IMG/VR virus record: IMGVR_UViG_3300025405_000009
Coordinates: 1-64,000 of that record
Direction: 5' to 3' (one strand)
DNA: 64,000 nucleotides
DNA from: a virus
Shown here: positions 1 to 64,000 of the stretch, piece by piece
How positions within the stretch are numbered: the first letter of the stretch is position 1
Layout of the letters: each line of letters begins with the position of its first letter
Notes under the pieces: generated by a model
The model's input: the letters and a program-made list of their open reading frames with translations, nothing else
Database searches by the model: none
What the model was told of the DNA's origin: nothing
Translations under genes and position numbers: made by a program

Positions 1-13
1 TTATACTGAATGT

Positions 14-223
14 ATGAAAAATAAAGCAACCCTAAAGTCCGACGGCTGGTATATTATCTTTGTTAATGGTGAGGAGCAAGAGCTTCATCTAGCAGCTAAT
101 ACTAATCTTTTCATCTTCGATAAAGAGCATGATGGAGAGGGACATGTTGATATGTATCATTGTGAATCTGATGAATTTCAAGGCTCTATTTCACTTGAGC
201 CCGATCAGCTAATTCTTGCTTGA
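14..223 (+). CDS. hypothetical early protein (cassette)
   Basis: 69 aa, starts MKNK, preceded by -10 box TATACT; stop TGA overlaps next -35. Confidence 0.8.
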   Translation: MKNKATLKSDGWYIIFVNGEEQELHLAANTNLFIFDKEHDGEGHVDMYHCESDEFQGSISLEPDQLILA

Positions 224-254
224 AATTCCTTTTTGATTCCTTTATACTAATAGT

Positions 255-476
255 ATGAAAAATAAGATCGAAGATTGGTATCATAATACAAGCCGTCATG
301 ATAAGGTTGAGTACCTTAAGGAGACAACTGGAGCATGGTTTGATGAGCACTTCATTCACGAGCTGGTTACTTGGATAGGAGAGGATTCCTTCAATGAATT
401 CTTTAAGAATCAGCTAGTCCGTTATTGGGAGCTTAAGCCTGAGCCTGAGCTAATCGCTGAGATGATTGGAGAATAA
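255..476 (+). CDS. hypothetical early protein (cassette)
   Basis: 73 aa, MKNK start, promoter repeat upstream. Confidence 0.8.
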   Translation: MKNKIEDWYHNTSRHDKVEYLKETTGAWFDEHFIHELVTWIGEDSFNEFFKNQLVRYWELKPEPELIAEMIGE

Positions 477-513
477 GCTTGAAATCAAATAAGAATTCCA
501 ATATACTAATAGT

Positions 514-780
514 ATGAAAATTAACGGATACAAGAAAGAGTTCATGAAGGTTGTAACCTACCGCATTGAAGATGTTCCCGAAATAGGAACAGTTATGTAC
601 TCAGATTACTACGATGATAATGATAAGATTGTAGATTCAGTAATAAGAACAGAAGATGGACACCTTCTGTTCAGAACAGACGATGGATATGCGGGGCTTA
701 CAATAGAGGTACCATCAGTCCTAAAGGATATTCAGAACTTTATTGGTACAGAGTTTAATGCAGTTACAACATCGGTTTAA
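514..780 (+). CDS. hypothetical early protein (cassette)
   Basis: 88 aa, MKI start, promoter repeat upstream. Confidence 0.8.
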   Translation: MKINGYKKEFMKVVTYRIEDVPEIGTVMYSDYYDDNDKIVDSVIRTEDGHLLFRTDDGYAGLTIEVPSVLKDIQNFIGTEFNAVTTSV

Positions 781-821
781 GGCTTGCAGTTCAGACTATA
801 ACACTATAACATATAGACATA

Positions 822-1022
822 ATGAAAATCACAATCGATATTGATAACGGAGAGATTAGTTCAATCATTGATACGTTAAAGGATCAGGGAATTGATGTAA
901 CAATGTTCGATGTACAAGAGGCTTTAGAAGAGTACTTTCATGGAGTAATTGAGGACTTTGAAGAGTCTAGAATGGATACTGTTATTGATATGTTAATTGA
1001 TAGTGCTGATGTTCAGGAGTAG
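822..1022 (+). CDS. hypothetical acidic early protein (cassette)
   Basis: 66 aa, very D/E-rich, degenerate promoter copy upstream. Confidence 0.75.
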   Translation: MKITIDIDNGEISSIIDTLKDQGIDVTMFDVQEALEEYFHGVIEDFEESRMDTVIDMLIDSADVQE

Positions 1023-1026
1023 ATGA

Positions 1027-1045
1027 TCTATCTATCATAGATAGA
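1027..1045. terminator. Short hairpin between early gene and late gene
   Basis: TCTATCTA-tca-TAGATAGA 8-bp inverted repeat; no clear U-tract. Confidence 0.35.
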
Positions 1046-1083
1046 AGGACAAATAGATATCAATTTGAATAAGTATATTGGTA

Positions 1084-1548
1084 ATGCAAAATGATGCTCA
1101 TCTTATTTCCGAAACTTATGAACAGGTTATGATAAATGAAAGTATTGTTCCTTTTATTCCTTTAATTCTCAATCAACTCAATAACCTTCATACAACATAT
1201 AGTTCTTCTACAGGAGGTGGAACAGTTGATCCTAAAGAAGCTGTAGCTATTATTACTGCTTGTATTACTTTGATTACTCTTTCCTTAGGTGGATTTACAG
1301 CTGTATTTCTTGGAAAAGATATCGTGAATGCTATTAAAACGGCTCGTCATTGGATCCTTTCAAAGGTTACTTCTATTGATGTTAATGAGTTAGAGGAAGC
1401 AGCTAGTAAGGCAAAAGCTATTCTTAAAAATCCTTCTGAGAAGGGACAGATTACAACTTGGGTCAATAGGTTAAAAGCTGCATCTGATAAAAAAGATAGC
1501 GCTGGAATGCATAAAGCTTTTGAACACCTAACAGAACTAGTTAAGTAG
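1084..1548 (+). CDS. late protein with D-x-x-L-I-x-E-x-Y N-terminal motif and one TM segment
   Basis: ATG at 1084 (MQNDAHLISETY) after TAAGTA late-type box; hydrophobic stretch AVAIITACITLITLSLGGFTAVFLG. Confidence 0.7.
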   Translation: MQNDAHLISETYEQVMINESIVPFIPLILNQLNNLHTTYSSSTGGGTVDPKEAVAIITACITLITLSLGGFTAVFLGKDIVNAIKTARHWILSKVTSIDVNELEEAASKAKAILKNPSEKGQITTWVNRLKAASDKKDSAGMHKAFEHLTELVK

Positions 1549-1552
1549 AAGG

Positions 1553-1786
1553 TTAGGCCTCTTCCATACTAACAACCTTACCATTTAAGATCTGAAAGTA
1601 ATAAGGTTGTTTACCTGTCTCTATCTTAGTACTGTCAATGGATTGGGACAATTGGAGCTTTAAGGGTGTGTCATAAGGCCTATTGACTAGTATAGAATTA
1701 GAATCAACCTTAAGGACAACAAAAGGTCCTAGTGTATTATTAGTGATAGACTCTAGTATAGACTCAACTAAATGATTAAAAGACAT
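1553..1786 (-). CDS. hypothetical late protein
   Basis: 77 aa, TAAATA upstream on minus strand, N-terminus MSFNHLVESILES. Confidence 0.7.
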   Translation of the reverse strand: MSFNHLVESILESITNNTLGPFVVLKVDSNSILVNRPYDTPLKLQLSQSIDSTKIETGKQPYYFQILNGKVVSMEEA

Positions 1787-2221
1787 AGATAGATAGAAGT
1801 ATTTAAGATAAAAAACATATAGTCTAAAAGAAAAAAGTATATGAATTAAAAGAAAAGTACTATAGATAGGATGATCCTATAAGGAGTGATAGGTTATTAC
1901 TATAGTATAGATATATAGTTTTGAACAACGATTAGCCCCGTTTAGTTATTAAAAGCGGGCGGATTCTCCAGCCCCCCCATAGGCTATACTCACTCTACTA
2001 ATAGTCTAGAACTGTTAGAAATATAGAAATGAAAGGAAATAACTATACATGGGGTAGAATGATAGGAAGAACCTATCTATATAGAGAAAAGGTATGGAAT
2101 AGAAGGATGGGAATGTATAAACATAAGTCGATCCCAGCTCCCAAAGTTCCTAAACTGCAACATCTAGGCAAGAAACGGTTTTTTCTTGCATATTCCCCCG
2201 AATTCCTGTATAATCTCTTTA

Positions 2222-2437
2222 ATGAATAAGAAACCACCGAATTATTACGATTGCTTTATTGACTCCCTGCTTCAGCTTCCGCCGAAAGTCCGGAATGCTG
2301 TGCTTCGGGCAGCTAGTACCGTATCTACGGATGGTAACCCCTATCTTTATCTATGGAATTGTTACTCCGATATGGATAACGCTACGGGTAACTACATTAA
2401 AGAACTCTTTGATGAGTACAATCTAGCCCTAGACTAA
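2222..2437 (+). CDS. hypothetical early protein
   Basis: TTGCAT(2186)-17-TATAAT-7-ATG(2222); true start is probably MNKKPP, not the TTG at 2186. Confidence 0.7.
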   Translation: MNKKPPNYYDCFIDSLLQLPPKVRNAVLRAASTVSTDGNPYLYLWNCYSDMDNATGNYIKELFDEYNLALD

Positions 2438-2649
2438 CATATGAGAAAGTTTTTAACTAACCCATATAAGTTCTTCCTATATAAACTAGGATATGAACTA
2501 AGAGAAAACAGACCAATTTTTGACTACCTAACTCGATTTACTCATTCATCTTATTTCGAAGATAGGATGAATAATAATGACTTAGATCGGTTCGAATATC
2601 GTTTATTTTCTATATATTAGTATCTAGGTACTTCTGGAAGTATCAAGCT

Positions 2650-2678
2650 AAAAATTCGGAACCACTAACTCCTCCGAA
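2650..2678 (-). terminator. intrinsic terminator of putative ncRNA
   Basis: UUCGGAG-10 nt-UUCCGAA followed by UUUUU on minus strand. Confidence 0.6.
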
Positions 2679-2895
2679 AATGAAGTGAAGGGGGCTTGAA
2701 CTAAGATATGAGGATGACGTGAGTCAATCGGAGTACTCCCAGCTAACTAACATACATTCGTCTTACCGAACTAGCGAGCTGTTTTTAACCTGGACCCTGC
2801 TCAACGTCCCTTCTCTTATTATCCATTCATTATAGTGGCTCAGACTGGAACCTGCAATAGGAATCTGAATTACTTTCCCGAGGGATCAGAGGTCC
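2650..2895 (-). ncRNA. putative ~245-nt structured non-coding RNA
   Basis: Promoter TTGACG-17-TATAAT at 2930-2902 (minus), multiple nested helices with G-U pairs favouring the minus strand, no ORF, hairpin plus U5 at 2678-2650. Confidence 0.65.
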
Positions 2896-2901
2896 AGTCT
2901 T

Positions 2902-2930
2902 ATTATATGAAAAATCCCCGGGGACGTCAA
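2902..2930 (-). promoter_or_regulatory. sigma70 promoter divergent from the cassette array
   Basis: minus strand TTGACG-tccccggggatttttca-TATAAT. Confidence 0.85.
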
Positions 2931-2980
2931 GCTTAAAATTCAGGCTTGAAGTCCTTTATGAATTCCCTTATACTAATAGT

Positions 2981-3130
2981 ATGAAAAATAAGTACAACAT
3001 AACAAACGAAATCGAGCGCTTCAAAAAGTTCATGAATTGGTGTGAGGAGAACTTTGATAACCTTTCCGAGAAGGAACAAGACGAGATTTGTAACATTAAA
3101 AACGATCCAGACGAAATTTTTAACTGGTAA
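2981..3130 (+). CDS. hypothetical early protein, paralog of 4940..5107 (not in ORF track)
   Basis: 49 aa MKNKYNITNEIERFKKFMNWCEENFDNLSEKEQ...; promoter repeat upstream. Confidence 0.8.
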   Translation: MKNKYNITNEIERFKKFMNWCEENFDNLSEKEQDEICNIKNDPDEIFNW

Positions 3131-3159
3131 TTCCTTCCAAATTCCTTTATACTAATAGT

Positions 3160-3312
3160 ATGAAAATTGAAATACCTGATACAACGATCGAAGCCCTCAA
3201 AAATGCTCTTCAAAAAGAGCATAACATGGAAGTTAGTCAACAAGATCTTGAACGAAAGATTAACGACTTAATTTCTGATTGGGTTAGTGATCTAGAAGTC
3301 TGGGAAGATTAA
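3160..3312 (+). CDS. hypothetical early protein, paralog of 5145..5294 (not in ORF track)
   Basis: 50 aa MKIEIPDTTIEALKNALQKEHN... Confidence 0.8.
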   Translation: MKIEIPDTTIEALKNALQKEHNMEVSQQDLERKINDLISDWVSDLEVWED

Positions 3313-3349
3313 GCTTGAAGTTCCAACCAAATTCCAATATACTGAATAT

Positions 3350-3730
3350 ATGAAAAATAAGAACTATAAAGGTGTAGAAATTTATACAGGTTATAATGAG
3401 ATGTCTTTTTGTAATAAAGATGGAGACATTAGGACTTGGGTTAGTGATAAGAATGTTGGTGATTTAGGTAAACAAATTAGTAAAGAGTTAACTACTGAAT
3501 GTTATGAGTGGTTGTTAAAGGATGATGAAGAGATGACTAAAGAGACTGCTTTAGAGTATGCTAGTGAGTGGACTGATTATGTTAATGTAGTTAACGAGAA
3601 TGAAGTTTGTGTAGGTTTTAGTGAAGAGAGTATGTATTTTATTGTAAGTGAGGATAGTGAATGGTATAATAAATTGGATAAAGAAAGTGAAGAGTTAGCT
3701 GAGTACTTACAGGAGATTGATTTTGATTAA
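3350..3730 (+). CDS. hypothetical acidic early protein (cassette)
   Basis: 126 aa, MKNK start, promoter repeat. Confidence 0.8.
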   Translation: MKNKNYKGVEIYTGYNEMSFCNKDGDIRTWVSDKNVGDLGKQISKELTTECYEWLLKDDEEMTKETALEYASEWTDYVNVVNENEVCVGFSEESMYFIVSEDSEWYNKLDKESEELAEYLQEIDFD

Positions 3731-3767
3731 GCTTGAAGTTCCTTTCAAATTCCAATATACTAATAGT

Positions 3768-3950
3768 ATGAAAATAAAAGAACTAATCGAACATCTCAAC
3801 AAATTCAATCCTGAAGCTGACATCCATATGTGTGATGTGGAGTCAGAGGCTAAACTCGCTTTTTATGATATTGCTGAAGCTGAAGATGTAAAGAATACAG
3901 TTATGATTATTGTTGAGACTGATTACGATGATGAAGATGACGGAGATTAA
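3768..3950 (+). CDS. hypothetical early protein (cassette)
   Basis: Start moved to MKIKELIEHL (3768) because the upstream extension is the promoter repeat. Confidence 0.8.
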   Translation: MKIKELIEHLNKFNPEADIHMCDVESEAKLAFYDIAEAEDVKNTVMIIVETDYDDEDDGD

Positions 3951-3987
3951 GCTTGCAGTTCCAATCAAATTCTAATATACTAATAGT

Positions 3988-4203
3988 ATGAAAAATAAAG
4001 AACCACTAAACGAGAAAATCCAAAATCAAGTCACCTACCTTCCTATTCCTAAAGGAGTAGATATTGATGTAGTAGCTGAGATTATTGCTGACGATCAATA
4101 CGATCTCATCTTCCTGAAGGATGGTATATTGTGTAAGAATGATAGGGTTAAGGATGTAAAGGGAACTATTAGTGAGGCTCAAGAAGACTCTGACGAAGAA
4201 TAG
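3988..4203 (+). CDS. hypothetical early protein (cassette)
   Basis: 71 aa, MKNK start. Confidence 0.8.
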   Translation: MKNKEPLNEKIQNQVTYLPIPKGVDIDVVAEIIADDQYDLIFLKDGILCKNDRVKDVKGTISEAQEDSDEE

Positions 4204-4205
4204 AC

Positions 4206-4240
4206 TTGACATTTCCTTATAACCAAGCCATAATAATAGT
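4206..4240 (+). promoter_or_regulatory. Near-consensus sigma70 early promoter (representative copy)
   Basis: TTGACA-17 nt-CATAAT-6 nt-ATG(4241). Confidence 0.9.
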
Positions 4241-4447
4241 ATGAAAAATAAGAACAACGACCAGGAGATTAAGCACTACATTGAAGTTGATAGGTATGAA
4301 GGTACAGTTAGGATCTTGGATCTAACTAATGAAAATGAGGTAGAGAACCTTGAGTACTTCAAAGAGAATGGAGAGAAGTCTGTAGGAGAAGGTGGGTACA
4401 TTACTTGGGATGGTGAGGAGTCAATGATCATTCAAGTTCCTGCTTGA
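4241..4447 (+). CDS. hypothetical early protein (cassette)
   Basis: 68 aa, MKNKNN start. Confidence 0.8.
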   Translation: MKNKNNDQEIKHYIEVDRYEGTVRILDLTNENEVENLEYFKENGEKSVGEGGYITWDGEESMIIQVPA

Positions 4448-4516
4448 CCTTCCTTTAAAATTCAATCATAATAGAAGAGTAGAATAAGTCAACCAACAAC
4501 AACAACAAAAAACAAC

Positions 4517-4825
4517 ATGTCAACAGCAACTAAAACACCAACCGACGTTATCGACTATCTCGTAAGTTATTTCGAGACTTTTGGTAACCTTCCTACGCCA
4601 GTTATCGAATGTCAGGTATCAGGTACTGCCTATACTGCCTTTGGTACTAACCTCAAGAATAAGATTGAGAAGGCTGGAGGTATTAAGAATCTTCTTACGA
4701 CCTTCACTGGAAAGGGAGTAGTTAAGAAGAAGGAAGTTAAGTCTGAGACTAACATCGAAGCTCGACCTAAAAAGAAGACAGTTAAGGTCCAGAAGAAGGT
4801 AGTTAACGCCGATTGTCCTTTCTAA
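4517..4825 (+). CDS. basic protein, paralog of 6576..6899
   Basis: Shared core FGNLPTPVIECQVSGTAYTAFGTNLK.KIEKAGGIK.LLTTFTGKGVVKK; Lys-rich tail; leadered transcript. Confidence 0.85.
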   Translation: MSTATKTPTDVIDYLVSYFETFGNLPTPVIECQVSGTAYTAFGTNLKNKIEKAGGIKNLLTTFTGKGVVKKKEVKSETNIEARPKKKTVKVQKKVVNADCPF

Positions 4826-4847
4826 AAGAATAGCTCGGTAAAGGGAT

Positions 4848-4894
4848 AAGGAGGTGGAGGCGTTAATATGGGCCTTCACCTCTAAACCTTTTTT
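4848..4894 (+). terminator. intrinsic terminator
   Basis: GAGGTGGAGGC/GCCTTCACCTC 11-bp stem followed by taaacctttttt. Confidence 0.7.
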
Positions 4895-4939
4895 AAGAAT
4901 AGACTTGTAATTCCTTTCAAATTCCATTATCATAATAGT

Positions 4940-5107
4940 ATGAAAAATAAGAACACCGAAAAAGCCAAATACAACGTCGATACTGAGATTGAAAGGTTCG
5001 AGGACTTTATTAGTTGGGCTCAAGAGAACTTTGAAAAGCTCTCGAAAAAGAATCAATGTAAACTTGAAAACTTTTCTTACTCCGTTCAAGATACAGTCTC
5101 GTTTTAA
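4940..5107 (+). CDS. hypothetical early protein, paralog of 2981..3130 (not in ORF track)
   Basis: 55 aa, shares EIERF..F..W..ENF..LS.K.Q. Confidence 0.8.
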   Translation: MKNKNTEKAKYNVDTEIERFEDFISWAQENFEKLSKKNQCKLENFSYSVQDTVSF

Positions 5108-5144
5108 GCTTGAATGTTCCTTCTAATCCAGCCATAATAATAGT

Positions 5145-5294
5145 ATGAAAATTGAAATACCCGATACAACGATCCAAGCCCTCAAAAATGCTCTTCTTGA
5201 AGATCATAATAAGGAAGTTAATTTGACAGATCTTGAATACAAAATTAACGACCTAATTACTGAATGGGTAAGTGAGCTAGCTTGGCAAGATTAA
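5145..5294 (+). CDS. hypothetical early protein, paralog of 3160..3312 (not in ORF track)
   Basis: 49 aa MKIEIPDTTIQALKNALLEDHN... Confidence 0.8.
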   Translation: MKIEIPDTTIQALKNALLEDHNKEVNLTDLEYKINDLITEWVSELAWQD

Positions 5295-5331
5295 GCTTGA
5301 ACGTTCCTAATCATTCATTCATAATAATAGT

Positions 5332-5553
5332 ATGAAAAATAAGAACACCGAAACGATCGAACAATACGAAAACATTACTGGAGCTATCTACAAGAATCTA
5401 AAAGAGCTGAAGGAGTTGATGGCTACTAAAAATTACAAAAAGGCCCTGAAATGGGATCAGGAAGAGAATGATTGTGATAGTAATTTGCATGGTGAGTTTA
5501 GTTGCTTCATTCAAGATCTGACCGAGATTACTTACCTCATGGAGAAAGAATAA
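5332..5553 (+). CDS. hypothetical early protein (cassette)
   Basis: 73 aa, ends MEKE. Confidence 0.8.
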   Translation: MKNKNTETIEQYENITGAIYKNLKELKELMATKNYKKALKWDQEENDCDSNLHGEFSCFIQDLTEITYLMEKE

Positions 5554-5590
5554 GCTTGAAGTTCCTTCCAAATTCCTATATTATAAATTT

Positions 5591-5878
5591 ATGAAAAATA
5601 AAGTAACGTGTGGTGAAATGTCAGAATTAGTTGATGGTGCTTTGATAGATGTGAGTGATGATATTACACTTGATGATATGTATAGGATGTATGGAGATGA
5701 TTATAGTAAGGATATTATTGATATTTTATGGAAGGGTGTACTAAAGATTCGTGAAGGTGGTGGAATTGATAATCCTGATGAATATAAGATTTGTGATGAT
5801 GTTTACAATGAGTTAGAAGCTAAAGGCTTTGTTGAATGGCACCCTAGGGAAGCTCAAGCAGAAATGGAGAAAGAATAA
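5591..5878 (+). CDS. hypothetical early protein (cassette)
   Basis: 95 aa, ends MEKE. Confidence 0.8.
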   Translation: MKNKVTCGEMSELVDGALIDVSDDITLDDMYRMYGDDYSKDIIDILWKGVLKIREGGGIDNPDEYKICDDVYNELEAKGFVEWHPREAQAEMEKE

Positions 5879-5915
5879 GCTTGAAGTTCCTTCCAAATTC
5901 CCTTATACTAATAGT

Positions 5916-6128
5916 ATGAAAATTAAAACATCCAAAAAGCAAAAAGAACAATTCGCCCTTCTTATTAATGGAGAGCAATATGAAGTAGGGGATATTATGG
6001 AATGTCCTGTAGAAGGTAGTGAGGGTACGTTAGTTGGTATTGATGAGAATGAGTATCATTTTTATGCAGATGGAGAGGGATATTCACATCCTATTCCGGA
6101 TGATGTTGAGGTCATAAAATTGGCTTGA
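5916..6128 (+). CDS. hypothetical early protein (cassette)
   Basis: Start moved to MKIKTSKK (5916) directly after promoter repeat. Confidence 0.8.
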   Translation: MKIKTSKKQKEQFALLINGEQYEVGDIMECPVEGSEGTLVGIDENEYHFYADGEGYSHPIPDDVEVIKLA

Positions 6129-6159
6129 ACTTCCTTCTTAATTCCCTTATACTGATTGT

Positions 6160-6291
6160 ATGAAAATTAAGAAATGGACAGTCGAAATTAAAGAGGTCAA
6201 GGTTCGTCAACCCTTTGCCCCACTTACTAAGAAATTCAAGAACTTGAAAGCTTATAACAGAAAGCGGATGAAGCTTGCGTTCGCCGAATAG
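6160..6291 (+). CDS. small basic early protein (not in ORF track)
   Basis: 43 aa MKIKKWTVEIKEVKVRQPFAPLTKKFKNLKAYNRKRMKLAFAE; its 3' end encodes the next -35 box. Confidence 0.7.
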   Translation: MKIKKWTVEIKEVKVRQPFAPLTKKFKNLKAYNRKRMKLAFAE

Positions 6292-6309
6292 TTCCGTTAT
6301 ACTAATAGT

Positions 6310-6507
6310 ATGAAAAATATAAGAAAGCCGTTTACAGCCGGACAGGTTATGGACCAGATCATTGAATCTCTAACCGATCATGATGTAGGTTGGGTTAATG
6401 TTCATGAATCCAGTCCTGGATCTTCCCAGGCTGTAGTTAGTGTACAGTCCGTTCATGAAGAGATTTCCAATAAGAAATTCAGGATCATCGTTGTAGAAGA
6501 GGCTTGA
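6310..6507 (+). CDS. hypothetical early protein (cassette)
   Basis: 65 aa. Confidence 0.8.
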   Translation: MKNIRKPFTAGQVMDQIIESLTDHDVGWVNVHESSPGSSQAVVSVQSVHEEISNKKFRIIVVEEA

Positions 6508-6575
6508 AGTTCCAACGAATATTAATCATAATAGAAGAGTAGAATAAGTCAAACAACAACAAACACAAAACTAAA

Positions 6576-6899
6576 ATGAACAAAAACAACACGCCCGCTG
6601 AAGTGATCGAGTACCTAACTAACTATTACGAGACGTTCGGAAATCTCCCGACTCCTGTAATTGAGTGCCAAGTGAGTGGAACGGCGTATACGGCGTTCGG
6701 AACTAACTTGAAGGGTAAGATTGAGAAAGCGGGTGGAATTAAGGAGCTCCTTACTACCTTTACAGGTAAGGGAGTAGTGAAGAAGGCAGATGTTAAGAAG
6801 GAGGTAACGGCTACGATTACCCCTCGAAAGAAGACCACTAAGAAGGTCATTCACATCTCAGCTAACGACCTGGAAAAGAATCGAGTTAGTCTAGCCTAA
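6576..6899 (+). CDS. basic protein, paralog of 4517..4825
   Basis: See 4517; same upstream 29-nt block aatcataatagaagagtagaataagtcaa and CAA-rich leader. Confidence 0.85.
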   Translation: MNKNNTPAEVIEYLTNYYETFGNLPTPVIECQVSGTAYTAFGTNLKGKIEKAGGIKELLTTFTGKGVVKKADVKKEVTATITPRKKTTKKVIHISANDLEKNRVSLA

Positions 6900-6912
6900 C
6901 TCAATCAATTTT

Positions 6913-7010
6913 AGTCAAGAGCACATCTCTAGGTGAAGGATTAGGTAAGGCGGTCGGAAACGATCAAACCTCTAGCAACCTTAATAAACTAGGTAGGATG
7001 GCTCTTGACT
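6913..7010 (+). other. ~100-nt extended RNA hairpin in 3' UTR
   Basis: AGTCAAGAGC/GCTCTTGACT closing stem, inner helices CATC/GATG, ATTAGGT/ACCTTAAT, apical GTCG-GAAA-CGAT. Confidence 0.6.
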
Positions 7011-7056
7011 GAATAATTTTCTTGAAGTTCGAATTGAATTCCGTTATACTGATCGT

Positions 7057-7320
7057 ATGAAAAATAAGAACAACGAAGCAGTAACGACAATCGAATTCAA
7101 GCGCAGCCGTCATGGTGATCCCTTCGATCGCGGTTCAATGGATAGCTACTATCGCCGTAGCCGGAATCCTCATTACTTTGTCGGTGGTACTGGATGCAGT
7201 CCTCGTATTGAAGAGGCCCAGATGACCGAGCTTGAGGTGTTGGCCTATCATGCAGGGTTTGATTCGAACGAGAGGGAGGGAGACTATAAGGATTATGGAT
7301 GGGGGAATGGGCGGTATTAA
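7057..7320 (+). CDS. conserved phage hypothetical protein (RHG.PFDRGS.DSYY.R motif)
   Basis: 87 aa; motif recalled from other T4-like phage hypotheticals. Confidence 0.8.
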   Translation: MKNKNNEAVTTIEFKRSRHGDPFDRGSMDSYYRRSRNPHYFVGGTGCSPRIEEAQMTELEVLAYHAGFDSNEREGDYKDYGWGNGRY

Positions 7321-7358
7321 GCCTTGAACTTCCAACCAGAATCCCTTATACTGATCGT

Positions 7359-7619
7359 ATGAAAAATAAGAACAACGTCGGAGCACTGAAGTGGGGCAAG
7401 AAGGTCATGATCGAGAGCGGAAGCTCGGCCTGGTATGATCACTCTTATTATAGTGTGCCTTTTGTTGGCACTCTTGACGTTAGTAAGATGCGATCGGCTC
7501 TGTCAAAGAGGTATCCTAACACCGGTAATTACTTCGGAGGGTATACCACGGTTGGTGACATTTCACTTCTTAATGATGGGCATGTTAAGGTAGAGCTCAT
7601 TCACCATATAGGGAATTGA
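7359..7619 (+). CDS. hypothetical early protein (cassette)
   Basis: Start moved to MKNKNNVG (7359). Confidence 0.8.
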   Translation: MKNKNNVGALKWGKKVMIESGSSAWYDHSYYSVPFVGTLDVSKMRSALSKRYPNTGNYFGGYTTVGDISLLNDGHVKVELIHHIGN

Positions 7620-7657
7620 TGCTTGTACTTCCAACTAGAATCCCTTATACTAATAGT

Positions 7658-7771
7658 ATGAAAATTAAAGAAATCGATTCACTAGTCGTCTTGATAGCTG
7701 TCCTATCCGTTATTGGTCTTACCTGTATCAGTCTTCTTGTCTATCTTGGCATTTACATTTACAACTATTAA
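7658..7771 (+). CDS. single-TM microprotein (not in ORF track)
   Basis: 37 aa MKIKEIDSLVVLIAVLSVIGLTCISLLVYLGIYIYNY with promoter repeat. Confidence 0.7.
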   Translation: MKIKEIDSLVVLIAVLSVIGLTCISLLVYLGIYIYNY

Positions 7772-7809
7772 GCCTTGAAGTTCCAATCAAAGTCCATTAT
7801 ACTGATAGT

Positions 7810-8067
7810 ATGAAAAATAAGAACAACGGAAAGAACACAAAAGTCGAAACCCTCAAAGAGCGCTATAAGGTCGGAGACGTCCTGAAGGTGATTGAGTCCT
7901 TTCAAGACGGAAGAGGCGGGACGGATAACATCACTCACTACATTACTATAACGAAAGTGAATAGGGTGACGGTAGAGGGTACCGAAGGTAAGGGTGGTGA
8001 GGTGATCTTAGATCTTCAGGATCTCTTCCACGCAAAGAAAGTCATTCAGAGGGAGATCCTTGCTTGA
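7810..8067 (+). CDS. hypothetical early protein (cassette)
   Basis: 85 aa. Confidence 0.8.
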   Translation: MKNKNNGKNTKVETLKERYKVGDVLKVIESFQDGRGGTDNITHYITITKVNRVTVEGTEGKGGEVILDLQDLFHAKKVIQREILA

Positions 8068-8098
8068 ACTTCCAATCAAATTCCCTTATACTAATAGT

Positions 8099-8338
8099 AT
8101 GAAAAATAAAGACAACGTAACAGTAAAGCAATTGACAGATAAGCTCACCGAACTATGTGCAGCTAAGTATCCTAATGATCGTTCGATGAAATGGGCTTAC
8201 GTTTGTGGAGTGTTAGAGGCGATGTTAGATTGGGAGGTTAAGGGATATGATAAGGGTATCAAGACTCTCCAAGAGAGAGTTAATGAGGCTTTTGAGAGGT
8301 ATGAAGAGGAGTTAGAGGCTGAATTAACAATTGCATAA
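8099..8338 (+). CDS. hypothetical early protein (cassette)
   Basis: Start moved to MKNKDNVT (8099). Confidence 0.8.
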   Translation: MKNKDNVTVKQLTDKLTELCAAKYPNDRSMKWAYVCGVLEAMLDWEVKGYDKGIKTLQERVNEAFERYEEELEAELTIA

Positions 8339-8366
8339 TTAAACAAATTCCATTACAATAATAACA

Positions 8367-8696
8367 ATGAATACGAAACTAATAATCGGAGCTATAATTG
8401 GACTCCTCTTTGTAAGCTCCATCAATTCTGCCCACGCCTATTATGGTGGTTATGGATATGGAGGTGGGTATTATAGGGGTGCTGGAGCTTGTGGATATGG
8501 ATATGGTGGATATGGTTATGGTGGTGGATATGGATATGGTTATGGAGGTGGATGGGGTAATGTTGGGACGTTGTTGGGTGTAGCAGCCATTGTTAGTGCC
8601 GCAACTCCTATTGTTACAACTGCCATTCAACAACCAGTTTACGTCCAACCCCAACAACAACAACAACCAGTAGTCTACATCATCAATTCTAAGTAA
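8367..8696 (+). CDS. Gly/Tyr-rich exported protein
   Basis: Signal peptide ending AHA, GYG repeats, hydrophobic segment, poly-Q tail. Confidence 0.75.
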   Translation: MNTKLIIGAIIGLLFVSSINSAHAYYGGYGYGGGYYRGAGACGYGYGGYGYGGGYGYGYGGGWGNVGTLLGVAAIVSAATPIVTTAIQQPVYVQPQQQQQPVVYIINSK

Positions 8697-8697
8697 T

Positions 8698-8811
8698 ATG
8701 AACCATCCCTTACTCCTTATCATACTCCTTATCATCGCTATTATTATCCTACCTCTACATACTATCTTACTAGCTGTATTGATTGCACTCCTTGTCAAAG
8801 CTCTTAACTAA
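8698..8811 (+). CDS. hydrophobic microprotein (not in ORF track)
   Basis: 37 aa MNHPLLLIILLIIAIIILPLHTILLAVLIALLVKALN. Confidence 0.5.
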   Translation: MNHPLLLIILLIIAIIILPLHTILLAVLIALLVKALN

Positions 8812-8818
8812 TTAACAT

Positions 8819-8992
8819 ATGAATACTCCTAAGCAATTAGTCCTAGACATAGAGAGGTTAAAGATGTTAAAGAGTCTGGATTGGGAGTGTAACTTCACCT
8901 CTTGGTATGATGGTGAGGTAGAGCTGTTATCTCAGACGTTAATAGGTGTTCTAAAACAATCACCTTCTTCTAGAACTGACATGGGTGTCTAG
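8819..8992 (+). CDS. hypothetical protein (not in ORF track)
   Basis: 57 aa MNTPKQLVLDIERLKMLKSLDWEC..., tight packing with previous ORF. Confidence 0.5.
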   Translation: MNTPKQLVLDIERLKMLKSLDWECNFTSWYDGEVELLSQTLIGVLKQSPSSRTDMGV

Positions 8993-9142
8993 AAAACGTG
9001 GGGTTATATAGAACAGGGTAGGGGAATTTCTAATAGGAGAAAAAAGTTAGTTAGGATCTATAGGCCCCATGCCAAAAAACTTGGTAAAATTTTTTTGCGA
9101 ATTTTTCCTAGAGTTTTCTATATAGGGGGGTTAAGTAGCCAT

Positions 9143-9253
9143 ATGAAGCTCAAATCTTTATTCTCCTTTAAAATTCTTAGTCGTCGTATTATCTGTCACA
9201 AAGATCAGGATTCCGGGAGTATTACTCTGTCAATCTTTAAGTCTACAAAGTAA
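9143..9253 (+). CDS. possible microprotein
   Basis: 36 aa MKLKSLFSFKIL..., stop abuts ATG of 9254, TAAGTA upstream. Confidence 0.4.
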   Translation: MKLKSLFSFKILSRRIICHKDQDSGSITLSIFKSTK

Positions 9254-9589
9254 ATGGCCTTTCTTATTTCCTGTATTGGGGCTGTACTGTGCTCCATTAT
9301 TATTACATTCATCTCTTATAGTGAGTCAATAAAGGATAGTCCGTTTAAGGCCTATATCTATGTAATCCTTGCTTCAGCTATTGCAGGCATTACCTGGTGT
9401 CAGCTAGCAAGAAGTACCAAGCACGAAGATCTCTTTACCATAAATCTTATCTGGGACGTGGGTATGACTATTCTCTATGTTCTAATGCCTGTTATCTTCT
9501 TTAACATTAAACTAGACTTTAAGGCTATCCTTGGTACAGTTATCTGTGTTATAGGTTTATTATTAGTTAAATTAGGAGAGGCTAAATAA
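9254..9589 (+). CDS. 4-TM SMR/EamA(DMT)-like membrane protein
   Basis: 111 aa, four hydrophobic helices, C-terminal LGTVICVIGLLLVK typical of DMT half-domains. Confidence 0.6.
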   Translation: MAFLISCIGAVLCSIIITFISYSESIKDSPFKAYIYVILASAIAGITWCQLARSTKHEDLFTINLIWDVGMTILYVLMPVIFFNIKLDFKAILGTVICVIGLLLVKLGEAK

Positions 9590-9603
9590 TAAATATTACT
9601 ATA

Positions 9604-9900
9604 ATGAACAACAATGATCAACACCTCGTATTCGAGGCTTATCTTAAGAAGGTAGTTTTAAAGGAGAATGCTGAAGAATGGTTTACTCCATTTCTTCAAG
9701 AATATAATAAAAATGATATTCTTAGTCATTACGTAGGTAAGGATCAGTCAGGTAAGGAGTTCGTAATCTGGCAAGTCTTACATACCGATTCACCAGATCC
9801 TATTAATCACCTAGTATATAGAGATAAAGGTCAAGATACAACAATTGAAGAGGATGAGTATGATAAGCTAGCATCCTTTGCAGTAGAGAATAATAAGTAA
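9604..9900 (+). CDS. late protein with D-x-x-L-x-F-E-A-Y N-terminal motif
   Basis: TAAATA upstream; MNNNDQHLVFEAY. Confidence 0.75.
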   Translation: MNNNDQHLVFEAYLKKVVLKENAEEWFTPFLQEYNKNDILSHYVGKDQSGKEFVIWQVLHTDSPDPINHLVYRDKGQDTTIEEDEYDKLASFAVENNK

Positions 9901-9939
9901 AAGCTTGCTTTCAGATTAATCCGACTCTATTATTAGGGT

Positions 9940-10221
9940 ATGATTAAATCCGAATTGTTCCAACAGAGTTATTGTATCTTTATTGAGTCAAGGTCAGCTT
10001 CTGCCTTTGCTTCTAGGGTTAAGGAATTAGGTAACCGGGCCGTTAAAGTATTGAAGGGTACCTTTGACAAGGCTCCTGCTGTCATAGTTATTCCAAATAG
10101 TCTGCCTATTAAGCAGATTGAGACCGATCTCTTTAAGTGGTCTTCTGAGAAGAATCTCGGTGGCTTCTGGGGACAGTTCGGTATGGGGTATCTAGGAAAG
10201 GAATGGGAGGTAGTATCTTAA
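9940..10221 (+). CDS. hypothetical early protein
   Basis: TTGCTT-17-TATTAT-6-ATG leaderless promoter. Confidence 0.75.
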   Translation: MIKSELFQQSYCIFIESRSASAFASRVKELGNRAVKVLKGTFDKAPAVIVIPNSLPIKQIETDLFKWSSEKNLGGFWGQFGMGYLGKEWEVVS

Positions 10222-10373
10222 TGAATAAAGAATACGTTAATTCTGGTATTGGACTTGGATCAGCTCTAGCTGTTACTATTAGCTGGTCGGTTAACCACTC
10301 TATTCTCTGGGCCATACTTCATGGAATCCTTAGCTGGTTCTATGTTATCTATTATGCTTGTACCCGTCACTAA
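10221..10373 (+). CDS. small 2-TM membrane protein (not in ORF track)
   Basis: 50 aa MNKEYVNSGIGLGSALAVTISWSVNHSILWAILHGILSWFYVIYYACTRH; resembles a recalled bacterial hypothetical family. Confidence 0.75.
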   Translation: MNKEYVNSGIGLGSALAVTISWSVNHSILWAILHGILSWFYVIYYACTRH

Positions 10374-10374
10374 G

Positions 10375-10593
10375 ATGTTATCTATTGTTTTCTTTATTCT
10401 TATTCTACCGATAATACTCTGTTATGGGGGTTGTTTTCTAGAATGGTTAGTTGATAATAATACTTCCTATGATGATTGGTATAGAACTCCTACTAGGATG
10501 TTAATCTTTATCTTTACTATAGTTCTATCTTGTCTATCCCTTACCTTTGGTATTATTAAATTTAGTGAATACTTTAATATCCCGCTTCGATGA
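10375..10593 (+). CDS. 2-TM membrane protein
   Basis: Start moved to MLSIVFF (10375) to avoid overlap with 10221..10373. Confidence 0.6.
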   Translation: MLSIVFFILILPIILCYGGCFLEWLVDNNTSYDDWYRTPTRMLIFIFTIVLSCLSLTFGIIKFSEYFNIPLR

Positions 10594-10787
10594 ATACCCA
10601 TCTTCAATATGAAATAAGAATAAAAGAGCTTCAAGGCCGGGTAAAGGACTTAGAGCTTCAATTAAAGATAGCTTTAGATAATCAGCTTACCCCGTTAAAG
10701 CTACGTGTCTTAGAACAGTATCGTCTTGACTATCCGGGTATTCCAGATGACCAGCTTTTGGATTATATGGCTAAGGACGGATTATAA
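10590..10787 (+). CDS. hypothetical coiled-coil protein
   Basis: 65 aa, ATGA overlap with previous stop. Confidence 0.7.
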   Translation: MNTHLQYEIRIKELQGRVKDLELQLKIALDNQLTPLKLRVLEQYRLDYPGIPDDQLLDYMAKDGL

Positions 10788-10878
10788 GCATTTCGGGCCG
10801 GGCCGGCAGGCTTGTAGGGTCCCGGGGAAATAAACCTTAAAGTACATAAAAGAAACATATAAGACATAAATATTCTAT

Positions 10879-11334
10879 ATGAATAAAGACTCTCATCTTC
10901 TTTTTGAAGCTTACAAAAAGATTAACGAAGCATTTGAATATTTTGGACCAAAGGGTACAGCATCCGAGGATAGTGAATCAAAGGAATGTGGTAAGGGTTG
11001 TACATGTGGTAAGTGCCCGGATTGTATGCCTGATGAGGCTACTGAAGAGCCAAAGAAGTCAAAGCACTCCCGTGGTCACTACGAGGGTGCTGCTAAGGTG
11101 GTCCATCACGTTCTTAAGGATAAGCATGATGGTTCAGAGCTTGCCGAGCACATGAAAAAGCACATGAAGAAAATTTACGGTGATGATTATGATGAGAAGA
11201 AGGCTGAGCACGCTATTAAGAAGGCTACAAACATAGAGTCAAAGTCTGAAGATAATGAAGATGATATGAAGTGCACAGGTAAGCCTGATTGTAAGTGTAA
11301 GAAATGCATGGGTGAAGATGAGGAAACGATGTAA
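10879..11334 (+). CDS. putative internal head protein (Cys/His/Lys/Glu-rich)
   Basis: TAAATA late box; MNKDSHLLFEAY; C.GK..C.C..C repeats. Confidence 0.7.
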   Translation: MNKDSHLLFEAYKKINEAFEYFGPKGTASEDSESKECGKGCTCGKCPDCMPDEATEEPKKSKHSRGHYEGAAKVVHHVLKDKHDGSELAEHMKKHMKKIYGDDYDEKKAEHAIKKATNIESKSEDNEDDMKCTGKPDCKCKKCMGEDEETM

Positions 11335-11336
11335 TC

Positions 11337-11942
11337 ATGAATAAAGATAACCATCTTATGTTCGAAGCTTACGCAAGTAAGTTCTTTAACTCAACACCAT
11401 TTAATAGCGAGGATTGTGAAGCATCTGCCGGTGAGGTAGATTGGCATCAGAAGGTTCAGCGTAATGATCATGTTGAACATGGTCGTAGAGCTGCTAAGTG
11501 GGAATTAGAATCCGGTAAAAAGGCTCATAACCCACATGATCCTAATTCCGATGAAGCCAAAGAATGGTCATTTGGTTATAATGAAGAAAAGGGTATTAGT
11601 AAGGATGAAGCTTCAGAAGATGATTTTAGCGAATTAGAAAATATTCGTAATAGTAGTTTAAAAGATATCTTTAATAAAGTTAAAGGTATGAGTGAGGAGC
11701 AATTTATTAAATGGTATGAAGCTGAAATAAAAGGAGTTAAACCTTTTCATAGTCAAGATGATGAAGTAACTGAAAAAGTATCCGGTGTATCAAAGAAACA
11801 GCAGGCTCTTGCAGGTGCTGTTTGTAATAAAGAAATTGGTAAGCACAAGGGTGATGCAGCCAAGACAGCTAAGTTTAAGAAGTGTGTAAAGGGTGTTGAG
11901 AAATCAGAAGTAAAGTACGGTTATAATCCTAAGAAGAAGTAA
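11337..11942 (+). CDS. putative internal head protein
   Basis: MNKDNHLMFEAY. Confidence 0.7.
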   Translation: MNKDNHLMFEAYASKFFNSTPFNSEDCEASAGEVDWHQKVQRNDHVEHGRRAAKWELESGKKAHNPHDPNSDEAKEWSFGYNEEKGISKDEASEDDFSELENIRNSSLKDIFNKVKGMSEEQFIKWYEAEIKGVKPFHSQDDEVTEKVSGVSKKQQALAGAVCNKEIGKHKGDAAKTAKFKKCVKGVEKSEVKYGYNPKKK

Positions 11943-11943
11943 T

Positions 11944-12312
11944 ATGAACAAAGATACAAATCTTATCTTTGAAGCTTATAAAAAGCGCTTAACTGAAAAT
12001 AGTACACCTACTATTCCTTCAGATGAAGAGATACAAGCTGCTTTAAAAGAGTATAATTGCAATTGTTCAGTAGACGAGATTAAGCATATTATTAATACAG
12101 CGATCTCTCATTATACCCTTGAAGATCTTAAGAGCGGGTTGTATGAGGACTATCAAGACGCTCACAATCATAGCCCTACCGGCGGGGGTAAGCCAAGATT
12201 TGATTGGAAAAATACACCTACAGCTGCTTTAGCTGTATTACTCACCAAACAATTAAAGTACAATAGGGATGTGGAGAAGCGTAATGCAAGGGGTGAGAAC
12301 GCTGAAGAGTAA
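11944..12312 (+). CDS. putative internal head protein
   Basis: MNKDTNLIFEAY. Confidence 0.7.
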   Translation: MNKDTNLIFEAYKKRLTENSTPTIPSDEEIQAALKEYNCNCSVDEIKHIINTAISHYTLEDLKSGLYEDYQDAHNHSPTGGGKPRFDWKNTPTAALAVLLTKQLKYNRDVEKRNARGENAEE

Positions 12313-12438
12313 TTACTTCTTGTTAGGAGTAGCACGAGCCTTAACACCGCAGGATTCTCTTAGATACTTAGCATAAGCTTTATTATCCCTGGCACAATAG
12401 TTTTTAATAACTCTTGTTTTAGTCTTTTTAGTAGCCAT
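12313..12438 (-). CDS. small basic protein (not in ORF track)
   Basis: 41 aa MATKKTKTRVIKNYCARDNKAYAKYLRESCGVKARATPNKK fills the gap exactly. Confidence 0.55.
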   Translation of the reverse strand: MATKKTKTRVIKNYCARDNKAYAKYLRESCGVKARATPNKK

Positions 12439-12465
12439 ATTACAAATAGATTATAATATACCTTT

Positions 12466-12741
12466 ATGATTAGCAAGGACCTAGTAAGAGATATTTCTGG
12501 AATGATAATGACAGTATCGTTTATGTTGTGTTACATACCACAGATTATAAAAATTATAAAGACTGAAAGCTCTTCTGATCTTTCACCTACTATGATTGTT
12601 CTTGGTCTTGTAGGTTATATTACTGGAATGATCTATATGTATTCCAATGTATTTGGTATATGGTGGTTTCTTAATTATTTTACCGGTATCATTAGCTCTT
12701 CAGTATTGTTCTATTACTGGTTTAAACATAGAAATGACTAA
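12466..12741 (+). CDS. PQ-loop / SemiSWEET-like transporter
   Basis: 91 aa, 3 TM helices, YIPQIIKIIKTESSSDLS PQ-loop motif. Confidence 0.8.
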   Translation: MISKDLVRDISGMIMTVSFMLCYIPQIIKIIKTESSSDLSPTMIVLGLVGYITGMIYMYSNVFGIWWFLNYFTGIISSSVLFYYWFKHRND

Positions 12742-12791
12742 GGAGCCCTTTGTCTCTCGTGTTTTTATAGCCTTATACAATAAATACTCAT

Positions 12792-13850
12792 ATGTTAACG
12801 TTTAAGCAGTTTTTTATATTATCAGAAGATGATAAGAGTAATGTAAGCCAGACTAAAGCAACTCTATCAATGAATGAACTTAACAAGTATATAAACGTTC
12901 CAAAAAAGAATCGTATACCCATTTTTATAAGAAAGTTAAGAAATAAAGAACCATTTGTTAAGGCAGGTGAAAATAATCCATCGTTAGTTATTGATGCAGA
13001 ACCAGGATGGGTAGATGCAGTAGAAGAAGATGGTCGTATTGATGTGGAAGAGATCCCTTTGCGTAATGGTGATACAATTTCATTAAAAGCACTACAAAAA
13101 ACAAAAGAATTTGGTGGTAAGAATAAAGATTTTATTGAAAAAGGTCAAATTGAAAATTTTAATACATTTTTAAAAACAGTAAACGAAGGTCAACCGGTTA
13201 CTTTAACATTTAATGGTGTACAGTATCCAAATTGTGTAGAGGCTAGAAAAGAGCCTGGTAAAGAAGTAAAATCGGATATTACAATATATAACACTAATAA
13301 TGAACCTGTATTGTTTATATCTCATAAAAAATGCTGTAGTCCAAAGGATATGATGCGCTGGGGCGGTATTGCCGCTTATAAGGATAATCCAAACTATCCA
13401 CAAGCCTCCTTAGAAGTAAATAACTTTTTAACTGATCTTAAAGCAGAGTTAATAAAGCAAGGCAATGTAGATAATGAAGGTAGACCTGAAATGTTTCCAA
13501 TAACAGGCGGTAAGGGTGCTACATATAAGAAACGTATTGAAGATTTGACATTAAAATATAAAGCATGTTTTGGTACAGATTATGGTTCAGATAAATTCAG
13601 TTTTGAAAACGTTCAATGTATAATACAAGGACCTATAACTTATACGTATGACGAGGCTAGTAATTCATATGATATTGGTACAAGTGAAGGAGGTACTATT
13701 TGGGCAAATGGTACTTTACCTACAGGTGAATATGATCCTTGTTTTCTTTGTTATTACGCAGACAGAAGAAATGATCAAGGTATACGTCATGCGTTTATAG
13801 GTATTTGGCCGTGGGGTGGTAAGAGTGGTAGAGAGCTACCTGTTGGATAG
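12792..13850 (+). CDS. PD-(D/E)XK nuclease-like protein with CTS-like N-terminus
   Basis: LQKTKEFGG...KSDITIY...FISHK motif; N-terminus MLTFKQFF; TAAATA late box. Confidence 0.55.
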   Translation: MLTFKQFFILSEDDKSNVSQTKATLSMNELNKYINVPKKNRIPIFIRKLRNKEPFVKAGENNPSLVIDAEPGWVDAVEEDGRIDVEEIPLRNGDTISLKALQKTKEFGGKNKDFIEKGQIENFNTFLKTVNEGQPVTLTFNGVQYPNCVEARKEPGKEVKSDITIYNTNNEPVLFISHKKCCSPKDMMRWGGIAAYKDNPNYPQASLEVNNFLTDLKAELIKQGNVDNEGRPEMFPITGGKGATYKKRIEDLTLKYKACFGTDYGSDKFSFENVQCIIQGPITYTYDEASNSYDIGTSEGGTIWANGTLPTGEYDPCFLCYYADRRNDQGIRHAFIGIWPWGGKSGRELPVG

Positions 13851-13863
13851 TATAAATAATATT

Positions 13864-14256
13864 ATGCTTAGGGATTCAAGATCAATTGCTGGTTTGTATA
13901 TGGAAAATTTTGGTAAGACTAATCTTCCTCCTATTCAAAAACCATCTCAATTACCACAAGCACCTGAACAACCACCGTCTAATGTAGCTGGTACTGAACG
14001 TAATGTCACACCAGCATCAGTAACTAATGGTGGTAATGTTGAGGCTAGTGAAGAGCCTAAGAAGGTTGAAAAGCAGTTACCTGCTAAGCATTGGGTCAAG
14101 GTAGAGAAAATAGTAAAAGATGATGTAAAAGAGATAGAAAATTTAGCACATGAGCTTGCAATGCTTGTTCATTCATGTAGTGAAAATGAAGAAGTTGTTT
14201 CAAAAGTCATGAGTAAAATTTTTAAGAAGCATAGAGCTTGGACCAAAAAGAAGTAG
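13864..14256 (+). CDS. late hypothetical protein
   Basis: TATAAATA at 13851, start MLRDSRSIAGLY. Confidence 0.7.
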   Translation: MLRDSRSIAGLYMENFGKTNLPPIQKPSQLPQAPEQPPSNVAGTERNVTPASVTNGGNVEASEEPKKVEKQLPAKHWVKVEKIVKDDVKEIENLAHELAMLVHSCSENEEVVSKVMSKIFKKHRAWTKKK

Positions 14257-14297
14257 ATTCTTGCTATTTTTAAAATTGCATATATTATATTAAATAT

Positions 14298-14513
14298 ATG
14301 TACATGACCTCTAAAAAAGAAGAAGGGGTAAATGCGGTAATCGAACGCAAATATACCACACTAGTGACCGCAGATATGGTACTTGATATCTATTCTGCGT
14401 CACAGAAGGAAACAAATAAAAAGATAAAAACAGAAATATACAATAAAGCTATTTTTCTTTCTCAGCATCTAAATTGCTGTATTCCTTTATCGAAGAGTCA
14501 GTATTCTGTGTAA
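14298..14513 (+). CDS. hypothetical protein
   Basis: 71 aa ORF with -35/-10-like sequence upstream. Confidence 0.6.
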   Translation: MYMTSKKEEGVNAVIERKYTTLVTADMVLDIYSASQKETNKKIKTEIYNKAIFLSQHLNCCIPLSKSQYSV

Positions 14514-14712
14514 AAAAATCTTTTTCTAAAAGATCATTTACTGTCTCTATTATTCTATCTTTAGTGTCGTCAAATCTGTAAGCTCTACAAACTGGACATA
14601 CAGGCATCTCTTCAGCAAGTAAAGTATCACAACCCTCACATACTTTATAACCAAACCAAAATCTTTTAACTGATTCAAGAATATATTCTTTTTGTTTGTT
14701 TGTCGTAGGCAT
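14449..14712 (-). CDS. zinc-ribbon protein
   Basis: CEGC...CPVC double CxxC. Confidence 0.7.
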   Translation of the reverse strand: MPTTNKQKEYILESVKRFWFGYKVCEGCDTLLAEEMPVCPVCRAYRFDDTKDRIIETVNDLLEKDFFTQNTDSSIKEYSNLDAEKEK

Positions 14713-14736
14713 AATTTGCTTAAATATTTATGATAT

Positions 14737-15093
14737 ATGCAAAAAGACATTTATGCAATCTATGAAGCTTATGTAACTGAGGGACAGGAAGGATATGCTT
14801 TTGGTTCATCACAAGCACAAATGCCCGGTAAGAAAAATCTTACATCTGCAGGTCCTAATGATAACAATAGAGAGAGAAATCCAATGGTCGTTGCAGGTGG
14901 AAAAGATTTGCCAATGGATAGTAGCGCTAATCCACCATATCAAGGTGAGGAAACAAGAGAGCATAAATCACTAAAACGTGAATTAGCAAAATTAAATGAG
15001 TTAGTTAGAGATAAGAAATATCAAGATGTTGTTATGTACTGTAAAACAATCAGCAAGTTAGCTGAAGATGCTTATAATAAAGATAAAAAATAA
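14737..15093 (+). CDS. putative internal head protein
   Basis: MQKDIYAIYEAY; TAAATA upstream. Confidence 0.7.
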   Translation: MQKDIYAIYEAYVTEGQEGYAFGSSQAQMPGKKNLTSAGPNDNNRERNPMVVAGGKDLPMDSSANPPYQGEETREHKSLKRELAKLNELVRDKKYQDVVMYCKTISKLAEDAYNKDKK

Positions 15094-15128
15094 TTTGAAT
15101 TATTAGAAATGTGATGTAATATATTTAC

Positions 15129-15605
15129 ATGGCTTCACAATTATTTTGGCATAACGTTTATAACGGATTAGATCTTCTTAGTAAAGATTTTAAAAAGACA
15201 GATTTTATACCTGAAGCTATTGTTGGTGTTGGTCGTGGTGGGTTAATTCCAGCTACATTACTTGCCTATAAGTTTAATGTTAAGGCTTTGTTTAATTTTA
15301 CTATACAAAGCTATAGTGATGAAAACCTAAAGACAAATGATTTTGTTACCTTTCAAGAACCCGGTGTTGATATTTGTAATTACAAGAACAAAAACGTTCT
15401 TGTTGTAGATGATTTATCTGACTCTGGAGATACATTACTTCATATTGTAGATAAGTTAAAGCATCAATTTTATCTTGAGAATGTTAAAGTAGCAACTCTT
15501 GCTATTAAGAAGGATACAAAGTTTCGACCTGATTATTTTGTTCAGGAATATCCGTCAGATGTTTGGTTAACGTTTCCCTGGGAGACGGCGGATTTTATTT
15601 CGTAA
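15129..15605 (+). CDS. type I phosphoribosyltransferase (xanthine/guanine PRTase-like)
   Basis: VGRGGLIPA, VLVVDDLSDSGDTL PRPP loop, C-terminal WLTFPWE. Confidence 0.9.
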   Translation: MASQLFWHNVYNGLDLLSKDFKKTDFIPEAIVGVGRGGLIPATLLAYKFNVKALFNFTIQSYSDENLKTNDFVTFQEPGVDICNYKNKNVLVVDDLSDSGDTLLHIVDKLKHQFYLENVKVATLAIKKDTKFRPDYFVQEYPSDVWLTFPWETADFIS

Positions 15606-15830
15606 GTATTCCTCACGTTTTTTACGTTTAGTAATTTTAGCCGACTTAAGATCTTTCATATTAGGCAATAAATTACCATCCACCTCATCTGTTTCTTCAC
15701 CTGGTAAAATTGCCTTTGTTGTACCTTGATTGTTAGGACCGTTAACATACACTTTACGGCCGGGTTTTGGATATACATTCTCTCCACCAAAATCCTCTAA
15801 TAGAGCTTTGATTGTATCATCAAATATCAT
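15567..15830 (-). CDS. hypothetical protein
   Basis: 87 aa, MIFDDTIKALLE start, basic tail. Confidence 0.6.
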   Translation of the reverse strand: MIFDDTIKALLEDFGGENVYPKPGRKVYVNGPNNQGTTKAILPGEETDEVDGNLLPNMKDLKSAKITKRKKREEYLRNKIRRLPGKR

Positions 15831-15839
15831 AAACAGTTA

Positions 15840-18800
15840 TTAGGAATCCGGTGTTGTGTTGACACCAGATGCAGGAGGGTAGAAAGATTCATATCCATTT
15901 GTTGCATACTGTCCAATTGCAGTCTTTGTATCCCAATCAAGCTTAATACCAAGTACCTGTACATTTTGAATAAATGTATCTATTGGTGTACCAAATTGAG
16001 ATGTAAAGGCTCCAGGGCGATAGAGTGCAAAGCGACAAAGATCACCACGATGAACGTTAAACAGTGATGTGAGATTATTAGCAAATATCTCCGTTACATT
16101 AACTGTATAAGGGGCACCTATATTATCTGATAGTGAAACAACACGGGTATTATCAATGTTTAAATAATTACCATTGCCCATAACATTAGCTGCTATACTC
16201 CAAGTAATTGATGATAGATTAGAAGTATTAGTTGCTTCACCAATACCTGATATACGAGCCCAGCCCGGTCTAGCAGCACCATTAATATTATTCATACTAG
16301 CGTTACCTGCAACTAATACACCTGAAAGCGGGCTGTTATAAGGTATACGAATTATATTACAACCACGTTGACCAATTTTATTGTGAGGAGAATTAGGTGT
16401 TGGAAACCATTGAAGAGGTGTAAATCCATCAAATATACTACTTGATGGATTTGGTGCAACAACAGCGCCTAGATAGGGAACTTTTGTGGCACCAATTTGT
16501 GTAAATGTACCAGCTAGATAGACAGCTGATAAGGTAATACCACCAGGGTTATTTGGATTTGCCTCATGAAAATCAATATCAGTTACCTGATGATTACAAG
16601 CTGGGAACCAATTAGGTACAATAAGAGGTGAATCAGCGCTTGTAAATGTAGATGTTGAATAATCACCACCTACCGATCCATTAGCACCTGCTGCCTGTCT
16701 CCAGTAATTACCATTTTTAGATATATCTGTCGATTGATATTGACCTCCTTTTCCAGAAGATGAATCATTACCATATACGCCGGTTGTATCAAGTGCTAAA
16801 ACATAATTACATGGCACTGTAATACTTTGATTTACTTGTCTTTGTGATGTAAAAGAAGTAAAATTACCACCAATATAGATAGTGTTATTTGAGTCATGCG
16901 TAATTACATTCACTCTACCATTTAAAAGAGCATTAAAGTTTGTTAATGAACCGTCAGCTGTATTTGCAGAATTGCCTAACCAATGAGTTGTAAGGTTGTT
17001 ATATCTATAATTAGTTACTGATGAATTACCTGTTTGTGCATAGTGTGAGCCACCAACATATAATACAGATCCACCTCCTGCTGCAGAAACATTAGGAACA
17101 ACATCTAAGCATGTTGGTGGATATTTCCAAATGGTACCTGGCAATGAAGTATTTTTAGCATTAAAAAATCCTTGAGCTACATTAGCTGTAAAGACAGTAT
17201 CAATACCGCCAATTGGTAAATTATTATAAAATGAGGTAAGAGTAGGATCAGTTGGTGTATAAGGCGCAAGCATTATACGTGTAAGACCAGGTGCCTGAAC
17301 ATACACACTATCAACATAATCAGTAGGAGTACCACTAGTACGATAAGATCCTCTCTTACATTGATAGAAATTACCAGCTACATAAAGGAAGCTTCCAGCA
17401 GATAATAAAGCAGTAATTGTTGCAGGTACATTACCATTGGCTATAAATTGATAGGATGAAAGAGCATAATTTTGACTAAGATCGAATAATGCAAGACTTG
17501 TAGAAGGTTGTATATCAGAAGAAGTACCAGCAGGTGTCTGAGATGGGTGTTGTCTATCCCAGCAACCACCAACACAAAGAATATTATTAAATGCTGTAAT
17601 TTGTCTTACAGAGTGACCGGGTGTTGCAAAATTAAATCCAAATCCATTACCGTTTAGGATCTGTGCACCTGTAGAGCTACTTTGTAATGTAATAAGTGAT
17701 CCTACATAACCAGTAGATGTATTTGCACCACTTAAAAGATTAATACACGCAATACCGTTACGTCGTTTTTGTGCTGTACTACCAATATTTTGAAAATTAC
17801 CACCTATCCATAAATTAGATCCTGAAAGGTACATACAATGAATAGTTGATGGCCAATCTGCCCAACTATAATTTACTACAGGTGATTGCTGTAGTGTCCA
17901 TCCGCCACTCCACCAACTTTGAGTAAGAGAATTCCACGCTGCATTATACCATACTTGATTCCAGTTATATGTATAATAGGAATATTGTTGCCAATAGCTT
18001 GGAAATAAAACACCTCTCCCAGCTTCAGCAACCCACGTTGTCCAAGTATTTGTAGATTTAGTTGCACTATTTGATGCAAAGACTGTTACATTCGATCCGT
18101 TTGTTGCGGATGTTGTCCAATAAATAGAAATTGTTGGTGGGTTGCCAACTGGTGCAACGGTTTCAAACGAAACAATAGGTATAGCTGAAAGTTTTAAATT
18201 TGTTGATGTGTAGTAAGGAAATAAAATAGAAGCAATAGTTGTACCATCACTTGCAATAATACTTGATGAAGATGCAGCTGCATTAGGATATAAATTACCT
18301 GGCTTTATATATTGTAAGGAATTATAAGCATTAATTAAATGTTTATCTGTCTTAGGATCAATATTATATGTAATACCATCACCAGCTTGAATATTTGGTG
18401 AAGAATCTATTACAACTGTATTAGTATTATTACCATTTACATCTGTTCCTGTAATGGTTGAAAAAGTCATATTTTGACCTGCACTTAAGTAGATAGTGCC
18501 AAGTCCTGTATTATCAGCAGTACCGATATATTGATATATATTGCCTCCTGTTGATACTGTAAGGTCTGTTATAGAACCTGTAGTACCTGTAAAATTACCT
18601 TTTATAGTATTACCTGGTACCCATTGTAAATTAACATTCTGAATACCTGTAGTGCTAGATCCTGTCGCTACACTTAATACAGTACTAACAGGGTTAATAA
18701 CTATTGTACTATTATCAGTTGCTGCCGAACTAATGTGATATCCACTTATTGCATTAGTTGCAAGACTTAAAATTGAATTATTACCAAATGTAAATTCAGA

Positions 18801-19181
18801 TGCACTAAGTGTAACATTTCTAGCTATAGGAGATAGATAAGTTGAATTTAATGGATTTGGTGTACCGTTAGGAGTTGCATTTAATGTATAAACAATGTTT
18901 GAACTACTATCATATATAACATCTCCTTTTTGACCAGCTGACAAATAACTATAGGCTGTTGTATCAATGCTCGTGCTACCGTAGACATTTGATCCACCTA
19001 TTACATTTAAAAATATACCAAAATTAATATTACCTGCAATATTACCACCATAGGTAGCACCATCTCCGACGAATAATCTATTTGAATCTGTTGTTAACCC
19101 AGGTTCACCTGCAGCAAGAAGAGTGGATTGACGGGAAAGATTAGAACCACGTCTAAACAAAAACTGTGTAATAGTTGACAT
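15840..19181 (-). CDS. tail fibre / receptor-binding protein with Mtd_N-like N-terminus and beta-propeller repeats
   Basis: FRRG....LAAGEPGLTTDSNRLFVGDG; repeated (L/I)YxGGxF propeller blades; TATAAATA upstream. Confidence 0.7.
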   Translation of the reverse strand: MSTITQFLFRRGSNLSRQSTLLAAGEPGLTTDSNRLFVGDGATYGGNIAGNINFGIFLNVIGGSNVYGSTSIDTTAYSYLSAGQKGDVIYDSSSNIVYTLNATPNGTPNPLNSTYLSPIARNVTLSASEFTFGNNSILSLATNAISGYHISSAATDNSTIVINPVSTVLSVATGSSTTGIQNVNLQWVPGNTIKGNFTGTTGSITDLTVSTGGNIYQYIGTADNTGLGTIYLSAGQNMTFSTITGTDVNGNNTNTVVIDSSPNIQAGDGITYNIDPKTDKHLINAYNSLQYIKPGNLYPNAAASSSSIIASDGTTIASILFPYYTSTNLKLSAIPIVSFETVAPVGNPPTISIYWTTSATNGSNVTVFASNSATKSTNTWTTWVAEAGRGVLFPSYWQQYSYYTYNWNQVWYNAAWNSLTQSWWSGGWTLQQSPVVNYSWADWPSTIHCMYLSGSNLWIGGNFQNIGSTAQKRRNGIACINLLSGANTSTGYVGSLITLQSSSTGAQILNGNGFGFNFATPGHSVRQITAFNNILCVGGCWDRQHPSQTPAGTSSDIQPSTSLALFDLSQNYALSSYQFIANGNVPATITALLSAGSFLYVAGNFYQCKRGSYRTSGTPTDYVDSVYVQAPGLTRIMLAPYTPTDPTLTSFYNNLPIGGIDTVFTANVAQGFFNAKNTSLPGTIWKYPPTCLDVVPNVSAAGGGSVLYVGGSHYAQTGNSSVTNYRYNNLTTHWLGNSANTADGSLTNFNALLNGRVNVITHDSNNTIYIGGNFTSFTSQRQVNQSITVPCNYVLALDTTGVYGNDSSSGKGGQYQSTDISKNGNYWRQAAGANGSVGGDYSTSTFTSADSPLIVPNWFPACNHQVTDIDFHEANPNNPGGITLSAVYLAGTFTQIGATKVPYLGAVVAPNPSSSIFDGFTPLQWFPTPNSPHNKIGQRGCNIIRIPYNSPLSGVLVAGNASMNNINGAARPGWARISGIGEATNTSNLSSITWSIAANVMGNGNYLNIDNTRVVSLSDNIGAPYTVNVTEIFANNLTSLFNVHRGDLCRFALYRPGAFTSQFGTPIDTFIQNVQVLGIKLDWDTKTAIGQYATNGYESFYPPASGVNTTPDS

Positions 19182-19250
19182 ATATACTTTGAGTAAAATT
19201 ATTTATAGTTTATTTTAGTATTGCTAGGGGTATAAATACTTAAAGTATTT

Positions 19251-19484
19251 ATGAAAGCTCTCTATTCTGCCGTTGTATCGAATAAAAATAAAATTGAAGT
19301 ATTTAACGTAGAAAAAGGTATTAGAAGTTACACAATAACTCTCGGTGACATTGAAGTTATTAATGGTCCTGTTGTAACAATGGATAAATTAACAATTGTA
19401 GTAAAAGATCGCACGGGTAAAATAACAGGAAGAGTATATTCTTTACCAAAAGGCGTTATATCCTATTCTTTTCAAATTAAATAA
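19251..19484 (+). CDS. hypothetical late protein
   Basis: 77 aa, TATAAATA at 19231. Confidence 0.75.
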   Translation: MKALYSAVVSNKNKIEVFNVEKGIRSYTITLGDIEVINGPVVTMDKLTIVVKDRTGKITGRVYSLPKGVISYSFQIK

Positions 19485-19488
19485 TTAT

Positions 19489-19890
19489 ATGTCAGATGAT
19501 AATGCGGTACAAGAATTAGCTAAATTGAGACGTGATGTAGAGAGTCTTTATAAAACAGTATATCAAGGTAATGGTACACCATCTCTAACCAATCAGGTTG
19601 TTCAGTTAGATGAACGTCTTGATTCTCTTGAAAGCCGAATAATTGCTAATATAGAAGCAATTGATACAGAGATGGGATTAAAATTTGATAATATTACAAC
19701 TATTGTTAATGAACGTTTTAATCATATCTCATATCAAATAGCACATGAATTTGAACGCACTAAAATTAAAGAGGCTGGCGGACATCAATTAAAAGCAAAT
19801 TTAGTATCAGCAGGCATTGCAACAGTAACAGCGGTTATTATTTTATTTTCATCTCATATACTAGAGATGGCACGTGCAGCAACTCACTAA
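19489..19890 (+). CDS. coiled-coil protein with C-terminal TM (holin/XhlA-like candidate)
   Basis: 133 aa; heptads then LVSAGIATVTAVIILFSS. Confidence 0.45.
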   Translation: MSDDNAVQELAKLRRDVESLYKTVYQGNGTPSLTNQVVQLDERLDSLESRIIANIEAIDTEMGLKFDNITTIVNERFNHISYQIAHEFERTKIKEAGGHQLKANLVSAGIATVTAVIILFSSHILEMARAATH

Positions 19891-19932
19891 TAAATAGTTG
19901 ATTAATGCATGTTATATTAGTATAATGCTGAT

Positions 19933-20493
19933 ATGACATATCTTAATGTAGATCTTGCTACAGAAACAATTATACCTAATGACTGTAGAGTAATAGCTGA
20001 CAAGGAGTATCCAATTTGTTTACTAGGCTTTCAATTAAAAAATGCATATGATCAATTAAGATTGAAAATCAAAAAGATTTATAAATTTCAAGACTATGTT
20101 CATTTTTTGCCTGATAGTGGCGCCACAACAACATTTTTTCGCGGTATACAATTAAATCCTTTACCAGCAGTTAATTCTTTGTTTAGACAATTAGAACAGT
20201 TTAATATTTCACTAACAGATCTACCTGTTAAAAGATATGAATCTGTTTTACACGAATATAATTTATCTTGTAAGGAGTGTTATGGTAATTTACAACGTGG
20301 TATTTACCCTGTAGATGGTAATAGTCTGAAGCATATTACAAATGATAAGATTGATTTAAATGACTTATATGAGAATGCTTTTGATACTGATAGTGTCCCA
20401 ATTTTTCAATCATATAGCTATCTCACCATTTATATTCTCAGTAATAAAAGCATTTACCGAACCGGTACAGATAATTTAATATTTAAACTTTAA
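19933..20493 (+). CDS. hypothetical early protein
   Basis: TTGATT-17-TATAAT-6-ATG leaderless promoter. Confidence 0.75.
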   Translation: MTYLNVDLATETIIPNDCRVIADKEYPICLLGFQLKNAYDQLRLKIKKIYKFQDYVHFLPDSGATTTFFRGIQLNPLPAVNSLFRQLEQFNISLTDLPVKRYESVLHEYNLSCKECYGNLQRGIYPVDGNSLKHITNDKIDLNDLYENAFDTDSVPIFQSYSYLTIYILSNKSIYRTGTDNLIFKL

Positions 20494-20622
20494 AAAAAAT
20501 TATTTGTCGATATTAAGTAAGAGTGAAGGAGCAGATCGTACTCTTACTAGGGGTGGGTTGGCGGGAACTTTTTGAAGTTACTAGTAAGCAATTATCTGCT
20601 TCTTTTTTATAAATATCAGTAC

Positions 20623-20808
20623 ATGACATTCTTAATTGAAAATACTCTTCTTTATAAAAAATATCATGAAGAAAGAGAACATATATTACGAAATAAATGG
20701 TATATGTCTGAACGTAAGGGTATTGATGTTGGTTATGAAAAAGCTCTTCTTGACTGGATTATTAATAAAAAGAAGTACTTAAACGAGACCCTTAACAGTA
20801 TTCTTTAA
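20623..20808 (+). CDS. DUF4032-like small protein
   Basis: EREHILRNKWYMSERKGIDVGYEKALLDW; TATAAATA at 20608, start moved to 20623. Confidence 0.65.
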   Translation: MTFLIENTLLYKKYHEEREHILRNKWYMSERKGIDVGYEKALLDWIINKKKYLNETLNSIL

Positions 20809-23800
20809 TTTAGAAACATCACCAGAAACTGCTCCTACAGCACCCTTTAACCCTCCTGCTCCACCTTGAAGTGCTGATAGGTAAGATGTAAATTTCTGTT
20901 TAATGTTTGTTATATCTTGATCTGGTGATTGTCCGTGATATTCGGATTTTGTAGGTACATTACCGCTTTGCATTGCTGCAGCAAACTCAGCTCTATGGAA
21001 GGCATGAGCTGGAGCATCACCTTCATTATGAGTATGACTGTGAGGGTTATTAATAACACTATCTGGATTTGCGCCTGCTCCAATAACCATCATTGGAGAT
21101 TGTAATGATGCCTTATCACCTGGGTTACCTTCTGCCGTACTAAGAATTTTCTTAACCTTATCATTTGGTAGACCGCGAAGAGACATAACGTTCGTGGGTT
21201 GTGTATTTGTTGTCATCATTTGTGGTTGTGATGAACCACCATTACCTGCAGGTCCTGTACCCTGTACAGCAAATCCAGCAGAATAAATTGGTACTTTAAA
21301 TGTTGTATCACCAGCTAAATTTGCTGCTACAGCTGCTGCAATATAGGCAGCTGTCGTATAACCTATTTGTGCTGTAGGTGTACCAGCTCCTGATTGATAT
21401 AATGGATCTTGTGGAACCCAACCAATCCATTGACCAGGATCAGTATATCCCATATATAGAGCCTTAGAATTATCTGGTCTCAATTGACCATCCTGTAACT
21501 TACCGGCTGTATCCATCGGTATAGCAATACCAGCTGTTGCATCAGCTCTTACTCTTCCTGTAACCTTAGTCTGATCTGTAACACGTTTTAATTGTGGTGT
21601 AGAAGTAGAGAGTGCTGTGAGATTACCTTCAACAAATATACCACCTTTAACAATAAGATTACCTGTAATACCAACACTACTATCCATTAAGATCTGTTCG
21701 TTATTACGCTGACGAATACTAACAATATCACCAATAAGACTTAAACGGTGACCACCATCAATATTAACCTCATTTGCACTACCAATGTTAACTTGCTCGG
21801 CAGCAATATTTGCCATTGCACCAGAGATATTAACTACACCGTATGATTTAAGATTTAATCCACCAGCGCCAACTAAAACATTATATCTGTTACATACGTT
21901 TAATGTATATGTACCACCAGGAAGATCATCAACTTGAACTTGTTCGATTAAAGGTGTTGGTCTTTGAACAGTAACGGGCATGTAAGGAGTAATACCAACA
22001 AAGGCTGGTGAGAGCTTACCAATAGGATCAACTCTAATAGCACCCCAATCATTCATTACCATACCAATTGTTTCAATCTTATGTTTAGTAACTTCAATAA
22101 TTTCCGAACCACCAGGTCCCATTTGTGATTCAATTTGTGCAAGCTTTGGTAAAACTGTTTGATATAGTTTTACTAAATCTTTTTTCTTTGGTTCAACTGT
22201 CCACGCACCATGAAAGGAACTTGGACTATATCCCGGCTTTAATGTAATAGAAGGATCTTTAACTAAACCTGAATTAAATGGTGATGCAGGGTTACAAACC
22301 GGACATGGTACACCACCAATGGTACCACTTAACTGTACTAGTGTTTTACCTTGTTGATCCTTTACAGACTTGTTATTTTCAATAAGGCTATGTACAGGAA
22401 ATATACCAGTTACTAATTTTGATAACTGATTGCCGAAAGCAATTGAGGGTTCAACACCTTTATCTGTGATTGTGTGACCATATGAACTATCAGCAAATGA
22501 GCTCGAATAACCGGGTGCTTTAGATACAATACTATATGCCTCTGGACCGTATGTATTGTTAAGAGCCAAAACACTTTGTTGATTAGCTGAACATAATGGA
22601 CATAGATAAGGTGTACCGTTTTTAGATTGCCCTTTTCCATTTAATTTAATAATACTACCATCAATGCCCTTAATACCTTTAACTCCATCTGTTCTTTGAA
22701 TATCGAATAACTGCTTTATGTTTGGAATGCCAACAGATTCCATTATTGACTTCCATTGATTGTGTAAACTAAAATGTAAATTACCAACCTTACGATAATG
22801 ATCTCCAACAATAGTATTATCTAAATCACGTTGAGTGAATTCATTTCTAAAACCGCGTACTGTTGAGAATGTATCACCTAATACCAATTTTTGATCATTA
22901 CCAGTAGCAAGTTCAATATTTGCTTGATTATTAAATTCTTTAAATGAACCTGAGTAATGAGTAAGTTTTACAGCTTCTCTTGTGTCTGTATTTGTAAAAG
23001 ATAATGTACCTCCTTTTTGATTTATAACATATTTGTTTCTGTATGTACGTACATTAATATCATAATTATCGTCTTTCTTTATATTTTCGTAAGTACCCGG
23101 ATAATCAATACCAGGTGTACCAGAGCTTGCTCCGGTAATTGTTGTCCAATCGTTGGCACCAAAAGAAAGACCAAATACAACTGGTCTTAAGGGATCACCT
23201 TCATTAAAAAATACCCAAACGTGGGCACCAACATTTAGAAGAGGAAAGGCACCTTTAGCGCTATTACTATATGTTTCAGGAACATAATCATAACTATATT
23301 TGTTAACATTATTAACGTTTGTTAATTGTGGGTTATTAAATGCGTCACTTAATTTGTTATACGCAATATCATAGATATTACCAGGTTTTTCACCAATATT
23401 ATCCATATTCTGGGTATGCGGATAAGAGGATAAAGGACCTTGAGCTGACGTATAATCTAAATTATTTGAATCACTTATTGAACCTTGATTTATGGTAGCG
23501 TTATACCGTCCAGAAGATCCACCACCGGCTAAAGGGGCTGACATTTCAGCCCATGGAAGGATTGCTTTTAAATCATCTAAAATAGCTGTCAAATCACCAC
23601 TACCAGCTGGTTTTGTTGAAGTTCCTGTAACAGTGTTTAATGTTGTAGAGAGAAGACTGGTGTCAAGAGAGGAGATACCACCAATGAAATTAAAGTTTTT
23701 ATCTTTATTAATCTCATTCCATCCTTTATAAACAGTTGGAGAGATGTGAGGTACGAAGACTTTAACTCTTCCTCTGTATTGTGGGTCATTGTTCTGTACA

Positions 23801-23841
23801 ACGATCCCAACATAATTACCGTAATAACGTGGAAATTCCAT
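20779..23841 (-). CDS. gp5: baseplate central spike (T4 gp5-like), no lysozyme domain recognised
   Basis: YYGNYVGIVVQNNDPQYRGRVKVFVP OB-fold start, GAHVWVFFNEGDPLRPVVFG, beta-helix repeats, terminal PHSHTH. Confidence 0.85.
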   Translation of the reverse strand: MEFPRYYGNYVGIVVQNNDPQYRGRVKVFVPHISPTVYKGWNEINKDKNFNFIGGISSLDTSLLSTTLNTVTGTSTKPAGSGDLTAILDDLKAILPWAEMSAPLAGGGSSGRYNATINQGSISDSNNLDYTSAQGPLSSYPHTQNMDNIGEKPGNIYDIAYNKLSDAFNNPQLTNVNNVNKYSYDYVPETYSNSAKGAFPLLNVGAHVWVFFNEGDPLRPVVFGLSFGANDWTTITGASSGTPGIDYPGTYENIKKDDNYDINVRTYRNKYVINQKGGTLSFTNTDTREAVKLTHYSGSFKEFNNQANIELATGNDQKLVLGDTFSTVRGFRNEFTQRDLDNTIVGDHYRKVGNLHFSLHNQWKSIMESVGIPNIKQLFDIQRTDGVKGIKGIDGSIIKLNGKGQSKNGTPYLCPLCSANQQSVLALNNTYGPEAYSIVSKAPGYSSSFADSSYGHTITDKGVEPSIAFGNQLSKLVTGIFPVHSLIENNKSVKDQQGKTLVQLSGTIGGVPCPVCNPASPFNSGLVKDPSITLKPGYSPSSFHGAWTVEPKKKDLVKLYQTVLPKLAQIESQMGPGGSEIIEVTKHKIETIGMVMNDWGAIRVDPIGKLSPAFVGITPYMPVTVQRPTPLIEQVQVDDLPGGTYTLNVCNRYNVLVGAGGLNLKSYGVVNISGAMANIAAEQVNIGSANEVNIDGGHRLSLIGDIVSIRQRNNEQILMDSSVGITGNLIVKGGIFVEGNLTALSTSTPQLKRVTDQTKVTGRVRADATAGIAIPMDTAGKLQDGQLRPDNSKALYMGYTDPGQWIGWVPQDPLYQSGAGTPTAQIGYTTAAYIAAAVAANLAGDTTFKVPIYSAGFAVQGTGPAGNGGSSQPQMMTTNTQPTNVMSLRGLPNDKVKKILSTAEGNPGDKASLQSPMMVIGAGANPDSVINNPHSHTHNEGDAPAHAFHRAEFAAAMQSGNVPTKSEYHGQSPDQDITNIKQKFTSYLSALQGGAGGLKGAVGAVSGDVSKLKNTVKGLV

Positions 23842-23877
23842 AGTTGATATATGATTATTTACATGTATTATATAGTT

Positions 23878-24696
23878 ATGCTAGTAAAGGTATCACACGA
23901 ATCTCCTATTTCTATTCTTCAAACGTCAACGTTGTATAACGATTTTGATTATGCCTTAGTTCATTTATTTGAATCACATCCAAAATATTATCAATATTTT
24001 AAGACAGCTCGTGAGATTTATAATCGTGAAGTTCTTCTTGATAACTCTATTTTTGAGCTCGGTCATGCGTTTGATAGCGATAAGTTCTTAGCTGCTGCTA
24101 TTGATCTCAAACCAAATATGTTTATTGTTCCTGATGTACTTGAAGATGGTATGAGGACTAGACAGAGTTTCACCGATTGGGAGTTACTAGGTAGAACACA
24201 ACATATAAAGGATGTTTGTACTACAAAGGCTATTGGTGCAGTTCAGGGTAAGACATGGCAGGAGCTTATTGATTGTTATAAGTTTATGTCGGATCACGCT
24301 GATATGATTGCTATTAGTTTTGATTTTTCTTACTATGAGGTTACAGGTGAGGGTAGATCAAAGCTTGATAAGTGGTGCTCTGGTCGTCAGAGGTTTATTA
24401 GTCAGCTTATTGAGAAGGGTATCTGGAACTTGGATAAGCCTCATCATCTTCTAGGATGTTCACTTGCAAAGGAATTTCGATATTATATTAATCACAATAT
24501 TTTTAATATTGTAAGTTGTGATACCAGTAATCCAATTGTTGCAGCTCTTCATAATATGAAATATGATGCTGATTACGGTCTTTCTACTAAACCATCTACT
24601 AAGCTTGCTGATCTTATTGATCATCAAGTTACAAAAGATGAAATGGAAATCATAGATTATAATACTAAAATGTTTAAGAAAATTTTATGCAGATAG
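23878..24696 (+). CDS. dpdA: DpdA3-like 7-deazaguanine DNA transglycosylase (TGT-like TIM barrel)
   Basis: SHESP...DYALVHL...VLLDNSIFELG...IVPDV...HHLLG...SCDTSNP; context with QueF and formyltransferase; start moved to 23878 (leaderless promoter). Confidence 0.65.
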   Translation: MLVKVSHESPISILQTSTLYNDFDYALVHLFESHPKYYQYFKTAREIYNREVLLDNSIFELGHAFDSDKFLAAAIDLKPNMFIVPDVLEDGMRTRQSFTDWELLGRTQHIKDVCTTKAIGAVQGKTWQELIDCYKFMSDHADMIAISFDFSYYEVTGEGRSKLDKWCSGRQRFISQLIEKGIWNLDKPHHLLGCSLAKEFRYYINHNIFNIVSCDTSNPIVAALHNMKYDADYGLSTKPSTKLADLIDHQVTKDEMEIIDYNTKMFKKILCR

Positions 24697-25307
24697 GCAA
24701 ACGACCTTGGATAGCTTTTTTTAGTCAGAGTGGTCAGGCGATTTATAATGTAAAAACATTTTTTAACCGTCAACCGGATGCTATTATTACTAATCGTCAA
24801 AATAATGAGGGGTTGTTTGATCCGTTAAAAGAAGATAAAGACAATGGTAAACTTAATTGGATAATATTACCAAAGAATCCCACTGTTAATGATTACAAAA
24901 AGGCTTTAAAGAAATTTAAAAATCCTGTTATTACTCTTAATGGTTATCTTAGAATTATGCCTAAAGAGATTTGTGAGAAGTATGAGATTTATAATCTTCA
25001 TCCCGGTCTCATAACTGAATATCCAGAACTCAAAGGAAAAGATCCACAAAAGAGAGCTATTGAAGCTAAACACCGTCACATAGGATGTGTTATTCATAGG
25101 GTTACACCTACTGTTGATGATGGAGAGATTCTTATGGCAAATGCTATTGATACAGCTATACTGGAAAACGATGAAGAGCGTATGTATGCCAATCTTGCCT
25201 CCATGGCGTATGTAATGTGGTATGACTTCTTTAATAATTTTAAACAATATGAGCATAGACGAAATAGTAAAAACAATCGAAACACAGTATCCGGAGACCT
25301 GTACTGA
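24687..25307 (+). CDS. dpdN: PurN-like formyltransferase (DpdN, dPreQ1 formyltransferase candidate)
   Basis: LNGYLRIMP...YNLHPGL...GCVIHRVTPTVDDGEIL GAR-transformylase motifs. Confidence 0.75.
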   Translation: MQIGKRPWIAFFSQSGQAIYNVKTFFNRQPDAIITNRQNNEGLFDPLKEDKDNGKLNWIILPKNPTVNDYKKALKKFKNPVITLNGYLRIMPKEICEKYEIYNLHPGLITEYPELKGKDPQKRAIEAKHRHIGCVIHRVTPTVDDGEILMANAIDTAILENDEERMYANLASMAYVMWYDFFNNFKQYEHRRNSKNNRNTVSGDLY

Positions 25308-25596
25308 ATTTAAAAAAATTCAGGCAGAGCATTACCTTACTTTTTGTAAGAAGCAATTTGATTATGGCCCAGGTAATATTTCTTTAGGGTCATCTTTAAA
25401 TACAGCTGAGGAGAGAAAGGCATCAATTTCCGCAATTGTAGTTAGACTTAATGATAAACTTCAGCGTCTTATCAATCTTGTTCTTAGAAAGAACAGTCTT
25501 GAGTCAGCTAATGAGTCAGTTTTTGATGCGTTTTTAGATGCATCTGTTTATAGTATTATTGCTGAGATAGTAAATCGTGGCAAATGGGCAAAGTAG
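25249..25596 (+). CDS. DUF1599 / nucleotide-modification-associated all-alpha protein
   Basis: KKQFDYG...RLNDKLQRL...ESVFDAFLDASVYSII. Confidence 0.75.
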   Translation: MSIDEIVKTIETQYPETCTEFKKIQAEHYLTFCKKQFDYGPGNISLGSSLNTAEERKASISAIVVRLNDKLQRLINLVLRKNSLESANESVFDAFLDASVYSIIAEIVNRGKWAK

Positions 25597-25611
25597 TATT
25601 ATAATTAAACT

Positions 25612-26163
25612 ATGTTAATAAGTTTTAGCGGTGTTCAATCTAGTGGTAAGAGTACTTTACTAAAGGCTTGTCAAGAGCATTATGGTGATCGATTTGAATT
25701 TGTAGAGGAAGTAACTAGATTAGTAAAGAGAGAATTTAATGTGCCTATTAACGAAGAAGGTACAGGTTTAACTCAATGCTTAATCATTAATAAACATATT
25801 GAGAATGTACTGAGATTAAGGGAGACAAAGGGGGCTATACTAGATCGCTGTATTCTTGATGGAGTTTGTTATACAGGGTATCTGCACTTAGAGGGTACTG
25901 TTCCTTCATGGGTATTTGATTATAGTAAGAAGGTATTTGAAAAACTTATTACAATGTATGATGTAATCTTTTATACTGATCCGTATGATATTGAATTAGT
26001 TGATGATGGTGAGAGAAGTATTAATAAGGAATTTAGATACAATATGATTACTACATTTGAACATGTAATAAAAAGATATGATCATCTGTTAAAAGATAAA
26101 GTTGTAAAACTAAAAGGAACAGTTGAAGAACGAATGGAAGCTATTAAAATAAAATTACAATAA
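25612..26163 (+). CDS. P-loop nucleotide monophosphate kinase (thymidylate kinase/AAA_28-like)
   Basis: SGVQSSGKST Walker A, ILDRCILDG. Confidence 0.8.
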   Translation: MLISFSGVQSSGKSTLLKACQEHYGDRFEFVEEVTRLVKREFNVPINEEGTGLTQCLIINKHIENVLRLRETKGAILDRCILDGVCYTGYLHLEGTVPSWVFDYSKKVFEKLITMYDVIFYTDPYDIELVDDGERSINKEFRYNMITTFEHVIKRYDHLLKDKVVKLKGTVEERMEAIKIKLQ

Positions 26164-26168
26164 CAATT

Positions 26169-27158
26169 ATGTCAAGCACAACCTCAAACGCATTTGGTGG
26201 TAATAATCGACCACCAACACCACCAGCACCACCACAACAGAGTATGAATGACTTTGCATCAAAGTCACTTGGTTCATCTGCATCATACGCTATCTATACT
26301 GAACAGTTTGATGCCTCACTTCTTAACCCAATGCCTAGAGTTCTTGCTCGTCAGGATCATGGTATTACAGGAGCTGAATTTGTAGGAGGAGATGTATGGC
26401 ATTGTCATGAAGCAACATTCCTTCTTAATAATGGATACCCAATCGCTGGTACATTAAAGTATACCTACCCTGCTAACTCAGAGTTTATGGTAGAGTCAAA
26501 GTCAGCTAAACTGTATCTCAATTCATTCGATATGTGTAAAATGGGCAATACACCTGCTGAGGCAATTGCTAAGTATGAACAACAGGTTGCCGATGACTTG
26601 GCAAGAGTTCTTCAGACTCAAGTAGATGTTATTTTCTTCCCTTCAGGATCTGATAAGTACGGTAAGCTTCCTCTTGATGGAGAGTATAGGGATCTTTATT
26701 GGGAGCTTCTTGATATTGCTAAAGATATTGAGATTACTGATTATTCATCTAATGAAAATCATCTTAAGTTTGCTAAGATTCATCCAGAAGATAATGAAAA
26801 AGTATCATCCAAGTACTTTACTAATGCATTAAGATCACGTTGTCGTCATACTAAACAAAAGGATACAGGAGCTGCTTATATTCATATTATTTCTAAAGAC
26901 GGTATGATGATTGATCCAGTATCTCTTTATAAGCAAATTGTGTCATTAAGAGAAGTTAATGAGTTTCATGAGTTCTGTGCAGAAAAGCTCTTTAAGAGTA
27001 TTATGGCATGTCCTGAAGTAGAAGATTGTTGTGTAACTCTTCTTTACTCTCGTCGTGGGTCTCTTGATATTAACCCTGTACGTGCCAGTAAGCCTGAACT
27101 TCTTCCAACTAATCTTATAGATGCAAATATCTATACTATTAAGGCAATGGGTCAATAA
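26169..27158 (+). CDS. queF: NADPH-dependent 7-cyano-7-deazaguanine reductase (YqcD-type QueF)
   Basis: VESKSAKLYLNSF QueF motif, LRSRCRHTKQKD (catalytic C/D), EFHE, YSRRGSLDINP. Confidence 0.85.
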   Translation: MSSTTSNAFGGNNRPPTPPAPPQQSMNDFASKSLGSSASYAIYTEQFDASLLNPMPRVLARQDHGITGAEFVGGDVWHCHEATFLLNNGYPIAGTLKYTYPANSEFMVESKSAKLYLNSFDMCKMGNTPAEAIAKYEQQVADDLARVLQTQVDVIFFPSGSDKYGKLPLDGEYRDLYWELLDIAKDIEITDYSSNENHLKFAKIHPEDNEKVSSKYFTNALRSRCRHTKQKDTGAAYIHIISKDGMMIDPVSLYKQIVSLREVNEFHEFCAEKLFKSIMACPEVEDCCVTLLYSRRGSLDINPVRASKPELLPTNLIDANIYTIKAMGQ

Positions 27159-27181
27159 TTATTGTTAGTTGTTGTTACAAT

Positions 27182-27212
27182 AAAAAAGGCGTACTAAAAG
27201 TACGCCTTTTTT
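27182..27212. terminator. bidirectional intrinsic terminator
   Basis: aaaaaaGGCGTACT-aaa-AGTACGCCtttttt between convergent genes. Confidence 0.9.
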
Positions 27213-27230
27213 ATTATATTTTTATCTAAA

Positions 27231-27752
27231 TTAACCTAAGTAAGCTGCAAGTCTTGATTGACTAAATGTAGTGCGAACCTGATGATTTACATCTGGACTA
27301 CCTGTAAGAATAAAGAAATTATCTAAAGCTGAGGTCTTTGTTGTATCTATAGCAATTGTTGAAGCATTAGATGAAAGACTAATTACGGTGTTAGCTAAGC
27401 TTGTTGCAATACCTGTTGTAATTGGCCAATAAACAGCAAGAGTACCACTTACACCACTCTTATAAGTTGAACCAGCAACAAGTTGTCCTGCCCATACTTG
27501 AGGTGTTGTTAACACGGAAGGTGAACTAAGTGTAATATTAATACTTGTTGCGCCTGCAGTTGCACTTAAGCCAACTCCTGTACTATCAGGATCTGTAAGA
27601 ACAGTTAATTTAGCTACTAAATCACTAGTAGCTGCTCCAAGAGTTGTATTAGTAGCACTAAGAGTGATTACTGCATCAACACCAGCATTCGCAACAAATC
27701 CTGCGACTGATGAAATGATTGGTGTTACTGTTAAAAATGATTCGTATGCCAT
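27231..27752 (-). CDS. Ser/Thr/Ala-rich late structural protein (capsid decoration candidate)
   Basis: Own TAAATA box, immediately downstream of major capsid gene. Confidence 0.5.
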   Translation of the reverse strand: MAYESFLTVTPIISSVAGFVANAGVDAVITLSATNTTLGAATSDLVAKLTVLTDPDSTGVGLSATAGATSINITLSSPSVLTTPQVWAGQLVAGSTYKSGVSGTLAVYWPITTGIATSLANTVISLSSNASTIAIDTTKTSALDNFFILTGSPDVNHQVRTTFSQSRLAAYLG

Positions 27753-27796
27753 ATACTATTATTTATTCTCTGCAGTAACTTTTTTTATAACTGTAT

Positions 27797-27833
27797 AAAA
27801 GGGAAAACCCGGTCTTTCGACCGGGTTTTCTTT
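27797..27833 (-). terminator. terminator of major capsid gene
   Basis: GAAAACCCGGTC-GAAA-GACCGGGTTTTC 12-bp stem. Confidence 0.85.
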
Positions 27834-27858
27834 GTGACCTTTTCGATCTGAATACTTC

Positions 27859-29409
27859 TTAGAAGTAAACTGACTGAGTGGCAGGTGTGAAGGCCTTACC
27901 GAGACCCTGAAGGATGATGACGTGGTAATAAAGATTCGCACCGAAGATGTTGTCAACTACACCATAACGTGTAAGAAGACCGACTCTTGGTGAGAAATCG
28001 TTAGGACCGATAGTACGCTGAACCATAACTGGGATGTATGGGCAGTAAATAATACCTGTATCATAGAATTCAGGACCCTTATAACCTAGGAGTGCGTAAT
28101 CAAGACGTGCTGAACGTGTTGTCGGAGTCTGACCGAAACTACCAGGGAAGCCGTTAGCGCCGGCAAGGTTGCCGCCGAAACCAGCTTCGTACTGAGCTTC
28201 AGTGCGAGTATCACGATAAACGTTGAAACGACCTGCGAGACTACCTACCTTAGCAACACCAACTGGCTGTGTATTTACATTACCTTGTACGGGTACCCAC
28301 TGGAACTCAGGGAGCATCTCAAGGATTGCGCAAACACGAGGTGTACCAACAATGAAGTTAGCTGCACCACGACGGTTACGAACTGCAATACGATTAGCCT
28401 CGATGATGAGGCGCTGATAGAAGTCACGGTTACGCTCTACAAGCCAACGACCATCTGCGGAAGCTGGTGACCAGACTGAGAATCCAGCGCCGAAACCGGC
28501 GTTAAGAGCTGTCTGAACCATGCGGATGATCATTTCACGGTCGATTTCGGCCTGAAGCTCATAACTCATTGCGTTAGTAAGCTCAGTGTCGATATCGATA
28601 CCATTCATGTTCTTAAGATCCTGCTCCAACTCGACAGACCAACGAGCTGCGAGACGGCGTGTGCCGGCTTCAACTGCTGTCTTTTCGAATGAAACTACGA
28701 TCTGAGGAATATTGCTTGTTAACTCAAACTGACTGAGAAGCTGAGCAACACCTTGATCCTGCGCAACCATTGGGAATAAAGCACTTGCGTAGCTGTTATC
28801 ACCAGAGAGTGCTGCCGAAGAAGCACCTGTGAATCGGGAATCGAGATATTGGTAACCAAGTTCTGTGTTGTTTGAGGTCAACGCGGCATTACTGGTGTAC
28901 TGGTTCGTTAAAGAACCATCAATACCACTAGTACCGTTGTTGTAACCTAAAGCCTGACCGTCGTACTTATATCTAAGTGCGAAAGCAAGACCAACTGGAC
29001 CACTCATTGGCTGAACACCAACGATTTCGTTAGTGATCAACTCAGGGAATGTACGTCTGATCATCGGGATGAGAATCTTTGGAAGACGGGCATCACCTGG
29101 AGCATAAGCGGTATCATTCTGAGATGGGAACTGGTTGCCGTAAGCACCGTTTTGGATACCTGAAGCTACACCTGTTCCACCTGAGTTTGAGAAAGCACCT
29201 ATACCACCTGATGTTGTGCCTGCGCCAGACGCTTCAAAACACCATTTTTCTTGGTTCTCAAGAAGAATAGCTGTATTGAGACGTGTGTGGTCGTCTTCGA
29301 TTGGCTGTACGTTGTCTGAAGTATAGTTAAGAACTGGGTTCCACTTTTCAAGCAAAGCATTAGCGCGATTTACATCGATGTAAGACTGTGAGGGACGAAT
29401 ATTTGACAT
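27859..29409 (-). CDS. gp23: major capsid protein
   Basis: GVQPMSGPVGLAFALR, TRRLAARWSVELEQDLKNMNGIDIDTEL, YCPYIP. Confidence 0.98.
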   Translation of the reverse strand: MSNIRPSQSYIDVNRANALLEKWNPVLNYTSDNVQPIEDDHTRLNTAILLENQEKWCFEASGAGTTSGGIGAFSNSGGTGVASGIQNGAYGNQFPSQNDTAYAPGDARLPKILIPMIRRTFPELITNEIVGVQPMSGPVGLAFALRYKYDGQALGYNNGTSGIDGSLTNQYTSNAALTSNNTELGYQYLDSRFTGASSAALSGDNSYASALFPMVAQDQGVAQLLSQFELTSNIPQIVVSFEKTAVEAGTRRLAARWSVELEQDLKNMNGIDIDTELTNAMSYELQAEIDREMIIRMVQTALNAGFGAGFSVWSPASADGRWLVERNRDFYQRLIIEANRIAVRNRRGAANFIVGTPRVCAILEMLPEFQWVPVQGNVNTQPVGVAKVGSLAGRFNVYRDTRTEAQYEAGFGGNLAGANGFPGSFGQTPTTRSARLDYALLGYKGPEFYDTGIIYCPYIPVMVQRTIGPNDFSPRVGLLTRYGVVDNIFGANLYYHVIILQGLGKAFTPATQSVYF

Positions 29410-29516
29410 ATATTTTAAATTTCTTTCTTTGTGTCGACCTTATTTTCTATTTAGGGATACAACTCCCTCAACAAGAAAAGGAAAAACTTTTTCCTTAAAA
29501 TCCGTTATATTAAAAA

Positions 29517-30404
29517 TTAATATTTGCCAAGCTCAGACATGTAGACGTTAAACAATGGAGCGTCTAATTCAGTCTGTGTACTTGAATTGATGGATTCCTC
29601 AATAATAGGGCGATCAACTGTACTTGCTACAGTTTCTGTAATCGCCTCATTCATGAGGCCTGTGAGTCGCTCTTCTTCGGTCTTCTCAAATAAACCGAGA
29701 GTATAATTAAAGTTTTCAGCAATGAATTTTGCTGACTTGTTGCCAAGCATCTTCTTCATGTACTTTTGCTTTTCTTCATCGAGTGAAGAAATCTTTTGCT
29801 CAAGTACAAGAGCTGATTTAACTTTACTTAGTTCCTCGGTTAATGAGGAGACACGCTTATTAGCGACTTCAAGCTGACTAGCAGCTTCATCAATACGGGA
29901 CTTACCATCAACAACAGCTTCACGGATTGACTCCTGAGCCAATGCCATATCAACTGAAAGCATCTTGCGAATATCAGCTAATACTGAAATTGCACGCTTG
30001 TTGTTTACAGCTTCATTAATTGCAGCGGTAGGTACCTTTTCTTCAAGGTATAGATCAAGATAGTTACTAACTTGATCTACGATTGTGGACTTGAAATTTG
30101 TTGCTTCATTGGTGAGAGCAGCTTCATACTTCTCTACTACCATTCTAAGCTTACTTGCACGATCAGCATCAAGAGCTTTTACAACTTTGTTAAGCTTAGT
30201 TGTGTGATCAGCGTCTACAGCCTCGAGAAGAGTCTCGAGCTTTTTACTGTAATCTTCATCTTGTTCTGTAAGAGCCTTTTCAACGTGAAGGGCTACTTTT
30301 TCATTTACTGAAGCATCAAACGCGGCCTGAATTTCATTCAGTACGTCCTCTGTGAGGATGTCTTTTGTTGCTTCCTTAAGAACCTGGGAGATGTTTTTTT
30401 CCAT
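29517..30404 (-). CDS. gp22: prohead core scaffolding protein
   Basis: Coiled-coil, between gp21 and gp23, VDQVSNYLDLYLEE. Confidence 0.85.
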   Translation of the reverse strand: MEKNISQVLKEATKDILTEDVLNEIQAAFDASVNEKVALHVEKALTEQDEDYSKKLETLLEAVDADHTTKLNKVVKALDADRASKLRMVVEKYEAALTNEATNFKSTIVDQVSNYLDLYLEEKVPTAAINEAVNNKRAISVLADIRKMLSVDMALAQESIREAVVDGKSRIDEAASQLEVANKRVSSLTEELSKVKSALVLEQKISSLDEEKQKYMKKMLGNKSAKFIAENFNYTLGLFEKTEEERLTGLMNEAITETVASTVDRPIIEESINSSTQTELDAPLFNVYMSELGKY

Positions 30405-30410
30405 ATAAAA

Positions 30411-31076
30411 TTATTTATTGTTGGCTTTGCTTATTGAACGCTTTAATTTGCTCTCAACTACGCCTTGTAAATATTTATTAGCAACAGCGTAATTTTTTTG
30501 AGATATAGCCTTAATAAAGTTTGTAATCTGCACTGAATCATTTAAGTGATCAATATTACCATATCTAACCTCTATTTGCCTTTCACGTTCCTTCGAACGC
30601 TTTTTTGTACATGTAGGGCACGGACAATCAGACTTTCCTGTGCAAGCCTCTTTAGCTTCTTCAGCATCTTCATCTTGTAAATTATTATCCCAACCTTCAA
30701 AATCACTTAAAGAAAGTTTTCTTAATTTTTCAGCAACTGATAACCAGAGTGGTTCGAAATTAATATCATCAGGATCTTCACCAGCCTTTACAGCCTCATC
30801 ACGTGCATGAAATTCTTCTTCAACTGCGTCACCTATAATTGTTTTAAGCAACTCACTACCACCTAATAGGTCATTTACATTTCCTCTATTACTGACTTCA
30901 CCACGTTCGATACTATCGCCAGCCCATTCGATGACTCGATCAATTATCTTTTCCTGGTCAGACTCAGGCTCTTCACCAGCTTCTGCTGCAGGCTTTTCTA
31001 GATCCTTAAGTTGTTGCTGTAAGAGTGCTCTTCTTGCATTTACCTCGTTCTGCTTTAATTGATTAATGTCGCTCAT
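30411..31076 (-). CDS. acidic prohead core-like protein
   Basis: D/E-rich, in head operon, own TATAAATA. Confidence 0.5.
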   Translation of the reverse strand: MSDINQLKQNEVNARRALLQQQLKDLEKPAAEAGEEPESDQEKIIDRVIEWAGDSIERGEVSNRGNVNDLLGGSELLKTIIGDAVEEEFHARDEAVKAGEDPDDINFEPLWLSVAEKLRKLSLSDFEGWDNNLQDEDAEEAKEACTGKSDCPCPTCTKKRSKERERQIEVRYGNIDHLNDSVQITNFIKAISQKNYAVANKYLQGVVESKLKRSISKANNK

Positions 31077-31090
31077 ATGAGTAATATTAT

Positions 31091-31753
31091 TTATAGTTTA
31101 GATAGGAAAGAAAGTATCTGATTCTTAAGAAAACTTGCGACATCATGACGTGGAAGATTTTTAAGACTGTTTGCAAATTGCTCGTAAACTTCTTCATAAC
31201 GACCATCCTGAGCAACAACGAATTGTTTTGATTCAAGAATACCGTTAACAAAAGCTCTTGGACAAGAAGGATCAGCAACACAATCTACAGCAATTAAACG
31301 CATTTCATTTACTCGGTTAATACCATTTGACTCTTCAGATAACTGACCGAGTGCTCTACTTGACATACCAACTTTTACACCATCATTAATAAGTGAACGA
31401 ACAATTTGTCCTGTAGGAGTTGAGAGAACTACTGACTCACCATAAATTGTTTTACCATCCTTACGAAGGTTAGTAACCATGTGACAGGCTCTTTCAAGAT
31501 CAACTTCAGCTGAAGCAGGGTGATTTAATTCACCCAATGCTCTTTTTGTATTAATCATTTCATTTACGTAACGATCAACCTCACGAGCCATATCTGATTC
31601 TGTATAAATGCGCTGGTTCTTATTAACCATTTCACACTCCATATATGGTCCACGGATAATGAGCTTAGATTGACCTTTAATATTCTTTTGCTCTTCGATG
31701 TATTCGAACTGTTCCTCAGGAGCAGGTGTTTCGACAAGTAGGCGTAATGACAT
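31091..31753 (-). CDS. gp21: prohead protease
   Basis: NKNQRIY, ALGELNHP, GMSSRALG, DCVADPS. Confidence 0.95.
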   Translation of the reverse strand: MSLRLLVETPAPEEQFEYIEEQKNIKGQSKLIIRGPYMECEMVNKNQRIYTESDMAREVDRYVNEMINTKRALGELNHPASAEVDLERACHMVTNLRKDGKTIYGESVVLSTPTGQIVRSLINDGVKVGMSSRALGQLSEESNGINRVNEMRLIAVDCVADPSCPRAFVNGILESKQFVVAQDGRYEEVYEQFANSLKNLPRHDVASFLKNQILSFLSKL

Positions 31754-31784
31754 ATATAAAATTATTTATGGCTGACTGTATTAT

Positions 31785-32243
31785 TTATCTAGTTATACCT
31801 AATTCCAACTCTGTTAAAATTAAAAATTCGTAACCATGTTTCTGACACCACTTTCTAGCTGCATCCCATTTTGCCTGATTTTGAGCATATCTAACTGTTT
31901 CATATACCATTGTTGATTGTCTCTTTTTTCCTTTAACGGGTAACTTAGTTTGAGCACTAGGTTTTATCTCAACAATATACTTTTTAATACCATTAGCTTC
32001 CTTTATAGCAATGATTCCGTCAGTGTGATAGCGGTGAACTTTTTTATCTATTGGACTAATATAAGGTATAATTACAGCTTCAGAAGCCCATTCGACTACA
32101 TTAATATTATCATCACAGAAACGAAAAAACTTTAATTCCCAACTAGAGCGGTAAACTGGATCGCCCTTGCCGATATATTTTGTAGGGTTCTTCGGCTTAA
32201 AGACACCTTGTTTAAACTTACCTTTGCCATTAAGAGGAATCAT
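31785..32243 (-). CDS. gp4: head completion nuclease
   Basis: PKNPTKYIG..YRSSWE, WASE, EIKP, NQAKW. Confidence 0.93.
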   Translation of the reverse strand: MIPLNGKGKFKQGVFKPKNPTKYIGKGDPVYRSSWELKFFRFCDDNINVVEWASEAVIIPYISPIDKKVHRYHTDGIIAIKEANGIKKYIVEIKPSAQTKLPVKGKKRQSTMVYETVRYAQNQAKWDAARKWCQKHGYEFLILTELELGITR

Positions 32244-33322
32244 TATCCAATAAAGAACATCGGTGGGTTAGCATCACCCATACCTGCAGCAGCACCTGTA
32301 TAAAGCTGTTGTTCTAATGTGTCCTTTTCTTTTAATCCTTGACTGAGTAAATCATTAAAATTAATCTGTCCACCGCCGAACATGGTTATCCCTGTATATT
32401 TACCACGGACGTTACCAACACCTATCTTAGTTAAAGCCAATGCATATTGGTATACCCACTGTTCCTTAATTAAATCACGTAATGGACGTTCAACGTAACA
32501 GGACATAACTCCCCAGAAACGACTTCCAGAACCTGGGGTACGTGGAGGTGGATAAAAAACTAAAAGCTGGGTACGAGGATCAAAGACATAAGCACGTCTT
32601 ATAGCTAACATTTTTTCACGAACACCTAACCAATTTTTTAATGTATACCAACTAATAAGATCAAATCCGTAATTACCCATTGAGTAACTGAAGTAGGTTT
32701 GTTGAGCTAATGTTTGTTCAATTGTAAAAAGAGTATTAACACCATCTGAAGAACCTTCTTCAAAATTTGAAACGTCAACAACCTTTCTATACGCCATTAC
32801 ATCATAATCATAACTATTAACGTACTGAGATTGATCATTACTAGAAGGTGTAAAGAGACTGGCAACTGTACTATTAAAATTAATAACACTCAAATAGTTG
32901 GTAGTAGTAAGAATTTGATTAGTAAAAATACCTGTAGCGTAAGTTGAAGATAATGTAGGTGATGTGCTAAAGAAAGAACCAGGAATTGAAGAATTACAAG
33001 CGTAAACAGTTGTAGTTGGTTTATCTATTCTACTAAACTCAGGTGTAATACTAAAGAGATCATCAAGTTTTATACCAACACCATCTTTATAAAGATCAGA
33101 ATTAAACACAAGATATTCTTCAGTAAATCCTGCATACTTAGCAAACATCTCACAAGCTATAGAAATGAATTCAAATAATTGATCTTGGTGAATTTCAATA
33201 TTAATCATCGGTGCTCCAAGAGAGCGGGTAATTCTATCACCCAATCTTGAAAAAGAATTTATCTTACTTGATAAATTAGTACTCTGAAAAGCTGAAATTG
33301 GTGTAATGGCTGAACAATCCAT
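32243..33322 (-). CDS. gp13: neck protein
   Basis: LGAPMINIEI, WVYQYALALTK, GGGQIN. Confidence 0.9.
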   Translation of the reverse strand: MDCSAITPISAFQSTNLSSKINSFSRLGDRITRSLGAPMINIEIHQDQLFEFISIACEMFAKYAGFTEEYLVFNSDLYKDGVGIKLDDLFSITPEFSRIDKPTTTVYACNSSIPGSFFSTSPTLSSTYATGIFTNQILTTTNYLSVINFNSTVASLFTPSSNDQSQYVNSYDYDVMAYRKVVDVSNFEEGSSDGVNTLFTIEQTLAQQTYFSYSMGNYGFDLISWYTLKNWLGVREKMLAIRRAYVFDPRTQLLVFYPPPRTPGSGSRFWGVMSCYVERPLRDLIKEQWVYQYALALTKIGVGNVRGKYTGITMFGGGQINFNDLLSQGLKEKDTLEQQLYTGAAAGMGDANPPMFFIG

Positions 33323-33338
33323 ATAAATTATTTAAGCA

Positions 33339-35108
33339 TTAGGCAGGTGGTGCTTCACCGCCCGCTGGTGGAGCTTCAGCTCCTGGTGCACCGGCTTCAG
33401 CGCCAGGAGCGGTTTCTGTAGGAGCTGGACCAAAGGCTGGAGGTGTGCCTGTTGGAGCTGCTCCACCGCCTCCACCACCACCTAATTCACCAGGCGCACC
33501 TGCTGCACCACCTGTAAGGGATCCAACCTCACGCCAATCTGGACCATTATTTTCAATCTGAGAAAGTTCCCACATAAGTTCTTTATCCTTACGTAAGAAT
33601 TCTCTATTTGCCATAACATCGGTATCAGACCATCCAAGATATCTCTTTTGTGCGTATGTCTTAGAGACATAATCACTTTGAGTAATTTGATTAAAGTTTT
33701 CAGCCTTAAGTTGAAACTTTTGATTTTCTCTTAATTCGTAGAAATTTGTTGGAACATTAAAATGAAGATCAATATTTGAATCCTTAAGTCTCATTTCTTC
33801 AAATAAACCTTTAAGCTTAATATGAGTTAAGAATCCATTCTTTAATCCTCCTGCAAAACGTTGTTGTTGACGAATAATAAATCTAGCAAACTTTAACTCT
33901 TCACGAAGAATATCTGTACCGTCCTTAAATGTATCATCAGGATTTAATCTATTAGATGGTACTTTAAGAGACTTATAAAGCTTTTTAACGAAGTACATTA
34001 AGTCAGTCAATTCACCAAGGTTAGCTCCACCTGGGAGTTGAGTAACTGAAGTACCTTCTGATCCTTGACGCTTGGCAAACCAAAAGCTATCCAACATGGA
34101 TTGCGGATTAAACTGCTGAACGGTAGCACCTTGATTAGCATCGTAGTTACGCTTAGACCAATAGTTGGTCATTAACTTACGAAGATATGCCTCAGCTTTC
34201 GGGCCGTTCATATTACCGACATCAACGTTAAAGACAAGACGTTCAGGAGCACGTACAAGACGATAGATGACAATAGCGTCCTCGATAAGACTTAACTGAC
34301 GATAAGCTCTACGTGCATTTTCAATAAACGGAAGACGAAGGGTTTTATTTTCATTCCAGATACCAGAATTAATATAAGTTACCTGATTGATATCCATTGG
34401 AATAAGTTCTGTCTTAGCTACCTTACCTGGATTCTTTGCATCAAAAACAGGCTTACGCAAGAGATAACCCTTAGTAATCATATTCTGAACATTTTCAAAA
34501 ATAGGATCAATGACATCCGATGGAATAGTTACAACACCAAGAATACCCTCTTTTGGATATTTCTTATGTATAATGTGTTCCCAATAAATTTCAGCATCAA
34601 CAAGAATTTGACGACAATATTCCCAACCTCTATTTTCAAAGTCAAAGTATCCAATATACTTTTGAAACTCTCTTTTGAGTTTTGTTTTTTGAGAATCAGA
34701 CAAATCTACATCAACAAATCGTAATTTTACAATTTCGCCATGCTCATCCTTGTTAATAAATTCATCACAAATTTCATCCAAAGCATCAGCAACTTCTGAA
34801 AAAGCTGCCATAACTCTATAATCCATTAATCTACGACCCTTATCCGGTTGGATATTGGCGTACATAAAATCATGATAATCTTTATTCTGTAAGACATTAG
34901 CATACTGATCATCAGTTGTAGATATGGAAGACGATACAGACTGACGAACAAGAGCGCCTTGTTTATCTGAACCCTTTTGATAAAAAAGAGAATATTTTGG
35001 ATTTAACTCATTAATTTTATCAGCTGCATTATATGTCTGATAGGGAAGCTTAGATGAAACATACTTCATCAACTCTCTTCCGAATGTACTTTCTCTATTT
35101 TGATCCAT
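33339..35108 (-). CDS. gp20: portal protein
   Basis: EDAIVIYRLVRAPERLVFNVDVGNM, KLYKSLKVP. Confidence 0.97.
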   Translation of the reverse strand: MDQNRESTFGRELMKYVSSKLPYQTYNAADKINELNPKYSLFYQKGSDKQGALVRQSVSSSISTTDDQYANVLQNKDYHDFMYANIQPDKGRRLMDYRVMAAFSEVADALDEICDEFINKDEHGEIVKLRFVDVDLSDSQKTKLKREFQKYIGYFDFENRGWEYCRQILVDAEIYWEHIIHKKYPKEGILGVVTIPSDVIDPIFENVQNMITKGYLLRKPVFDAKNPGKVAKTELIPMDINQVTYINSGIWNENKTLRLPFIENARRAYRQLSLIEDAIVIYRLVRAPERLVFNVDVGNMNGPKAEAYLRKLMTNYWSKRNYDANQGATVQQFNPQSMLDSFWFAKRQGSEGTSVTQLPGGANLGELTDLMYFVKKLYKSLKVPSNRLNPDDTFKDGTDILREELKFARFIIRQQQRFAGGLKNGFLTHIKLKGLFEEMRLKDSNIDLHFNVPTNFYELRENQKFQLKAENFNQITQSDYVSKTYAQKRYLGWSDTDVMANREFLRKDKELMWELSQIENNGPDWREVGSLTGGAAGAPGELGGGGGGGAAPTGTPPAFGPAPTETAPGAEAGAPGAEAPPAGGEAPPA

Positions 35109-35133
35109 GGCTTATAATTTATTTATAGATTTT

Positions 35134-37365
35134 TTAGGTTAATGCTATCTGAACTGCAGAAGTAAATAAACCTAAACCTTTTGTAAGTTCATAACTAATA
35201 ATATTTTGCATAATACCATTGTCGTTGCTCCACGCATTATATCCACTTTGACTTGATAGAAGTGTAGTTAAGGTATCAGTCCAATTTATAATATTGTTGT
35301 ATAATACACCATCTGTTGTATTTTTGAATGTATAGAATTTATAATAGTTAGATATATTAGTTCCTGTAATACTATTTGGTACAATAAGATTCCAACCCCA
35401 GTTAGGGCTATATGTAGAAAGTGGTACTGCAGAACTTGTAATATAATAACTACTAATATTATTGACTAGAGTATAGATATTTGAAAATTTTTCTAAAGCA
35501 ACAATAGGAACACCCGGGATAACTATACCCGTAGCTGGGCTAATATATGTTCCAAGATTTGATCCAATTGAACGATCAGTATATAGACTAATATTATTAT
35601 CAAAATTAGTATTATAAGAATTTAAACTGCCCCATAATTTTTGTTGTTTAATAGATAATATATCTATCATACGTCTTAATTGTGGTGGGTAGGTATAATT
35701 GTATTGTTCAAATTGAATAGATAATTCTTCACATATTGACAATAAAGAATTAACATTTGAATAATCGATATCAGAAATATTTTCTACAAAGTTAGATATC
35801 TTTTCATAAACTGTTTTGCCGAGTTCATAAGGATACGCATTAATATCACCAACAATTGTTCCGAGAAATCCAGTAAAGAAATTATCATACTCTAACAATG
35901 GTTCCTGAAAGCGTAGAGATTTATAAAAACTAGATGCATCCCAATTTTCATTTACTTTAGCGATATTATATTGACCTGCTGTTGTATAAATGCTAAACGT
36001 ATTAGATATACCGCTTAGTGTTGTTTGATAGCTAGATAATGGATCTATAACAACCAAAGAGGCTGTTAACGCGCAGCTTAATGCTGTGTTTTGTGATGTA
36101 AAATACCCTTTATAAAAACTACCAATTGATTGTACAGCACCTGGATTTACAAAATCTTCTGTGAATGTTACACCTGGTAATGGATATAGATTGCCTGCAT
36201 TATCATAATAGACAATACCAGTTTGTACATTATTAACTACTATTGAAGGTGATACATTAGGATTAGCAACAGATGAAGAAAGTACTGGATAGAATTTTGT
36301 AGTAAAATTATTAATATCTTTTAACGTTATTACGTAGGGAATTTGAGTGTTCTGCCAACTTATTGTTGGTATATTAAAAATAGATGATACAGCATTTGCT
36401 AAAGTGCCTTCACCAGTAATTCCGTTTGTTGATATACCTAAGGCTGTGGCAGGACTATAATATGTATTATTTCTTTGAATTGATAATACAGCAGGTGATA
36501 AATTTTGATATCCAATAGGAGGATAATTAACGTAGTTATATAAATCTGTTTTTAATGTAAATTTATCTTCAAAACGTGAACCATCAATAGTAGCAAAAAG
36601 ATATATAGGTGTTTTTTTAAGAATATCTTTAATAGAATCATCCGTATAGTAAATTTGACAATATCCAGTTGTACCGGCTATTGTAGCACCTATATCATTG
36701 GGACCACAACGCTGTATTTTATTATTTTGTATGTTAGCGTAGATTACAGTTTGAATTGTTGAAAGTGAATCAACTGCAACGTACTGAGTATTATTAAATA
36801 AATTCTCAATAGCAAAAAATTGATTTAATACATGTAAATGAGACCACTTATTACCGTAAAAATCAGCTGCAGTTTCGTAACTGCCACCAGCTCCAGATGC
36901 ATAAAAATTAACTGTATAACCTGTAGCGCTCAATGCAGGGTATGATTGCCAGCTGTTAAATGTATTAACAGTAAATGGTCCCATAATCTTAGCACTTAAA
37001 GCATTATTTGAATAACCCTGCCATGTTAATGTTGTTGGTACGAAATCAAAAACTTGAACTGTAGGATTGTATGAACTATCGTAAGCATTTCCGTTACCAT
37101 CATAAATTGTTAACGTAATTTTATAACTACCCGGCCATTCATAAACATGACTTGCTGTAATGCTTGTTGCAAATGTACCGTCACCAAAATTCCAATGTAT
37201 ATACTCATTAGATATTACATTATTACCTGAAAGTAAACTAGAAGTAGAAAAATCAGGTACAAAACTAAGTGGGGTATTGCTTAGTGTATAGGTACTAAGA
37301 GATTTTGTTCCAGTATAATCGTAGATACTAAACTGTATATTATTGTATTGTACACTGTATGACAT
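35134..37365 (-). CDS. baseplate wedge protein with PKD domain (gp7-like)
   Basis: WNFGDG..SHVYEWPGSYKITL PKD motif; follows gp6. Confidence 0.6.
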   Translation of the reverse strand: MSYSVQYNNIQFSIYDYTGTKSLSTYTLSNTPLSFVPDFSTSSLLSGNNVISNEYIHWNFGDGTFATSITASHVYEWPGSYKITLTIYDGNGNAYDSSYNPTVQVFDFVPTTLTWQGYSNNALSAKIMGPFTVNTFNSWQSYPALSATGYTVNFYASGAGGSYETAADFYGNKWSHLHVLNQFFAIENLFNNTQYVAVDSLSTIQTVIYANIQNNKIQRCGPNDIGATIAGTTGYCQIYYTDDSIKDILKKTPIYLFATIDGSRFEDKFTLKTDLYNYVNYPPIGYQNLSPAVLSIQRNNTYYSPATALGISTNGITGEGTLANAVSSIFNIPTISWQNTQIPYVITLKDINNFTTKFYPVLSSSVANPNVSPSIVVNNVQTGIVYYDNAGNLYPLPGVTFTEDFVNPGAVQSIGSFYKGYFTSQNTALSCALTASLVVIDPLSSYQTTLSGISNTFSIYTTAGQYNIAKVNENWDASSFYKSLRFQEPLLEYDNFFTGFLGTIVGDINAYPYELGKTVYEKISNFVENISDIDYSNVNSLLSICEELSIQFEQYNYTYPPQLRRMIDILSIKQQKLWGSLNSYNTNFDNNISLYTDRSIGSNLGTYISPATGIVIPGVPIVALEKFSNIYTLVNNISSYYITSSAVPLSTYSPNWGWNLIVPNSITGTNISNYYKFYTFKNTTDGVLYNNIINWTDTLTTLLSSQSGYNAWSNDNGIMQNIISYELTKGLGLFTSAVQIALT

Positions 37366-37366
37366 T

Positions 37367-39277
37367 TTATGCTGTTACAAGAGATTGTATACTTGGTGTT
37401 ACTACATTAATTTTATTAATAAAATTTGCAGCATTGTTGAGATATGGATATTTAAAATATGGCAATTGAATATCCTGGCTAACAATTCCAATATCATTAT
37501 AAGGATAAACAGGGTTAAATAAAAGTAAGTTAACACCTGGTACACTGTAAGTTGTACCGTCTGTTAATTGAGCTACTGTGTGTACATTAGTAATATCACC
37601 TATCTGTAAAATTGCATTAGTGAGTTCATTTATGCTTAATAATAAACCCAAATTATCATTTGTTGTGGCAAAATAACTTGTAAAAATATTAGCAACTTGA
37701 AGTGCAATAGCATTTGTGCTTTGTTTTGCAGTGGGTGATCTTGTAATAACAAGTTGAGTATACTGAGCAATACTCGGATCAACAGCTTGATTAGGAATAT
37801 TGATTCCTAAATCAACTTGCATATAAATAGGATCATTAAGAACAGTCTCTGTAGTAACTAATTGAGTATCTTGAAGACTGTTTAAAATAAGCTGCTTTTG
37901 TGATGAATTTAAATAATTAGTACGTGCAGTTAAACTAGATGTTTTTTGAAGATTAGGTACAACGTACACATATACATTGTTAAAGTTTGTTGAATCTGCA
38001 AATTTTACCTGATTGAATAATACACGAGACTCTGTGTTAGGTGATGTAACGCCAAGATCAAAGTAATACTTTAAATGTCCCTGTACATATTTCCAATTAT
38101 TAACAACACGACATGAAGCAACAATATTCTTAAACTTATTTGTTACGAATGACTGGTAATCGGTTGCTGTTACAAGTCTGTACTGTGATTGAAAAGTATT
38201 ACTTGCATTTGTACGAATGCTATTAACACTCTCAATATCATTAAATGGTGTTGATGGGTCTGTGTTTGTAAGTGTGATATTAGCAAGTTGTGGTGCAGTT
38301 AACACATTTAAATTAACAGGGGTAGTATTGCTCTGTATCGCTGAAAATTGCGATGTATTATATAAGAAAATCTTACCACCGTTAAGAATATTAGCACCAA
38401 TTTGTCCTGCTGCACCATCTGACTTAATATAATAAATCGCTACCTGATCACCAGAGTTAAGTTGTTGACCGGTAATATTATTACCAAATTTTATTTCATA
38501 TCTACCATTTTCATTGAGACGAATTTCATACGCATTTGCATTTGATCTTTCAAGGAAAAGAGATTGAACTGGTGCCCACTTAACCCATGTTGGTGTAGTT
38601 GCAGTATTATTACGTACATATACATCAATAGTAAAATGATCAATAACTGTATTACTACCAGCTGAATCTATGTTTGTAAGAGTAATGAGTTCAAATGGAG
38701 ATCCAACTGCAGTATAAAGCGGATATTCAACATATTTACCTTGATATAAAACCGCATTATTTTGTAGATCTGTTAATTGCTCTGTTTGATTTGTATTCTT
38801 AGCAAAAGTAACATCTGTATTAAATGAAAAAACGGTTCCACCTGCAGATACATAACTATAACGAGGTAAGGTATATAAAGCTGGCGGTAGGTTAGCATTG
38901 CTTGTTGCTTGAAACGGTAAAACGCTTGTTTGAGCACCAATTGGTCTATAACCAATAAGTTTAACAATTTTATTAATATTTTCGTATAATTCAGCAGTTG
39001 AAAATGTAGCTTCAGCCCCTGTTCTGTTCAAATAGAACAAAAGAACATGATACGCATACGCAACAATATCAATAATAGAAGAAATATTACTGCCTTCATA
39101 ATTTTGATCAGTAATAATGTTATTAGCATTAAGTCTATTAATGATAAGGCTTTTAAGACTCAATGCATCAAAAGCTGCATACCCATCAACAGGTAAATTA
39201 AAATCATTAAATGTATTTTGTGGCTGCTGGGGATGTGGTAAAGCCACAATTGCAGCTGTTGTTAGTGATGTTGCCAT
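37367..39277 (-). CDS. gp6: baseplate wedge subunit
   Basis: FDALSLK...DQNYEGSNISSIID..AY, RLVTATDY. Confidence 0.92.
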   Translation of the reverse strand: MATSLTTAAIVALPHPQQPQNTFNDFNLPVDGYAAFDALSLKSLIINRLNANNIITDQNYEGSNISSIIDIVAYAYHVLLFYLNRTGAEATFSTAELYENINKIVKLIGYRPIGAQTSVLPFQATSNANLPPALYTLPRYSYVSAGGTVFSFNTDVTFAKNTNQTEQLTDLQNNAVLYQGKYVEYPLYTAVGSPFELITLTNIDSAGSNTVIDHFTIDVYVRNNTATTPTWVKWAPVQSLFLERSNANAYEIRLNENGRYEIKFGNNITGQQLNSGDQVAIYYIKSDGAAGQIGANILNGGKIFLYNTSQFSAIQSNTTPVNLNVLTAPQLANITLTNTDPSTPFNDIESVNSIRTNASNTFQSQYRLVTATDYQSFVTNKFKNIVASCRVVNNWKYVQGHLKYYFDLGVTSPNTESRVLFNQVKFADSTNFNNVYVYVVPNLQKTSSLTARTNYLNSSQKQLILNSLQDTQLVTTETVLNDPIYMQVDLGINIPNQAVDPSIAQYTQLVITRSPTAKQSTNAIALQVANIFTSYFATTNDNLGLLLSINELTNAILQIGDITNVHTVAQLTDGTTYSVPGVNLLLFNPVYPYNDIGIVSQDIQLPYFKYPYLNNAANFINKINVVTPSIQSLVTA

Positions 39278-39279
39278 AT

Positions 39280-39753
39280 TTAGTTAATGTAGAATCCAGA
39301 ATTACTTAATGTACCTACTATCTGGAAGCTTGTATTGTTTAGTGTTGGAACAGATAAACTAATTGTTATTAAGAAAGTATTTGTAGCTGGTTGAGCTATA
39401 ACTTGAATTTTATTAATGCTTACGCGTGGTTCAAAAGTTGTTATATTATACTGAATTTCTTGACCAATAAGTGCAGCTGTATCCTCATCACAAGGTTGAA
39501 AGATATATTGAGATAAATTTGATCCAAAAAACGGATTTAATATCTTTTGACCAGGAATTGTTAAAAATATATTGGTAATAGAATTTTTTATGGCTCCAAG
39601 ATCGTAATCTACAATTATATCAGTAATTTCATAATTACGCTGTGCTTCTTGATTTACAAGATATTTGTACTGTATATCTAAATGAAGATCTGAGTACGTA
39701 AACGGGTTTGTAAGCTTCGTTTGTTTCTGAAGAGTTTGTAGTTTTATCGCCAC
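39280..39753 (-). CDS. gp25: baseplate wedge subunit
   Basis: YSDL, AIKNSITNIFLTIPGQKILNPFFGS, FEPRV. Confidence 0.92.
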   Translation of the reverse strand: MAIKLQTLQKQTKLTNPFTYSDLHLDIQYKYLVNQEAQRNYEITDIIVDYDLGAIKNSITNIFLTIPGQKILNPFFGSNLSQYIFQPCDEDTAALIGQEIQYNITTFEPRVSINKIQVIAQPATNTFLITISLSVPTLNNTSFQIVGTLSNSGFYIN

Positions 39754-39811
39754 ATTATTATTTATAGATACTCTATTCCTTTAAAAACCAAACACTGCGG
39801 CATAAATAAAT

Positions 39812-40429
39812 ATGATGAAGAAAAAGTTCTTAAAACTCTATGAAAGCAATATGTCTCGCTTAAACCGCGGTGGTTACCTAGTTGGCGATATTGTTAAGTT
39901 CAAAGATAATGCTCTTAGTCATAATTATTGTAAACAAGTCTCTGATGTAATTCGTCAAAGTATTAAGGATTATATGGAGGATGGTTGCACTTTAAGAGTT
40001 AAAAATATTACAAACGTTTATCCAGCTGTTCTTGGTGCAGGTAATTCAGATGATATTGGTGATGTAAATATTGAAGTATGTAGAGAATACGCTCCTGGTC
40101 GTTTTGATCAAGCCGGTATTTTAGTTCATCCAGACATGCTTATTGTAGTTGATGTATATCCAAATCTTACACCTGTTCCTGATAAGTTTAAATATGACAG
40201 TAAGGTAACTATTAAGCCTGTTAATGCTGAAGACAAATTAGCTTCAGAAGATGAAGAAGTACCTTTTTACTCACCAAGAGGTAAAACTCATAGATCAGAT
40301 GTACACGGTAAGTTAGAAGCAGGTGATCGTAAATTAAATAACAAAAATGTACCTATTGCTACAAATCATAATGTAGTAGCTAAAGATCCCGCCTCCTACG
40401 TATATAACTATCTTCCTAAAAATTCTTAA
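39812..40429 (+). CDS. late hypothetical protein
   Basis: TAAATA upstream; MKKKFLKLYE start. Confidence 0.75.
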   Translation: MMKKKFLKLYESNMSRLNRGGYLVGDIVKFKDNALSHNYCKQVSDVIRQSIKDYMEDGCTLRVKNITNVYPAVLGAGNSDDIGDVNIEVCREYAPGRFDQAGILVHPDMLIVVDVYPNLTPVPDKFKYDSKVTIKPVNAEDKLASEDEEVPFYSPRGKTHRSDVHGKLEAGDRKLNNKNVPIATNHNVVAKDPASYVYNYLPKNS

Positions 40430-41351
40430 TCTCTGATAGCGCTATTAAGCAGCTATAGCAGTTAATTTCTTGATCTACGCAGAACGAAGATCTATACAGA
40501 TATTCCGAAACAGTAAGGAGATAAAATTTCTTAAGTTCACTATTTTTTTCGTTAGCATCAATAAAATTAAACAACGCACGAAGTAAACTTACGTAATCAG
40601 CATTAAATGTTTGCTCTGATTCAATCAGAGCTTTACGGAGAGTTTCAACATTTCGTCCTTTTACTTCATTAAAAATTAATTGAAGTACTTCGTTATTAGT
40701 TGTATCCTTTAATACAAGCTTACCACTAGTTGTAGATTTTTGAAGCTCATTAATACATTTACGAAGATCTGGATAATTTGATTTAACAAATGCAATAAAT
40801 GTTTTCTTTTGATTATCTTCTAAAGCTATACCTTCTTGTTTAAGAATACTAGCACATCTCTTTACAACCTGTTCAATAGGAGGAGTTAAATCAATACTCT
40901 GACAACGACTTTGTAGAGCAGGAATAATACGATATTTGTAATTTGCTGTAAGGATAAATCTAGTAACGCCAGCATATTCCTCCATTGTATTTCTTAGAGC
41001 ACGCTGTCCTTCAAGGGACACCCCATCACATTCATCTAAAATAATAACTTTAATTTTACCATCAAAGCTCTTTGTCTGTGCAAAATGTGTTACTTTATTA
41101 CGAATTGTATCAATACCATTTTCATCAGAAGCATTAATATAGAGATACTGACACTGAAGAATATCATTGACAATAATCTTAGCAAGAGAAGTTTTACCAA
41201 TGCCTGGTGTACCAATAAAGAGAAGATTTGGAATCTCTTCTTTAGCTCTAAATGAATCAATAGAAGATTTAATATCTGTATCACCAATAAAGTCGGTTAA
41301 AACTTTAGGTCTATACTTTTCTACCCACAAAGATGAAAAATCGTAACTCAT
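40416..41351 (-). CDS. gp44: clamp loader AAA+ subunit
   Basis: LWVEKYRP, GTPGIGKT, IILDECD, QSRC. Confidence 0.95.
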   Translation of the reverse strand: MSYDFSSLWVEKYRPKVLTDFIGDTDIKSSIDSFRAKEEIPNLLFIGTPGIGKTSLAKIIVNDILQCQYLYINASDENGIDTIRNKVTHFAQTKSFDGKIKVIILDECDGVSLEGQRALRNTMEEYAGVTRFILTANYKYRIIPALQSRCQSIDLTPPIEQVVKRCASILKQEGIALEDNQKKTFIAFVKSNYPDLRKCINELQKSTTSGKLVLKDTTNNEVLQLIFNEVKGRNVETLRKALIESEQTFNADYVSLLRALFNFIDANEKNSELKKFYLLTVSEYLYRSSFCVDQEINCYSCLIALSEIKNF

Positions 41352-41806
41352 TATTTACCAGATGAACCAAATCCCTTATCACCGCGATCGGATTGCTCAG
41401 CTTTACCCCACTCTACTGCCATTGGAAAGTTCATATAAACAACAAACTGAGCTATACGATCACCGGCTTTAACCGCATAGTTCACATCTGTATTGTTATA
41501 GAGCTTGATACCGGCATCACCACGGTAGCCGTTATCAATAATACCAGGGTGAGCGTGAATACCATGTTTAAATCCCATTCCACTTCTTGATTCAACCTTA
41601 ACCCAATATCCTTCTGGAATGTGAGCGAACTTTAAACCAACACCTACTACTGCGCTACCGCGTGCTGGAATCAATACATCTTCTACGCTATAAACATCGT
41701 ATCCAGTATCTGATACATTGTTCTTAGTTGGAAGCTTGGCAGACTCATGAGTCTTTTCAAACTTTAAAACTGGTAAATAAATTAGATTAGGGTCTATATC
41801 AGGCAT
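41351..41806 (-). CDS. dut: trimeric dUTPase
   Basis: DTGYD, SRSG, GIIDNGYRG, GDRIAQ, RGDKGFGSSG. Confidence 0.97.
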   Translation of the reverse strand: MPDIDPNLIYLPVLKFEKTHESAKLPTKNNVSDTGYDVYSVEDVLIPARGSAVVGVGLKFAHIPEGYWVKVESRSGMGFKHGIHAHPGIIDNGYRGDAGIKLYNNTDVNYAVKAGDRIAQFVVYMNFPMAVEWGKAEQSDRGDKGFGSSGK

Positions 41807-41865
41807 ATATACTATAGTATATTATCTAGCAAAGAAATCAACAGGTAATAAGTAATAACACAAAT

Positions 41866-42333
41866 ATGAATGATGAAGTTCAGGATATGGTTGGTTCCTT
41901 AATCGATCAATTAAAAGAAAATAATCAAGTTGCCGATAAAGTTAAAACAGTTCGTGAGCCTTTAAAGAAGGAAGAGCTTGAAGATTTTGTTAGAGAAAAA
42001 GGGGCTAATCTTATTGAAGATGCTTTAGAGATGGTAGCTACAGTAAAGGATTTTATTATATCAGCACCAAACGCTGAAGATGTAGAAGCTTTATCTGGGC
42101 TTATTAATGCTACAGCTGCAGCCATGGATACACTTAATAAGATTAATATTCAAGATAAGAAAAGTGATACGTCTGTTAAACTTAAAGAAATGGATATTAA
42201 ATCAAAGAAAGAACTTCAACAAGCTGATGCTGGTGTTAAGCTTCTGACAACAAGAGAAGAAGTTTTAAAAATGCTTGTTAATAATGCTAAGCCATTACAG
42301 GCTGAAATTATTGAAGATAAGCGTTTAGATTAA
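41866..42333 (+). CDS. terminase small subunit-like protein
   Basis: Helical 155 aa, EALSGLINATAAAMDTL...TTREEVLKML resembles T4 gp16 pattern. Confidence 0.45.
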   Translation: MNDEVQDMVGSLIDQLKENNQVADKVKTVREPLKKEELEDFVREKGANLIEDALEMVATVKDFIISAPNAEDVEALSGLINATAAAMDTLNKINIQDKKSDTSVKLKEMDIKSKKELQQADAGVKLLTTREEVLKMLVNNAKPLQAEIIEDKRLD

Positions 42334-43458
42334 TTATTTTAATTTTCCGCTATTTAAAGCATCAATTTGTGCTTGTGATCCAGCGCTCCATGTAACACCA
42401 AGCGGACCTGGTCTGGAAGCTAAAGGAGCGGGAGGTGAAACCATATTTGGTGTAACAGCTGTAGTACCTGGTGGTGGTGTAGGGTTATTAGGTGTATTGG
42501 GGGGTATTACGTTACCCTTAGCATCGTAATTGGTTTCTGTTGCATTGGAAAAAGTTGGTCCATTAGATGTAGCTGGGGCGTTATTTAAGAAAGAATTAGC
42601 ATTTTGTGTATTTGCAGGTTGCGCACTAGCAATTTGACTAGCTGCAGCTGAATCCAAGGCAGTTTGACTAGATGTAGGTGGTTCTTGAACTGGTTTATCA
42701 GTAACTGTATCTGAGGCAGTACCTGTTGGACTTTTACCAGATAAGTCATTCTTCTTAGCACCTGGTCCATTATTACAAGTTGTAAATTGCTTAACAGTAT
42801 TATTAATTAACTCATTTACATCAGGTATAATACTTGCTAATAACTTCTTAATATGCTCTGGGTCAAAGAATGCAGTAAGTTGATCATATAGCTTTTTAAT
42901 AGGCTCAAATAATTCATCAACAAGTACTTGAGCTTCATGTAGAATAAGCTGCTTAATTTGTTTTTCAGCTGCTGTAAAGTTTGCTTTCAATAATTTACCA
43001 ATATCAGGTACTGTTATATTAGGTATTTTTAAATTACAAATAACAGTCTTTATTTGTAAGGCAAGTTCAACAGCGCCGGTTATACTTGAAGGTATACTTG
43101 AACCACCAACACTAGATGCAAGGCTAAAGGCTTCAGCAAGAGGATTAGTATTTCCGTTAATTAATCCTGGACTACCTGCACCACTTCCGTTTCCGGCTAA
43201 TGATGGTAATCCGCCCTGTAAATTTAAACCACCGAAATTTGTTAATGCTCCTAAAGGATTATTTTCAAGATTGCTTAAAGCAGGTCCAACCCCTGGTATA
43301 GTATTAATAGTATTAAGTGCACCAGCAAGACTAGCATTACCACTTAAAAGAGAATTAACATTTGGTACACGACCGGCTAAATTTTGAATTACACCAGCAT
43401 TACCAGCATTAAAAATAGATTGAGACAAATTATGTTGATTTATAAATGTATTGTCCAT
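42334..43458 (-). CDS. low-complexity baseplate-associated protein
   Basis: N/G/P/A-rich, in operon after gp27-like. Confidence 0.5.
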   Translation of the reverse strand: MDNTFINQHNLSQSIFNAGNAGVIQNLAGRVPNVNSLLSGNASLAGALNTINTIPGVGPALSNLENNPLGALTNFGGLNLQGGLPSLAGNGSGAGSPGLINGNTNPLAEAFSLASSVGGSSIPSSITGAVELALQIKTVICNLKIPNITVPDIGKLLKANFTAAEKQIKQLILHEAQVLVDELFEPIKKLYDQLTAFFDPEHIKKLLASIIPDVNELINNTVKQFTTCNNGPGAKKNDLSGKSPTGTASDTVTDKPVQEPPTSSQTALDSAAASQIASAQPANTQNANSFLNNAPATSNGPTFSNATETNYDAKGNVIPPNTPNNPTPPPGTTAVTPNMVSPPAPLASRPGPLGVTWSAGSQAQIDALNSGKLK

Positions 43459-43459
43459 T

Positions 43460-44485
43460 TTAATTATTTATTAGTAATCCAGTTGAACCATTATTTGTTG
43501 GCTGACATCCGTTTGAAAGCTTAAGTTGTTTTGCAACAGGATCCACATTATTGTTGGTATTAGTATTTGTTGTAGAAGCTTGTGTACGCTTAAACGCTAA
43601 AACACTATTTTGCTTAGCAGGATTATGAGAATTTGTAATAAGAGATTTAGTTAAAAGATCTGCATCAATATTAGTCCCTTCAACATGATAGGTTATTGAC
43701 ATAGGTGTAATAAGTTGTTTATTACTGTAAGGATTTTGTGCTTTATTTTGTAAAGCTTCTAAAGGAGCTACAGGAGCTGATGCTCCGGGTCCAAGACTAT
43801 TAAAAAATTGACTATTAAGTGTTACAGCTTGATCAGGTGTTAATGGTTGATTAGCTGCACCTGTAGAAAATACATTACCCTCTCCATTTGGACCTGCTAA
43901 TGAAGCAACACCATTAGTAATATTTGGTACACCACCAGGCGGAGGTGTGTAAGCAGCCTGAGATCCAGTTGGTAAACTACCGCACTGTTTTGCAATAGCA
44001 GCTTGACCAGTAGCTGTTGGTGTAATAATAGATACACCTTGAAGATCACCTCTATTTAAAAATTTATCCGGTGAATCATTTACATTATCACTAGCCCATT
44101 GAGGTTGACCCGTAGTTGGGTCATTACCCATAAAAGTCATTGCATGACCGTTGGCTCCATATTGAAATGTTACAACAGTTCCAGGCGGTACATTAGCAAG
44201 GTCTGCTGAAGTAACTCCACCTGCAGGATAATCTTGATTAGCATTATATAAAGGTTTACCATCATCTGTTGTAGCGTTTTGATACTTTGATCTAGATGCC
44301 CAAGCGTTAGCAGCAACAGTATCAAATAACGCAGGGTTATTTGTCATTGAGGCCGCTACTGCACTAGCACCTCTTGCACACATATGGTTATATGTATCAG
44401 CATACGCTACTGGGCGACCAGCGGTCTGAGAGATTGAATACGCATTATTTAGAATTGCTACAGATGATGGGCTTGTTGTACTCAT
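43460..44485 (-). CDS. virion protein with NlpC/P60-CHAP-like amidase domain
   Basis: MCARG...PPGTVVTF...GHAMTFMG...WASD Cys-His pattern. Confidence 0.6.
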   Translation of the reverse strand: MSTTSPSSVAILNNAYSISQTAGRPVAYADTYNHMCARGASAVAASMTNNPALFDTVAANAWASRSKYQNATTDDGKPLYNANQDYPAGGVTSADLANVPPGTVVTFQYGANGHAMTFMGNDPTTGQPQWASDNVNDSPDKFLNRGDLQGVSIITPTATGQAAIAKQCGSLPTGSQAAYTPPPGGVPNITNGVASLAGPNGEGNVFSTGAANQPLTPDQAVTLNSQFFNSLGPGASAPVAPLEALQNKAQNPYSNKQLITPMSITYHVEGTNIDADLLTKSLITNSHNPAKQNSVLAFKRTQASTTNTNTNNNVDPVAKQLKLSNGCQPTNNGSTGLLINN

Positions 44486-44488
44486 ATA

Positions 44489-46189
44489 TTATCCAACTTT
44501 GCTAGTTTTATAGTTTTGATACGCCTGTGCAACAGTTGCAGGATTACCAGTCGGTAGTCTTGTACCTACTGGCTTAAATGAAGTTTGTGTATCAGATGGA
44601 ACATCTACTGCATCACGACCTGCAGGTACACTTGCTCCTGGTGTATTAGCTAAAGCACCTGTACCCATCTCACCCCATCCATTTCTTGATGGTCCCATAT
44701 CACCAACCATAGCGGTATATGTACATGTACCTTGACTATTAGTAGTTGTCACTTCAATAAGATCTCCAGGCTTAGCACCTGAACCGAGAGGTGCAACAAT
44801 TAATGGAGGGGTAGTTGAATCCATTGGTAAACCTGATGAAGTTTGCCTTTGATATGAAGTATCTCCTGCAGGGGGATTTGCTGTACCATCATTATCTCTT
44901 CTTAAAGCACCACTTACTGTAATAGAACCATCAGGATTTACAGTTTGTGTTGAACCTCTAGCACCACCAATATTTGTACTACCAGCTCCACCCGGTTGAT
45001 AGGCTGCTGCGCTACCTCCAGCACCTGCACCACCATAACTAGCACCATAATTTACACCCTGTTGCTCACCATATGATTGAACAATAGCATCATCAGAAAT
45101 TGATTTAATCTCTGCTTCAGAGGCAAGAGCTCTTTCTGCTGAAGCAACAACAATAAAGTCCTTATCTTGCGGTGTAACTGGAAAGATATCTCTTAAGTTA
45201 ACACCAACTTTATTACCAATTGTACAGAGATATTGAATCCATAAAAATACTTTAGGTACTTTAAATACATTAGAAAGAGAGCCTACCAATTGTGGTACAG
45301 CGGCATTAAGTTGAGCGAATGTTGGTAAGTCATTAATAAGATTAAGACCATGAGCAACCGTAGCATCAGATGCCATATTAGAAGCTACAGCAGGTTGTGT
45401 ATAAGCAACATTAATTAAATTACGTCTCATTAACGCTGTACAATTTAAGCTTAAATTATAGGCAATATTTCTAGTATTATTACTAATTTTATTATCTGTA
45501 GATGCAGAATATGGAATTGGTACACCGTAATAGTTTTGTGTAACATCAAAAATTGGTAATGTTGAATCCAATTGTAAGTATTTTGAATTAGCAAGTGAAC
45601 CAATACTATCACTAAAGTTATCAAAATACGATTGATTGGGTAACCCTGCTTCAGCTAAAGTACCGCCACCTAATGCACTACCTATATTTAAACCTAACTT
45701 GCTAGCGTACATTGAAAGCTGAGACTTCAATCCCCCTAAAAAGCCATTAGTAATATCTTTAGAGACAGCAGGATTTAAATGTGGTAATATTTTTTCACCG
45801 AATGTTGATCCTTGATTATTAAGAGATATAATTTCTTTATTACTATAGAGAAATTTTTGAGCCCAATAGGCAATAGTATCAAATGAACATCCAGTATTAG
45901 CAAACGTAACTGTTTGTATATTATTATAAAGAGTATTTAAAGCAGTAACAACATCACCTTGTCTAAAAGAATCTCTGTACGCCATGGCTGTACGTACTTC
46001 AATATCAGTTACATTGACTTCACCCTGTGGTTGTAATACGGTTTGAAAATAATTTGTACCGGTAGATAATAATTCGTAAGTAGTAGCAATATTAACATCC
46101 GCTAAACCAGGTGCAATCGTAATAAAGTTTTGTGCTCCTTTATTAGATCCTTGTGGTATTTTTTGTGCTAATGTACTTAAATTTGCCAT
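44489..46189 (-). CDS. virion protein with C-terminal GH75 (chitosanase-like) domain
   Basis: DNDG...YQRQT...IVAP...GDL...AMVGDMGP...GEM. Confidence 0.6.
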   Translation of the reverse strand: MANLSTLAQKIPQGSNKGAQNFITIAPGLADVNIATTYELLSTGTNYFQTVLQPQGEVNVTDIEVRTAMAYRDSFRQGDVVTALNTLYNNIQTVTFANTGCSFDTIAYWAQKFLYSNKEIISLNNQGSTFGEKILPHLNPAVSKDITNGFLGGLKSQLSMYASKLGLNIGSALGGGTLAEAGLPNQSYFDNFSDSIGSLANSKYLQLDSTLPIFDVTQNYYGVPIPYSASTDNKISNNTRNIAYNLSLNCTALMRRNLINVAYTQPAVASNMASDATVAHGLNLINDLPTFAQLNAAVPQLVGSLSNVFKVPKVFLWIQYLCTIGNKVGVNLRDIFPVTPQDKDFIVVASAERALASEAEIKSISDDAIVQSYGEQQGVNYGASYGGAGAGGSAAAYQPGGAGSTNIGGARGSTQTVNPDGSITVSGALRRDNDGTANPPAGDTSYQRQTSSGLPMDSTTPPLIVAPLGSGAKPGDLIEVTTTNSQGTCTYTAMVGDMGPSRNGWGEMGTGALANTPGASVPAGRDAVDVPSDTQTSFKPVGTRLPTGNPATVAQAYQNYKTSKVG

Positions 46190-46191
46190 TG

Positions 46192-47874
46192 TTATAAAAT
46201 AGTTGAAAGTGTACCGTCTTGATTAGTATTTAACTGTTTAAGATTATTATATGTTTTAATACAATGTAAATCATTATAATAAGTACCGCCTTCAAATACA
46301 TGAGCTACACTCACAATAAGATATATACCTAATAATTTATCATCAAATCGATTTTCTTGCATAGCACCATCTCGATCAATACCTATAAAATGTCCTGATT
46401 GTCTGTGAGTTGAGCCTTTAAGTCTAAACGAAATAATATTGTTTGTAAGTGTACTTGCAAAAAGAAATTTATTGCGCCCGTAAGCTAAACGAGTATTTGC
46501 ATCATTATCATCAACACTAAATTTATTATTAATATTAATATTTGTGTTACGTATAATACCAGGAGCAAAATTTGAATATGGTTTATTAGTATCACCACCA
46601 GCAAGCATATTATTTACGTAGTTTTTTGTATATGTTTGCATTGATTGTTCTAAGGAATTTCTAAATGCATCAATATTAAATTGCTTGCCGTTATATTCAT
46701 AACTATGTACAAAATTAGAAACAAGTTCCTTTTGTGAAATTATACCTGACATATTATCAAATGAATAAGTTTTAATTGTACCTATATTTGAAAAATACGG
46801 TCCGTTAGATGGAGTAAAGATACTATGAGCAAAATCTTGAGCGTTATCCTGATCTAAGTTACCTATTCTTAATGTTTCAAGATATAAATTTCCAGATTTT
46901 GTAGTTCCTGGTATAAGAGCTTGATCAAAATATTGCTTTAAGCTTTTTAAAGAAAAAGCTCGCGGAAATCTTTCAAGTTGAAGAAAACATTGATCATAAT
47001 TACTATTTGCGTTTGATACATGACGAGTCATGAGATACATTAAACTATCCCATGCCTTATAGGATGGTGGTGCTGAAAAGAAAATATTACTACCTCCTAG
47101 ATCCCAATTTACGTTAGTATAGTTTGCTGCATCTACACTTGTTATAGTTGCAGGTGTTATGGGATCTATGGATTTATATGTATAACTCTTACCATCATTA
47201 TATGAGATGACTACAGGATAATTATCAGACTTTGGAAACGTCTCACCCAATAATGCTTGAATAGCAAACCCTGTTGGTATTGCTCTTTCTGTATCATCTA
47301 AATTTGCTATAGATTTGTTATTAACATACTTTGATGTTGAAAAAGGAACATTTTTTTCTCTTAATAATTCATCATATAAATCTTTTAAATAAAATTTCTT
47401 ATACTTGCTATTAGGTTTTGTTCCTTGTACTTCTTCAGTATTAATAATAGCAAAATCAAACGCCATACGAAAAGCGCTTTGTACTTCTTCATTACCTAAG
47501 CTTTGTGGATTGTTTGGATCAAGAATAGGCATTATATCTACATGCAAAATATCTCGTGATTCACCTTTAAGAAGAAACGATACAGGTGGTTTTGTTTGAG
47601 TTGTGTTATAATAACTAGGACTACTAGGATCATTAGTAACTGTAGCAGCACGTTCCAAAAAGTCCATTGTATTGTCAACTATAATTACACCACTATGAAA
47701 CGGATTTTCTAAATTATCCTCAATAGTAAACGATTGAATTGCTGTAGGTTTAATATATTGTACTGCCTCACCATCTAAACTAATAAGAGATAATTGAAAA
47801 TAATAATTTGTTTGATTAATACTAAAAATAAACTTATCATCAACTGCAGCTGCTTGGGTAGTACTTGCACTCAT
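46192..47874 (-). CDS. baseplate hub protein (gp27-like)
   Basis: SFTIEDNLENPFHSG N-terminus; GSTHRQSGHFIGI...GIYLIVSVAHVF C-terminus. Confidence 0.7.
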   Translation of the reverse strand: MSASTTQAAAVDDKFIFSINQTNYYFQLSLISLDGEAVQYIKPTAIQSFTIEDNLENPFHSGVIIVDNTMDFLERAATVTNDPSSPSYYNTTQTKPPVSFLLKGESRDILHVDIMPILDPNNPQSLGNEEVQSAFRMAFDFAIINTEEVQGTKPNSKYKKFYLKDLYDELLREKNVPFSTSKYVNNKSIANLDDTERAIPTGFAIQALLGETFPKSDNYPVVISYNDGKSYTYKSIDPITPATITSVDAANYTNVNWDLGGSNIFFSAPPSYKAWDSLMYLMTRHVSNANSNYDQCFLQLERFPRAFSLKSLKQYFDQALIPGTTKSGNLYLETLRIGNLDQDNAQDFAHSIFTPSNGPYFSNIGTIKTYSFDNMSGIISQKELVSNFVHSYEYNGKQFNIDAFRNSLEQSMQTYTKNYVNNMLAGGDTNKPYSNFAPGIIRNTNININNKFSVDDNDANTRLAYGRNKFLFASTLTNNIISFRLKGSTHRQSGHFIGIDRDGAMQENRFDDKLLGIYLIVSVAHVFEGGTYYNDLHCIKTYNNLKQLNTNQDGTLSTIL

Positions 47875-47877
47875 AAA

Positions 47878-48246
47878 TTATGTATTTAACGCATTTTTTA
47901 TTTCCTGCAAAATTGATGGTATAAATTCAGGCTTTATAATTTTTAAAACCATACCACTAGTTGCACCTTTAATAGGATTATAAATTTTATTAACAAGCAT
48001 TATTAACCACCATAATTCTATATTACCGTATGCATTAAAGCTTATTGTTGTCCAAGGCAAGTTTTCTTGTATATGCATAAAGAAAACTGTACTATCATCT
48101 ATATCATCAGGAAGATAAATTGACTGTAAAATATTATAATAGTATTGATTTTGATCGGTTGTATATAACTTAAAGATATTTTCGTATCGGTAAGAATTAA
48201 GCGGGGTAAGCTGTGATATTGAATTTTGATACGAGCCAGTATCCAT
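47878..48246 (-). CDS. gp53: baseplate wedge LysM-like subunit
   Basis: ISFNAYGNIELWWLIMLVNKIYNP. Confidence 0.85.
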   Translation of the reverse strand: MDTGSYQNSISQLTPLNSYRYENIFKLYTTDQNQYYYNILQSIYLPDDIDDSTVFFMHIQENLPWTTISFNAYGNIELWWLIMLVNKIYNPIKGATSGMVLKIIKPEFIPSILQEIKNALNT

Positions 48247-48283
48247 ATTGTAATTATTTACGCCTGTAATAGCGTATTAACAT

Positions 48284-49531
48284 CTACTGAGCACCAGGAC
48301 CGCGACTACCAAATCCAGAGCCTGGATTAATTATAGGTGATGTAACAGTAAGTCCGGCACGAGGGCTTGGAACATTACCAGTATCGGTACCTGTTTGAAT
48401 TATATTTTGTGAAGAAATCATATGAGACATAAAATTTCTTGTATTAGCATTCATACTCTGTAGTGTAATTGATATTTTATACGCATCCGGTATAATTGTT
48501 GTAATATTAGTTGTACCTTGAGAGTTACTAACGGAAGTTTGAGCACTATTAACCGAACTATTTAAAGAAGGTATAGCCATTGTCATTTCACGTCTTGAGC
48601 CTACAAATTCCACATTAAGATTACTAATATAACAGTATGGAAAGAATTTTGTTCCAGGTATAGATACTTCATATATAACAGGTTGATCGACAGTATTAAA
48701 ACCTGTCTTGCCTGGTCTATTTTGATACACAAGTAAGTAAATAAATTGCCAATTTCTTACAACATCATCATATGTTGCAGATCCGGTATTAATGAGAGGA
48801 AATTCTACTGTAACTGATTCACCATCTGTTGGGTAATCATAGAATTTTGTTTTTTCAATAAATGTGTATTCTGTTGGTGAACCGACTTGTGAAACATCTT
48901 CTGCAATACCTTCCAATACACCTAACCCTTCTTTAGCAAAACTACCTATAAGACCCTTACCCTGGCCACCGCCTTCACTAAAAGCATTATCCTGCTTAGT
49001 ATGGTTATTGTCAAAATATGGTAATGTATAAACCCATTTTGTGTTTTCGGTTATATACAAATTTCTATATGGTTGTAAGTATGGACTTGCTTTTGTAGTA
49101 GGGTTGTCATCACTACCTAATAAGGCTCCTGCAGCTCCCGGGCTATTAGCATACTGTTGAAGTAACTTTGATAAATTAGTAGCACCAGCATCTTGTACTA
49201 ATTTAGCACCACCATTTTCAAGGGCACCTAATGTATATTGTAATTGTGCAATAAGAGAGTTTGTCTTTAATCTCTTTTCTGTTAATCTAATTCTTGGTAC
49301 TTCAGCACGACCTGCATCACCAAGTGGTGAGTATGTCCAGTAAAAATCACGTACAACATTTATTTCTGTAAATTTAGAATTACCGTTTTTACCGGTCGGT
49401 GTTAAGACCGGCATAGGAGTTATAGCATTTTGAGAAGGAGTTACTCCAGATGGGTTATTACCTTGTGGGTTAGCAGTATTAGAAGTAGTGCTAGGTGAGG
49501 TAGGTGTAAAAGCCCAAAGAAAGTTTGGCAT
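48284..49531 (-). CDS. baseplate tail-tube cap/initiator (gp48/gp54-like)
   Basis: Position and VEFPLIN...PVIYEVSIPG...YISNLNVEFVG pattern. Confidence 0.55.
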   Translation of the reverse strand: MPNFLWAFTPTSPSTTSNTANPQGNNPSGVTPSQNAITPMPVLTPTGKNGNSKFTEINVVRDFYWTYSPLGDAGRAEVPRIRLTEKRLKTNSLIAQLQYTLGALENGGAKLVQDAGATNLSKLLQQYANSPGAAGALLGSDDNPTTKASPYLQPYRNLYITENTKWVYTLPYFDNNHTKQDNAFSEGGGQGKGLIGSFAKEGLGVLEGIAEDVSQVGSPTEYTFIEKTKFYDYPTDGESVTVEFPLINTGSATYDDVVRNWQFIYLLVYQNRPGKTGFNTVDQPVIYEVSIPGTKFFPYCYISNLNVEFVGSRREMTMAIPSLNSSVNSAQTSVSNSQGTTNITTIIPDAYKISITLQSMNANTRNFMSHMISSQNIIQTGTDTGNVPSPRAGLTVTSPIINPGSGFGSRGPGAQ

Positions 49532-49539
49532 ACTATTAT

Positions 49540-51681
49540 TTATCTATTAATTGAATCAAAACGTCTACTAGAGTTACTCGTTGCTGGAGTCAAGAATGCT
49601 GTAGGATTATTATTAACATTCATTACATTTACGTTATTAGAACTACTCTTCATTGCAGCCATACCTTCAGCCATTTGTTTATTAATTTTAACAAGACTGG
49701 CTATCATTTTATTTTGTTCTTGGATAGAACCATGTACATCACCTAAATTTGTATCATTTTCACTTGGTGCAGCTGCTGCAGATTGAGTGCTTGGTACTTC
49801 TGGTGTTACAGGTTGAATATTATTTGTGGGTGCTTCAGGTGTGCTTGGCTGTACATTACCTGCGGAGGTATTATCCGTAGGCGTTTCAGGAGTAGCTGCA
49901 TTAGCTGTAGTATTACCAGTTGATTTAGAAGGTGCAGGTGTTGAGGACGTAGAAGGTGCAGGTTGAGTATCATCTTTTGTATCACCATAACCACTGATAC
50001 CTAACATATCAGCAACTCTTGATCTTATACTAACTCCAAGAATAGACTCTGGAAGCATATTTAAAATTGCCTTTATTAATGCACCGCCAGTTGCTTTAAG
50101 TACACTGGAGAATGTTATAGGTTTACCTGAAGCAGATAAATCACTTATTGCTGTTTTTTCTTGATTGAAGAGTTCAACTAAAAATGATACACCAGGTATT
50201 AATGTGGCAATATCCATAAAAGCTTCTCCATATTTACCCTCACCAATATGAGTTCCCATATCTGTTAAATGTTGAATAAGAGGTATCTTCATAAAAGATT
50301 CCTTTACCCATTTCCAGGCATTACTCATCCAATCTTTATTAGCAGCACCTGCTTTCTCAGATCCACCTGTTTTAGAATCTCTATAAGCACTAAAGACATC
50401 AATTGCAATTGAAAGAGCCGTACCAACAACAGGAATAGCTGTGGCAGCTGCTGACGCAAGATCTAATAGTCCGCCAATAAAATCACCCTTAGCTATACGA
50501 GAGATAGCAAAACCAATACCTATAAGTGAACCAATAATTGGTATTTTTTTAATACCTTTTAATAAAAACCCACCTGCCATTCCAGCAAGTCTTCCTAATA
50601 TTCCCTTACCACCCGCCTTAGCTGCAGTCCCTGCAGCTGCTTTAGTAACACCACCAAAAATACCTTTAAATGAATTAAAAATTTTACCAAAAAGCTTTCC
50701 AGGTAATTCAAGAAGACTCTTACCTAATGATTTTGCCTTCATGCCTAATAATTTACCGACAGCTTCAACTTTTTTTGGATCAAAAAACATTTTAGCAAAA
50801 TTCTTAACTGTAGTTACAAATTTTACAGCACCTTTTTTAATTAAAGAAAGACCAACAGCTAGACCGCCACGTCCAAGAAGTTTTTTTAATCCTTTAAAGG
50901 GACCTGAATCCATTAAGCCGTTAAACAGTAATGCTACACTTCCAATAGCTGCACCTGCTCCAAGAAACATAGTACCTAATGCACCGAGAACGGGTCCAAG
51001 AAGCTTAGCAGCCATTGGAAATATTTCTTTAAGTAGACTATCCTTATCATCTTTTTTATTCTTCTTATCTTTTTTGTCTTTAACAGATCCAGTAATTATT
51101 TCAAGATACGGTTTCCATCTATCAAAAGCTTTTATATTCTCTGTTTCTAAAATATCCTCAAGTGTTACTTTTGTCTTTGGAGGTAGATCAATATTAACTT
51201 CTTCACGAGCAAACGGTGTTTTTGTTTCAATTTTTTTATTAACAGTTTCTTCTTTTTTTGGTTTAATTTTTTCAATAACACTGGTTATTAAACTTTGCTT
51301 AGGTTTTGGTTTATCTGCTTCTTCTACTTTACGGTCACTTTTAACAGGTGTTATTTTTTTAAAAACGCTGTCACTTAAGCTACTCTTTATGGTAGCTGCA
51401 ATATTAGAAATAGGGTTCTTTGATGTCTTTTTATCATCAGTATCTTTCTTATTTTCAGTTTCCTTATTACCCTTATTATCGGCTTTTCTTTTATCTTGAT
51501 TTGACTTACTCTCAGGACCAATTTGATCTACAAGACTATTGGTCTTAGGATTTGATTGAAGAGGAACTTCACCACTAATAATTCCTAAAATTCTATCAAG
51601 AATCTTTGTTTGATTCATTGATACGGCATCAAAATTACCAAATGCTGCCTTTAGATCTGCAATAGAGATAGTACCTTCCAT
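49540..51681 (-). CDS. tape measure protein (gp29-like)
   Basis: 713 aa, K-rich then G/A/L amphipathic repeats (KKIPIIGSLIGIGFAISRIAKGDFIGG). Confidence 0.65.
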   Translation of the reverse strand: MEGTISIADLKAAFGNFDAVSMNQTKILDRILGIISGEVPLQSNPKTNSLVDQIGPESKSNQDKRKADNKGNKETENKKDTDDKKTSKNPISNIAATIKSSLSDSVFKKITPVKSDRKVEEADKPKPKQSLITSVIEKIKPKKEETVNKKIETKTPFAREEVNIDLPPKTKVTLEDILETENIKAFDRWKPYLEIITGSVKDKKDKKNKKDDKDSLLKEIFPMAAKLLGPVLGALGTMFLGAGAAIGSVALLFNGLMDSGPFKGLKKLLGRGGLAVGLSLIKKGAVKFVTTVKNFAKMFFDPKKVEAVGKLLGMKAKSLGKSLLELPGKLFGKIFNSFKGIFGGVTKAAAGTAAKAGGKGILGRLAGMAGGFLLKGIKKIPIIGSLIGIGFAISRIAKGDFIGGLLDLASAAATAIPVVGTALSIAIDVFSAYRDSKTGGSEKAGAANKDWMSNAWKWVKESFMKIPLIQHLTDMGTHIGEGKYGEAFMDIATLIPGVSFLVELFNQEKTAISDLSASGKPITFSSVLKATGGALIKAILNMLPESILGVSIRSRVADMLGISGYGDTKDDTQPAPSTSSTPAPSKSTGNTTANAATPETPTDNTSAGNVQPSTPEAPTNNIQPVTPEVPSTQSAAAAPSENDTNLGDVHGSIQEQNKMIASLVKINKQMAEGMAAMKSSSNNVNVMNVNNNPTAFLTPATSNSSRRFDSINR

Positions 51682-51703
51682 TGAAGATATTTAATCTCTA
51701 ATG

Positions 51704-52465
51704 TTAAATCGCGAAAAAGCTACCGTCTATTTCAATATTTGAATCGCCGACTTTAGTATACTGATTCTCAAAATCGCGGTATTTCTTAATAAATTCAAGA
51801 ATTTGATTTGTAAGTGTTGTTGGAAATTTTTCAGCTATTGATAATTTACTATCAATCTTTAATGTCGTAAAATCAACTGTACTTGTTTCCCCTTCTGTTT
51901 TAAAAGTTACAGATCTAATATACTTTAGAACTTCATGAATAAAAAGTTCACTAACAACTGTTTTTACATCTTCTGTCTTTGCAGCTTTAAACTTCGTTAA
52001 TACAGCATTACTAATTTCTTTATCTACATTTAAACGAGGAACTTCAAGCTCAACTGTTAAATTTTGAAACTCTATACTACCGTTAATTACGGTCGGATCT
52101 ATAGCTACTTTTGGAATCAAAGCTACAACATCAGTAAGGTCATATACATCGTCACCTAAGGTATACTTTGTATCTAAGCTAGCTGTCCTTAATGCCAAGG
52201 CAATTGCAATACGATCAAAAATATACAATTGATTTACATTTAATGTTTCAAGAATATTTTCCTGAATGATATTATAAAAACTTGTAATAAACGTAAGTTT
52301 TGTAAGGGTTTCTTCAATAGAGGACTTTAAGAGTTCTTTTTGTTGACGGAGATTTAATGCTTTAAATTTAACTGTACGCTGTAAGGAAGGGACAAAAATA
52401 TCAATACCAGATTGTTTGTTAAGATCATCTAATTGCTTAAGAATATCAGGAACTGTATTAGTCAT
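51704..52465 (-). CDS. baseplate hub assembly protein (gp26-like)
   Basis: IFVPSLQRTVKFKALNLRQQKELL. Confidence 0.75.
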   Translation of the reverse strand: MTNTVPDILKQLDDLNKQSGIDIFVPSLQRTVKFKALNLRQQKELLKSSIEETLTKLTFITSFYNIIQENILETLNVNQLYIFDRIAIALALRTASLDTKYTLGDDVYDLTDVVALIPKVAIDPTVINGSIEFQNLTVELEVPRLNVDKEISNAVLTKFKAAKTEDVKTVVSELFIHEVLKYIRSVTFKTEGETSTVDFTTLKIDSKLSIAEKFPTTLTNQILEFIKKYRDFENQYTKVGDSNIEIDGSFFAI

Positions 52466-52503
52466 ATGCTATATAAATTTATGTAGAAATTCCTGTTATG
52501 CCA

Positions 52504-53394
52504 CTATCTTTGCGCTGAATTTCCTATATTCGGCGTATTACTAGCATTGTTAGATTGTTTTTCAGCTTTTTCTTGTTCAGCCTGTTCCTCCTTAAACAGA
52601 TTAATATAAACATCAATTTCAACCGGGGTAAGTTTTGTCATATGCTCATAAGTCATACGAAATTGTTTCATCAAGAAGTACTCAATTTTATAAAAGTACA
52701 TTAAATCCCTATTAAAGCAGAGTTTTAAAAATTCAATAACTGAGTTATTAAACACATTTGCTGTTATTATTGTATCACTACCCTCATCGGATGAATACGG
52801 TGATTTTACGTTTATTAATTCAAGCTTATTCAGGTAGTCAAATATTCTATTAGCATGTGTCTGAATGTCGTTTAAAACAACGGCAGGTAGTTTGTTTATC
52901 ATTTCGGCTGTAATGCCGTAAAAAGGATCTCCATTAAGGGATATACAGTTTACAACAGTCTCTGAAGCATCTATAATATCACGATTAATATATAAGGATG
53001 TTGGTAGACCGTATGTTATATTTAATTTCTTTTCATATGAAACGGTTATATCTTCTGGATGCTCAGCTTTTAGTACAGTTAATATATCATCAATATTCAT
53101 TATACCGTTAAATTGCTGTTTTGTTATAGGACAATTTATTAGTAACTCTAAAGTAGGTGAGATACAGACTGCTCGTATAGTTAATAAGATATAAAGCTTA
53201 TCTATTATAGTAATATTACTAATATCTTCGGTACAATGTTTAGTTAGTATATCATTGAACGCTGTTAAAATAATATCGTTATTGGTATTAGCAATATTTT
53301 TTACTAATTCCTTCAGTTCAACAAAAGATAATTCTGTTAAATATACCGTTCTTTTAGAAATAGGTAAATTTACAGAATATAAAAACGTTGACAT
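52504..53394 (-). CDS. second gp26/gp51-like baseplate hub assembly protein
   Basis: VNLPISKRTVYL..., C-terminal FRMTYEHMTKLTPVEIDVYINL; start moved to 53394 after TTGCAT/TACTAT promoter. Confidence 0.65.
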   Translation of the reverse strand: MSTFLYSVNLPISKRTVYLTELSFVELKELVKNIANTNNDIILTAFNDILTKHCTEDISNITIIDKLYILLTIRAVCISPTLELLINCPITKQQFNGIMNIDDILTVLKAEHPEDITVSYEKKLNITYGLPTSLYINRDIIDASETVVNCISLNGDPFYGITAEMINKLPAVVLNDIQTHANRIFDYLNKLELINVKSPYSSDEGSDTIITANVFNNSVIEFLKLCFNRDLMYFYKIEYFLMKQFRMTYEHMTKLTPVEIDVYINLFKEEQAEQEKAEKQSNNASNTPNIGNSAQR

Positions 53395-53430
53395 ACTATT
53401 ATAGTACAATATAATGTACTAAATGCAAGA

Positions 53431-54291
53431 TTACAATCTGTGAGGTGTAAAGGGTCTCGCTGTACTTAAAAGATTAGCTATATCGTTTAAATTAACAGGT
53501 GTTCCAACAGTATAGTTTGAATAAGTCCAGAGGGTGCGATAGGTTTGTAATTTTTCAGTTTCGTAATCTAATGTCTGTTCAGATACATTATAAGGAACAC
53601 AGTTATGAAATACCCATGATTTTCTGGGTAACATTGAAATACCAGCGTTTGATCTAGTATATTCCAATACCCTCATTGTAACTTTTATATTTTTAGGATC
53701 AACACCACCAGGTATATCACCAGGACGTGCTACCATACCAAAATGAGCACCTAAAATTACCCATGGTCTAATAACAAAGTCAATAAATGATGTTGTTGTT
53801 TCCTTGAATGATATGTTTAATGACGGTGCTTCCGCTGTTCTATTACCTCCTAATACACCTGGTAAAAACCCACGATTATTAGCAACCGAAGCGCTCTCTA
53901 CACTAAATTGTTCAGGTGGTAAAGTAACTTCATGAGCGAACCAACATCCCACTAATTGCTGATTATCGTAATTAGTAAGTATGTTTTTAGCTGCATCAAT
54001 ATCAAAACCATTCTTATCACCATCAGTACGCTCTAAACCTTGTAAAACTTGAGTAGAAAGACTTGCTGGAAACCTATCAATAAGTACAACCCATTGAGTT
54101 GACATTGGAATAGCTGTATTCCATACCGTGGTAATTTGATTTAAAAATACATCACGCGGAAATACACCACCAGCTGATGAATAACCAGCACCAGCATTTG
54201 GTCCAATAAAACTCTGTGTCACTAAAGCGGCTGCTGGAGCAGCCGCTGCTATACCTGCTATGGCAGAATTAAGCGGATTATTAATACTCAC
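53431..54291 (-). CDS. tail tube-like protein (gp19/gp54 fold)
   Basis: FAHEVTLP, LNISFKET..SFIDFVIRPW, WVFHNCVP. Confidence 0.7.
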   Translation of the reverse strand: MSINNPLNSAIAGIAAAAPAAALVTQSFIGPNAGAGYSSAGGVFPRDVFLNQITTVWNTAIPMSTQWVVLIDRFPASLSTQVLQGLERTDGDKNGFDIDAAKNILTNYDNQQLVGCWFAHEVTLPPEQFSVESASVANNRGFLPGVLGGNRTAEAPSLNISFKETTTSFIDFVIRPWVILGAHFGMVARPGDIPGGVDPKNIKVTMRVLEYTRSNAGISMLPRKSWVFHNCVPYNVSEQTLDYETEKLQTYRTLWTYSNYTVGTPVNLNDIANLLSTARPFTPHRL

Positions 54292-54315
54292 CTAATTATT
54301 TAGGCTTGTAAGATA

Positions 54316-54939
54316 TTAGAGGTGACTTTGACCTGGAGCTATTGCGAGTGGTACACCGATCTGACTACCTGCTACTTGACCACCAAGAGGTGAGGTACGT
54401 ACAAAGTAGTGGTAAGCAAGAGTAACAGTAAATTCTACTGTCTGTCCTGTACCGGCTGCCATTGTATACGCAATGGGTCCAACGTTACGTGGTGTTACAC
54501 CGTAAAGAACGTATGTAGCAACAACATTATTTTGATTATCAAGCTGAGCAAGAGTAATAGTAGCGTTCTTACTAGGTGTATTATATTGACCTGTACTTGA
54601 CTGATCATCAAATACCCAGCGTGACCAATCCTCAAACAATTGACGAATGCCAGAAGCTTGATCGGCGTAGAATGTAATAGAATAACCTGTACCATCTGGG
54701 TAGATAGCATTACCAGGAAGGTTGAAATTTAATCCCATGTATGGAACTGAAACGTTAGTAATTTCACGAGCCGGTAAAGCTGCTGACTTTGCATACACTA
54801 ATAATCCACCGTCGGACATTGTATAAGCTGCGGCACCATCACTGGTTATTTCGAGAATACGGAAGTTAAAGTCACGCGAAAAATTAAAGTTTGTCGCCTG
54901 CTGGTAAAACCCTTGGATTGTTTGTGCTGTTTGTGACAT
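54316..54939 (-). CDS. gp19: tail tube protein
   Basis: YAKSAALPAR..VPYMGL, LFEDW, YVLYGVTP. Confidence 0.88.
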   Translation of the reverse strand: MSQTAQTIQGFYQQATNFNFSRDFNFRILEITSDGAAAYTMSDGGLLVYAKSAALPAREITNVSVPYMGLNFNLPGNAIYPDGTGYSITFYADQASGIRQLFEDWSRWVFDDQSSTGQYNTPSKNATITLAQLDNQNNVVATYVLYGVTPRNVGPIAYTMAAGTGQTVEFTVTLAYHYFVRTSPLGGQVAGSQIGVPLAIAPGQSHL

Positions 54940-54972
54940 AAGGTGTAATTATTTATTCGTTAGTTGTTCTTT

Positions 54973-57636
54973 TTAGGCTACGATCTCATTGAAGTTAGCA
55001 CTCGTCTGAGTTGCGTAGAAGTTAACTAAGATGAACTCTGCTGTTCTGACCGGCTTGAGGTAGATATCAACAATTAACTCATTTTGATCAATAACTGATG
55101 GTGTATTATTACGCTCATCGCAAACAATCAAGTAATCATACAACCCTTGTGTATTCTTTGCATAATCAAAGATAGGAGTGATTGTATTTACAAGGCGTGT
55201 GCGTGTGAAGAGCGTATTTGGCTCAAATACGAAGAACTGAGCAACATTATTTGTCTGTACTTCAAGAGTCAAGAACAATCTACGAACGTTAATACGATCG
55301 AAAGCACTTGGTTGCTTTAATGATGTCTTTTGACCGTAGATTACATATCCTTCATTAGGGAATGAAGCTACAGGATTAAGACTGATTGTATAAAGCTGAT
55401 CGCGTTCCTTTTGCTTTGGACTATAACCGATGTCAAGAACACCTGTTAAAACACCGCGTGTAAATCCTGCTGGAGCAAACCAAGGCTGGAAGTTACTATC
55501 TGTCTTAGCCATTGCCGAAGCAGCAAAGCCTGAGAATGGAACCCAAACTGGTTGTTGTGAAGCATTGTCATAAACCTGTACAACATTTGCATAAACTGCT
55601 GTATAGCTGTTGTTGAATGAAGCAAACTGGTTGCGTAATGGCCAGTAGAGGTTAAGTGCAAAGTTATTATTAGGATTAGCTAATGTCTTGACACCAGGTG
55701 CTTGACCTGTTACGAAGATATTTGTAAGAGGATCAGCGATGAAAAGGTGATCCTTACGAACATTAGCTGCAAAGTTAATAAAGTTCTGAGCTACAGAATT
55801 GTAGTTAGTTACAATAGGTGCTGGTGTTGTTGGATTTTGTGCCGTAAGATTAGCAACATCCGATCCAAGATATGGAATTGTATCATCAAAATAACCAGAT
55901 GTTGTTGGATTGAATGAGTTAGCGAAGATTGTACCTAATCCAGCTTCAGTTACAATTGATAACGGCCAGATAGATGGATCCTCAAGATAACCTAACATGG
56001 TCTGTACCTTTGTAGGTACACTACCAATTGTCTTAACTGAAAGATCTTGAGCTGAATAATCACCTAATGGATAAAGAGCATCTGTTGATCCAAATACACT
56101 TAAAACACTTCCGTATTGAGCTGATGTAGCGCCTGTACGTGTATAGAATGTATCATTTGATGTTGTAATGAGACCTGAAAGTGCTCCAGAATATCCACCA
56201 GTACCAATTGTATCACTAGCTAAGGGGTACTGACGTGAGTTGTTTAATAAGCGAACATTCTTATTTGGGAAGCCTGAAAGATTGAGCCAACCTGATGAAT
56301 ATTGTTGTGAGATATATGGATTAATGAATACCTGAATATTCTTAGAGTTGTTTTCAACATTTCCAATAAAGAAAGATTTTGGAATACCACCTGTTGAATT
56401 ATTTACTTGACGGTAATAATCAAATGAACCTGTATATCCTTCAGATAGAATATAATCAAGGGAAATTGTATTTGGTGAAAATACTGATTGACGAAGTTTA
56501 AATAAACCAAGAGTAATAGTGTCGTTAAAGTTGGATGGTGATATATCAAAAGTTGGAATTGTTTCCATTACTTGTGAAACACTACCATTTGTACCATAAC
56601 CGACTGCGGCAGATAATGGAAAGTTAAGTCTCTGTGAAGGAACAGTTGTAAAATTACCAGGTGTTACAGCTGACGCGTATGAATTAATAGTAAGAACATT
56701 ATTGATGTCATTAAACGGTGTAGAAGGATAAAGGTTTGAATTATCCATTAAACCAATATAGTTACCTTCAAAACGTGTATTAATGGCATTTTGAGATTGA
56801 TTAAGAATAATAAGACCAGCAGTACCAAATGCTGAGAGAACAGCAGGACTAAAAGTTGTTGTTGGTGGTTGTACTAATACTGAACTTAATGAAGGATTAG
56901 CTGATAAACCAACGTTACCACTATTAGAAACAACATATGAAGTACTTGGATCACTAGCACTAGCAGACCATGTAAATGCAGTACCATTTTGAATAGCAAG
57001 GAATTGCTGTTGAGTTAAACGAACGTGTGTTGGTGCACCAAATAAATACGTACCGTTTGTAATACCGAGATTTACTGATGTAACAGGCACAGTAACTGAT
57101 GTACCTGTAAGAGCTAAGAAAAAGTTAACGGCAGCTGCTGAAAGTGCTGAGTTACTTAAATTAGTTGTTTGTGCTGAAACGGTGTTCTGTAAAACATTAG
57201 GATATGCAGCATTATATGATGCTGAAAGACCTGGAACTATATAATTTGAGGAAAGACCAGCATTATAAGCTGAAAGATTAGCTAAAACACCTGTAGTACT
57301 AGTAATAATAGATACAACAGGATAAACAAGAGCACTATATTGACTTGAGTAATCAAGACCAGCTGCACTACCGTACGGGAGACGGTAAGCGACTACATTA
57401 GCTGGTGATTGAAATACTGCAGTAGCTGTCTGATAGAAGTAACGCTCGGCAGCATTTGTCGGTAAACCAAAAATTTGCTCCCATTCACTAAGAGAACTAA
57501 CTGTAATAGGCTCTGATGAAGGGCCCTTGGCAGCGAAACCAGGGATTAAAATAGTTGTTGGAGGTATGCCAGGTGCTCTTAAAGAAAGATCTACTTCGCT
57601 AATCTGTACGCCCGGGCTTTGTAGTGTAAGTGCCAT
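54973..57636 (-). CDS. gp18: tail sheath protein
   Basis: SPGVQISEVDLS, PWFAPAGFTRG, AFDRINVRRLF, KPVRTAEFI. Confidence 0.97.
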   Translation of the reverse strand: MALTLQSPGVQISEVDLSLRAPGIPPTTILIPGFAAKGPSSEPITVSSLSEWEQIFGLPTNAAERYFYQTATAVFQSPANVVAYRLPYGSAAGLDYSSQYSALVYPVVSIITSTTGVLANLSAYNAGLSSNYIVPGLSASYNAAYPNVLQNTVSAQTTNLSNSALSAAAVNFFLALTGTSVTVPVTSVNLGITNGTYLFGAPTHVRLTQQQFLAIQNGTAFTWSASASDPSTSYVVSNSGNVGLSANPSLSSVLVQPPTTTFSPAVLSAFGTAGLIILNQSQNAINTRFEGNYIGLMDNSNLYPSTPFNDINNVLTINSYASAVTPGNFTTVPSQRLNFPLSAAVGYGTNGSVSQVMETIPTFDISPSNFNDTITLGLFKLRQSVFSPNTISLDYILSEGYTGSFDYYRQVNNSTGGIPKSFFIGNVENNSKNIQVFINPYISQQYSSGWLNLSGFPNKNVRLLNNSRQYPLASDTIGTGGYSGALSGLITTSNDTFYTRTGATSAQYGSVLSVFGSTDALYPLGDYSAQDLSVKTIGSVPTKVQTMLGYLEDPSIWPLSIVTEAGLGTIFANSFNPTTSGYFDDTIPYLGSDVANLTAQNPTTPAPIVTNYNSVAQNFINFAANVRKDHLFIADPLTNIFVTGQAPGVKTLANPNNNFALNLYWPLRNQFASFNNSYTAVYANVVQVYDNASQQPVWVPFSGFAASAMAKTDSNFQPWFAPAGFTRGVLTGVLDIGYSPKQKERDQLYTISLNPVASFPNEGYVIYGQKTSLKQPSAFDRINVRRLFLTLEVQTNNVAQFFVFEPNTLFTRTRLVNTITPIFDYAKNTQGLYDYLIVCDERNNTPSVIDQNELIVDIYLKPVRTAEFILVNFYATQTSANFNEIVA

Positions 57637-57675
57637 ATAAAGTATTTATACTTTTTGGAAATTATTTTTTAAATT

Positions 57676-58275
57676 TTAGAGACCTTCTGCCCAATTTAAT
57701 GGCGTAACAATTAGTTGTGAGTATTCAAATGTGAAACTCGATTCTAACTCCGTTGCGTCTCTATAATTGTACTCTATACCATTTAAATTTGTAGGAAAAG
57801 CATCCGTATATTTGAATTCCATAATACGTTTATTGTATTCATCTAATGCAAAAATAGATAAAATTGCTTTATATTCATTATCAGGTGCAACAGGAAAAGG
57901 TACCAAATTATCTTGATCATATATACCTGTTTTAGCATTATTAAGTAAATCTAACCATTTATAAATTACCCAGTAATTTGAAAATCTATTATCAACAGTA
58001 AAGTTAACTGTAAGTGGATCGTATGGCTCACGGCTATAACTGGTTTGTGCAAATGTTTGACCAGCGTATCTCACACTAGCACTAGGTACTTTTATACTTG
58101 GTACTACAGATCCGTGTACAGCAAACTGTAATAAATCAAGATTTATATTATCTGCCCCATCTAAAAAACGTGAATTTATACGCCTTAATGCAGTTGGTAC
58201 ATTTAAAACAAGTGTAAACTTATCTTTTCTTGATAAGTTAAACGGACTCTGAATATAATCTACATTATTTGCCAT
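57676..58275 (-). CDS. gp3: tail tube terminator
   Basis: YDPLTVNFTVDNRFSNYWVIYKW, FKYTDAFPTNL. Confidence 0.8.
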   Translation of the reverse strand: MANNVDYIQSPFNLSRKDKFTLVLNVPTALRRINSRFLDGADNINLDLLQFAVHGSVVPSIKVPSASVRYAGQTFAQTSYSREPYDPLTVNFTVDNRFSNYWVIYKWLDLLNNAKTGIYDQDNLVPFPVAPDNEYKAILSIFALDEYNKRIMEFKYTDAFPTNLNGIEYNYRDATELESSFTFEYSQLIVTPLNWAEGL

Positions 58276-58278
58276 ATA

Positions 58279-60033
58279 TTATTGTAAAAAGTGCCAACCG
58301 TCTTGTCTACCTTGATTAAGAAATGACCAACCTTGTGATTCAAGATCAGCAATACCATTGTCTTTATCATCTTGGTCTCCTTGCATAATAATTGGTAATG
58401 GTGATATCATATCTTGATCTTTTTCGTTATTATAAGCAGATATTGGGTTTACAAAATATTTAATCCCGTAATCAAGCGCTTTAAGTTTAAGAGGACGTTT
58501 ATTATCATCAAGTTCAAGAATTTCAAAATAACGTTCAGTTATTTCATTTTCTAAACTCATAAGAGCCCAAATTAAACTCATTACTCTATCATCCCAATTA
58601 TCAGAACCAGGTTTAGCAGCCCATGTTCCATTAGGATATCTAACAAAATCACGTAATTCACCAAGAGTTTTTAAATCTTTTATACGAATTACATTGAGTT
58701 CATTGAGCCAATAACGCATATTAGTTACGCCTTTGTACTTTGTATTAGTATGTGCTACTATACCAATTTTATTAAAAACCTTATCTCCTGCTTTAACACC
58801 ATATGATACTAAATTTTCATATCCAAGAGTATTTCTTAATTGATCTACTACTTGAGCTCCACAATTATTGCGCTCGACTAAGGCCGGAGGTTTACCCCAA
58901 TGTTCTAAAATTTCATTTAATTTAGTCACAAAATTATAAGGACTAATATTACGATTATGATAGACAGCAACCTGTTCAATATTCTGTAAATTAGTAACAT
59001 CTAATATCTGGATAACTGAAGCTGCCTCACCTAATCCCTCAGAAACGTCAACACCTGCAACATAGAGCTTATCTTTATTTGGTTCATCCCACAAAAGATA
59101 ATGTCCTTCATCAAAAACAAACTTCGGTTCCTGACATTCTAATTTTAATTTATCAAAAAACTCTTCATCAACAGCACTCTCACCAGATTGAACAAACACA
59201 TTACCATATTCTTGATCAAATGACTCTCTACTTCCTAACTGTTTAATAGTATCATTCTTCCACTTCTCATCTCTGCCGGGTACTTCCCACCAATCTACAC
59301 GTTCTGGGTGCCATCTATTATGCTTTTCAGGATCTGTTTCAGTAGCCCCTTGATAGAGGTCATAAAATAGGTTATTAGTACCATTAGGCGTACTGGCTAC
59401 AAAAATCTTTGATTTTTTAGATGATGAAATAATAGGATATACAGATTCCCAGAAAGCCTCTACCATATGATTATCAATAAACGCTAACTCATCTAAAATA
59501 AGACAATTACAACTATCACCACGACCGGCGTCTGAACTCGTTGTACTAATACCAATACTAGATCCATTGGCAAATACTACAGATGTCTTACCCCATTCCA
59601 TTACACCTGGTTTTAAGTAATTAGGTAGTTTTTCATACGCCATTCTAATACGCTTAAGAATATTAATAGCCGTTTGCTCCTTGTTAGCAACAATAAGAAG
59701 ACGTTGGTCATCTTGAAAGCATGTAACCCAGAGAGCGTAAATTGTCATCATGGTAGTTTTACCAATCTGACGAGAAGCTAGAGTTATAACAAATCGATGA
59801 TCCCTTAAGCTTCTTAGAATACGTTTTTGAAAGTTATGTAATTGAATTTTTATTTTACCTTCATCGAGATTTGTAATATAAAAAAAGTTTTCAGCAAAGT
59901 ATAGTATATTGCGCTTACATTTAACTAAATGTTCTACCCACTCTGGATTTGATTCATAATCAAACTGTGCATCCTGAGTCGGTAAATTTTCATTACCTAG
60001 GTAAAATTGTTGTTTTTGTTTTTTAGTAGCCAT
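58279..60033 (-). CDS. gp17: terminase large subunit
   Basis: ASRQIGKTT, LILDELAF, GVDVSEG, DDRVMS. Confidence 0.97.
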   Translation of the reverse strand: MATKKQKQQFYLGNENLPTQDAQFDYESNPEWVEHLVKCKRNILYFAENFFYITNLDEGKIKIQLHNFQKRILRSLRDHRFVITLASRQIGKTTMMTIYALWVTCFQDDQRLLIVANKEQTAINILKRIRMAYEKLPNYLKPGVMEWGKTSVVFANGSSIGISTTSSDAGRGDSCNCLILDELAFIDNHMVEAFWESVYPIISSSKKSKIFVASTPNGTNNLFYDLYQGATETDPEKHNRWHPERVDWWEVPGRDEKWKNDTIKQLGSRESFDQEYGNVFVQSGESAVDEEFFDKLKLECQEPKFVFDEGHYLLWDEPNKDKLYVAGVDVSEGLGEAASVIQILDVTNLQNIEQVAVYHNRNISPYNFVTKLNEILEHWGKPPALVERNNCGAQVVDQLRNTLGYENLVSYGVKAGDKVFNKIGIVAHTNTKYKGVTNMRYWLNELNVIRIKDLKTLGELRDFVRYPNGTWAAKPGSDNWDDRVMSLIWALMSLENEITERYFEILELDDNKRPLKLKALDYGIKYFVNPISAYNNEKDQDMISPLPIIMQGDQDDKDNGIADLESQGWSFLNQGRQDGWHFLQ

Positions 60034-60053
60034 GGAGCATAAATACTTAGTAG

Positions 60054-61079
60054 ATGAATAAATCCCGTATATTTAACGAAGTCGGTGACCTTTATGAGGC
60101 ATCAATAATTAATGAAGGTAAGAGCCGTTTTCCAGTTCAAGCTCCAGGAATTGGAAAAGGTACCTTTGATTATCAAAAGAATAAAAAGGTAGTACCTGCC
60201 ATATCAAAAGGCACTAAAGCTTATGTACAACAAGATTCAGGTCCTGATCATGAAGGTGCAAAAACATTGCTTCCTGTAAAGCATGAAACTGATCCTGTCG
60301 CAGCTGTTGATGAGGATGGTAAGCTTTCTGTATACGACGGTGATAAGTTCACTACAGCAAGAAACCCTGAGTATAACTCTTACGTAAATAAAAAAGTTAA
60401 AAAGTTCAAGAAAATTCAAAAGAAGAGTATAAATAATTCTATGACAAAGTCTATTTTTGATAAACTATACGAAACTGTTATGAACGAGGAAGGAATTCCT
60501 GGTGATGACAACATTGAAGCCCATGATGCTAACGCACTCGATTTACCTGTTGATGGTGAAGGTGATGAAGTAACAATTACTCTTGATCGTGAAATGGCTA
60601 AGAAGCTCCATGAGGTTCTTATGACAGTTCTTGGTGACGAGTCAGCTAATGATGAGCATGAAGACGGCGGTGAAGATACCGAAGGTGAAGATGCCGAAGG
60701 TGAAGATAGCGAGTCCCACTACGGTGAGGCTACAGAGCTTGAAGAAGTTAAGATCCCTGGTACAGTCCATAAGGGCGGTAAGCATCCTTGGGAAGTTGGT
60801 CACAGCAACATCGTAAAAGGTGATGCTTCAAGTGACGTTGACGGTGAAGAGGGTGAAGGATCTGTTAACAACAAGGTTGACGGTAGCGGTAAGCCATTTG
60901 GTAAGCCAGAGCTTAGAAAGGGTGGTACAGCTGATACACAAAAGGTTCCAGCTAAGCCAACACCAGTTGACTCAAAGGTCTCAAAGAGCCTCGGTAAGAA
61001 TTTGTTTGCTGCAGCTAAGGGTAGCTATAAGGGATCAAATTCCGGTAACGTAGTACCTCGTGATTTCCGTAAGTCATAA
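60054..61079 (+). CDS. acidic prohead core/internal protein with in-frame internal start at 60441
   Basis: TAAATA at 60040 and TATAAATA at 60428 before MTKSIFDKLYE. Confidence 0.7.
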   Translation: MNKSRIFNEVGDLYEASIINEGKSRFPVQAPGIGKGTFDYQKNKKVVPAISKGTKAYVQQDSGPDHEGAKTLLPVKHETDPVAAVDEDGKLSVYDGDKFTTARNPEYNSYVNKKVKKFKKIQKKSINNSMTKSIFDKLYETVMNEEGIPGDDNIEAHDANALDLPVDGEGDEVTITLDREMAKKLHEVLMTVLGDESANDEHEDGGEDTEGEDAEGEDSESHYGEATELEEVKIPGTVHKGGKHPWEVGHSNIVKGDASSDVDGEEGEGSVNNKVDGSGKPFGKPELRKGGTADTQKVPAKPTPVDSKVSKSLGKNLFAAAKGSYKGSNSGNVVPRDFRKS

Positions 61080-61114
61080 TAAGTTAACACAGTAAATCAA
61101 AAATTAAAATTAGA

Positions 61115-61146
61115 AGACCCTAGTTGAAAGACTAGGGTCTCTTTTT
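61115..61146 (+). terminator. intrinsic terminator
   Basis: AGACCCTAGT-tgaaag-ACTAGGGTCT-cttttt. Confidence 0.9.
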
Positions 61147-61171
61147 GTACCTATTTTGTATAAATATCTGT

Positions 61172-61540
61172 GTGAAGAGCTTTAAGGATTTTATTAATGA
61201 ACAGCGTGGCTTATATGTTAATTATTACAAACCAAAAAACGGTGACGGTACATATGAACGCCGTGTAAGAAGAGATCAAAAGCCTGTACCAGGAATGAAC
61301 TTAGGAGGTAAGCATTCTTTTAGAATGGTTACAAAAGCTAAACAAGAGGAAAGTAAACATAAAGTTCCAAATGGTCCGGTATCTCAACAAGCTGCTGAAG
61401 AGATAGCTATGACTCATGGATTTAACTTAGCTACAATGGATGAAAATGGAAAGCGTCTTAGAGGTACAAATCCTCCAGAAATTCTTCTACCTAATCCTAA
61501 TAAACGTAGTCCATTTCCATACATTAAAAAAATAATCTAA
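61172..61540 (+). CDS. late protein with T4 CTS-like N-terminus
   Basis: TATAAATA at 61159, GTG start (M)KSFKDFINE. Confidence 0.7.
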   Translation: MKSFKDFINEQRGLYVNYYKPKNGDGTYERRVRRDQKPVPGMNLGGKHSFRMVTKAKQEESKHKVPNGPVSQQAAEEIAMTHGFNLATMDENGKRLRGTNPPEILLPNPNKRSPFPYIKKII

Positions 61541-62277
61541 TGAGTATTAATAGCTGTGATTTTTATACTGGTAATCCGACCCCTCAAATTTACCCTGGGT
61601 CCATAAACTATACAGATAATGGATGTATACGTTTTACTAATAAAACAAATAATTCTAATGAACGTATTATTCAATCAAATTATTGGCGTGAGCAAATAAA
61701 TCTCTACGGTCAACAGTGTTATTATTACGTTAATACTTTTAATCTATTATCAGCTGATAACCTATATGGTGAGCAACCAACACAACAATTTGCTCCACCC
61801 CTGCCCTTTATTATAGCATTAAACTTAAATGAAAATGCATTAATGCTTAGTAAGTATGGTCTATTATCGGAGGATGAAGTAACAGCTTTTGTTCATATTA
61901 GTTCTTTCTATGCGACGTTTAATGGTCTTGAACCCAAGTCGGGTGATGTATTTCAACTTACTGAATATGGTAACGATCGACCAGGTGGTAGAGATGGTAA
62001 GTATTTTGAAATAACAGAACGTCTCGATGAGGATGCTGCCACCATAAATCCTTTAGGTGGTCATTATGTTTGGTTATTAAAGGCTAAGAGATTTGAATGG
62101 TCATTTGAACCAGGTATTAAGGGTGATGCAGTTAATAATCAAGTATTCGATGATACACAAAGCACTACTGCATCAGGAGCTAATAAACCGTACGATTATA
62201 GTGCTGATGTAGCTTCAAAGCAAATTTTTGATTATTCACAAACTGATTACAGTAGTGTGTACGGCGGTTATTATTAA
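61540..62277 (+). CDS. gp14: neck protein
   Basis: EQINLYG, DNLYGE, LSKYGL, PKSGDVF, YFEIT. Confidence 0.88.
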   Translation: MSINSCDFYTGNPTPQIYPGSINYTDNGCIRFTNKTNNSNERIIQSNYWREQINLYGQQCYYYVNTFNLLSADNLYGEQPTQQFAPPLPFIIALNLNENALMLSKYGLLSEDEVTAFVHISSFYATFNGLEPKSGDVFQLTEYGNDRPGGRDGKYFEITERLDEDAATINPLGGHYVWLLKAKRFEWSFEPGIKGDAVNNQVFDDTQSTTASGANKPYDYSADVASKQIFDYSQTDYSSVYGGYY

Positions 62278-62534
62278 AGAGAAGTATTCTTTTGATAGAT
62301 GGTGTCGTAATCCGGTACAACTTCTTTTTTATGTGAAGCTATAAAACCATCTGCTTGACGGCCGGATTCAAATATCATTTCAACCCGACCACTACGACTT
62401 CCAAATATATATTTTAAACCGTTTTCAATAGCCGTAATACTTAAAATATTATATTGCTCCTTTATTTTGAATTTACTATCCCAATTATTTGTATGCTTTA
62501 ATACAACAAAACTGGTACCAATAATATAATGCAT
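62274..62534 (-). CDS. hypothetical protein
   Basis: 86 aa in tightly packed minus-strand run. Confidence 0.7.
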   Translation of the reverse strand: MHYIIGTSFVVLKHTNNWDSKFKIKEQYNILSITAIENGLKYIFGSRSGRVEMIFESGRQADGFIASHKKEVVPDYDTIYQKNTSL

Positions 62535-62535
62535 A

Positions 62536-62823
62536 TTAGATAGTTACTTCAGCTTCCTGTTTTTCTAGTTCATTAAGATCACTTTTCATTGATCCAAAAC
62601 GCTCCTCAATGTATTTTTGAAAAGCAAGTGGCTTAACCCAATCTACTTCTGCAGCTCCAACTACTGTTGAACGCTTTTTTAATTGCTCAACGCGCTTACT
62701 TACAAATTCAATTCCTTCTAAAAGACACAACCAACGAGAATATTCATCCTCTGTCATAGTGTGTGATTTTGCTTCTGTGTTAATTGTTATATATTTTTTT
62801 GATGATGGCGATTGCATACCCAA
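62536..62823 (-). CDS. hypothetical protein
   Basis: ORF, start uncertain. Confidence 0.65.
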   Translation of the reverse strand: MGMQSPSSKKYITINTEAKSHTMTEDEYSRWLCLLEGIEFVSKRVEQLKKRSTVVGAAEVDWVKPLAFQKYIEERFGSMKSDLNELEKQEAEVTI

Positions 62824-63235
62824 GCATTATGAATGAAACGCGCTTAACGTCAAGAATATTTTTTTGTTTATTTAAAATATCTGTGATACTACCAATTGCA
62901 TCCAAGCTAGTCTGCATACTTTTAATATTATCTAATATTGCTCTTTGAACCACTGGCTTTACATCATCAGAAATTGTACTTGTAATAACTGACTTAGATA
63001 ATGTATCACCATACAGTGATAAAAAATTTTTAATAATACTTCTTTCAGATTGTATATCTTTTTTAAAATATGCTCTGCCTTCTTCAACTGCAGAATAATC
63101 AGCTATAGGAACATTATGTCTAATAGTATCAACAATACTATCTACCTTAACTGTTGCTTCTTCTGATTTTGTATTAAAAGGATCTGATGACCCTGTTATA
63201 GAAGTTAGAGTATTGATACTATCAGGAATTTCCAT
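62780..63235 (-). CDS. hypothetical protein
   Basis: 151 aa. Confidence 0.7.
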   Translation of the reverse strand: MEIPDSINTLTSITGSSDPFNTKSEEATVKVDSIVDTIRHNVPIADYSAVEEGRAYFKKDIQSERSIIKNFLSLYGDTLSKSVITSTISDDVKPVVQRAILDNIKSMQTSLDAIGSITDILNKQKNILDVKRVSFIMLGYAIAIIKKIYNN

Positions 63236-63659
63236 TGGATATGCTTGTAAGAAGAGGTGCTAGAGCTGTCGTAGTATCTGTACTAATAATGGGTTCTGTT
63301 TGTAACGCTGTTTCGGCATTTATAAAAACTGAAATTGACTTCTCACAGTCACCACATTTATACATATTAACATCATTAAGACGAATAGGAACAAAATCTT
63401 TACGTTTCTTACTACAGGGGCACAATACTTCAAGTCCTTGATAACTGAATTCCTTTATACGTTCGTTTTCAAGTTGTTTATTTCTTAAAGTTATATACGC
63501 ATCTAAGGCTGAGACATAGCCATTATAAATTACAAATTGAAGTACAACAGCTATTAAAAATCCAATCCAAAACTTTACACCTAAAAGTGTTAAAATAAAC
63601 GCAAGTAACAAAGATACAGTTATTAGTGTAATTAAAGATGTAACAAGCCGTATATTCAT
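63222..63659 (-). CDS. 2-TM membrane protein with C-terminal CxC/CxxC
   Basis: Start moved to MNIRLV after TTGATT-17-TATTAT; CPCS...CGDC. Confidence 0.7.
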   Translation of the reverse strand: MNIRLVTSLITLITVSLLLAFILTLLGVKFWIGFLIAVVLQFVIYNGYVSALDAYITLRNKQLENERIKEFSYQGLEVLCPCSKKRKDFVPIRLNDVNMYKCGDCEKSISVFINAETALQTEPIISTDTTTALAPLLTSISNGNS

Positions 63660-63691
63660 TATTAATATAATAATACCAACAACTTGTAAAA

Positions 63692-64000
63692 TCAACGATC
63701 GTCGTTAGGATCAGCAATTTCTGTACTATCCTCACCAACTGTACGAATTACATTTTTTAGACAGCTCATTGAATCCTCTAGATGACTAATAATAGTAGAA
63801 ACTTCCTCTTCTAATTTTTTATCCTTTTTAACAATAGGTGCTTCTAATGCATTCTTAAAAGCATTTATGGAACCAACTGTGTTACTAATTAATTCACTTA
63901 ATATATTGGCAGCGTTTATTAATTGATAGGGTAAAACATTATCAGCTTTTGCAGTATTAGGGCTCTGATCAGTATCATAATCTTGACTTACAAGATCTTT
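63692..64000 (-). CDS. partial hypothetical protein (5' end outside window)
   Basis: Open frame KDLVSQDY...DPNDDR* to window edge. Confidence 0.65.
   Translation of the reverse strand, partial: KDLVSQDYDTDQSPNTAKADNVLPYQLINAANILSELISNTVGSINAFKNALEAPIVKKDKKLEEEVSTIISHLEDSMSCLKNVIRTVGEDSTEIADPNDDR

Follow-up and report, generated by a model that had tools for sequence, protein, structure and literature searches.

A repeated promoter module set against the start codons of small genes in a distant T4-like phage, a probable site of cassette exchange

We analyzed a stretch of 64,000 nucleotides (referred to as the window here) that opens a 198,847-bp contig of viral origin, whose record is classed as "linear" and 91% complete. 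The contig has members of the gp23, gp20 and sheath families, and its clade shares only 30 to 35% identity in gp23 and gp20 with cultured T4-like phages; the host of the array described here is an uncultured, distant T4-like phage. The first 8.4 kb of the window had been described in a first-pass annotation as one array of promoter-framed genes. The promoter elements are indeed confined to this region, but the array is broken at 1023–2940 by a non-cassette segment and truncated by the contig start, since base 1 falls inside an element. The features are as follows (percentages are nucleotide identities to related contigs):

1–223 (+): c01, element cut by contig start, −10 box TATACT at 2–7; ORF 14–223, 69 aa, MKNK; 91% to G001, L048 and L054, each with a complete element in front
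220–476 (+): c02, element 220–269; ORF 255–476, 73 aa; −35 box TTGAAA contains the c01 stop codon TGA
479–780 (+): c03, element 479–528; ORF 514–780, 88 aa, MKIN; 85–87% to G001 and L057
784–1022 (+): c04, degenerate element (TTGCAG, without a clean −10 box at 6 nt); ORF 822–1022, 66 aa, MKIT; protein homologues in 5 contigs
1023–2185 (no strand): array interruption without element; ORF 1078–1548 (+), ORF 1553–1786 (−), ORF-poor at 1790–2185
2186–2620 (+): variant cassette c06-c07, TTGCAT-N17-TATAAT-N7-ATG before c06 (2222–2437, 71 aa); c07 (2441–2620, 59 aa) starts 3 nt after c06 without its own promoter; pair kept in G001 and others
2650–2930 (−): candidate non-coding RNA, promoter TTGACG-17-TATAAT at 2930–2902
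2946–3130 (+): c08, ORF 2981–3130, 49 aa; 82% to G003 and L048
3125–3312 (+): c09, ORF 3160–3312, 50 aa, MKIE; −35 box replaced by TGGTAA, which holds the c08 stop codon; 92% to L051
3315–3730 (+): c10, ORF 3350–3730, 126 aa, net charge −20
3733–3950 (+): c11, ORF 3768–3950, 60 aa; 84% to L048
3953–4203 (+): c12, ORF 3988–4203, 71 aa; 87–92.5% to L028, L068 and L058
4206–4447 (+): c13, TTGACA-N17-CATAAT-N6-ATG; ORF 4241–4447, 68 aa
4444–4825 (+): c14, leadered, TTGACC-N17-CATAAT, then a CAA-rich leader of ~45 nt without Shine-Dalgarno (SD) site; ORF 4517–4825, 102 aa, basic tail; most widely distributed family across arrays
4850–4895 (+): GC-rich hairpin with T-run, fold z = −5.0, directly 5' of the next promoter
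4905–5107 (+): c15, TTGTAA-N17-TATCAT-N6-ATG; ORF 4940–5107, 55 aa
5110–5294 (+): c16, ORF 5145–5294, 49 aa
5297–5553 (+): c17, ORF 5332–5553, 73 aa
5556–5878 (+): c18, ORF 5591–5878, 95 aa
5881–6128 (+): c19, ORF 5916–6128, 70 aa
6125–6291 (+): c20, ORF 6160–6291, 43 aa, basic
6275–6507 (+): c21, ORF 6310–6507, 65 aa; element overlaps the c20 3' end
6504–6899 (+): c22, leadered, TTGAAG-N17-CATAAT and a CAA-rich leader; ORF 6576–6899, 107 aa
6910–7013 (+): long hairpin, then T-run, fold z = −5.6, directly 5' of the next promoter
7022–7320 (+): c23, ORF 7057–7320, 87 aa
7324–7619 (+): c24, ORF 7359–7619, 86 aa
7623–7771 (+): c25, ORF 7658–7771, 37 aa, hydrophobic
7775–8067 (+): c26, ORF 7810–8067, 85 aa
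8064–8338 (+): c27, ORF 8099–8338, 79 aa; in relatives, too, usually the final canonical cassette
8331–8696 (+): right-border variant, TTGCAT-N17-TACAAT-N7-ATG; ORF 8367–8696, 109 aa, signal-like N terminus, Gly/Tyr-rich

Scanning the window for TTGAAG-N17-TATACT-N6-ATGAAAA with up to 3 mismatches gave 18 matches, all on the + strand between 220 and 8105, compared with 0.12 expected from 100 shuffles (largest shuffle value, 2). A looser scan of the whole contig found no member of the element family outside 1–8366. When all gene starts were aligned by hand, the canonical geometry (−10 box, 6 nt, ATGAAAA) was found at 21 genes (c01 to c03, c08 to c13, c15 to c21 and c23 to c27) and a degenerate copy at the ORF starting at 822, which agrees with the 22 cases reported earlier of elements running into start codons. 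Four more genes have a promoter of variant geometry 5' of them, those at 2222 and 8367 with N7 and those at 4517 and 6576 with a leader of ~45 nt, bringing the hand count of promoter-preceded genes to 26, as had been estimated. The repeats thus frame one-gene expression cassettes, as proposed, even though the repeat itself is longer than the ~40 bp first given for it: it measures ~57 bp, from ..GA(A/T)-TAA-GCTTGAAG to ATGAAAAATAAGAAC.

Each module consists, in order, of the upstream stop codon, a σ70-type −35 box, a partly conserved 17-nt spacer, a −10 box, 6 nt, and ATG-AAA-AAT-AAG-AAC. Its left end is the stop codon of the preceding gene, which adjoins or overlaps the −35 box, and its right end is codon 5. 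The σ70-like consensus TTGAAG-N17-TATACT was recovered in 121 and again in 332 copies from relatives, with a near-invariant T at −1 and A at +1, and spacer positions dispensable for σ70 recognition are nonetheless conserved. ORFs led by a canonical or degenerate copy encode 37 to 126 aa and begin with MKN or MKI. Their proteins had been called unrelated, which is true except for three paralogue pairs (c08/c15, c09/c16 and c14/c22). In element-led ORFs, AAA occupies codon 2 in 230 cases and AAG in 9, and AAT occupies codon 3 in 197 cases and AAC in none. In the remainder of the same ORFs, 71% of Lys codons are AAG and 48% of Asn codons are AAC, which shows that the constraint is on the nucleotides and not on the peptide. 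The cassette proteins, mostly 40 to 130 aa long and acidic, resemble in this respect the small, acidic early ORFans of T4-type phages. They have no Pfam match and no functional PHROG match, and the host-takeover or anti-defense function proposed for them in the first-pass annotation is a candidate role only.

In the 21 window copies and the 332 copies of the family, the −10 box TATACT begins 12 nt before the ATG. A promoter scan blind to downstream sequence, run on the window and five relatives, likewise placed the ATG exactly 6 nt past the −10 box in most matches on the array strand (16 of 28 matches in G001, 15 of 19 in G004, for instance). Given this fixed gap, +1 would fall on the A of the ATG, so that leaderless mRNAs are predicted. 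Judging from promoter geometry, cassette transcripts should begin at this A, which is the main mechanistic consequence predicted from the module and one absent from the first-pass annotation. A familiar leaderless gene is λ cI transcribed from PRM. The published signature of leaderless bacterial genes is a TANNNT box ~12 nt before the start codon (Zheng et al. 2011, PMC3160421), and the cassettes share with such genes a −10 box placed for transcription to start at the start codon and the lack of an SD site. They differ in that the arrangement is here a repeated, portable module carried by almost all early genes of a phage.

SD-like 4-mers precede only 17 of 173 ORFs and upstream regions are depleted in G; genome-wide, the phage uses no SD sites. 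In addition, a late-promoter-like TAAATA ends 4 to 8 nt before the ATG in 40 of 255 genes (∼2 expected), and a similar promoter-against-start layout seems to hold for late genes. The only strong hairpins are those that follow c14 and c22, leaving 22 of 24 junctions without a stem-loop or terminator. We read the one at 4850–4895, kept after the c14 family in relatives, as a predicted intrinsic terminator forming a PeSL-like junction (promoter-early stem-loop; see below), and the one at 6910–7013 as a predicted terminator or structured 3' end. The elements themselves showed no stem-loop (mean fold z = −0.24 over 19 elements), consistent with the earlier remark that the PeSL stem-loop is missing.

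The same element occurs in the arrays of about 25 related uncultured-phage contigs, with 332 exact-geometry copies at 26 loci and 272 element-led ORFs in 109 protein families. The major capsid proteins of these relatives are 68 to 86% identical to that of the window, and core DNA is collinear at 70 to 75% nucleotide identity. In the arrays, the only matches besides the elements themselves are single cassettes, at 78 to 92% identity and from different contigs. Homology between arrays stops in the repeats, with matching segments one cassette long, and 39% of segment ends lie within −50 to +20 of an element ATG, compared with 10% in the null. Distances from stop codon to next ATG are quantized at 31 and 37 to 38 nt, with no gene remnants, and protein families have nearly as many different downstream neighbors as occurrences (e.g., 8 in 12 and 7 in 7). 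The slot between c01 and c03 exists in three states: it holds c02 in the window, different cassettes in G001 and none in L057, whose element at this place is chimeric between the c02 and c03 promoters of the window. Among the relatives compared, we found no near-identical strain pair differing by one cassette. Cassette content and order thus differ among relatives, and breakpoints fall in the repeats, including within one element, as the shuffling view of the first-pass annotation required. Comparison of the arrays shows the module to be the site at which related phages gain, lose, replace and relocate single cassettes, and supports recombination as probably occurring at the repeats.

In SPO1-like host-takeover regions, too, small early genes are numerous and a strong host-polymerase promoter precedes each of them, but those genes are leadered and have strong SD sites, and their promoters are not known to act as recombination modules. 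The array should be compared with the PeSL-mediated homologous shuffling of T4-type hyperplastic regions, and not with integrons. PeSLs are mobile regulatory cassettes of the hyperplastic regions of RB49/phi1, T4/PST and KVP40/nt-1 (Arbiol et al. 2010, PMC2839356; Comeau et al. 2014, PMC4122927), defined by a stable stem-loop in or beside the promoter, an SD site plus start codon closing the module on its 3' side, and encapsidated minicircles arising by exchange between neighboring modules. Both systems have a repeated intergenic module running from an upstream stop codon through a strong σ70-like early promoter to a downstream start codon, placed before small ORFans in a T4-like hyperplastic region. 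In both, relatives differ by insertions, deletions and replacements with junctions in the modules, and homologous recombination is the proposed mechanism. Inclusion of the start codon had been taken as distinguishing the repeats from PeSLs, but published PeSLs likewise reach from one gene's stop codon to the start codon of the next (PMC2839356, Fig. 2 legend), so that the real differences are the missing stem-loop, SD site and leader. Besides lacking a stem-loop or terminator at those 22 of 24 junctions, the module here has no AT-rich upstream tract, and its −10 box lies 6 nt from the ATG. It also takes in the first five codons, is shorter (∼57 bp versus ∼100 bp) and far more uniform, and tiles back to back.

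We interpret the array as a form, predicted to be leaderless, of the shuffling system known from T4-type phages. Our main reading, to which we give a probability of about 70%, is that the early hyperplastic region of a T4-like phage carries small ORFs each on a ~57-bp leaderless promoter module, and that these modules are recombination sites. Host RNA polymerase would start at the A of the ATG, giving from each cassette a leaderless mRNA with a 5'-terminal AUG, and transcripts would continue to the two hairpins behind the leadered genes c14 and c22. In a phage without SD sites, a promoter set against each start codon would be a route to strong early expression. The phage's own homologous recombination, for which a UvsX/RecA homologue is encoded at 74636–75448 of the contig, would then cross over between modules, so that an exchanged gene arrives already fitted with promoter and start codon. 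We infer the early timing from the promoter type. Absence of SD sites is typical of Bacteroidota or cyanobacteria, and the Bacteroidota promoter type is TTG/TAnnTTTG; despite the SD absence, the array promoter is of the canonical σ70 type and not of this one, which counts against our reading.

A clearly less probable explanation is that the repeats are expression signals kept alike by selection and not a recombination substrate, the mosaics arising from illegitimate or gene-flank recombination with selection for intact genes. Functional constraint fits the single consensus shared by phages with capsid proteins only 68% identical, as well as the nearly equal element similarity within (0.556) and between (0.533) genomes, which also indicates that concerted homogenization is weak. 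Late genes, too, have promoters against their start codons outside any cassette, and between G002 and G003 some blocks of homology fade out within genes. Moreover, the intergenic space is nothing but the element, so that junctions there could also reflect selection for intact genes after recombination elsewhere. Selection by itself does not fit well, however, with the chimeric element at the empty slot in L057, the strict quantization of stop-to-ATG distances without gene remnants, the fourfold enrichment of segment ends at elements, or the conservation of spacer positions unneeded for σ70 recognition.

We consider it unlikely that the element is not a leaderless promoter at all, with a few upstream promoters giving polycistronic RNA and the ATG block serving as an SD-independent ribosome entry site or a regulator's operator. 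Given the phage-wide absence of SD sites, SD-free internal initiation must work for many genes, terminators between cassettes are absent, and ATACT-AAT-AGTAT forms a short palindrome spanning the −10 box and start codon. This palindrome, however, shows no compensating changes (TATACT to CATAAT leaves GTATG unchanged), both hexamers and the 17-nt spacing fit σ70 promoters in more than 300 copies, and the modal start position falls on the A of the ATG by the fixed 6-nt gap. Still more improbable is a truly site-specific, integron-like system with an unrecognized recombinase acting on the repeat. Integron cassettes, too, are single promoter-proximal ORFs in arrays whose content varies and whose boundaries are uniform, and it is this uniformity of boundaries that speaks for such a system. 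Against it, a search of the 199-kb contig for the tyrosine recombinase family PF00589 gave no match while controls were positive, in line with the earlier description of the array as integrase-free. There is also no attC or attI site, the junctions being promoters without significant structure or attC-like fold; each cassette has its own promoter in place of one common Pc promoter for the whole array; and exchange appears to be homologous. "Integron-like" is therefore a loose analogy, and the first-pass interpretation as a whole is partly supported.

Beyond the main reading, we tentatively raise the possibility, which we hold to be doubtful, that the whole clade relies on leaderless or near-leaderless messages, early and late. 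It could then shut down or outcompete leadered host translation while its own mRNAs remain translatable, and the array would be a recombination-driven gene library whose crossover site is a complete expression signal. If so, promoter, +1 and start codon would coincide with the crossover site, and a captured ORF would be expressed at once after exchange between coinfecting phages.

The candidate non-coding RNA at 2650–2930 on the opposite strand lies outside the cassette system. It has no Rfam match, and its sequence is conserved at 73 to 80% nucleotide identity in L049, L050, L052 and L058.

We identified 18 copies of the repeated promoter and start-codon module TTGAAG-N17-TATACT-N6-ATGAAAA (with up to 3 mismatches), all on the plus strand and between positions 220 and 8105, against an expectation of 0.12 after shuffling. 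We refer to this module as the element, and to the element plus its one small ORF as a cassette. A looser scan over all 199 kb found no member of the element family outside the array. To count geometries, every gene start was aligned by hand, and the genes of the array were numbered c01 to c27 from left to right. The exact geometry occurs in 21 genes, a degenerate copy lies at 822, two copies have an N7 spacing (2222 and 8367), and two promoter-preceded genes, c14 (4517) and c22 (6576), have a leader of ~45 nt. These numbers agree with the 22 shared starts and ~26 cassettes of the first-pass annotation, which had been made by a model from the sequence alone, and its size range of 37 to 126 amino acids and MKN or MKI starts likewise hold for the element-led proteins. 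Its description of these proteins as unrelated is right for most of them, the exceptions being three paralogue pairs. The repeat itself is ~57 bp long rather than the ~40 bp first reported: it begins with the final one or two codons of the upstream gene, takes in the stop codon, and ends at codon 5 of the gene that follows. Its upstream end reads TAA-GCTTGAAG or GCT-TGA, and in the GCT-TGA form the stop codon sits within the -35 box. The array is broken at 1023-2940.

Given that the first base of the contig falls within an element, the array is truncated on the left. The homology of c01 to related phages begins exactly at the -10 box, and the related contig G001 carries at least 10 further cassettes upstream of its c01 homologue. 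The array thus probably continues past the left end, the record being classed as linear in IMG/VR with a CheckV completeness estimate of 91%. Joining the two contig ends (1-13 and 198750-198847) would turn c01 and an ORF at 198750 into one in-frame fusion; for a linear, incomplete record, we did not accept this junction.

The contig is a single viral sequence of 198,847 bp with 34% GC, the window being its first 64 kb, and encodes T4-type gp23, gp20, sheath and baseplate proteins. By capsid and portal protein identity, which reaches only 30-35%, the nearest cultured phages are cyanophages and Pelagibacter phage HTVC008M; this makes the virus a distant, uncultured T4-like phage. Neither megablast of positions 1-8400 nor tblastn of c22 matched any of 50,697 phage records. 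The window contains no tRNAs, and an Rfam search of 1-10000 gave no meaningful match. When the element core was searched for host clues in 596 Gb of bacterial genomes, it appeared once, in a stray match to a Heyndrickxia contig; this points to no host and indicates that the core is specific to these phages.

Among uncultured viruses, ~20 IMG/VR contigs carry the exact core at 30 loci, with as many as 17 copies per array, and 33 more loci came from scanning metagenomes with c14. The capsid proteins of five relatives share 68-86% identity with that of the window, and the structural DNA of these relatives is collinear with the window over kilobases at 70-75% nucleotide identity. Within the array, matches are restricted to single cassettes and to elements of 30-70 nt at 80-100% identity. 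Neighboring cassettes of the window find their best matches in different contigs or loci, often above the identity of the backbone:

Best matches of window cassettes in related arrays
c01: contig G001, 91%
c02: contig G003, 78%
c09: locus L051, 92%
c11: locus L048, 84%
c12: locus L058, 92.5%

Gene-order maps show anchors that are kept, with insertions, replacements and relocations between them. The 272 element-led ORFs from 25 contigs fall into 109 families, 58 of them with a single member; the number of distinct downstream neighbors of a family nearly equals its number of occurrences, and the distance from stop codon to ATG is quantized at 31 and 37-38 nt. Since the content and order of the arrays differ among relatives, instead of being identical, and the breakpoints of these mosaics lie at the repeats, the shuffling proposed in the first-pass annotation stands, and its interpretation as a whole is partly supported.

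Between contigs, 39% of the ends of matching segments fall within -50 to +20 of an element ATG, compared with 10% for random positions, with left ends peaking at the -10 box and right ends just past codon 5. The slot separating c01 from c03 is the best example: it holds c02 in the window and other cassettes in G001 and is empty in the related locus L057. The single element at this slot in L057 combines the 5' half of the c02 promoter of the window with the 3' half of the c03 promoter, as a crossover between the two flanking repeats would produce; the reverse event, an insertion, would also account for it. The phage encodes a UvsX/RecA homologue. The repeats are probably the substrate of recombination, but as the element fills the whole intergenic space, they may instead be the sole permissible junction. 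Elements are only slightly more similar within than between genomes, and given that this excess is significant but tiny, we did not use concerted evolution as an argument. Strains differing by one cassette were sought in near-identical backgrounds and not found, with IMG/VR contig pairs being either 100% identical duplicates or only ~78% identical and none of the 33 loci from the c14 scan being near-identical.

In all canonical copies 6 nt separate the -10 box from the ATG. When five relatives were scanned for promoters with no condition on the downstream sequence, most hits on the array strand likewise had an ATG at a distance of exactly 6 nt. The exact geometry is present in 332 copies at 26 loci. 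Placing the -10 box at positions -12 to -7 puts +1 on the A of the ATG; the T at -1 and this A hardly vary. Leaderless genes are marked, according to published work, by a TANNNT box ~12 nt upstream of the start codon (PMC3160421). Furthermore, the phage does not use Shine-Dalgarno (SD) sites: an SD-like 4-mer precedes just 17 of 173 ORFs, and upstream regions are A/T-rich and G-poor. Over the whole contig, a T4-late-like TAAATA ends 4-8 nt upstream of the ATG in 40 of 255 predicted genes versus ~2 expected, showing that start-proximal promoters are a genome-wide habit of this phage. From these TAAATA positions and the lack of SD sites anywhere, near-leaderless expression seems to be genome-wide. 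In a model host without SD sites, Flavobacterium johnsoniae, the majority of mRNAs are leadered (PMC6847099). Our data suggest that leaderless translation may be routine for phage in a host that does not use SD sites.

The conserved first codons are under nucleotide rather than peptide constraint. Element-led ORFs use AAA 230 times versus AAG 9 times at codon 2 and AAT 197 times versus AAC 0 times at codon 3, while in the remainder of the same ORFs 71% of Lys codons are AAG and 48% of Asn codons are AAC. Folding of the elements revealed no significant structure (mean z = -0.24). A consensus scan found no terminators between cassettes, and strong hairpins with T-runs are confined to two sites, 4850-4895 and 6910-7013, each downstream of one of the leadered paralogues c14 and c22. 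Each promoter would give rise to its own leaderless mRNA, and the transcripts may form nested sets that terminate at these two hairpins. The palindrome ATACT-AAT-AGTAT was considered as an operator and rejected, as compensating changes do not maintain it.

The closest known systems are the promoter-early stem-loops (PeSLs) of T4-type phages, which are ~100 bp long and comprise an upstream stop codon, an AT-rich tract, a sigma-70-like promoter, a stem-loop, an SD site and a start codon; they precede ORFans in hyperplastic regions, mediate insertions, deletions and replacements, and form minicircles (PMC2839356; PMC4122927). The elements described here work like PeSLs, but are shorter and less variable, are arranged back to back, and have neither the stem-loop nor the SD site with its leader. 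Given that these two are defining features, we do not class the elements as PeSLs; a PeSL-type layout of hairpin followed by promoter occurs only at the junctions after c14 and c22. Nor do we class the array as an integron, to which the first-pass annotation had likened it: the contig has no tyrosine integrase, in line with the term "integrase-free" used there. Literature searches returned no account of leaderless promoter cassettes for T4-like phages. Modular shuffling mediated by promoter repeats, previously known from a few cultured T4-type phages, is hereby extended to a large uncultured clade, in a stripped-down form where a single stretch of 57 bp is both recombination module and complete expression signal.

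The majority of element-led proteins are acidic, and searches of 30 proteins against Pfam and PHROGs yielded no functional match. By analogy with the early ORFans of T4, roles in host takeover or counter-defense are plausible, and the arrays, with over 100 families of small early proteins, most of them acidic, provide a defined pool for screening such functions. The most widespread family is that of c14 and c22. A PDB profile search gave no match for it, and its AlphaFold model (mean pLDDT of 57) was too poor for a fold search. In some relatives the homologue is itself element-led (MKNK...) and has an Asn/Gln/Thr-rich N-terminal extension:

Element-led homologues of c14 and c22
L061, 3166-3576
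L065, 1043-1468
L069, 1293-1700

In the window, the homologous CAA-rich stretch, within 4444-4516 and 6504-6575, is the predicted ~45-nt untranslated leader of c14 and c22. On sequence grounds, the same DNA stretch thus appears to be translated as an N terminus by some relatives but to serve in this phage as an untranslated leader.

Two related IMG/VR contigs, L015 (3300022602_000234) and L017 (3300004807_001587), have elements on both strands and, beside their arrays, uninterrupted runs of 16 and 6 ORF calls, respectively, that belong to a single protein cluster; these may represent genes repeated in tandem, or else a single long repetitive gene that crude ORF calling has broken up. Further features were observed within and beside the array of the window:

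1924-1962: 39 nt in the ORF-poor part of the interruption, 97% identical in G001, far above the local background
2650-2930, minus strand: ORF-free stretch with the near-consensus promoter TTGACG-17-TATAAT
8367-8811, directly past the array: two unusual small ORFs, a 109-amino-acid protein with a signal-like N terminus and a Gly/Tyr-rich repeat region and a very hydrophobic 37-amino-acid ORF

The stretch at 2650-2930 has no Rfam match and is 73-80% identical at the nucleotide level in several relatives, above its neighbors; a small RNA gene probably lies here within the array.

Follow-up and report, generated by a model that had tools for sequence, protein, structure and literature searches.

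A putative early small RNA gene with covarying hairpins in uncultivated freshwater T4-like phages

The minus strand of the window, by which we mean the whole 64,000-nt stretch of DNA that was analysed, probably carries at 2822–2650 a genuine, independently transcribed early gene for a small non-coding RNA, which would act in trans in a clade of uncultivated freshwater T4-like phages. As judged from sequence, the RNA belongs to a previously undescribed family of the phage-encoded small RNA kind, and it has the features of a structured non-coding RNA gene in general, namely base pairs with statistically supported covariation, a conserved promoter and the lack of any conserved open reading frame (ORF). 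The original prediction of an unannotated gene for a structured non-coding RNA, on the minus strand and divergent from an array of gene cassettes, is borne out by the covariation, by a conserved promoter of early type and by the absence of the RNA from Rfam. To our knowledge, no structured non-coding RNA has been described from the early regions of lytic T4-type phages, and only a handful are known from these phages as a whole. The comparative signature is clean: across about two dozen lineages of an abundant clade of uncultivated freshwater phages, the promoter and the loops are fixed and the stems covary. The RNA is a solid candidate for experimental study, and corrected boundaries together with a covariance model make it directly testable and searchable.

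Results

The RNA gene lies in a gap within an array of predicted early cassettes

The window comprises bases 1–64000 of a 198,847-bp virus record with 35% G+C, from an uncultivated T4-like phage. Among its products are a major head protein, a portal protein, and sheath and baseplate wedge proteins, all of T4 type. Its head protein is at most ~32% identical to that of any cultured phage, the best matches being cyanomyoviruses, and 68–87% identical to the head proteins of many uncultivated viral contigs. On the plus strand of positions 1–8400, about 21 copies of a ~50-nt element that joins a promoter to an ATG (GCTTGAAGTTCC ... TATACT AATAGT ATGAAAAAT) precede small genes. The A of the ATG in these cassettes lies 7 nt past the −10 hexamer, at the expected transcription start, and the early mRNAs are predicted to be leaderless, with one gene each. 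The RNA gene occupies a 360-bp ORF-free gap within this array, and its promoter has the class and the start register common to the neighbouring cassettes. It would in effect be an 'RNA cassette', and an early array of single-gene leaderless cassettes could thus also hold a cassette that yields RNA only. The 17 tRNA genes of the source genome are distant from it, at 140–170 kb.

Homologues are found in related viral and metagenome contigs

An exact search with a 22-mer led to one viral contig, and BLAST among relatives to a second. With a variable-gap pattern that required the two words CGTTGAGCAGGG and AACAGCTCG, five viral loci and about 40 genuine loci in low-G+C metagenome DNA were retrieved, and chance matches in high-G+C DNA were set aside. 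A second pattern, in which the loop of hairpin H1 (Table 1) was not specified, added two further sequences (L217 and L218), and two further anchor patterns returned known members or false matches only. After removal of duplicates, 24 distinct sequences from viral and metagenome contigs, many of them from bog-lake samples (Trout Bog-type sites), were aligned (alignments A1 and A3). The invariance of CGUUGAGCAGGG and AACAGCUCG among them is partly due to ascertainment, since the search pattern demanded both. Viral contigs searched through the neighbouring protein encoded at 2222–2437 yielded no more family members, and none was found in five more distant relatives.

A covariance model built from the family (R1) detected a single copy in the source genome and found the RNA in 4 of 50 related virus records. 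It gave no match, at E up to 0.01, in two relatives rated 100% complete. The RNA is confined to a subclade, and it is not essential to the wider clade because these two complete relatives do without it. No match was found in cultured phages by blastn, or in 185,579 bacterial and archaeal species genomes with a pattern specifying 28 nt. Rfam 15 gave no match at the gathering threshold in the 64-kb window and none in the RNA region at E up to 10, as anticipated of an RNA outside the known families, and no match recurred across eight homologue loci.

The region is non-coding, again as predicted. There is no ORF of at least 60 aa in 2650–2930, where the sole ORFs are mechanical ones on the plus strand, of 38 and 33 aa, and no ORF is conserved on either strand across the homologues, several of which lack any ORF of at least 18 codons. 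Start codons are missing from several homologues, and the reading frames shift between them because indels in the linker are of 1–2 nt and not multiples of three. The tiny ORFs that can be drawn (a frame beginning MDNK, a frame starting at TTG and the plus-strand ORF of 38 aa) were rejected, as they are not conserved among the homologues.

A conserved promoter places the predicted RNA start near 2822

A sigma-70-type TTGnnn-17-TAnAAT promoter is present in all 24 homologues (with a 16-nt spacer in one) and ends 22–23 nt before the H1-loop anchor; its hexamers and their spacing are kept, and the spacer sequences diverge freely. The seventh base past the −10, A2822, is in the register of the A of the cassette ATG. 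Because the promoter stands at a fixed distance and the register is that of the cassette starts, we place the RNA start near 2822. The original prediction had put +1 near 2895 and the length at ~245 nt; the conserved start is ~73 nt further in and gives ~173 nt, and the segment 2895–2840, earlier read as a 5′ domain of the RNA, is promoter and intergenic DNA in all homologues.

The strong promoter first proposed for the gene, P1, does exist in the window and is the best minus-strand promoter match within the first 9 kb, but none of the 23 homologues has a promoter scoring at least 10/12 in the same place. Read on the plus strand, its −10 coincides with the start region of a stub cassette, and from this P1 appears to be an accidental or recent reverse complement of that region. 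It could fire, and would then add a 5′-extended isoform of ~246 nt in the source phage.

At the other end, the 3′ boundary at 2650 assumes that the hairpin and U5 tract of the window terminate transcription. This terminator is present as originally described, but it is not conserved: it occurs in the window and a few relatives only, and in L100, L166, L096, L083 and other homologues the stem or the U run is missing. The RNA probably ends before or near the next promoter-like element, P2, which corresponds to about 150–205 nt from +1. A 3′ domain for Rho utilisation (C-rich and G-poor) was considered and rejected, as base counts had no consistent skew.

An element of the type GCTTG... stands at the position of P2 in most homologues. 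P2 points into the stop codon of the conserved 59-aa gene, and would yield a transcript antisense to the 3′ end of that gene.

Table 1. Coordinates of the RNA gene, its predicted structural elements and adjoining features in the window.
Feature	Position	Strand	Description
Convergent 59-aa gene	2441–2620	+	Stop overlaps P2; homologues found by tblastn
Promoter-like P2	2619–2646	−	TTGATA-16-GATACT; just past the RNA and directed toward the convergent gene's 3′ end
Predicted RNA	2650–2822	−	~173 nt; +1 (A, ~2822) placed from the −10 position
Possible weak terminator	2650–2678	−	UUCGGA/UCCGAA hairpin and U5; competes with H5
Hairpin H5	2671–2694	−	CCCCC/GGAGG, one mismatch in the window; loop UUCACUUCAUUUUC
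Conserved core	2690–2828	−	Covariance-model match (137.7 bits, E 3e-35), the only one in the 199-kb genome
Hairpin H3	2716–2729	−	Variable stem; conserved loop motif ACUMAC (2724–2719)
Hairpin H2 apex	2757–2770	−	UUCG (2770–2767), loop GUAAGA (2766–2761), CGAA (2760–2757)
Candidate H-type pseudoknot	2776–2802	−	Loop GAGC (2802–2799) with GCUC (2779–2776), across the A-rich linker
Hairpin H1	2792–2809	−	GGAC (2809–2806) with GUCC (2795–2792); 10-nt loop GUUGAGCAGG (2805–2796)
Conserved RNA promoter	2829–2857	−	−35 TTGCAG (2857–2852), 17-nt spacer, −10 TATAAT (2834–2829)
Upstream promoter-like P1	2902–2930	−	TTGACG-17-TATAAT, score 11/12; source genome only
Stub cassette	2907–2936	+	Nine-codon leaderless remnant, ATG AAA AAT ... 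TAA; −35 decayed to CCGAGG

Two hairpins are supported by covariation

Folding of the single sequence is not significant. On the minus strand, 13 of 200 shuffles fold as stably as 2650–2895 (246 nt; z = −1.56), and 2650–2822 (173 nt) has z = −1.66; the corresponding plus-strand values are +1.47 and −0.56. The earlier expectation that the 246-nt RNA would fold better than shuffled controls thus fails. The covariation expected among homologues is found: in alignment A3, 85.6% of cells are paired, compared to 70.7% in shuffles, and the covariation score of 0.404 (0.113 in shuffles) was reached by 0 of 500 shuffled alignments, with slid controls at or below 0.135. Helices H1 and the apex of H2, the two that covary, are supported both by RNAalifold and by explicit pair counts.

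In H1, four of the five pairs have changes on both sides, and the central pair is UA in 12 sequences, AU in 8, CG in 3 and GC in 1. Its loop is near-invariant, with only GAUGAG and GUAGAG as variants when the search pattern left the loop free. The word GGGUCC (2797–2792), earlier assigned to a pseudoknot with an upstream GGACCU, is the 3′ strand of this local hairpin, and pair counts across the family led us to reject that pseudoknot.

The apex of H2 corresponds to a UUCG/CGAA arm already seen in the window sequence, and this arm is real, being 100% paired in the 24 sequences, with all four pairs covarying through 3–4 pair types each. One of its pairs is G-U in 12 of the 24 sequences and would be a C-A mismatch on the opposite strand. 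As these G-U pairs fit only the minus strand, that is the functional RNA strand, in agreement with the original reading of the G-U pairs. Of the adjoining CAGCU/AGCUG arm, the inner three pairs are kept, but the remaining pairs are lost across homologues. H2 occurs in two unrelated versions, AUAGU..AUGUAU and AAGAG..UGCUAC (columns ~57–82 of A1/A3, 2774–2751 in the window). Either version, type A or type B, can be found in otherwise similar RNAs, for example L194 and L163, which suggests from the alignments that H2 matters as a shape and not as a sequence. The versions are also mixed with either type of 3′ domain (L194 and L163 compared to the window, for instance), a pattern that suggests recombination within the RNA gene. 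For the closing stem of H2 three options were compared, AACAGC/GUUnGUU, GCU/AGC plus CG/CG, and the candidate pseudoknot of Table 1, and all are invariant across the alignment.

H3 is paired in 64% of cells, and four of its pairs have double changes. H5 is found only in the subset that shares the 3′ domain of the window, where its stem varies as CCUCC/GGAGG, CCUCU/AGAGG, CCCU/AGGG and CCCUCCU/AGGAGGG; owing to alignment shifts these variants were read by eye and not formally counted. Two elements drawn earlier from the window alone do not survive alignment. A long irregular stem proves to be the minimum-energy fold of one sequence: its pairs 22–116, 23–115 and 27–112 occur in 9, 7 and 10 of 22 sequences, respectively, its outer helix is 41% paired, and its bases are those of the H1 stem and loop and the H3 loop. 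In place of the GGAGUACUCC palindrome, half of the family has a C-rich stretch.

Conserved unpaired sequence totals more than 40 nt. The nearly fixed segments are the H1 loop, the A-rich linker with CAGCUCG, the word GUUnGUUAGC and the ACUMAC loop. The candidate GAGC/GCUC pseudoknot is pairable in 24 of 24 sequences with both sides invariant and was chosen by RNAalifold on a 10-sequence subset; it cannot form together with the other closing stems considered for H2. Complementarity (GUUGAG with CUMAC) makes the loops of H1 and H3 always pairable; kissing between them was left unsupported, as the sole loop variants, L217 and L218, weaken the pairing without compensation. Pairing of the words GUUAG and CUMAC was likewise rejected, their A/C variation being uncompensated in our own reading of the alignments. 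The pentamers CTMAC/GTKAG occur 1–6 times per 175 nt, compared to ~0.6 times in shuffles.

The flanking genes differ between loci

Upstream, where the window has only the stub cassette, homologues carry a full divergent leaderless early gene, marked by the reverse complement of ATGAAAAATAAG ~55–60 nt upstream of the −35 of the RNA, and this gene varies from locus to locus. Downstream, homologues of the convergent genes 2186–2437 and 2441–2620 are found in about half of the loci. In tblastn searches, homologues of the 59-aa gene adjoined the RNA in six loci, with one more located elsewhere in its locus, and those of the 2186–2437 gene were found in 11 loci; the neighbouring proteins had no Pfam or PHROG match. 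In the other loci the RNA gene is followed by convergent tRNA genes or by co-directional small genes behind their own promoter. Opposite-strand tRNA genes converge on it in L090, L098 and L133 (with Rfam tRNA matches in L098 and L133). Such varied surroundings indicate that the RNA moves together with its promoter, as one self-contained unit.

In several relatives, tandem short purine-rich units, AAAAAAAC-N-GTG or GAGAGAAA(A/C), lie between the RNA gene and the next genes (L090, ~5060–5150; L098, L133, L092, L218 and L201, ~250–480 nt past the RNA start).

Comparison with known RNAs

Like the small RNAs of phages, such as the prophage RNAs DicF and IpeX and those in transcriptomes of lytic phages, the new RNA is short, promoter-driven and non-coding, with hairpins and conserved unpaired segments, and its targets would presumably be factors of the host or the phage. 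It differs from them in having no sequence or Rfam relationship and no conserved Rho-independent terminator, and in keeping more than 40 nt of unpaired sequence in place of one short seed. The conserved GC-rich 3′ hairpin with a U tract by which Rho-independently terminated (Hfq-type) small RNAs are recognised is absent from the family.

The T4 RNAs rnaC and rnaD (species 1 and 2 RNA) are also small stable RNAs without an assigned function in a T4-type phage, and are located beside tRNA genes, which the new RNA likewise adjoins in three homologue loci. The T4 record, however, places both immediately next to the tRNA genes and on their strand, whereas the new RNA gene is oriented toward the tRNA genes and is equipped with a promoter of its own. 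The covariance model had no match to either of them (cmsearch with filters off, T4 66–76 kb), the best score, 9.6 bits, lying elsewhere.

With 6S RNA the new RNA has in common a similar size range, and it would arise while host polymerase is being redirected. There is no match to RF00013, and 6S RNA is a long rod with a central bubble, whereas the consensus here comprises the short local hairpins H1, H2 and H3; the 6S-like decoy suggested earlier finds no backing in either comparison.

The possible 4–5-bp stem with a 10-nt loop pairing past an A-rich stretch is reminiscent of preQ1-I and other H-type pseudoknot aptamers. RF00522 gave no match, no queuosine gene has the RNA in its 5′ UTR, and the gene downstream is convergent or unrelated. 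The ligand-reading residue before the 3′ strand of the stem in preQ1-I is a C, and the new RNA has AGG there. The source phage does carry QueF, more than 23 kb from the RNA. A link to preQ1 or 7-deazaguanine genes was rejected, QueF being present in relatives with and without the RNA.

Finally, phi29 pRNA is phage-encoded and ~120–170 nt long and is made from an early promoter, as the new RNA would be, and the complementarity of the H1 and H3 loops recalls its kissing loops. No match to RF00044 was found, and the covarying intermolecular loop–loop pairs of phi29-type pRNA have no counterpart in the uncompensated L217 and L218 variants; T4-type packaging is not known to need an RNA. Of the functions first suggested, a 6S-like decoy, a ribozyme, a defence-protein sponge and a recombination guide, these comparisons bear on the first two, and the RNA region had no Rfam ribozyme match.

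Discussion

Four alternatives to an RNA acting in trans have to be weighed, and by decreasing weight they are antisense action or interference, a DNA-level origin, a cis-acting leader or aptamer, and a decayed cassette.

The first, which we regard as unlikely, is cis-antisense action or transcription interference. The RNA, or read-through from its promoter and P2, would oppose the convergent unit (the 2186–2620 genes here, tRNA clusters elsewhere), and a duplex with the 3′ end of that unit, or collision of polymerases, would set the timing of its expression or cut it back. Downstream of the RNA, the nearest gene is indeed convergent in most loci, P2 is aimed straight into the stop codon of the 2441–2620 gene, and the terminator between the RNA and the convergent gene is weak or absent. 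On the other hand, there is no overlap between the conserved core and the convergent ORF, the partner that converges on the RNA changes between loci while the core stays constant, and in some loci the downstream genes are co-directional; moreover, simple antisense action has no need of covarying hairpins and fixed loops.

An element acting as DNA, a replication origin in which the early-promoter transcript primes synthesis and the GTTAG/CTAAC repeats are protein-binding iterons, seems to us distinctly improbable. It would resemble T4 oriE and oriF, where an early-promoter transcript primes synthesis, and a strong early promoter does point here into non-coding DNA at a strand-switch point. CTMAC/GTKAG is enriched several-fold, two CTMAC copies are 11 nt apart, and the A/C variation of the pentamer is uncompensated in any candidate RNA helix. 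Against an origin, the compensatory changes and G-U pairs reveal that selection has acted on one strand, of defined polarity and in folded form, and priming by an R-loop requires no such thing; no gene for an origin protein and no AT-rich unwinding element was identified.

Third in weight, and with very little probability in our estimate, comes a cis-acting leader, riboswitch-like or put-like, in which read-through into downstream DNA would be controlled by the H1 pseudoknot and its A-rich loop, through sensing of a ligand or modification of the transcribing polymerase. The possible H-type pseudoknot (a 4–5-bp stem, a 10-nt loop and an A-rich third loop of 11–15 nt) has an architecture that resembles preQ1-I-type aptamers, the RNA follows directly behind its promoter, and co-directional genes lie downstream in some loci. 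Yet nothing co-directional follows in about half of the loci, and the downstream genes, where present, have their own promoter P2. The pseudoknot lacks covariation support, no riboswitch in Rfam matches even at E up to 10, and QueF occurs whether or not a relative has the RNA.

That the locus is a decayed protein cassette or a tiny peptide gene without a function at the RNA level is highly improbable: its 5′ end resembles a cassette start with the ATG changed to ATA or ACA, a decayed stub adjoins at 2907–2936 and some homologues have an ATG frame of 13–28 codons (MDNK...), but this ATG precedes the predicted +1 and several homologues lack it, indels of 1–2 nt break the frames so that none is conserved, and a decaying cassette would not retain, in 24 lineages, ~115 nt of core with compensatory pairs and a mean column identity of 73%.

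The reading we prefer is that of a small RNA acting in trans. As its promoter is of the early class of the phage, the RNA is probably made by host RNA polymerase straight after infection, with initiation at an A in the register of the leaderless ATG. It would then present fixed single-stranded or tertiary surfaces to a partner, as suggested by stems that drift with compensation, H2 versions that interchange and unpaired stretches that stay fixed. Our best guess is that it binds a host protein as a decoy, or a host RNA by base pairing, during takeover; were the fixed loops to bind such a host factor, the phage would have in this RNA a new RNA-based means of taking over the host or of countering its defences.

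A more specific version, which we hold to be doubtful, is that the H1 stem, the fixed 10-nt loop, the A-rich linker and GCUC form an H-type pseudoknot that specifically binds a small ligand or a protein of the host, such as a factor in defence or translation. Were this so, the RNA would define a new class, early phage 'aptamer RNA', whose task is to sense a component of the host or to neutralise it, and it could be tied to the leaderless gene expression of this phage, which does without Shine–Dalgarno sequences.

For an RNA acting in trans by base pairing, GUUGAGCAGG, AAAACAGCUCG and ACUMAC may be the segments directed toward host transcripts. The genome of the phage itself has no target complementary to six conserved segments at two or fewer mismatches. 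The H1 loop sequence GUUGAGC (2805–2799, minus strand) is complementary to GCUCAAC, a conserved word of 16S rRNA; the match is a 7-mer and probably due to chance.

Follow-up and report, generated by a model that had tools for sequence, protein, structure and literature searches.

A kinase that constantly accompanies DpdA3 in 7-deazaguanine phages suggests base exchange on free nucleotides before DNA copying

Introduction

Whether phage genomes that are fully substituted with 7-deazaguanine are made before or after replication is the question raised by a five-gene cassette on the 199-kb contig of an uncultured T4-like phage. A modified-dGTP route was proposed in 2019 for Campylobacter phages, as cited in PMC6884629. 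The 2023 study that discovered DpdA3 came to the contrary view that all 7-deazaguanine insertions are post-replicative (PMC10516641). In that work all G in the DNA of phage immuto was measured to be replaced by 7-(formylamino)methyl-7-deazaguanine (fdPreQ1), and DpdA3 was tried without success in the E. coli model of the authors (PMC10516641). A fixed partnership of DpdA3 with a kinase is not mentioned there (PMC10516641). Positions below refer to the window, i.e. the whole 64,000-nt stretch of DNA that was analysed.

Results

Layout of the cassette

The cassette forms one compact + strand unit at 23844-27215, which runs from a promoter-like site through five genes to a terminator hairpin (Table 1). 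Gaps between the ORFs are no longer than 15 nt, or the ORFs overlap, as at the start of gene 3, which lies within the tail of gene 2. Two starts each are available for gene 1 (23851 or 23878) and gene 3 (25222 or 25249). The relatives of gene 1 share a start at MLxKVSH, and the upstream ATG at 23851, within the promoter-like site, appears less likely to be used; the 3' end of the promoter candidate is 6 nt before ATG 23878. The terminator-like hairpin is a palindrome flanked on each side by A and T runs and may therefore be bidirectional. Baseplate and capsid genes flank the unit, which lies apart from folE and queCDE. A chance arrangement can be dismissed, as 63 non-redundant IMG/VR loci show the same gene order, and the five genes probably constitute one operon of a DpdA3-type 7-deazaguanine system.

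Table 1. Features of the cassette and a candidate accessory gene (window positions)
Feature	Position	Strand	Basis
Small type I phosphoribosyltransferase (PRTase), candidate accessory	15129..15605	+	PF00156, 3.3e-17
Sigma-70-like promoter candidate, TTGATA-16-TATTAT	23844..23871	+	Consensus scan, 10/12 matches; consensus match alone
Gene 1, DpdA3-type TGT/DpdA-family transglycosylase, 272 aa	23878..24696	+	Homology to immuto and CP220 DpdA3
Gene 2, DpdN-type PurN-like formyltransferase, 206 aa	24687..25307	+	PF00551, homology to immuto DpdN
Gene 3, four-helix protein, probably DUF1599/Nmad1-related, 115 aa	25249..25596	+	tblastn, fold model
Gene 4, DpdA3-associated AAA_28 nucleoside/nucleotide kinase (predicted), 183 aa	25612..26163	+	PF13521, fold model
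Gene 5, QueF, bimodular NADPH-dependent preQ0 reductase, 329 aa, Pro-rich N-terminal extension	26169..27158	+	QueF_N + QueF
Terminator-like hairpin, 17 pairs then T run, 3' of the QueF stop	27179..27215		Sequence

DpdA3, DpdN and the preQ0 pathway

A Pfam search of gene 1 gave no match. The protein is 44% identical to immuto DpdA3 (YP_010114477; 2e-60 by tblastn, 6e-72 by reciprocal blastp) and 45-46% identical to CP220 gp056 (9e-52 and 4e-62, respectively). In 122 diverse homologues D55, D86, H190/L192/G193 and D215 were invariant and F59 was conserved, and no conserved Cys for a Zn site was found. These residues fit the catalytic pattern of TGT/DpdA enzymes, in which the general acid/base Asp is followed four residues later by a gating Phe and the nucleophile Asp comes behind an HLLG strand (here HLLG190-193). 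The best PDB match of the family profile was bacterial DpdA (7ui4), at a weak E of 0.13 over HLLG...SxD, where the aligned bacterial Asp is chain residue 276 by our own count. The catalytic constellation D55/F59, D86, L192 and D215 corresponds to D95/F99, D130, L236 and D256 of bacterial DpdA. The two enzymes share the TGT-like catalytic Asp pair and an alignable nucleophile motif, but bacterial DpdA has 416-436 aa with insertions, whereas DpdA3 has ~270 aa and lacks conserved Zn-site Cys. For the DpdA3-family member of Cellulophaga phage phiST, an HHpred probability of 98.8% to PF01702 has been published.

Gene 2 was matched by PF00551 (2.8e-16, 60 bits) and is 44% identical to immuto DpdN (2e-46); its catalytic motifs NLHP and DDG line up with those of GAR transformylases. 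It carries the PurN-family Asn-His...Asp set and is co-encoded with DpdA and with FolE through QueF, the combination by which DpdN is recognised. In P0245 and P0302 DpdN is fused to DpdA3. Gene 5 contains the QueF_N and QueF domains (81 and 41 bits) and is alignable with V. cholerae QueF (3bp1, 9e-32) from one end to the other; the RSRC motif with the catalytic Cys, ESKSAKLYLNS and FHE are all conserved, and the N-terminus has an RPPTPPAPPQQ stretch. FolE, QueD, QueE and QueC are encoded elsewhere on the contig, giving a full preQ0 pathway. Near QueC a stand-alone glutamine amidotransferase is encoded, so that a G+-type product is a possible alternative. The PRTase, 8 kb from the cassette, is 33% identical to one inside the immuto que cluster; phiST also encodes a PRTase, beside a dNMP-kinase-like gene and RNR. 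A role of this protein as an accessory in purine or deazapurine salvage is possible.

The kinase and its association with DpdA3

Gene 4 was matched by PF13521 (AAA_28; 3.9e-13, 50 bits against a cut-off of 27). It carries the P-loop GVQSSGKST and a TMK-like DR motif, and G7, G12, K13, T15, D78 and R79 are invariant. In Foldseek searches the top matches of the predicted model (pLDDT 89.7) were thymidylate kinases, deoxynucleoside kinases and the NadR riboside kinase (TM 0.70-0.73), including TMK 5xai (6.6e-8) and, at TM 0.73, dAK 2jat and NadR 6gyf. On this modelling the protein is predicted to be a nucleoside/nucleotide kinase of the TMK/dNK/NadR-RNK group, which may act on a nucleoside or an NMP, canonical or modified. 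The database label 'thymidylate kinase' is not justified, since the score for thymidylate kinase proper (PF02223) was 20.2 bits, under the cut-off of 27, and phmmer against PDB TMKs gave E 0.019.

The kinase was present in 63/63 related IMG/VR loci, adjoining DpdA3. A small kinase also adjoins DpdA3 in immuto, CP220, CC_R7, MA9V-3, BSTP12 and phiST, and in seven further IMG/VR loci; among these kinases more than one subfamily is represented (AAA_28 or AAA_18/33). In a tblastn search of 50,697 phage records the kinase matched Campylobacter phages and immuto only, approximately the set that holds DpdA3. In one 2.9-kb contig (P0367) kinase and DpdA3 are fused, followed by QueC; no other such fusion was seen. 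The present genome has a second kinase copy beside QueE, and no T4-type dNMP kinase was found in it. The unannotated que-cluster genes of phage 9g (DpdA1, partial modification), the sole non-DpdA3 control for the coupling, contain no Walker A (P-loop) motif. Given seven lineages, one fusion and a nucleoside/nucleotide-kinase fold, the kinase clearly belongs to the DpdA3 system.

These results agree in part with an earlier, sequence-only reading of the window, which had described five tightly linked genes with a TGT-like DpdA3, a PurN-like formyltransferase, a QueF with intact catalytic residues and Pro-rich N-terminus and a P-loop kinase as part of the system. Of the checks that it had named, folE and queCDE were indeed located elsewhere in the genome, and the gene neighbourhood recurs as described above.

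Gene 3

The same reading had labelled gene 3 a DUF1599 protein, MazG-like and of the NTP-pyrophosphatase kind, that would deplete dGTP. The label held in part. PF07659 matched neither the protein nor the six-frame translated genome even at E<=1. The protein matched phrog_1485 (5e-12) and, weakly, crAss-like DUF1599 proteins by tblastn (7e-5); among its language-model feature neighbours 30-59% of members carry PF07659, and its model (pLDDT 85) superposes on an ESM Atlas cluster (68% PF07659) with TM 0.88 and rmsd 1.8 Å over 115 residues, both being predicted models. From these matches gene 3 is probably DUF1599/Nmad1-related. The MazG-like fold could not be demonstrated: Foldseek had no match with E<=0.001 (the most suggestive was 2p06, E 4.4), VIA-align gave generic helical hairpins alone (Z<8), hhalign against the immuto PRA-PH and phiST MazG proteins gave a probability of 0.1%, and an EExxE motif is not visible. 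Gene 3 was found in 53/57 loci with DpdN and in 0/6 loci without it. It thus goes with the formyltransferase and does not qualify as a core step in depleting dGTP. It was not found in immuto or CP220. Gene 3 and DpdA3 are the best-conserved cassette proteins (median identity 70.5% and 70.1%). Gene 3 is optional and probably a helper bound to the formyl step.

Enzymes of nucleotide removal in DpdA3 clusters

NTP hydrolases of four unrelated families occur within DpdA3 clusters: MazG (phiST, L120/L121 and the P0314 contig), PRA-PH (immuto), an HD::kinase fusion (CP220) and a dCTP-deaminase/dUTPase-fold protein (MA9V-3, L116-L119 and L122). In ~23 relatives the cassette itself includes a GMP-reductase-family gene (PF00478, 1.9e-55). 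Searches of the present genome for HD, MazG, PRA-PH and GMP reductase gave no match.

Comparison with known systems

By gene content and order the cassette is a further example of the published fdPreQ1/DpdA3 system, as the earlier reading had also held. It shares with immuto the order DpdA3, DpdN, AAA_28 kinase, QueF (44%, 44%, 31% and 38% identity), the full preQ0 pathway and the small PRTase. It differs from immuto in the DUF1599-like gene between DpdN and kinase and in its position away from folE and queCDE. Immuto has instead a 50-aa ORF between DpdA3 and DpdN, and two genes upstream a PRA-PH/MazG-like hydrolase that has no match here. The DNA chemistry of immuto was measured, whereas the T4-like phage is known from its genes alone.

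CP220 (Firehammervirus, dADG), in which G is completely replaced according to the literature, shares DpdA3 and an adjacent AAA_28 kinase (35% identical). It lacks QueF, DpdN and the DUF1599-like gene, its product is the 7-amido base, and its HD::AAA_33 fusion lies upstream of DpdA3. PhiST (dDG) has a DpdA3-family enzyme with a small kinase directly upstream and FolE, QueD and QueE nearby; it also has MazG and the QueD paralogue DpdL, and is without QueC, QueF and DpdN. Its kinase is of another subfamily (AAA_18, Walker A GEICSGKD). The published report that CGPG_00066 of phiST has no homologues in other deazaguanine phages holds at the sequence level, not for the function class.

Discussion

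By homology, FolE, QueD, QueE and QueC would make the preQ0 base, QueF would reduce it to preQ1 and DpdN would add the formyl group. With the preQ0 pathway, QueF and DpdN all present, the virion DNA is predicted to carry fdPreQ1 in place of G, as in immuto. For the step at which the base is exchanged we favour, at about even chances, a reaction on free nucleoside or nucleotide before replication. The substrate of DpdA3 would be a free deoxynucleoside or deoxynucleotide and not finished DNA, with guanine leaving and the deazaguanine base taking its place; the kinase, with its second copy beside QueE, would phosphorylate the product; a cellular NDP kinase would complete the triphosphate, and the phage polymerase would incorporate it. 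Guanine nucleotides would be drained by the MazG, PRA-PH, HD or dUTPase-fold protein or the GMP reductase of the lineage. That DpdA3, the kinase and a lineage-specific enzyme destroying guanine nucleotides together build a 7-deazaguanine dNTP pool, with complete replacement arising during replication, is in our judgement as probable as it is improbable. The idea is a revival of the earlier proposal for Campylobacter phages, and the ADG nucleoside has been reported in CP220-infected cells.

Counted in its favour are the coupling of the kinase to DpdA3, the non-orthologous NTP hydrolases, the GMP reductase, the missing T4-type dNMP kinase and the missing Walker A in 9g. The kinase is co-inherited with DpdA3, as expected of a pre-replicative base-replacement pathway, and candidates for removing the canonical dNTP are seen in the phiST, immuto, CP220 and MA9V-3-like clusters. 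T4 makes hm-dC with a dCTPase, a dCMP hydroxymethylase and the gp1 dNMP kinase, and the S-2L Z-genome system comprises MazZ, PurZ and DatZ. The likeness lies in a triad of NTP hydrolase, base-changing enzyme and dedicated kinase around DpdA3, and in complete replacement; the central enzyme is not homologous, and the hydrolase of the triad has no counterpart found in the present genome. As far as is known, whenever the route to a fully substituted phage base has been worked out (T4 hmC, SPO1 hmU, S-2L Z), the base is synthesised at the level of the nucleotide pool. We know of no TGT-family enzyme that uses a mononucleotide, and such a base exchanger would be unprecedented.

The published model, in which DpdA3, as a highly efficient transglycosylase of DNA, replaces every G with preQ1 once the phage DNA has been replicated and DpdN formylates the base either within DNA or while still free, is a serious contender to which we assign a lesser, though still considerable, probability. 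DpdA3 keeps the catalytic constellation that bacterial DpdA uses on DNA, 9g DpdA1 inserts preQ0 into plasmid DNA in E. coli, and the DpdA3 paper reaches the post-replicative conclusion for all such insertions. Kinase and PRTase (present here, in immuto and in phiST) are equally explicable as recycling the large quantity of released guanine via GMP and GDP to GTP for FolE. Alternatively the kinase may handle dNMPs in general, filling in for the T4 gp1 that is missing; as no T4-type dNMP kinase was found in the genome, a general kinase would be needed anyway. The present genome also gave no match in the searches for dGTP-removing enzymes (HD, MazG, PRA-PH), gene 3 lacks a demonstrable NTP-pyrophosphatase fold, and the coupling itself rests on one non-DpdA3 control and a single fusion on one short contig. 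Yet nothing about salvage or housekeeping calls for a kinase that adjoins the transglycosylase, or is fused to it, across seven lineages and in two or more kinase subfamilies. Salvage is the reverse of what the NTP hydrolases and GMP reductase that recur in the clusters do, namely break guanine nucleotides down; the worked-out full substitutions are all pool-made, and DpdA3 was unsuccessful in the E. coli model. The comparative data (kinase in 63/63 loci, seven lineages) strengthen the pre-replicative exchange raised by the earlier reading, short of demonstrating it.

Two further explanations have much lower probability. Bacterial DpdA of Salmonella, which with DpdB inserts preQ0 in DNA (<0.1% of G modified), requires the ATPase DpdB for guanine exchange (PMC10164549). 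An NTP-using partner is common to bacterial DpdA and DpdA3, and the P-loop protein, strictly DpdA3-adjacent and fused once, could have a similar role on DNA, e.g. opening or scanning it. We hold this very improbable: DpdB is a ParB-fold ATPase and not kinase-like, whereas gene 4 has the fold of a small-substrate phosphotransferase, keeps the TMK-like DR motif and has, in 183 aa, no extra DNA-binding domain. A pre-replicative route through ribonucleotides, in which the PRTase joins deazaguanine to PRPP and kinases and RNR lead to the dNTP while DpdA3 proofreads residual G in DNA or modifies tRNA, is in our view very improbable. The PRTases of this phage, the immuto que cluster and phiST speak for it. 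In toyocamycin biosynthesis the PRTase ToyH and the GMP-reductase homologue ToyE act on preQ0 nucleotides, a parallel to the GMP-reductase genes in the cassettes of the relatives. Against it, the PRTase lies outside the cassette, the gene that constantly neighbours the kinase and is fused to it is DpdA3, not the PRTase, and a ribonucleotide pool would load RNA with the modified base too.

The kinase as constant companion of DpdA3 suggests a swap on free nucleotides before DNA copying. If true, this would be a new reaction type for the TGT superfamily, could explain the unsuccessful DpdA3 trials in E. coli and would provide enzymes for making 7-deaza-dGTP analogues. The DpdA3 family comprises 2,699 close homologues and 1,374 clusters at 50% identity, so the answer would apply to many environmental phages.

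Genomic setting and identity of the cassette

The window covers the first 64 kb of one 198,847-bp IMG/VR virus contig (G+C 34%, CheckV completeness 91%). Five tightly packed plus-strand ORFs sit between minus-strand late genes for the baseplate hub and the capsid. The start of gene 1 was taken as ATG 23878, because an alternative upstream ATG (23851) falls within the promoter-like site and relatives start at MLxKVSH. This site lies so close to the start codon that no space is left for a leader RNA, and an Rfam search of the window and the que regions recovered neither riboswitches nor members of any other RNA family. The 173-aa ORF that separates QueF from the capsid gene, compared with relatives such as loci L009 and L013, had no Pfam or PHROG match and is highly variable (35-76% identity); some relatives have it as a tandem duplicate.

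Positions of the cassette, its surroundings and related features (locus positions are counted within individual loci; L003 and L114 lie on the contig of the window)
Feature	Contig position	Locus position	Strand	Remarks
Small PRTase	15129-15605			within window
Baseplate-hub protein	20779-23841		-	
Promoter candidate	23844-23871		+	sigma-70-like, TTGATA-16-TATTAT; consensus match; 6 nt upstream of ATG 23878
Gene 1, DpdA3	23878-24696		+	272 aa
Gene 2, DpdN	24687-25307		+	
Gene 3	25249-25596		+	
Gene 4, kinase	25612-26163		+	
Gene 5, QueF	26169-27158		+	
Terminator-like hairpin	27179-27215			17 pairs and T run; consensus match; 3' of QueF stop codon
ORF, 173 aa	27231-27752		-	
Major capsid protein	27859-29409		-	T4-type
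Glutamine amidotransferase	72009-72692	L114:2510-3193	-	class II, stand-alone (GATase_6/7), 227 aa
Two family-2 glycosyltransferases and CmcI-type methyltransferase	71338-72012; 99083-99994 and 99975-100562	L114:1839-2513; L003:11084-12563	-; +	near que genes; may act on DNA or on glycans of host or virion
ORF, 417 aa	92781-94034	L003:4782-6035	+	between FolE and QueD-like genes
QueD-like protein	94368-95102	L003:6369-7103		244 aa
Second AAA_28 kinase-like gene	97166-97909	L003:9167-9910	+	247 aa; directly downstream of QueE-like gene
GMP-reductase/IMPDH-family genes of relatives		L023:8390-9349; e.g. L047:7399-8355		L023 protein 319 aa, no CBS insert
AAA_28::DpdA3 fusion (P0367)		L108:193-1614		followed by QueC; single 2.9-kb contig
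Gene 3 homologue, Microcystis phage Mel-JY01		L028:5791-6345		184 aa

Gene 1 had no Pfam match. The sequence-only reading had taken it for a TGT-like DpdA3 candidate, and this held: it shares 44% identity with the annotated DpdA of Flavobacterium phage immuto and 45-46% with gp056 of Campylobacter phage CP220, both founders of the DpdA3 subfamily (PMC10516641). Residues D55, D86, R170, H190/L192/G193 and D215 are invariant across 122 diverse homologues. The best PDB match of the family profile was bacterial DpdA (7ui4), a weak match (E 0.13) that covers HLLG...SxD. By our count the Asp in this segment is chain residue 276; assuming a 20-residue tag offset, it would be the nucleophile Asp256 (PMC10164549). 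D55 and F59 correspond to the acid/base Asp95 and the gate Phe99 of the bacterial enzyme. No Cys is conserved among the 122 homologues, and the Zn subdomain of TGT is therefore absent. Isoelectric point was discarded as a clue to a DNA or small-molecule substrate, the family median (5.5) being nearly equal to the value for the DNA-acting DpdA of phage 9g (5.6). Clustered at 90%, the family has 2,699 homologues; at 50% it forms 1,374 clusters, and >531 IMG/VR loci belong to it. IMG/VR scans seeded with Bacillus phage BSTP12, P0314 and P0343 recovered zero loci. Two cluster representatives (P0245 and P0302) are DpdA3::DpdN fusions.

The readings of genes 2 and 5 were likewise borne out. Gene 2 encodes a formyltransferase of the PurN family that shares 44% identity with immuto DpdN and has the catalytic motifs NLHP and DDG. 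The QueF encoded by gene 5 is bimodular and intact (catalytic Cys, QueF motif, FHE) and has the proline-rich N-terminal stretch RPPTPPAPPQQ; its PHROG label, 'GTP cyclohydrolase', was rejected as imprecise. The folE/queCDE genes sought elsewhere were found on the contig: FolE and QueC, a gene of PTPS/QueD-like type and a radical-SAM gene that resembles QueE.

By these identities the cassette is a diverged copy of the DpdA3-DpdN-kinase-QueF block of immuto. In immuto DNA every G is replaced by fdPreQ1 (PMC10516641), and QueF and DpdN within the DpdA3 operon point to fdPreQ1 as the predicted product here. A G+-type product is conceivable, from the glutamine amidotransferase gene that lies about 1 kb from QueC with an antisense ORF in between; this enzyme could supply ammonia to QueC or serve archaeosine-type base synthesis. 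The PTPS domain of the QueD-like protein is confined to its first 144 residues, leaving about 100 C-terminal residues unexplained, and the 417-aa ORF next to it had no Pfam match.

Gene 3

Gene 3 had been read as a MazG-like DUF1599 protein. The DUF1599 part stood in weakened form: PF07659 did not match the protein at E<=1 or in a six-frame genome search, but tblastn linked it to crAss-like 'DUF1599' proteins (7e-5), and PF07659 occurs in 30-59% of its language-model neighbours. Its structural model (four helices, pLDDT 85) also matched the Atlas cluster 'Nucleotide modification associated domain 1' with TM 0.88; 68% of the proteins in that cluster have PF07659. For the MazG part, no such fold came to light. 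Foldseek and VIA-align against the PDB gave nothing beyond generic helical matches, and hhalign found no match to immuto PRA-PH or the MazG of Cellulophaga phage phiST, a comparison of low power because the targets were single sequences.

The comparison took in 63 non-redundant related loci whose flanks were long enough. Gene 3 was present in 53/57 with DpdN and in 0/6 without it; immuto and CP220 lack it. Median identity across these loci was highest for gene 3 and DpdA3 (70%), followed by DpdN and the kinase (48-49%) and QueF (35%). We take gene 3 for an optional helper associated with formylation rather than for a proven remover of dGTP. The closest homologue in a cultured phage is the C-terminal part of a protein of Mel-JY01 (43% identity). 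The gene for this protein lies between those for a clamp loader and a SAM synthetase, and a gene of the GuaB/GuaC family is 3.5 kb away; DpdA3 was not detected in that phage.

The kinase and other nucleotide-pool enzymes

The kinase gives the robust signal of the cassette. Gene 4, an AAA_28 P-loop protein, was present in 63/63 of the related loci, as was QueF. Beyond this clade, six further lineages have a small kinase-like gene next to DpdA3 or a DpdA3-like gene: immuto (AAA_28), the CP220 group (AAA_28 downstream of DpdA3, HD::AAA_33 fusion upstream), Campylobacter phage CC_R7 (order QueC, DpdA3-like, AAA_28, PolB), Chryseobacterium phage MA9V-3 (AAA_18/33), BSTP12 (P-loop protein, DpdA3-like, PolA) and phiST (CGPG_00066, AAA_18). 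Such a pairing also occurs in 7/7 IMG/VR loci of phiST/MA9V-3 type and in two more metagenomic contexts; phiST-type kinases (Walker A GEICSGKD) escape the strict Walker A pattern and were scored by tblastn. When 50,697 phage records were searched by tblastn with the window kinase, only Campylobacter phages and immuto were recovered, almost the same set as for DpdA3. In the cluster representative P0367, AAA_28 and DpdA3 are fused (AAA_28::DpdA3). A search for longer, fused kinase relatives found none. In the que cluster of 9g (DpdA1; partial modification, demonstrated on plasmids), the single non-DpdA3 control, no hypothetical gene carried a Walker A motif.

The kinase model (pLDDT 89.7) matched thymidylate, deoxyadenosine and deoxycytidine kinases and the nicotinamide-riboside kinase NadR, all small-substrate phosphotransferases. 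It suggests a kinase of nucleosides or of monophosphates. The database name 'thymidylate kinase' was rejected because gene 4 falls below the Pfam thymidylate-kinase cut-off. The complex prediction for DpdA3 and the kinase scored 0.00, which counts neither for nor against pairing. The second AAA_28 gene, beside QueE and 23% identical to the cassette kinase, gives the phage two such kinases; CP220 likewise has two (gp057 and the HD::kinase fusion).

NTP hydrolases of unrelated families recur in DpdA3 clusters: MazG in phiST, loci L120/L121 and the P0314 contig; PRA-PH in immuto; HD in CP220; and a dCTP-deaminase/dUTPase-fold protein in MA9V-3, L116-L119 and L122. A GMP-reductase-family gene (PF00478, 1.9e-55) lies between DpdN and gene 3 in about 23 relatives. 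The window phage genome had no match to HD, MazG, PRA-PH or GMP reductase, and no T4-type dNMP kinase.

Base exchange before or after replication

Pre-replicative base-replacement pathways are known for T4 hmC and S-2L Z. By analogy, the DpdA3 gene pattern would be the anatomy of such a pathway: a base exchanger that always has a kinase of nucleotide type with it, in some cases as a fusion, and as a rule an enzyme that destroys guanine nucleotides as well. On this resemblance we favour, at about an even chance, a route in which DpdA3 would swap the base on a free nucleoside or nucleotide and not on DNA. To our knowledge, however, no TGT-family enzyme takes a mononucleotide, and the catalytic constellation of DpdA3 is that used on DNA. 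Against such an exchange also stand the lack of a dGTP-removing enzyme in the window phage genome, the restriction of the kinase::DpdA3 fusion to one short contig and the single 9g control.

The 2023 study of DpdA3 concluded that all such modifications are post-replicative and reported unsuccessful tests of DpdA3 in its E. coli model; it mentions no kinase anywhere and states that CGPG_00066 is without homologues in other deazaguanine phages (PMC10516641). Synthesis of a modified dGTP by Campylobacter phages had been proposed earlier (cited in PMC6884629). Our literature search found no post-2023 paper on the DpdA3 mechanism. Exchange on DNA, in which case the kinase would salvage guanine or phosphorylate dNMPs in general, is a serious possibility that we nevertheless consider somewhat doubtful. 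Two minor alternatives are that the kinase is a DpdB-like ATPase partner, against which its fold speaks, and that a PRTase/ribonucleotide route operates; the window encodes one small PRTase. Exchange on the free nucleoside or nucleotide stays the favoured reading. The operon belongs to the known fdPreQ1/DpdA3 system, and what makes it valuable is that it poses a question of mechanism that can be tested.
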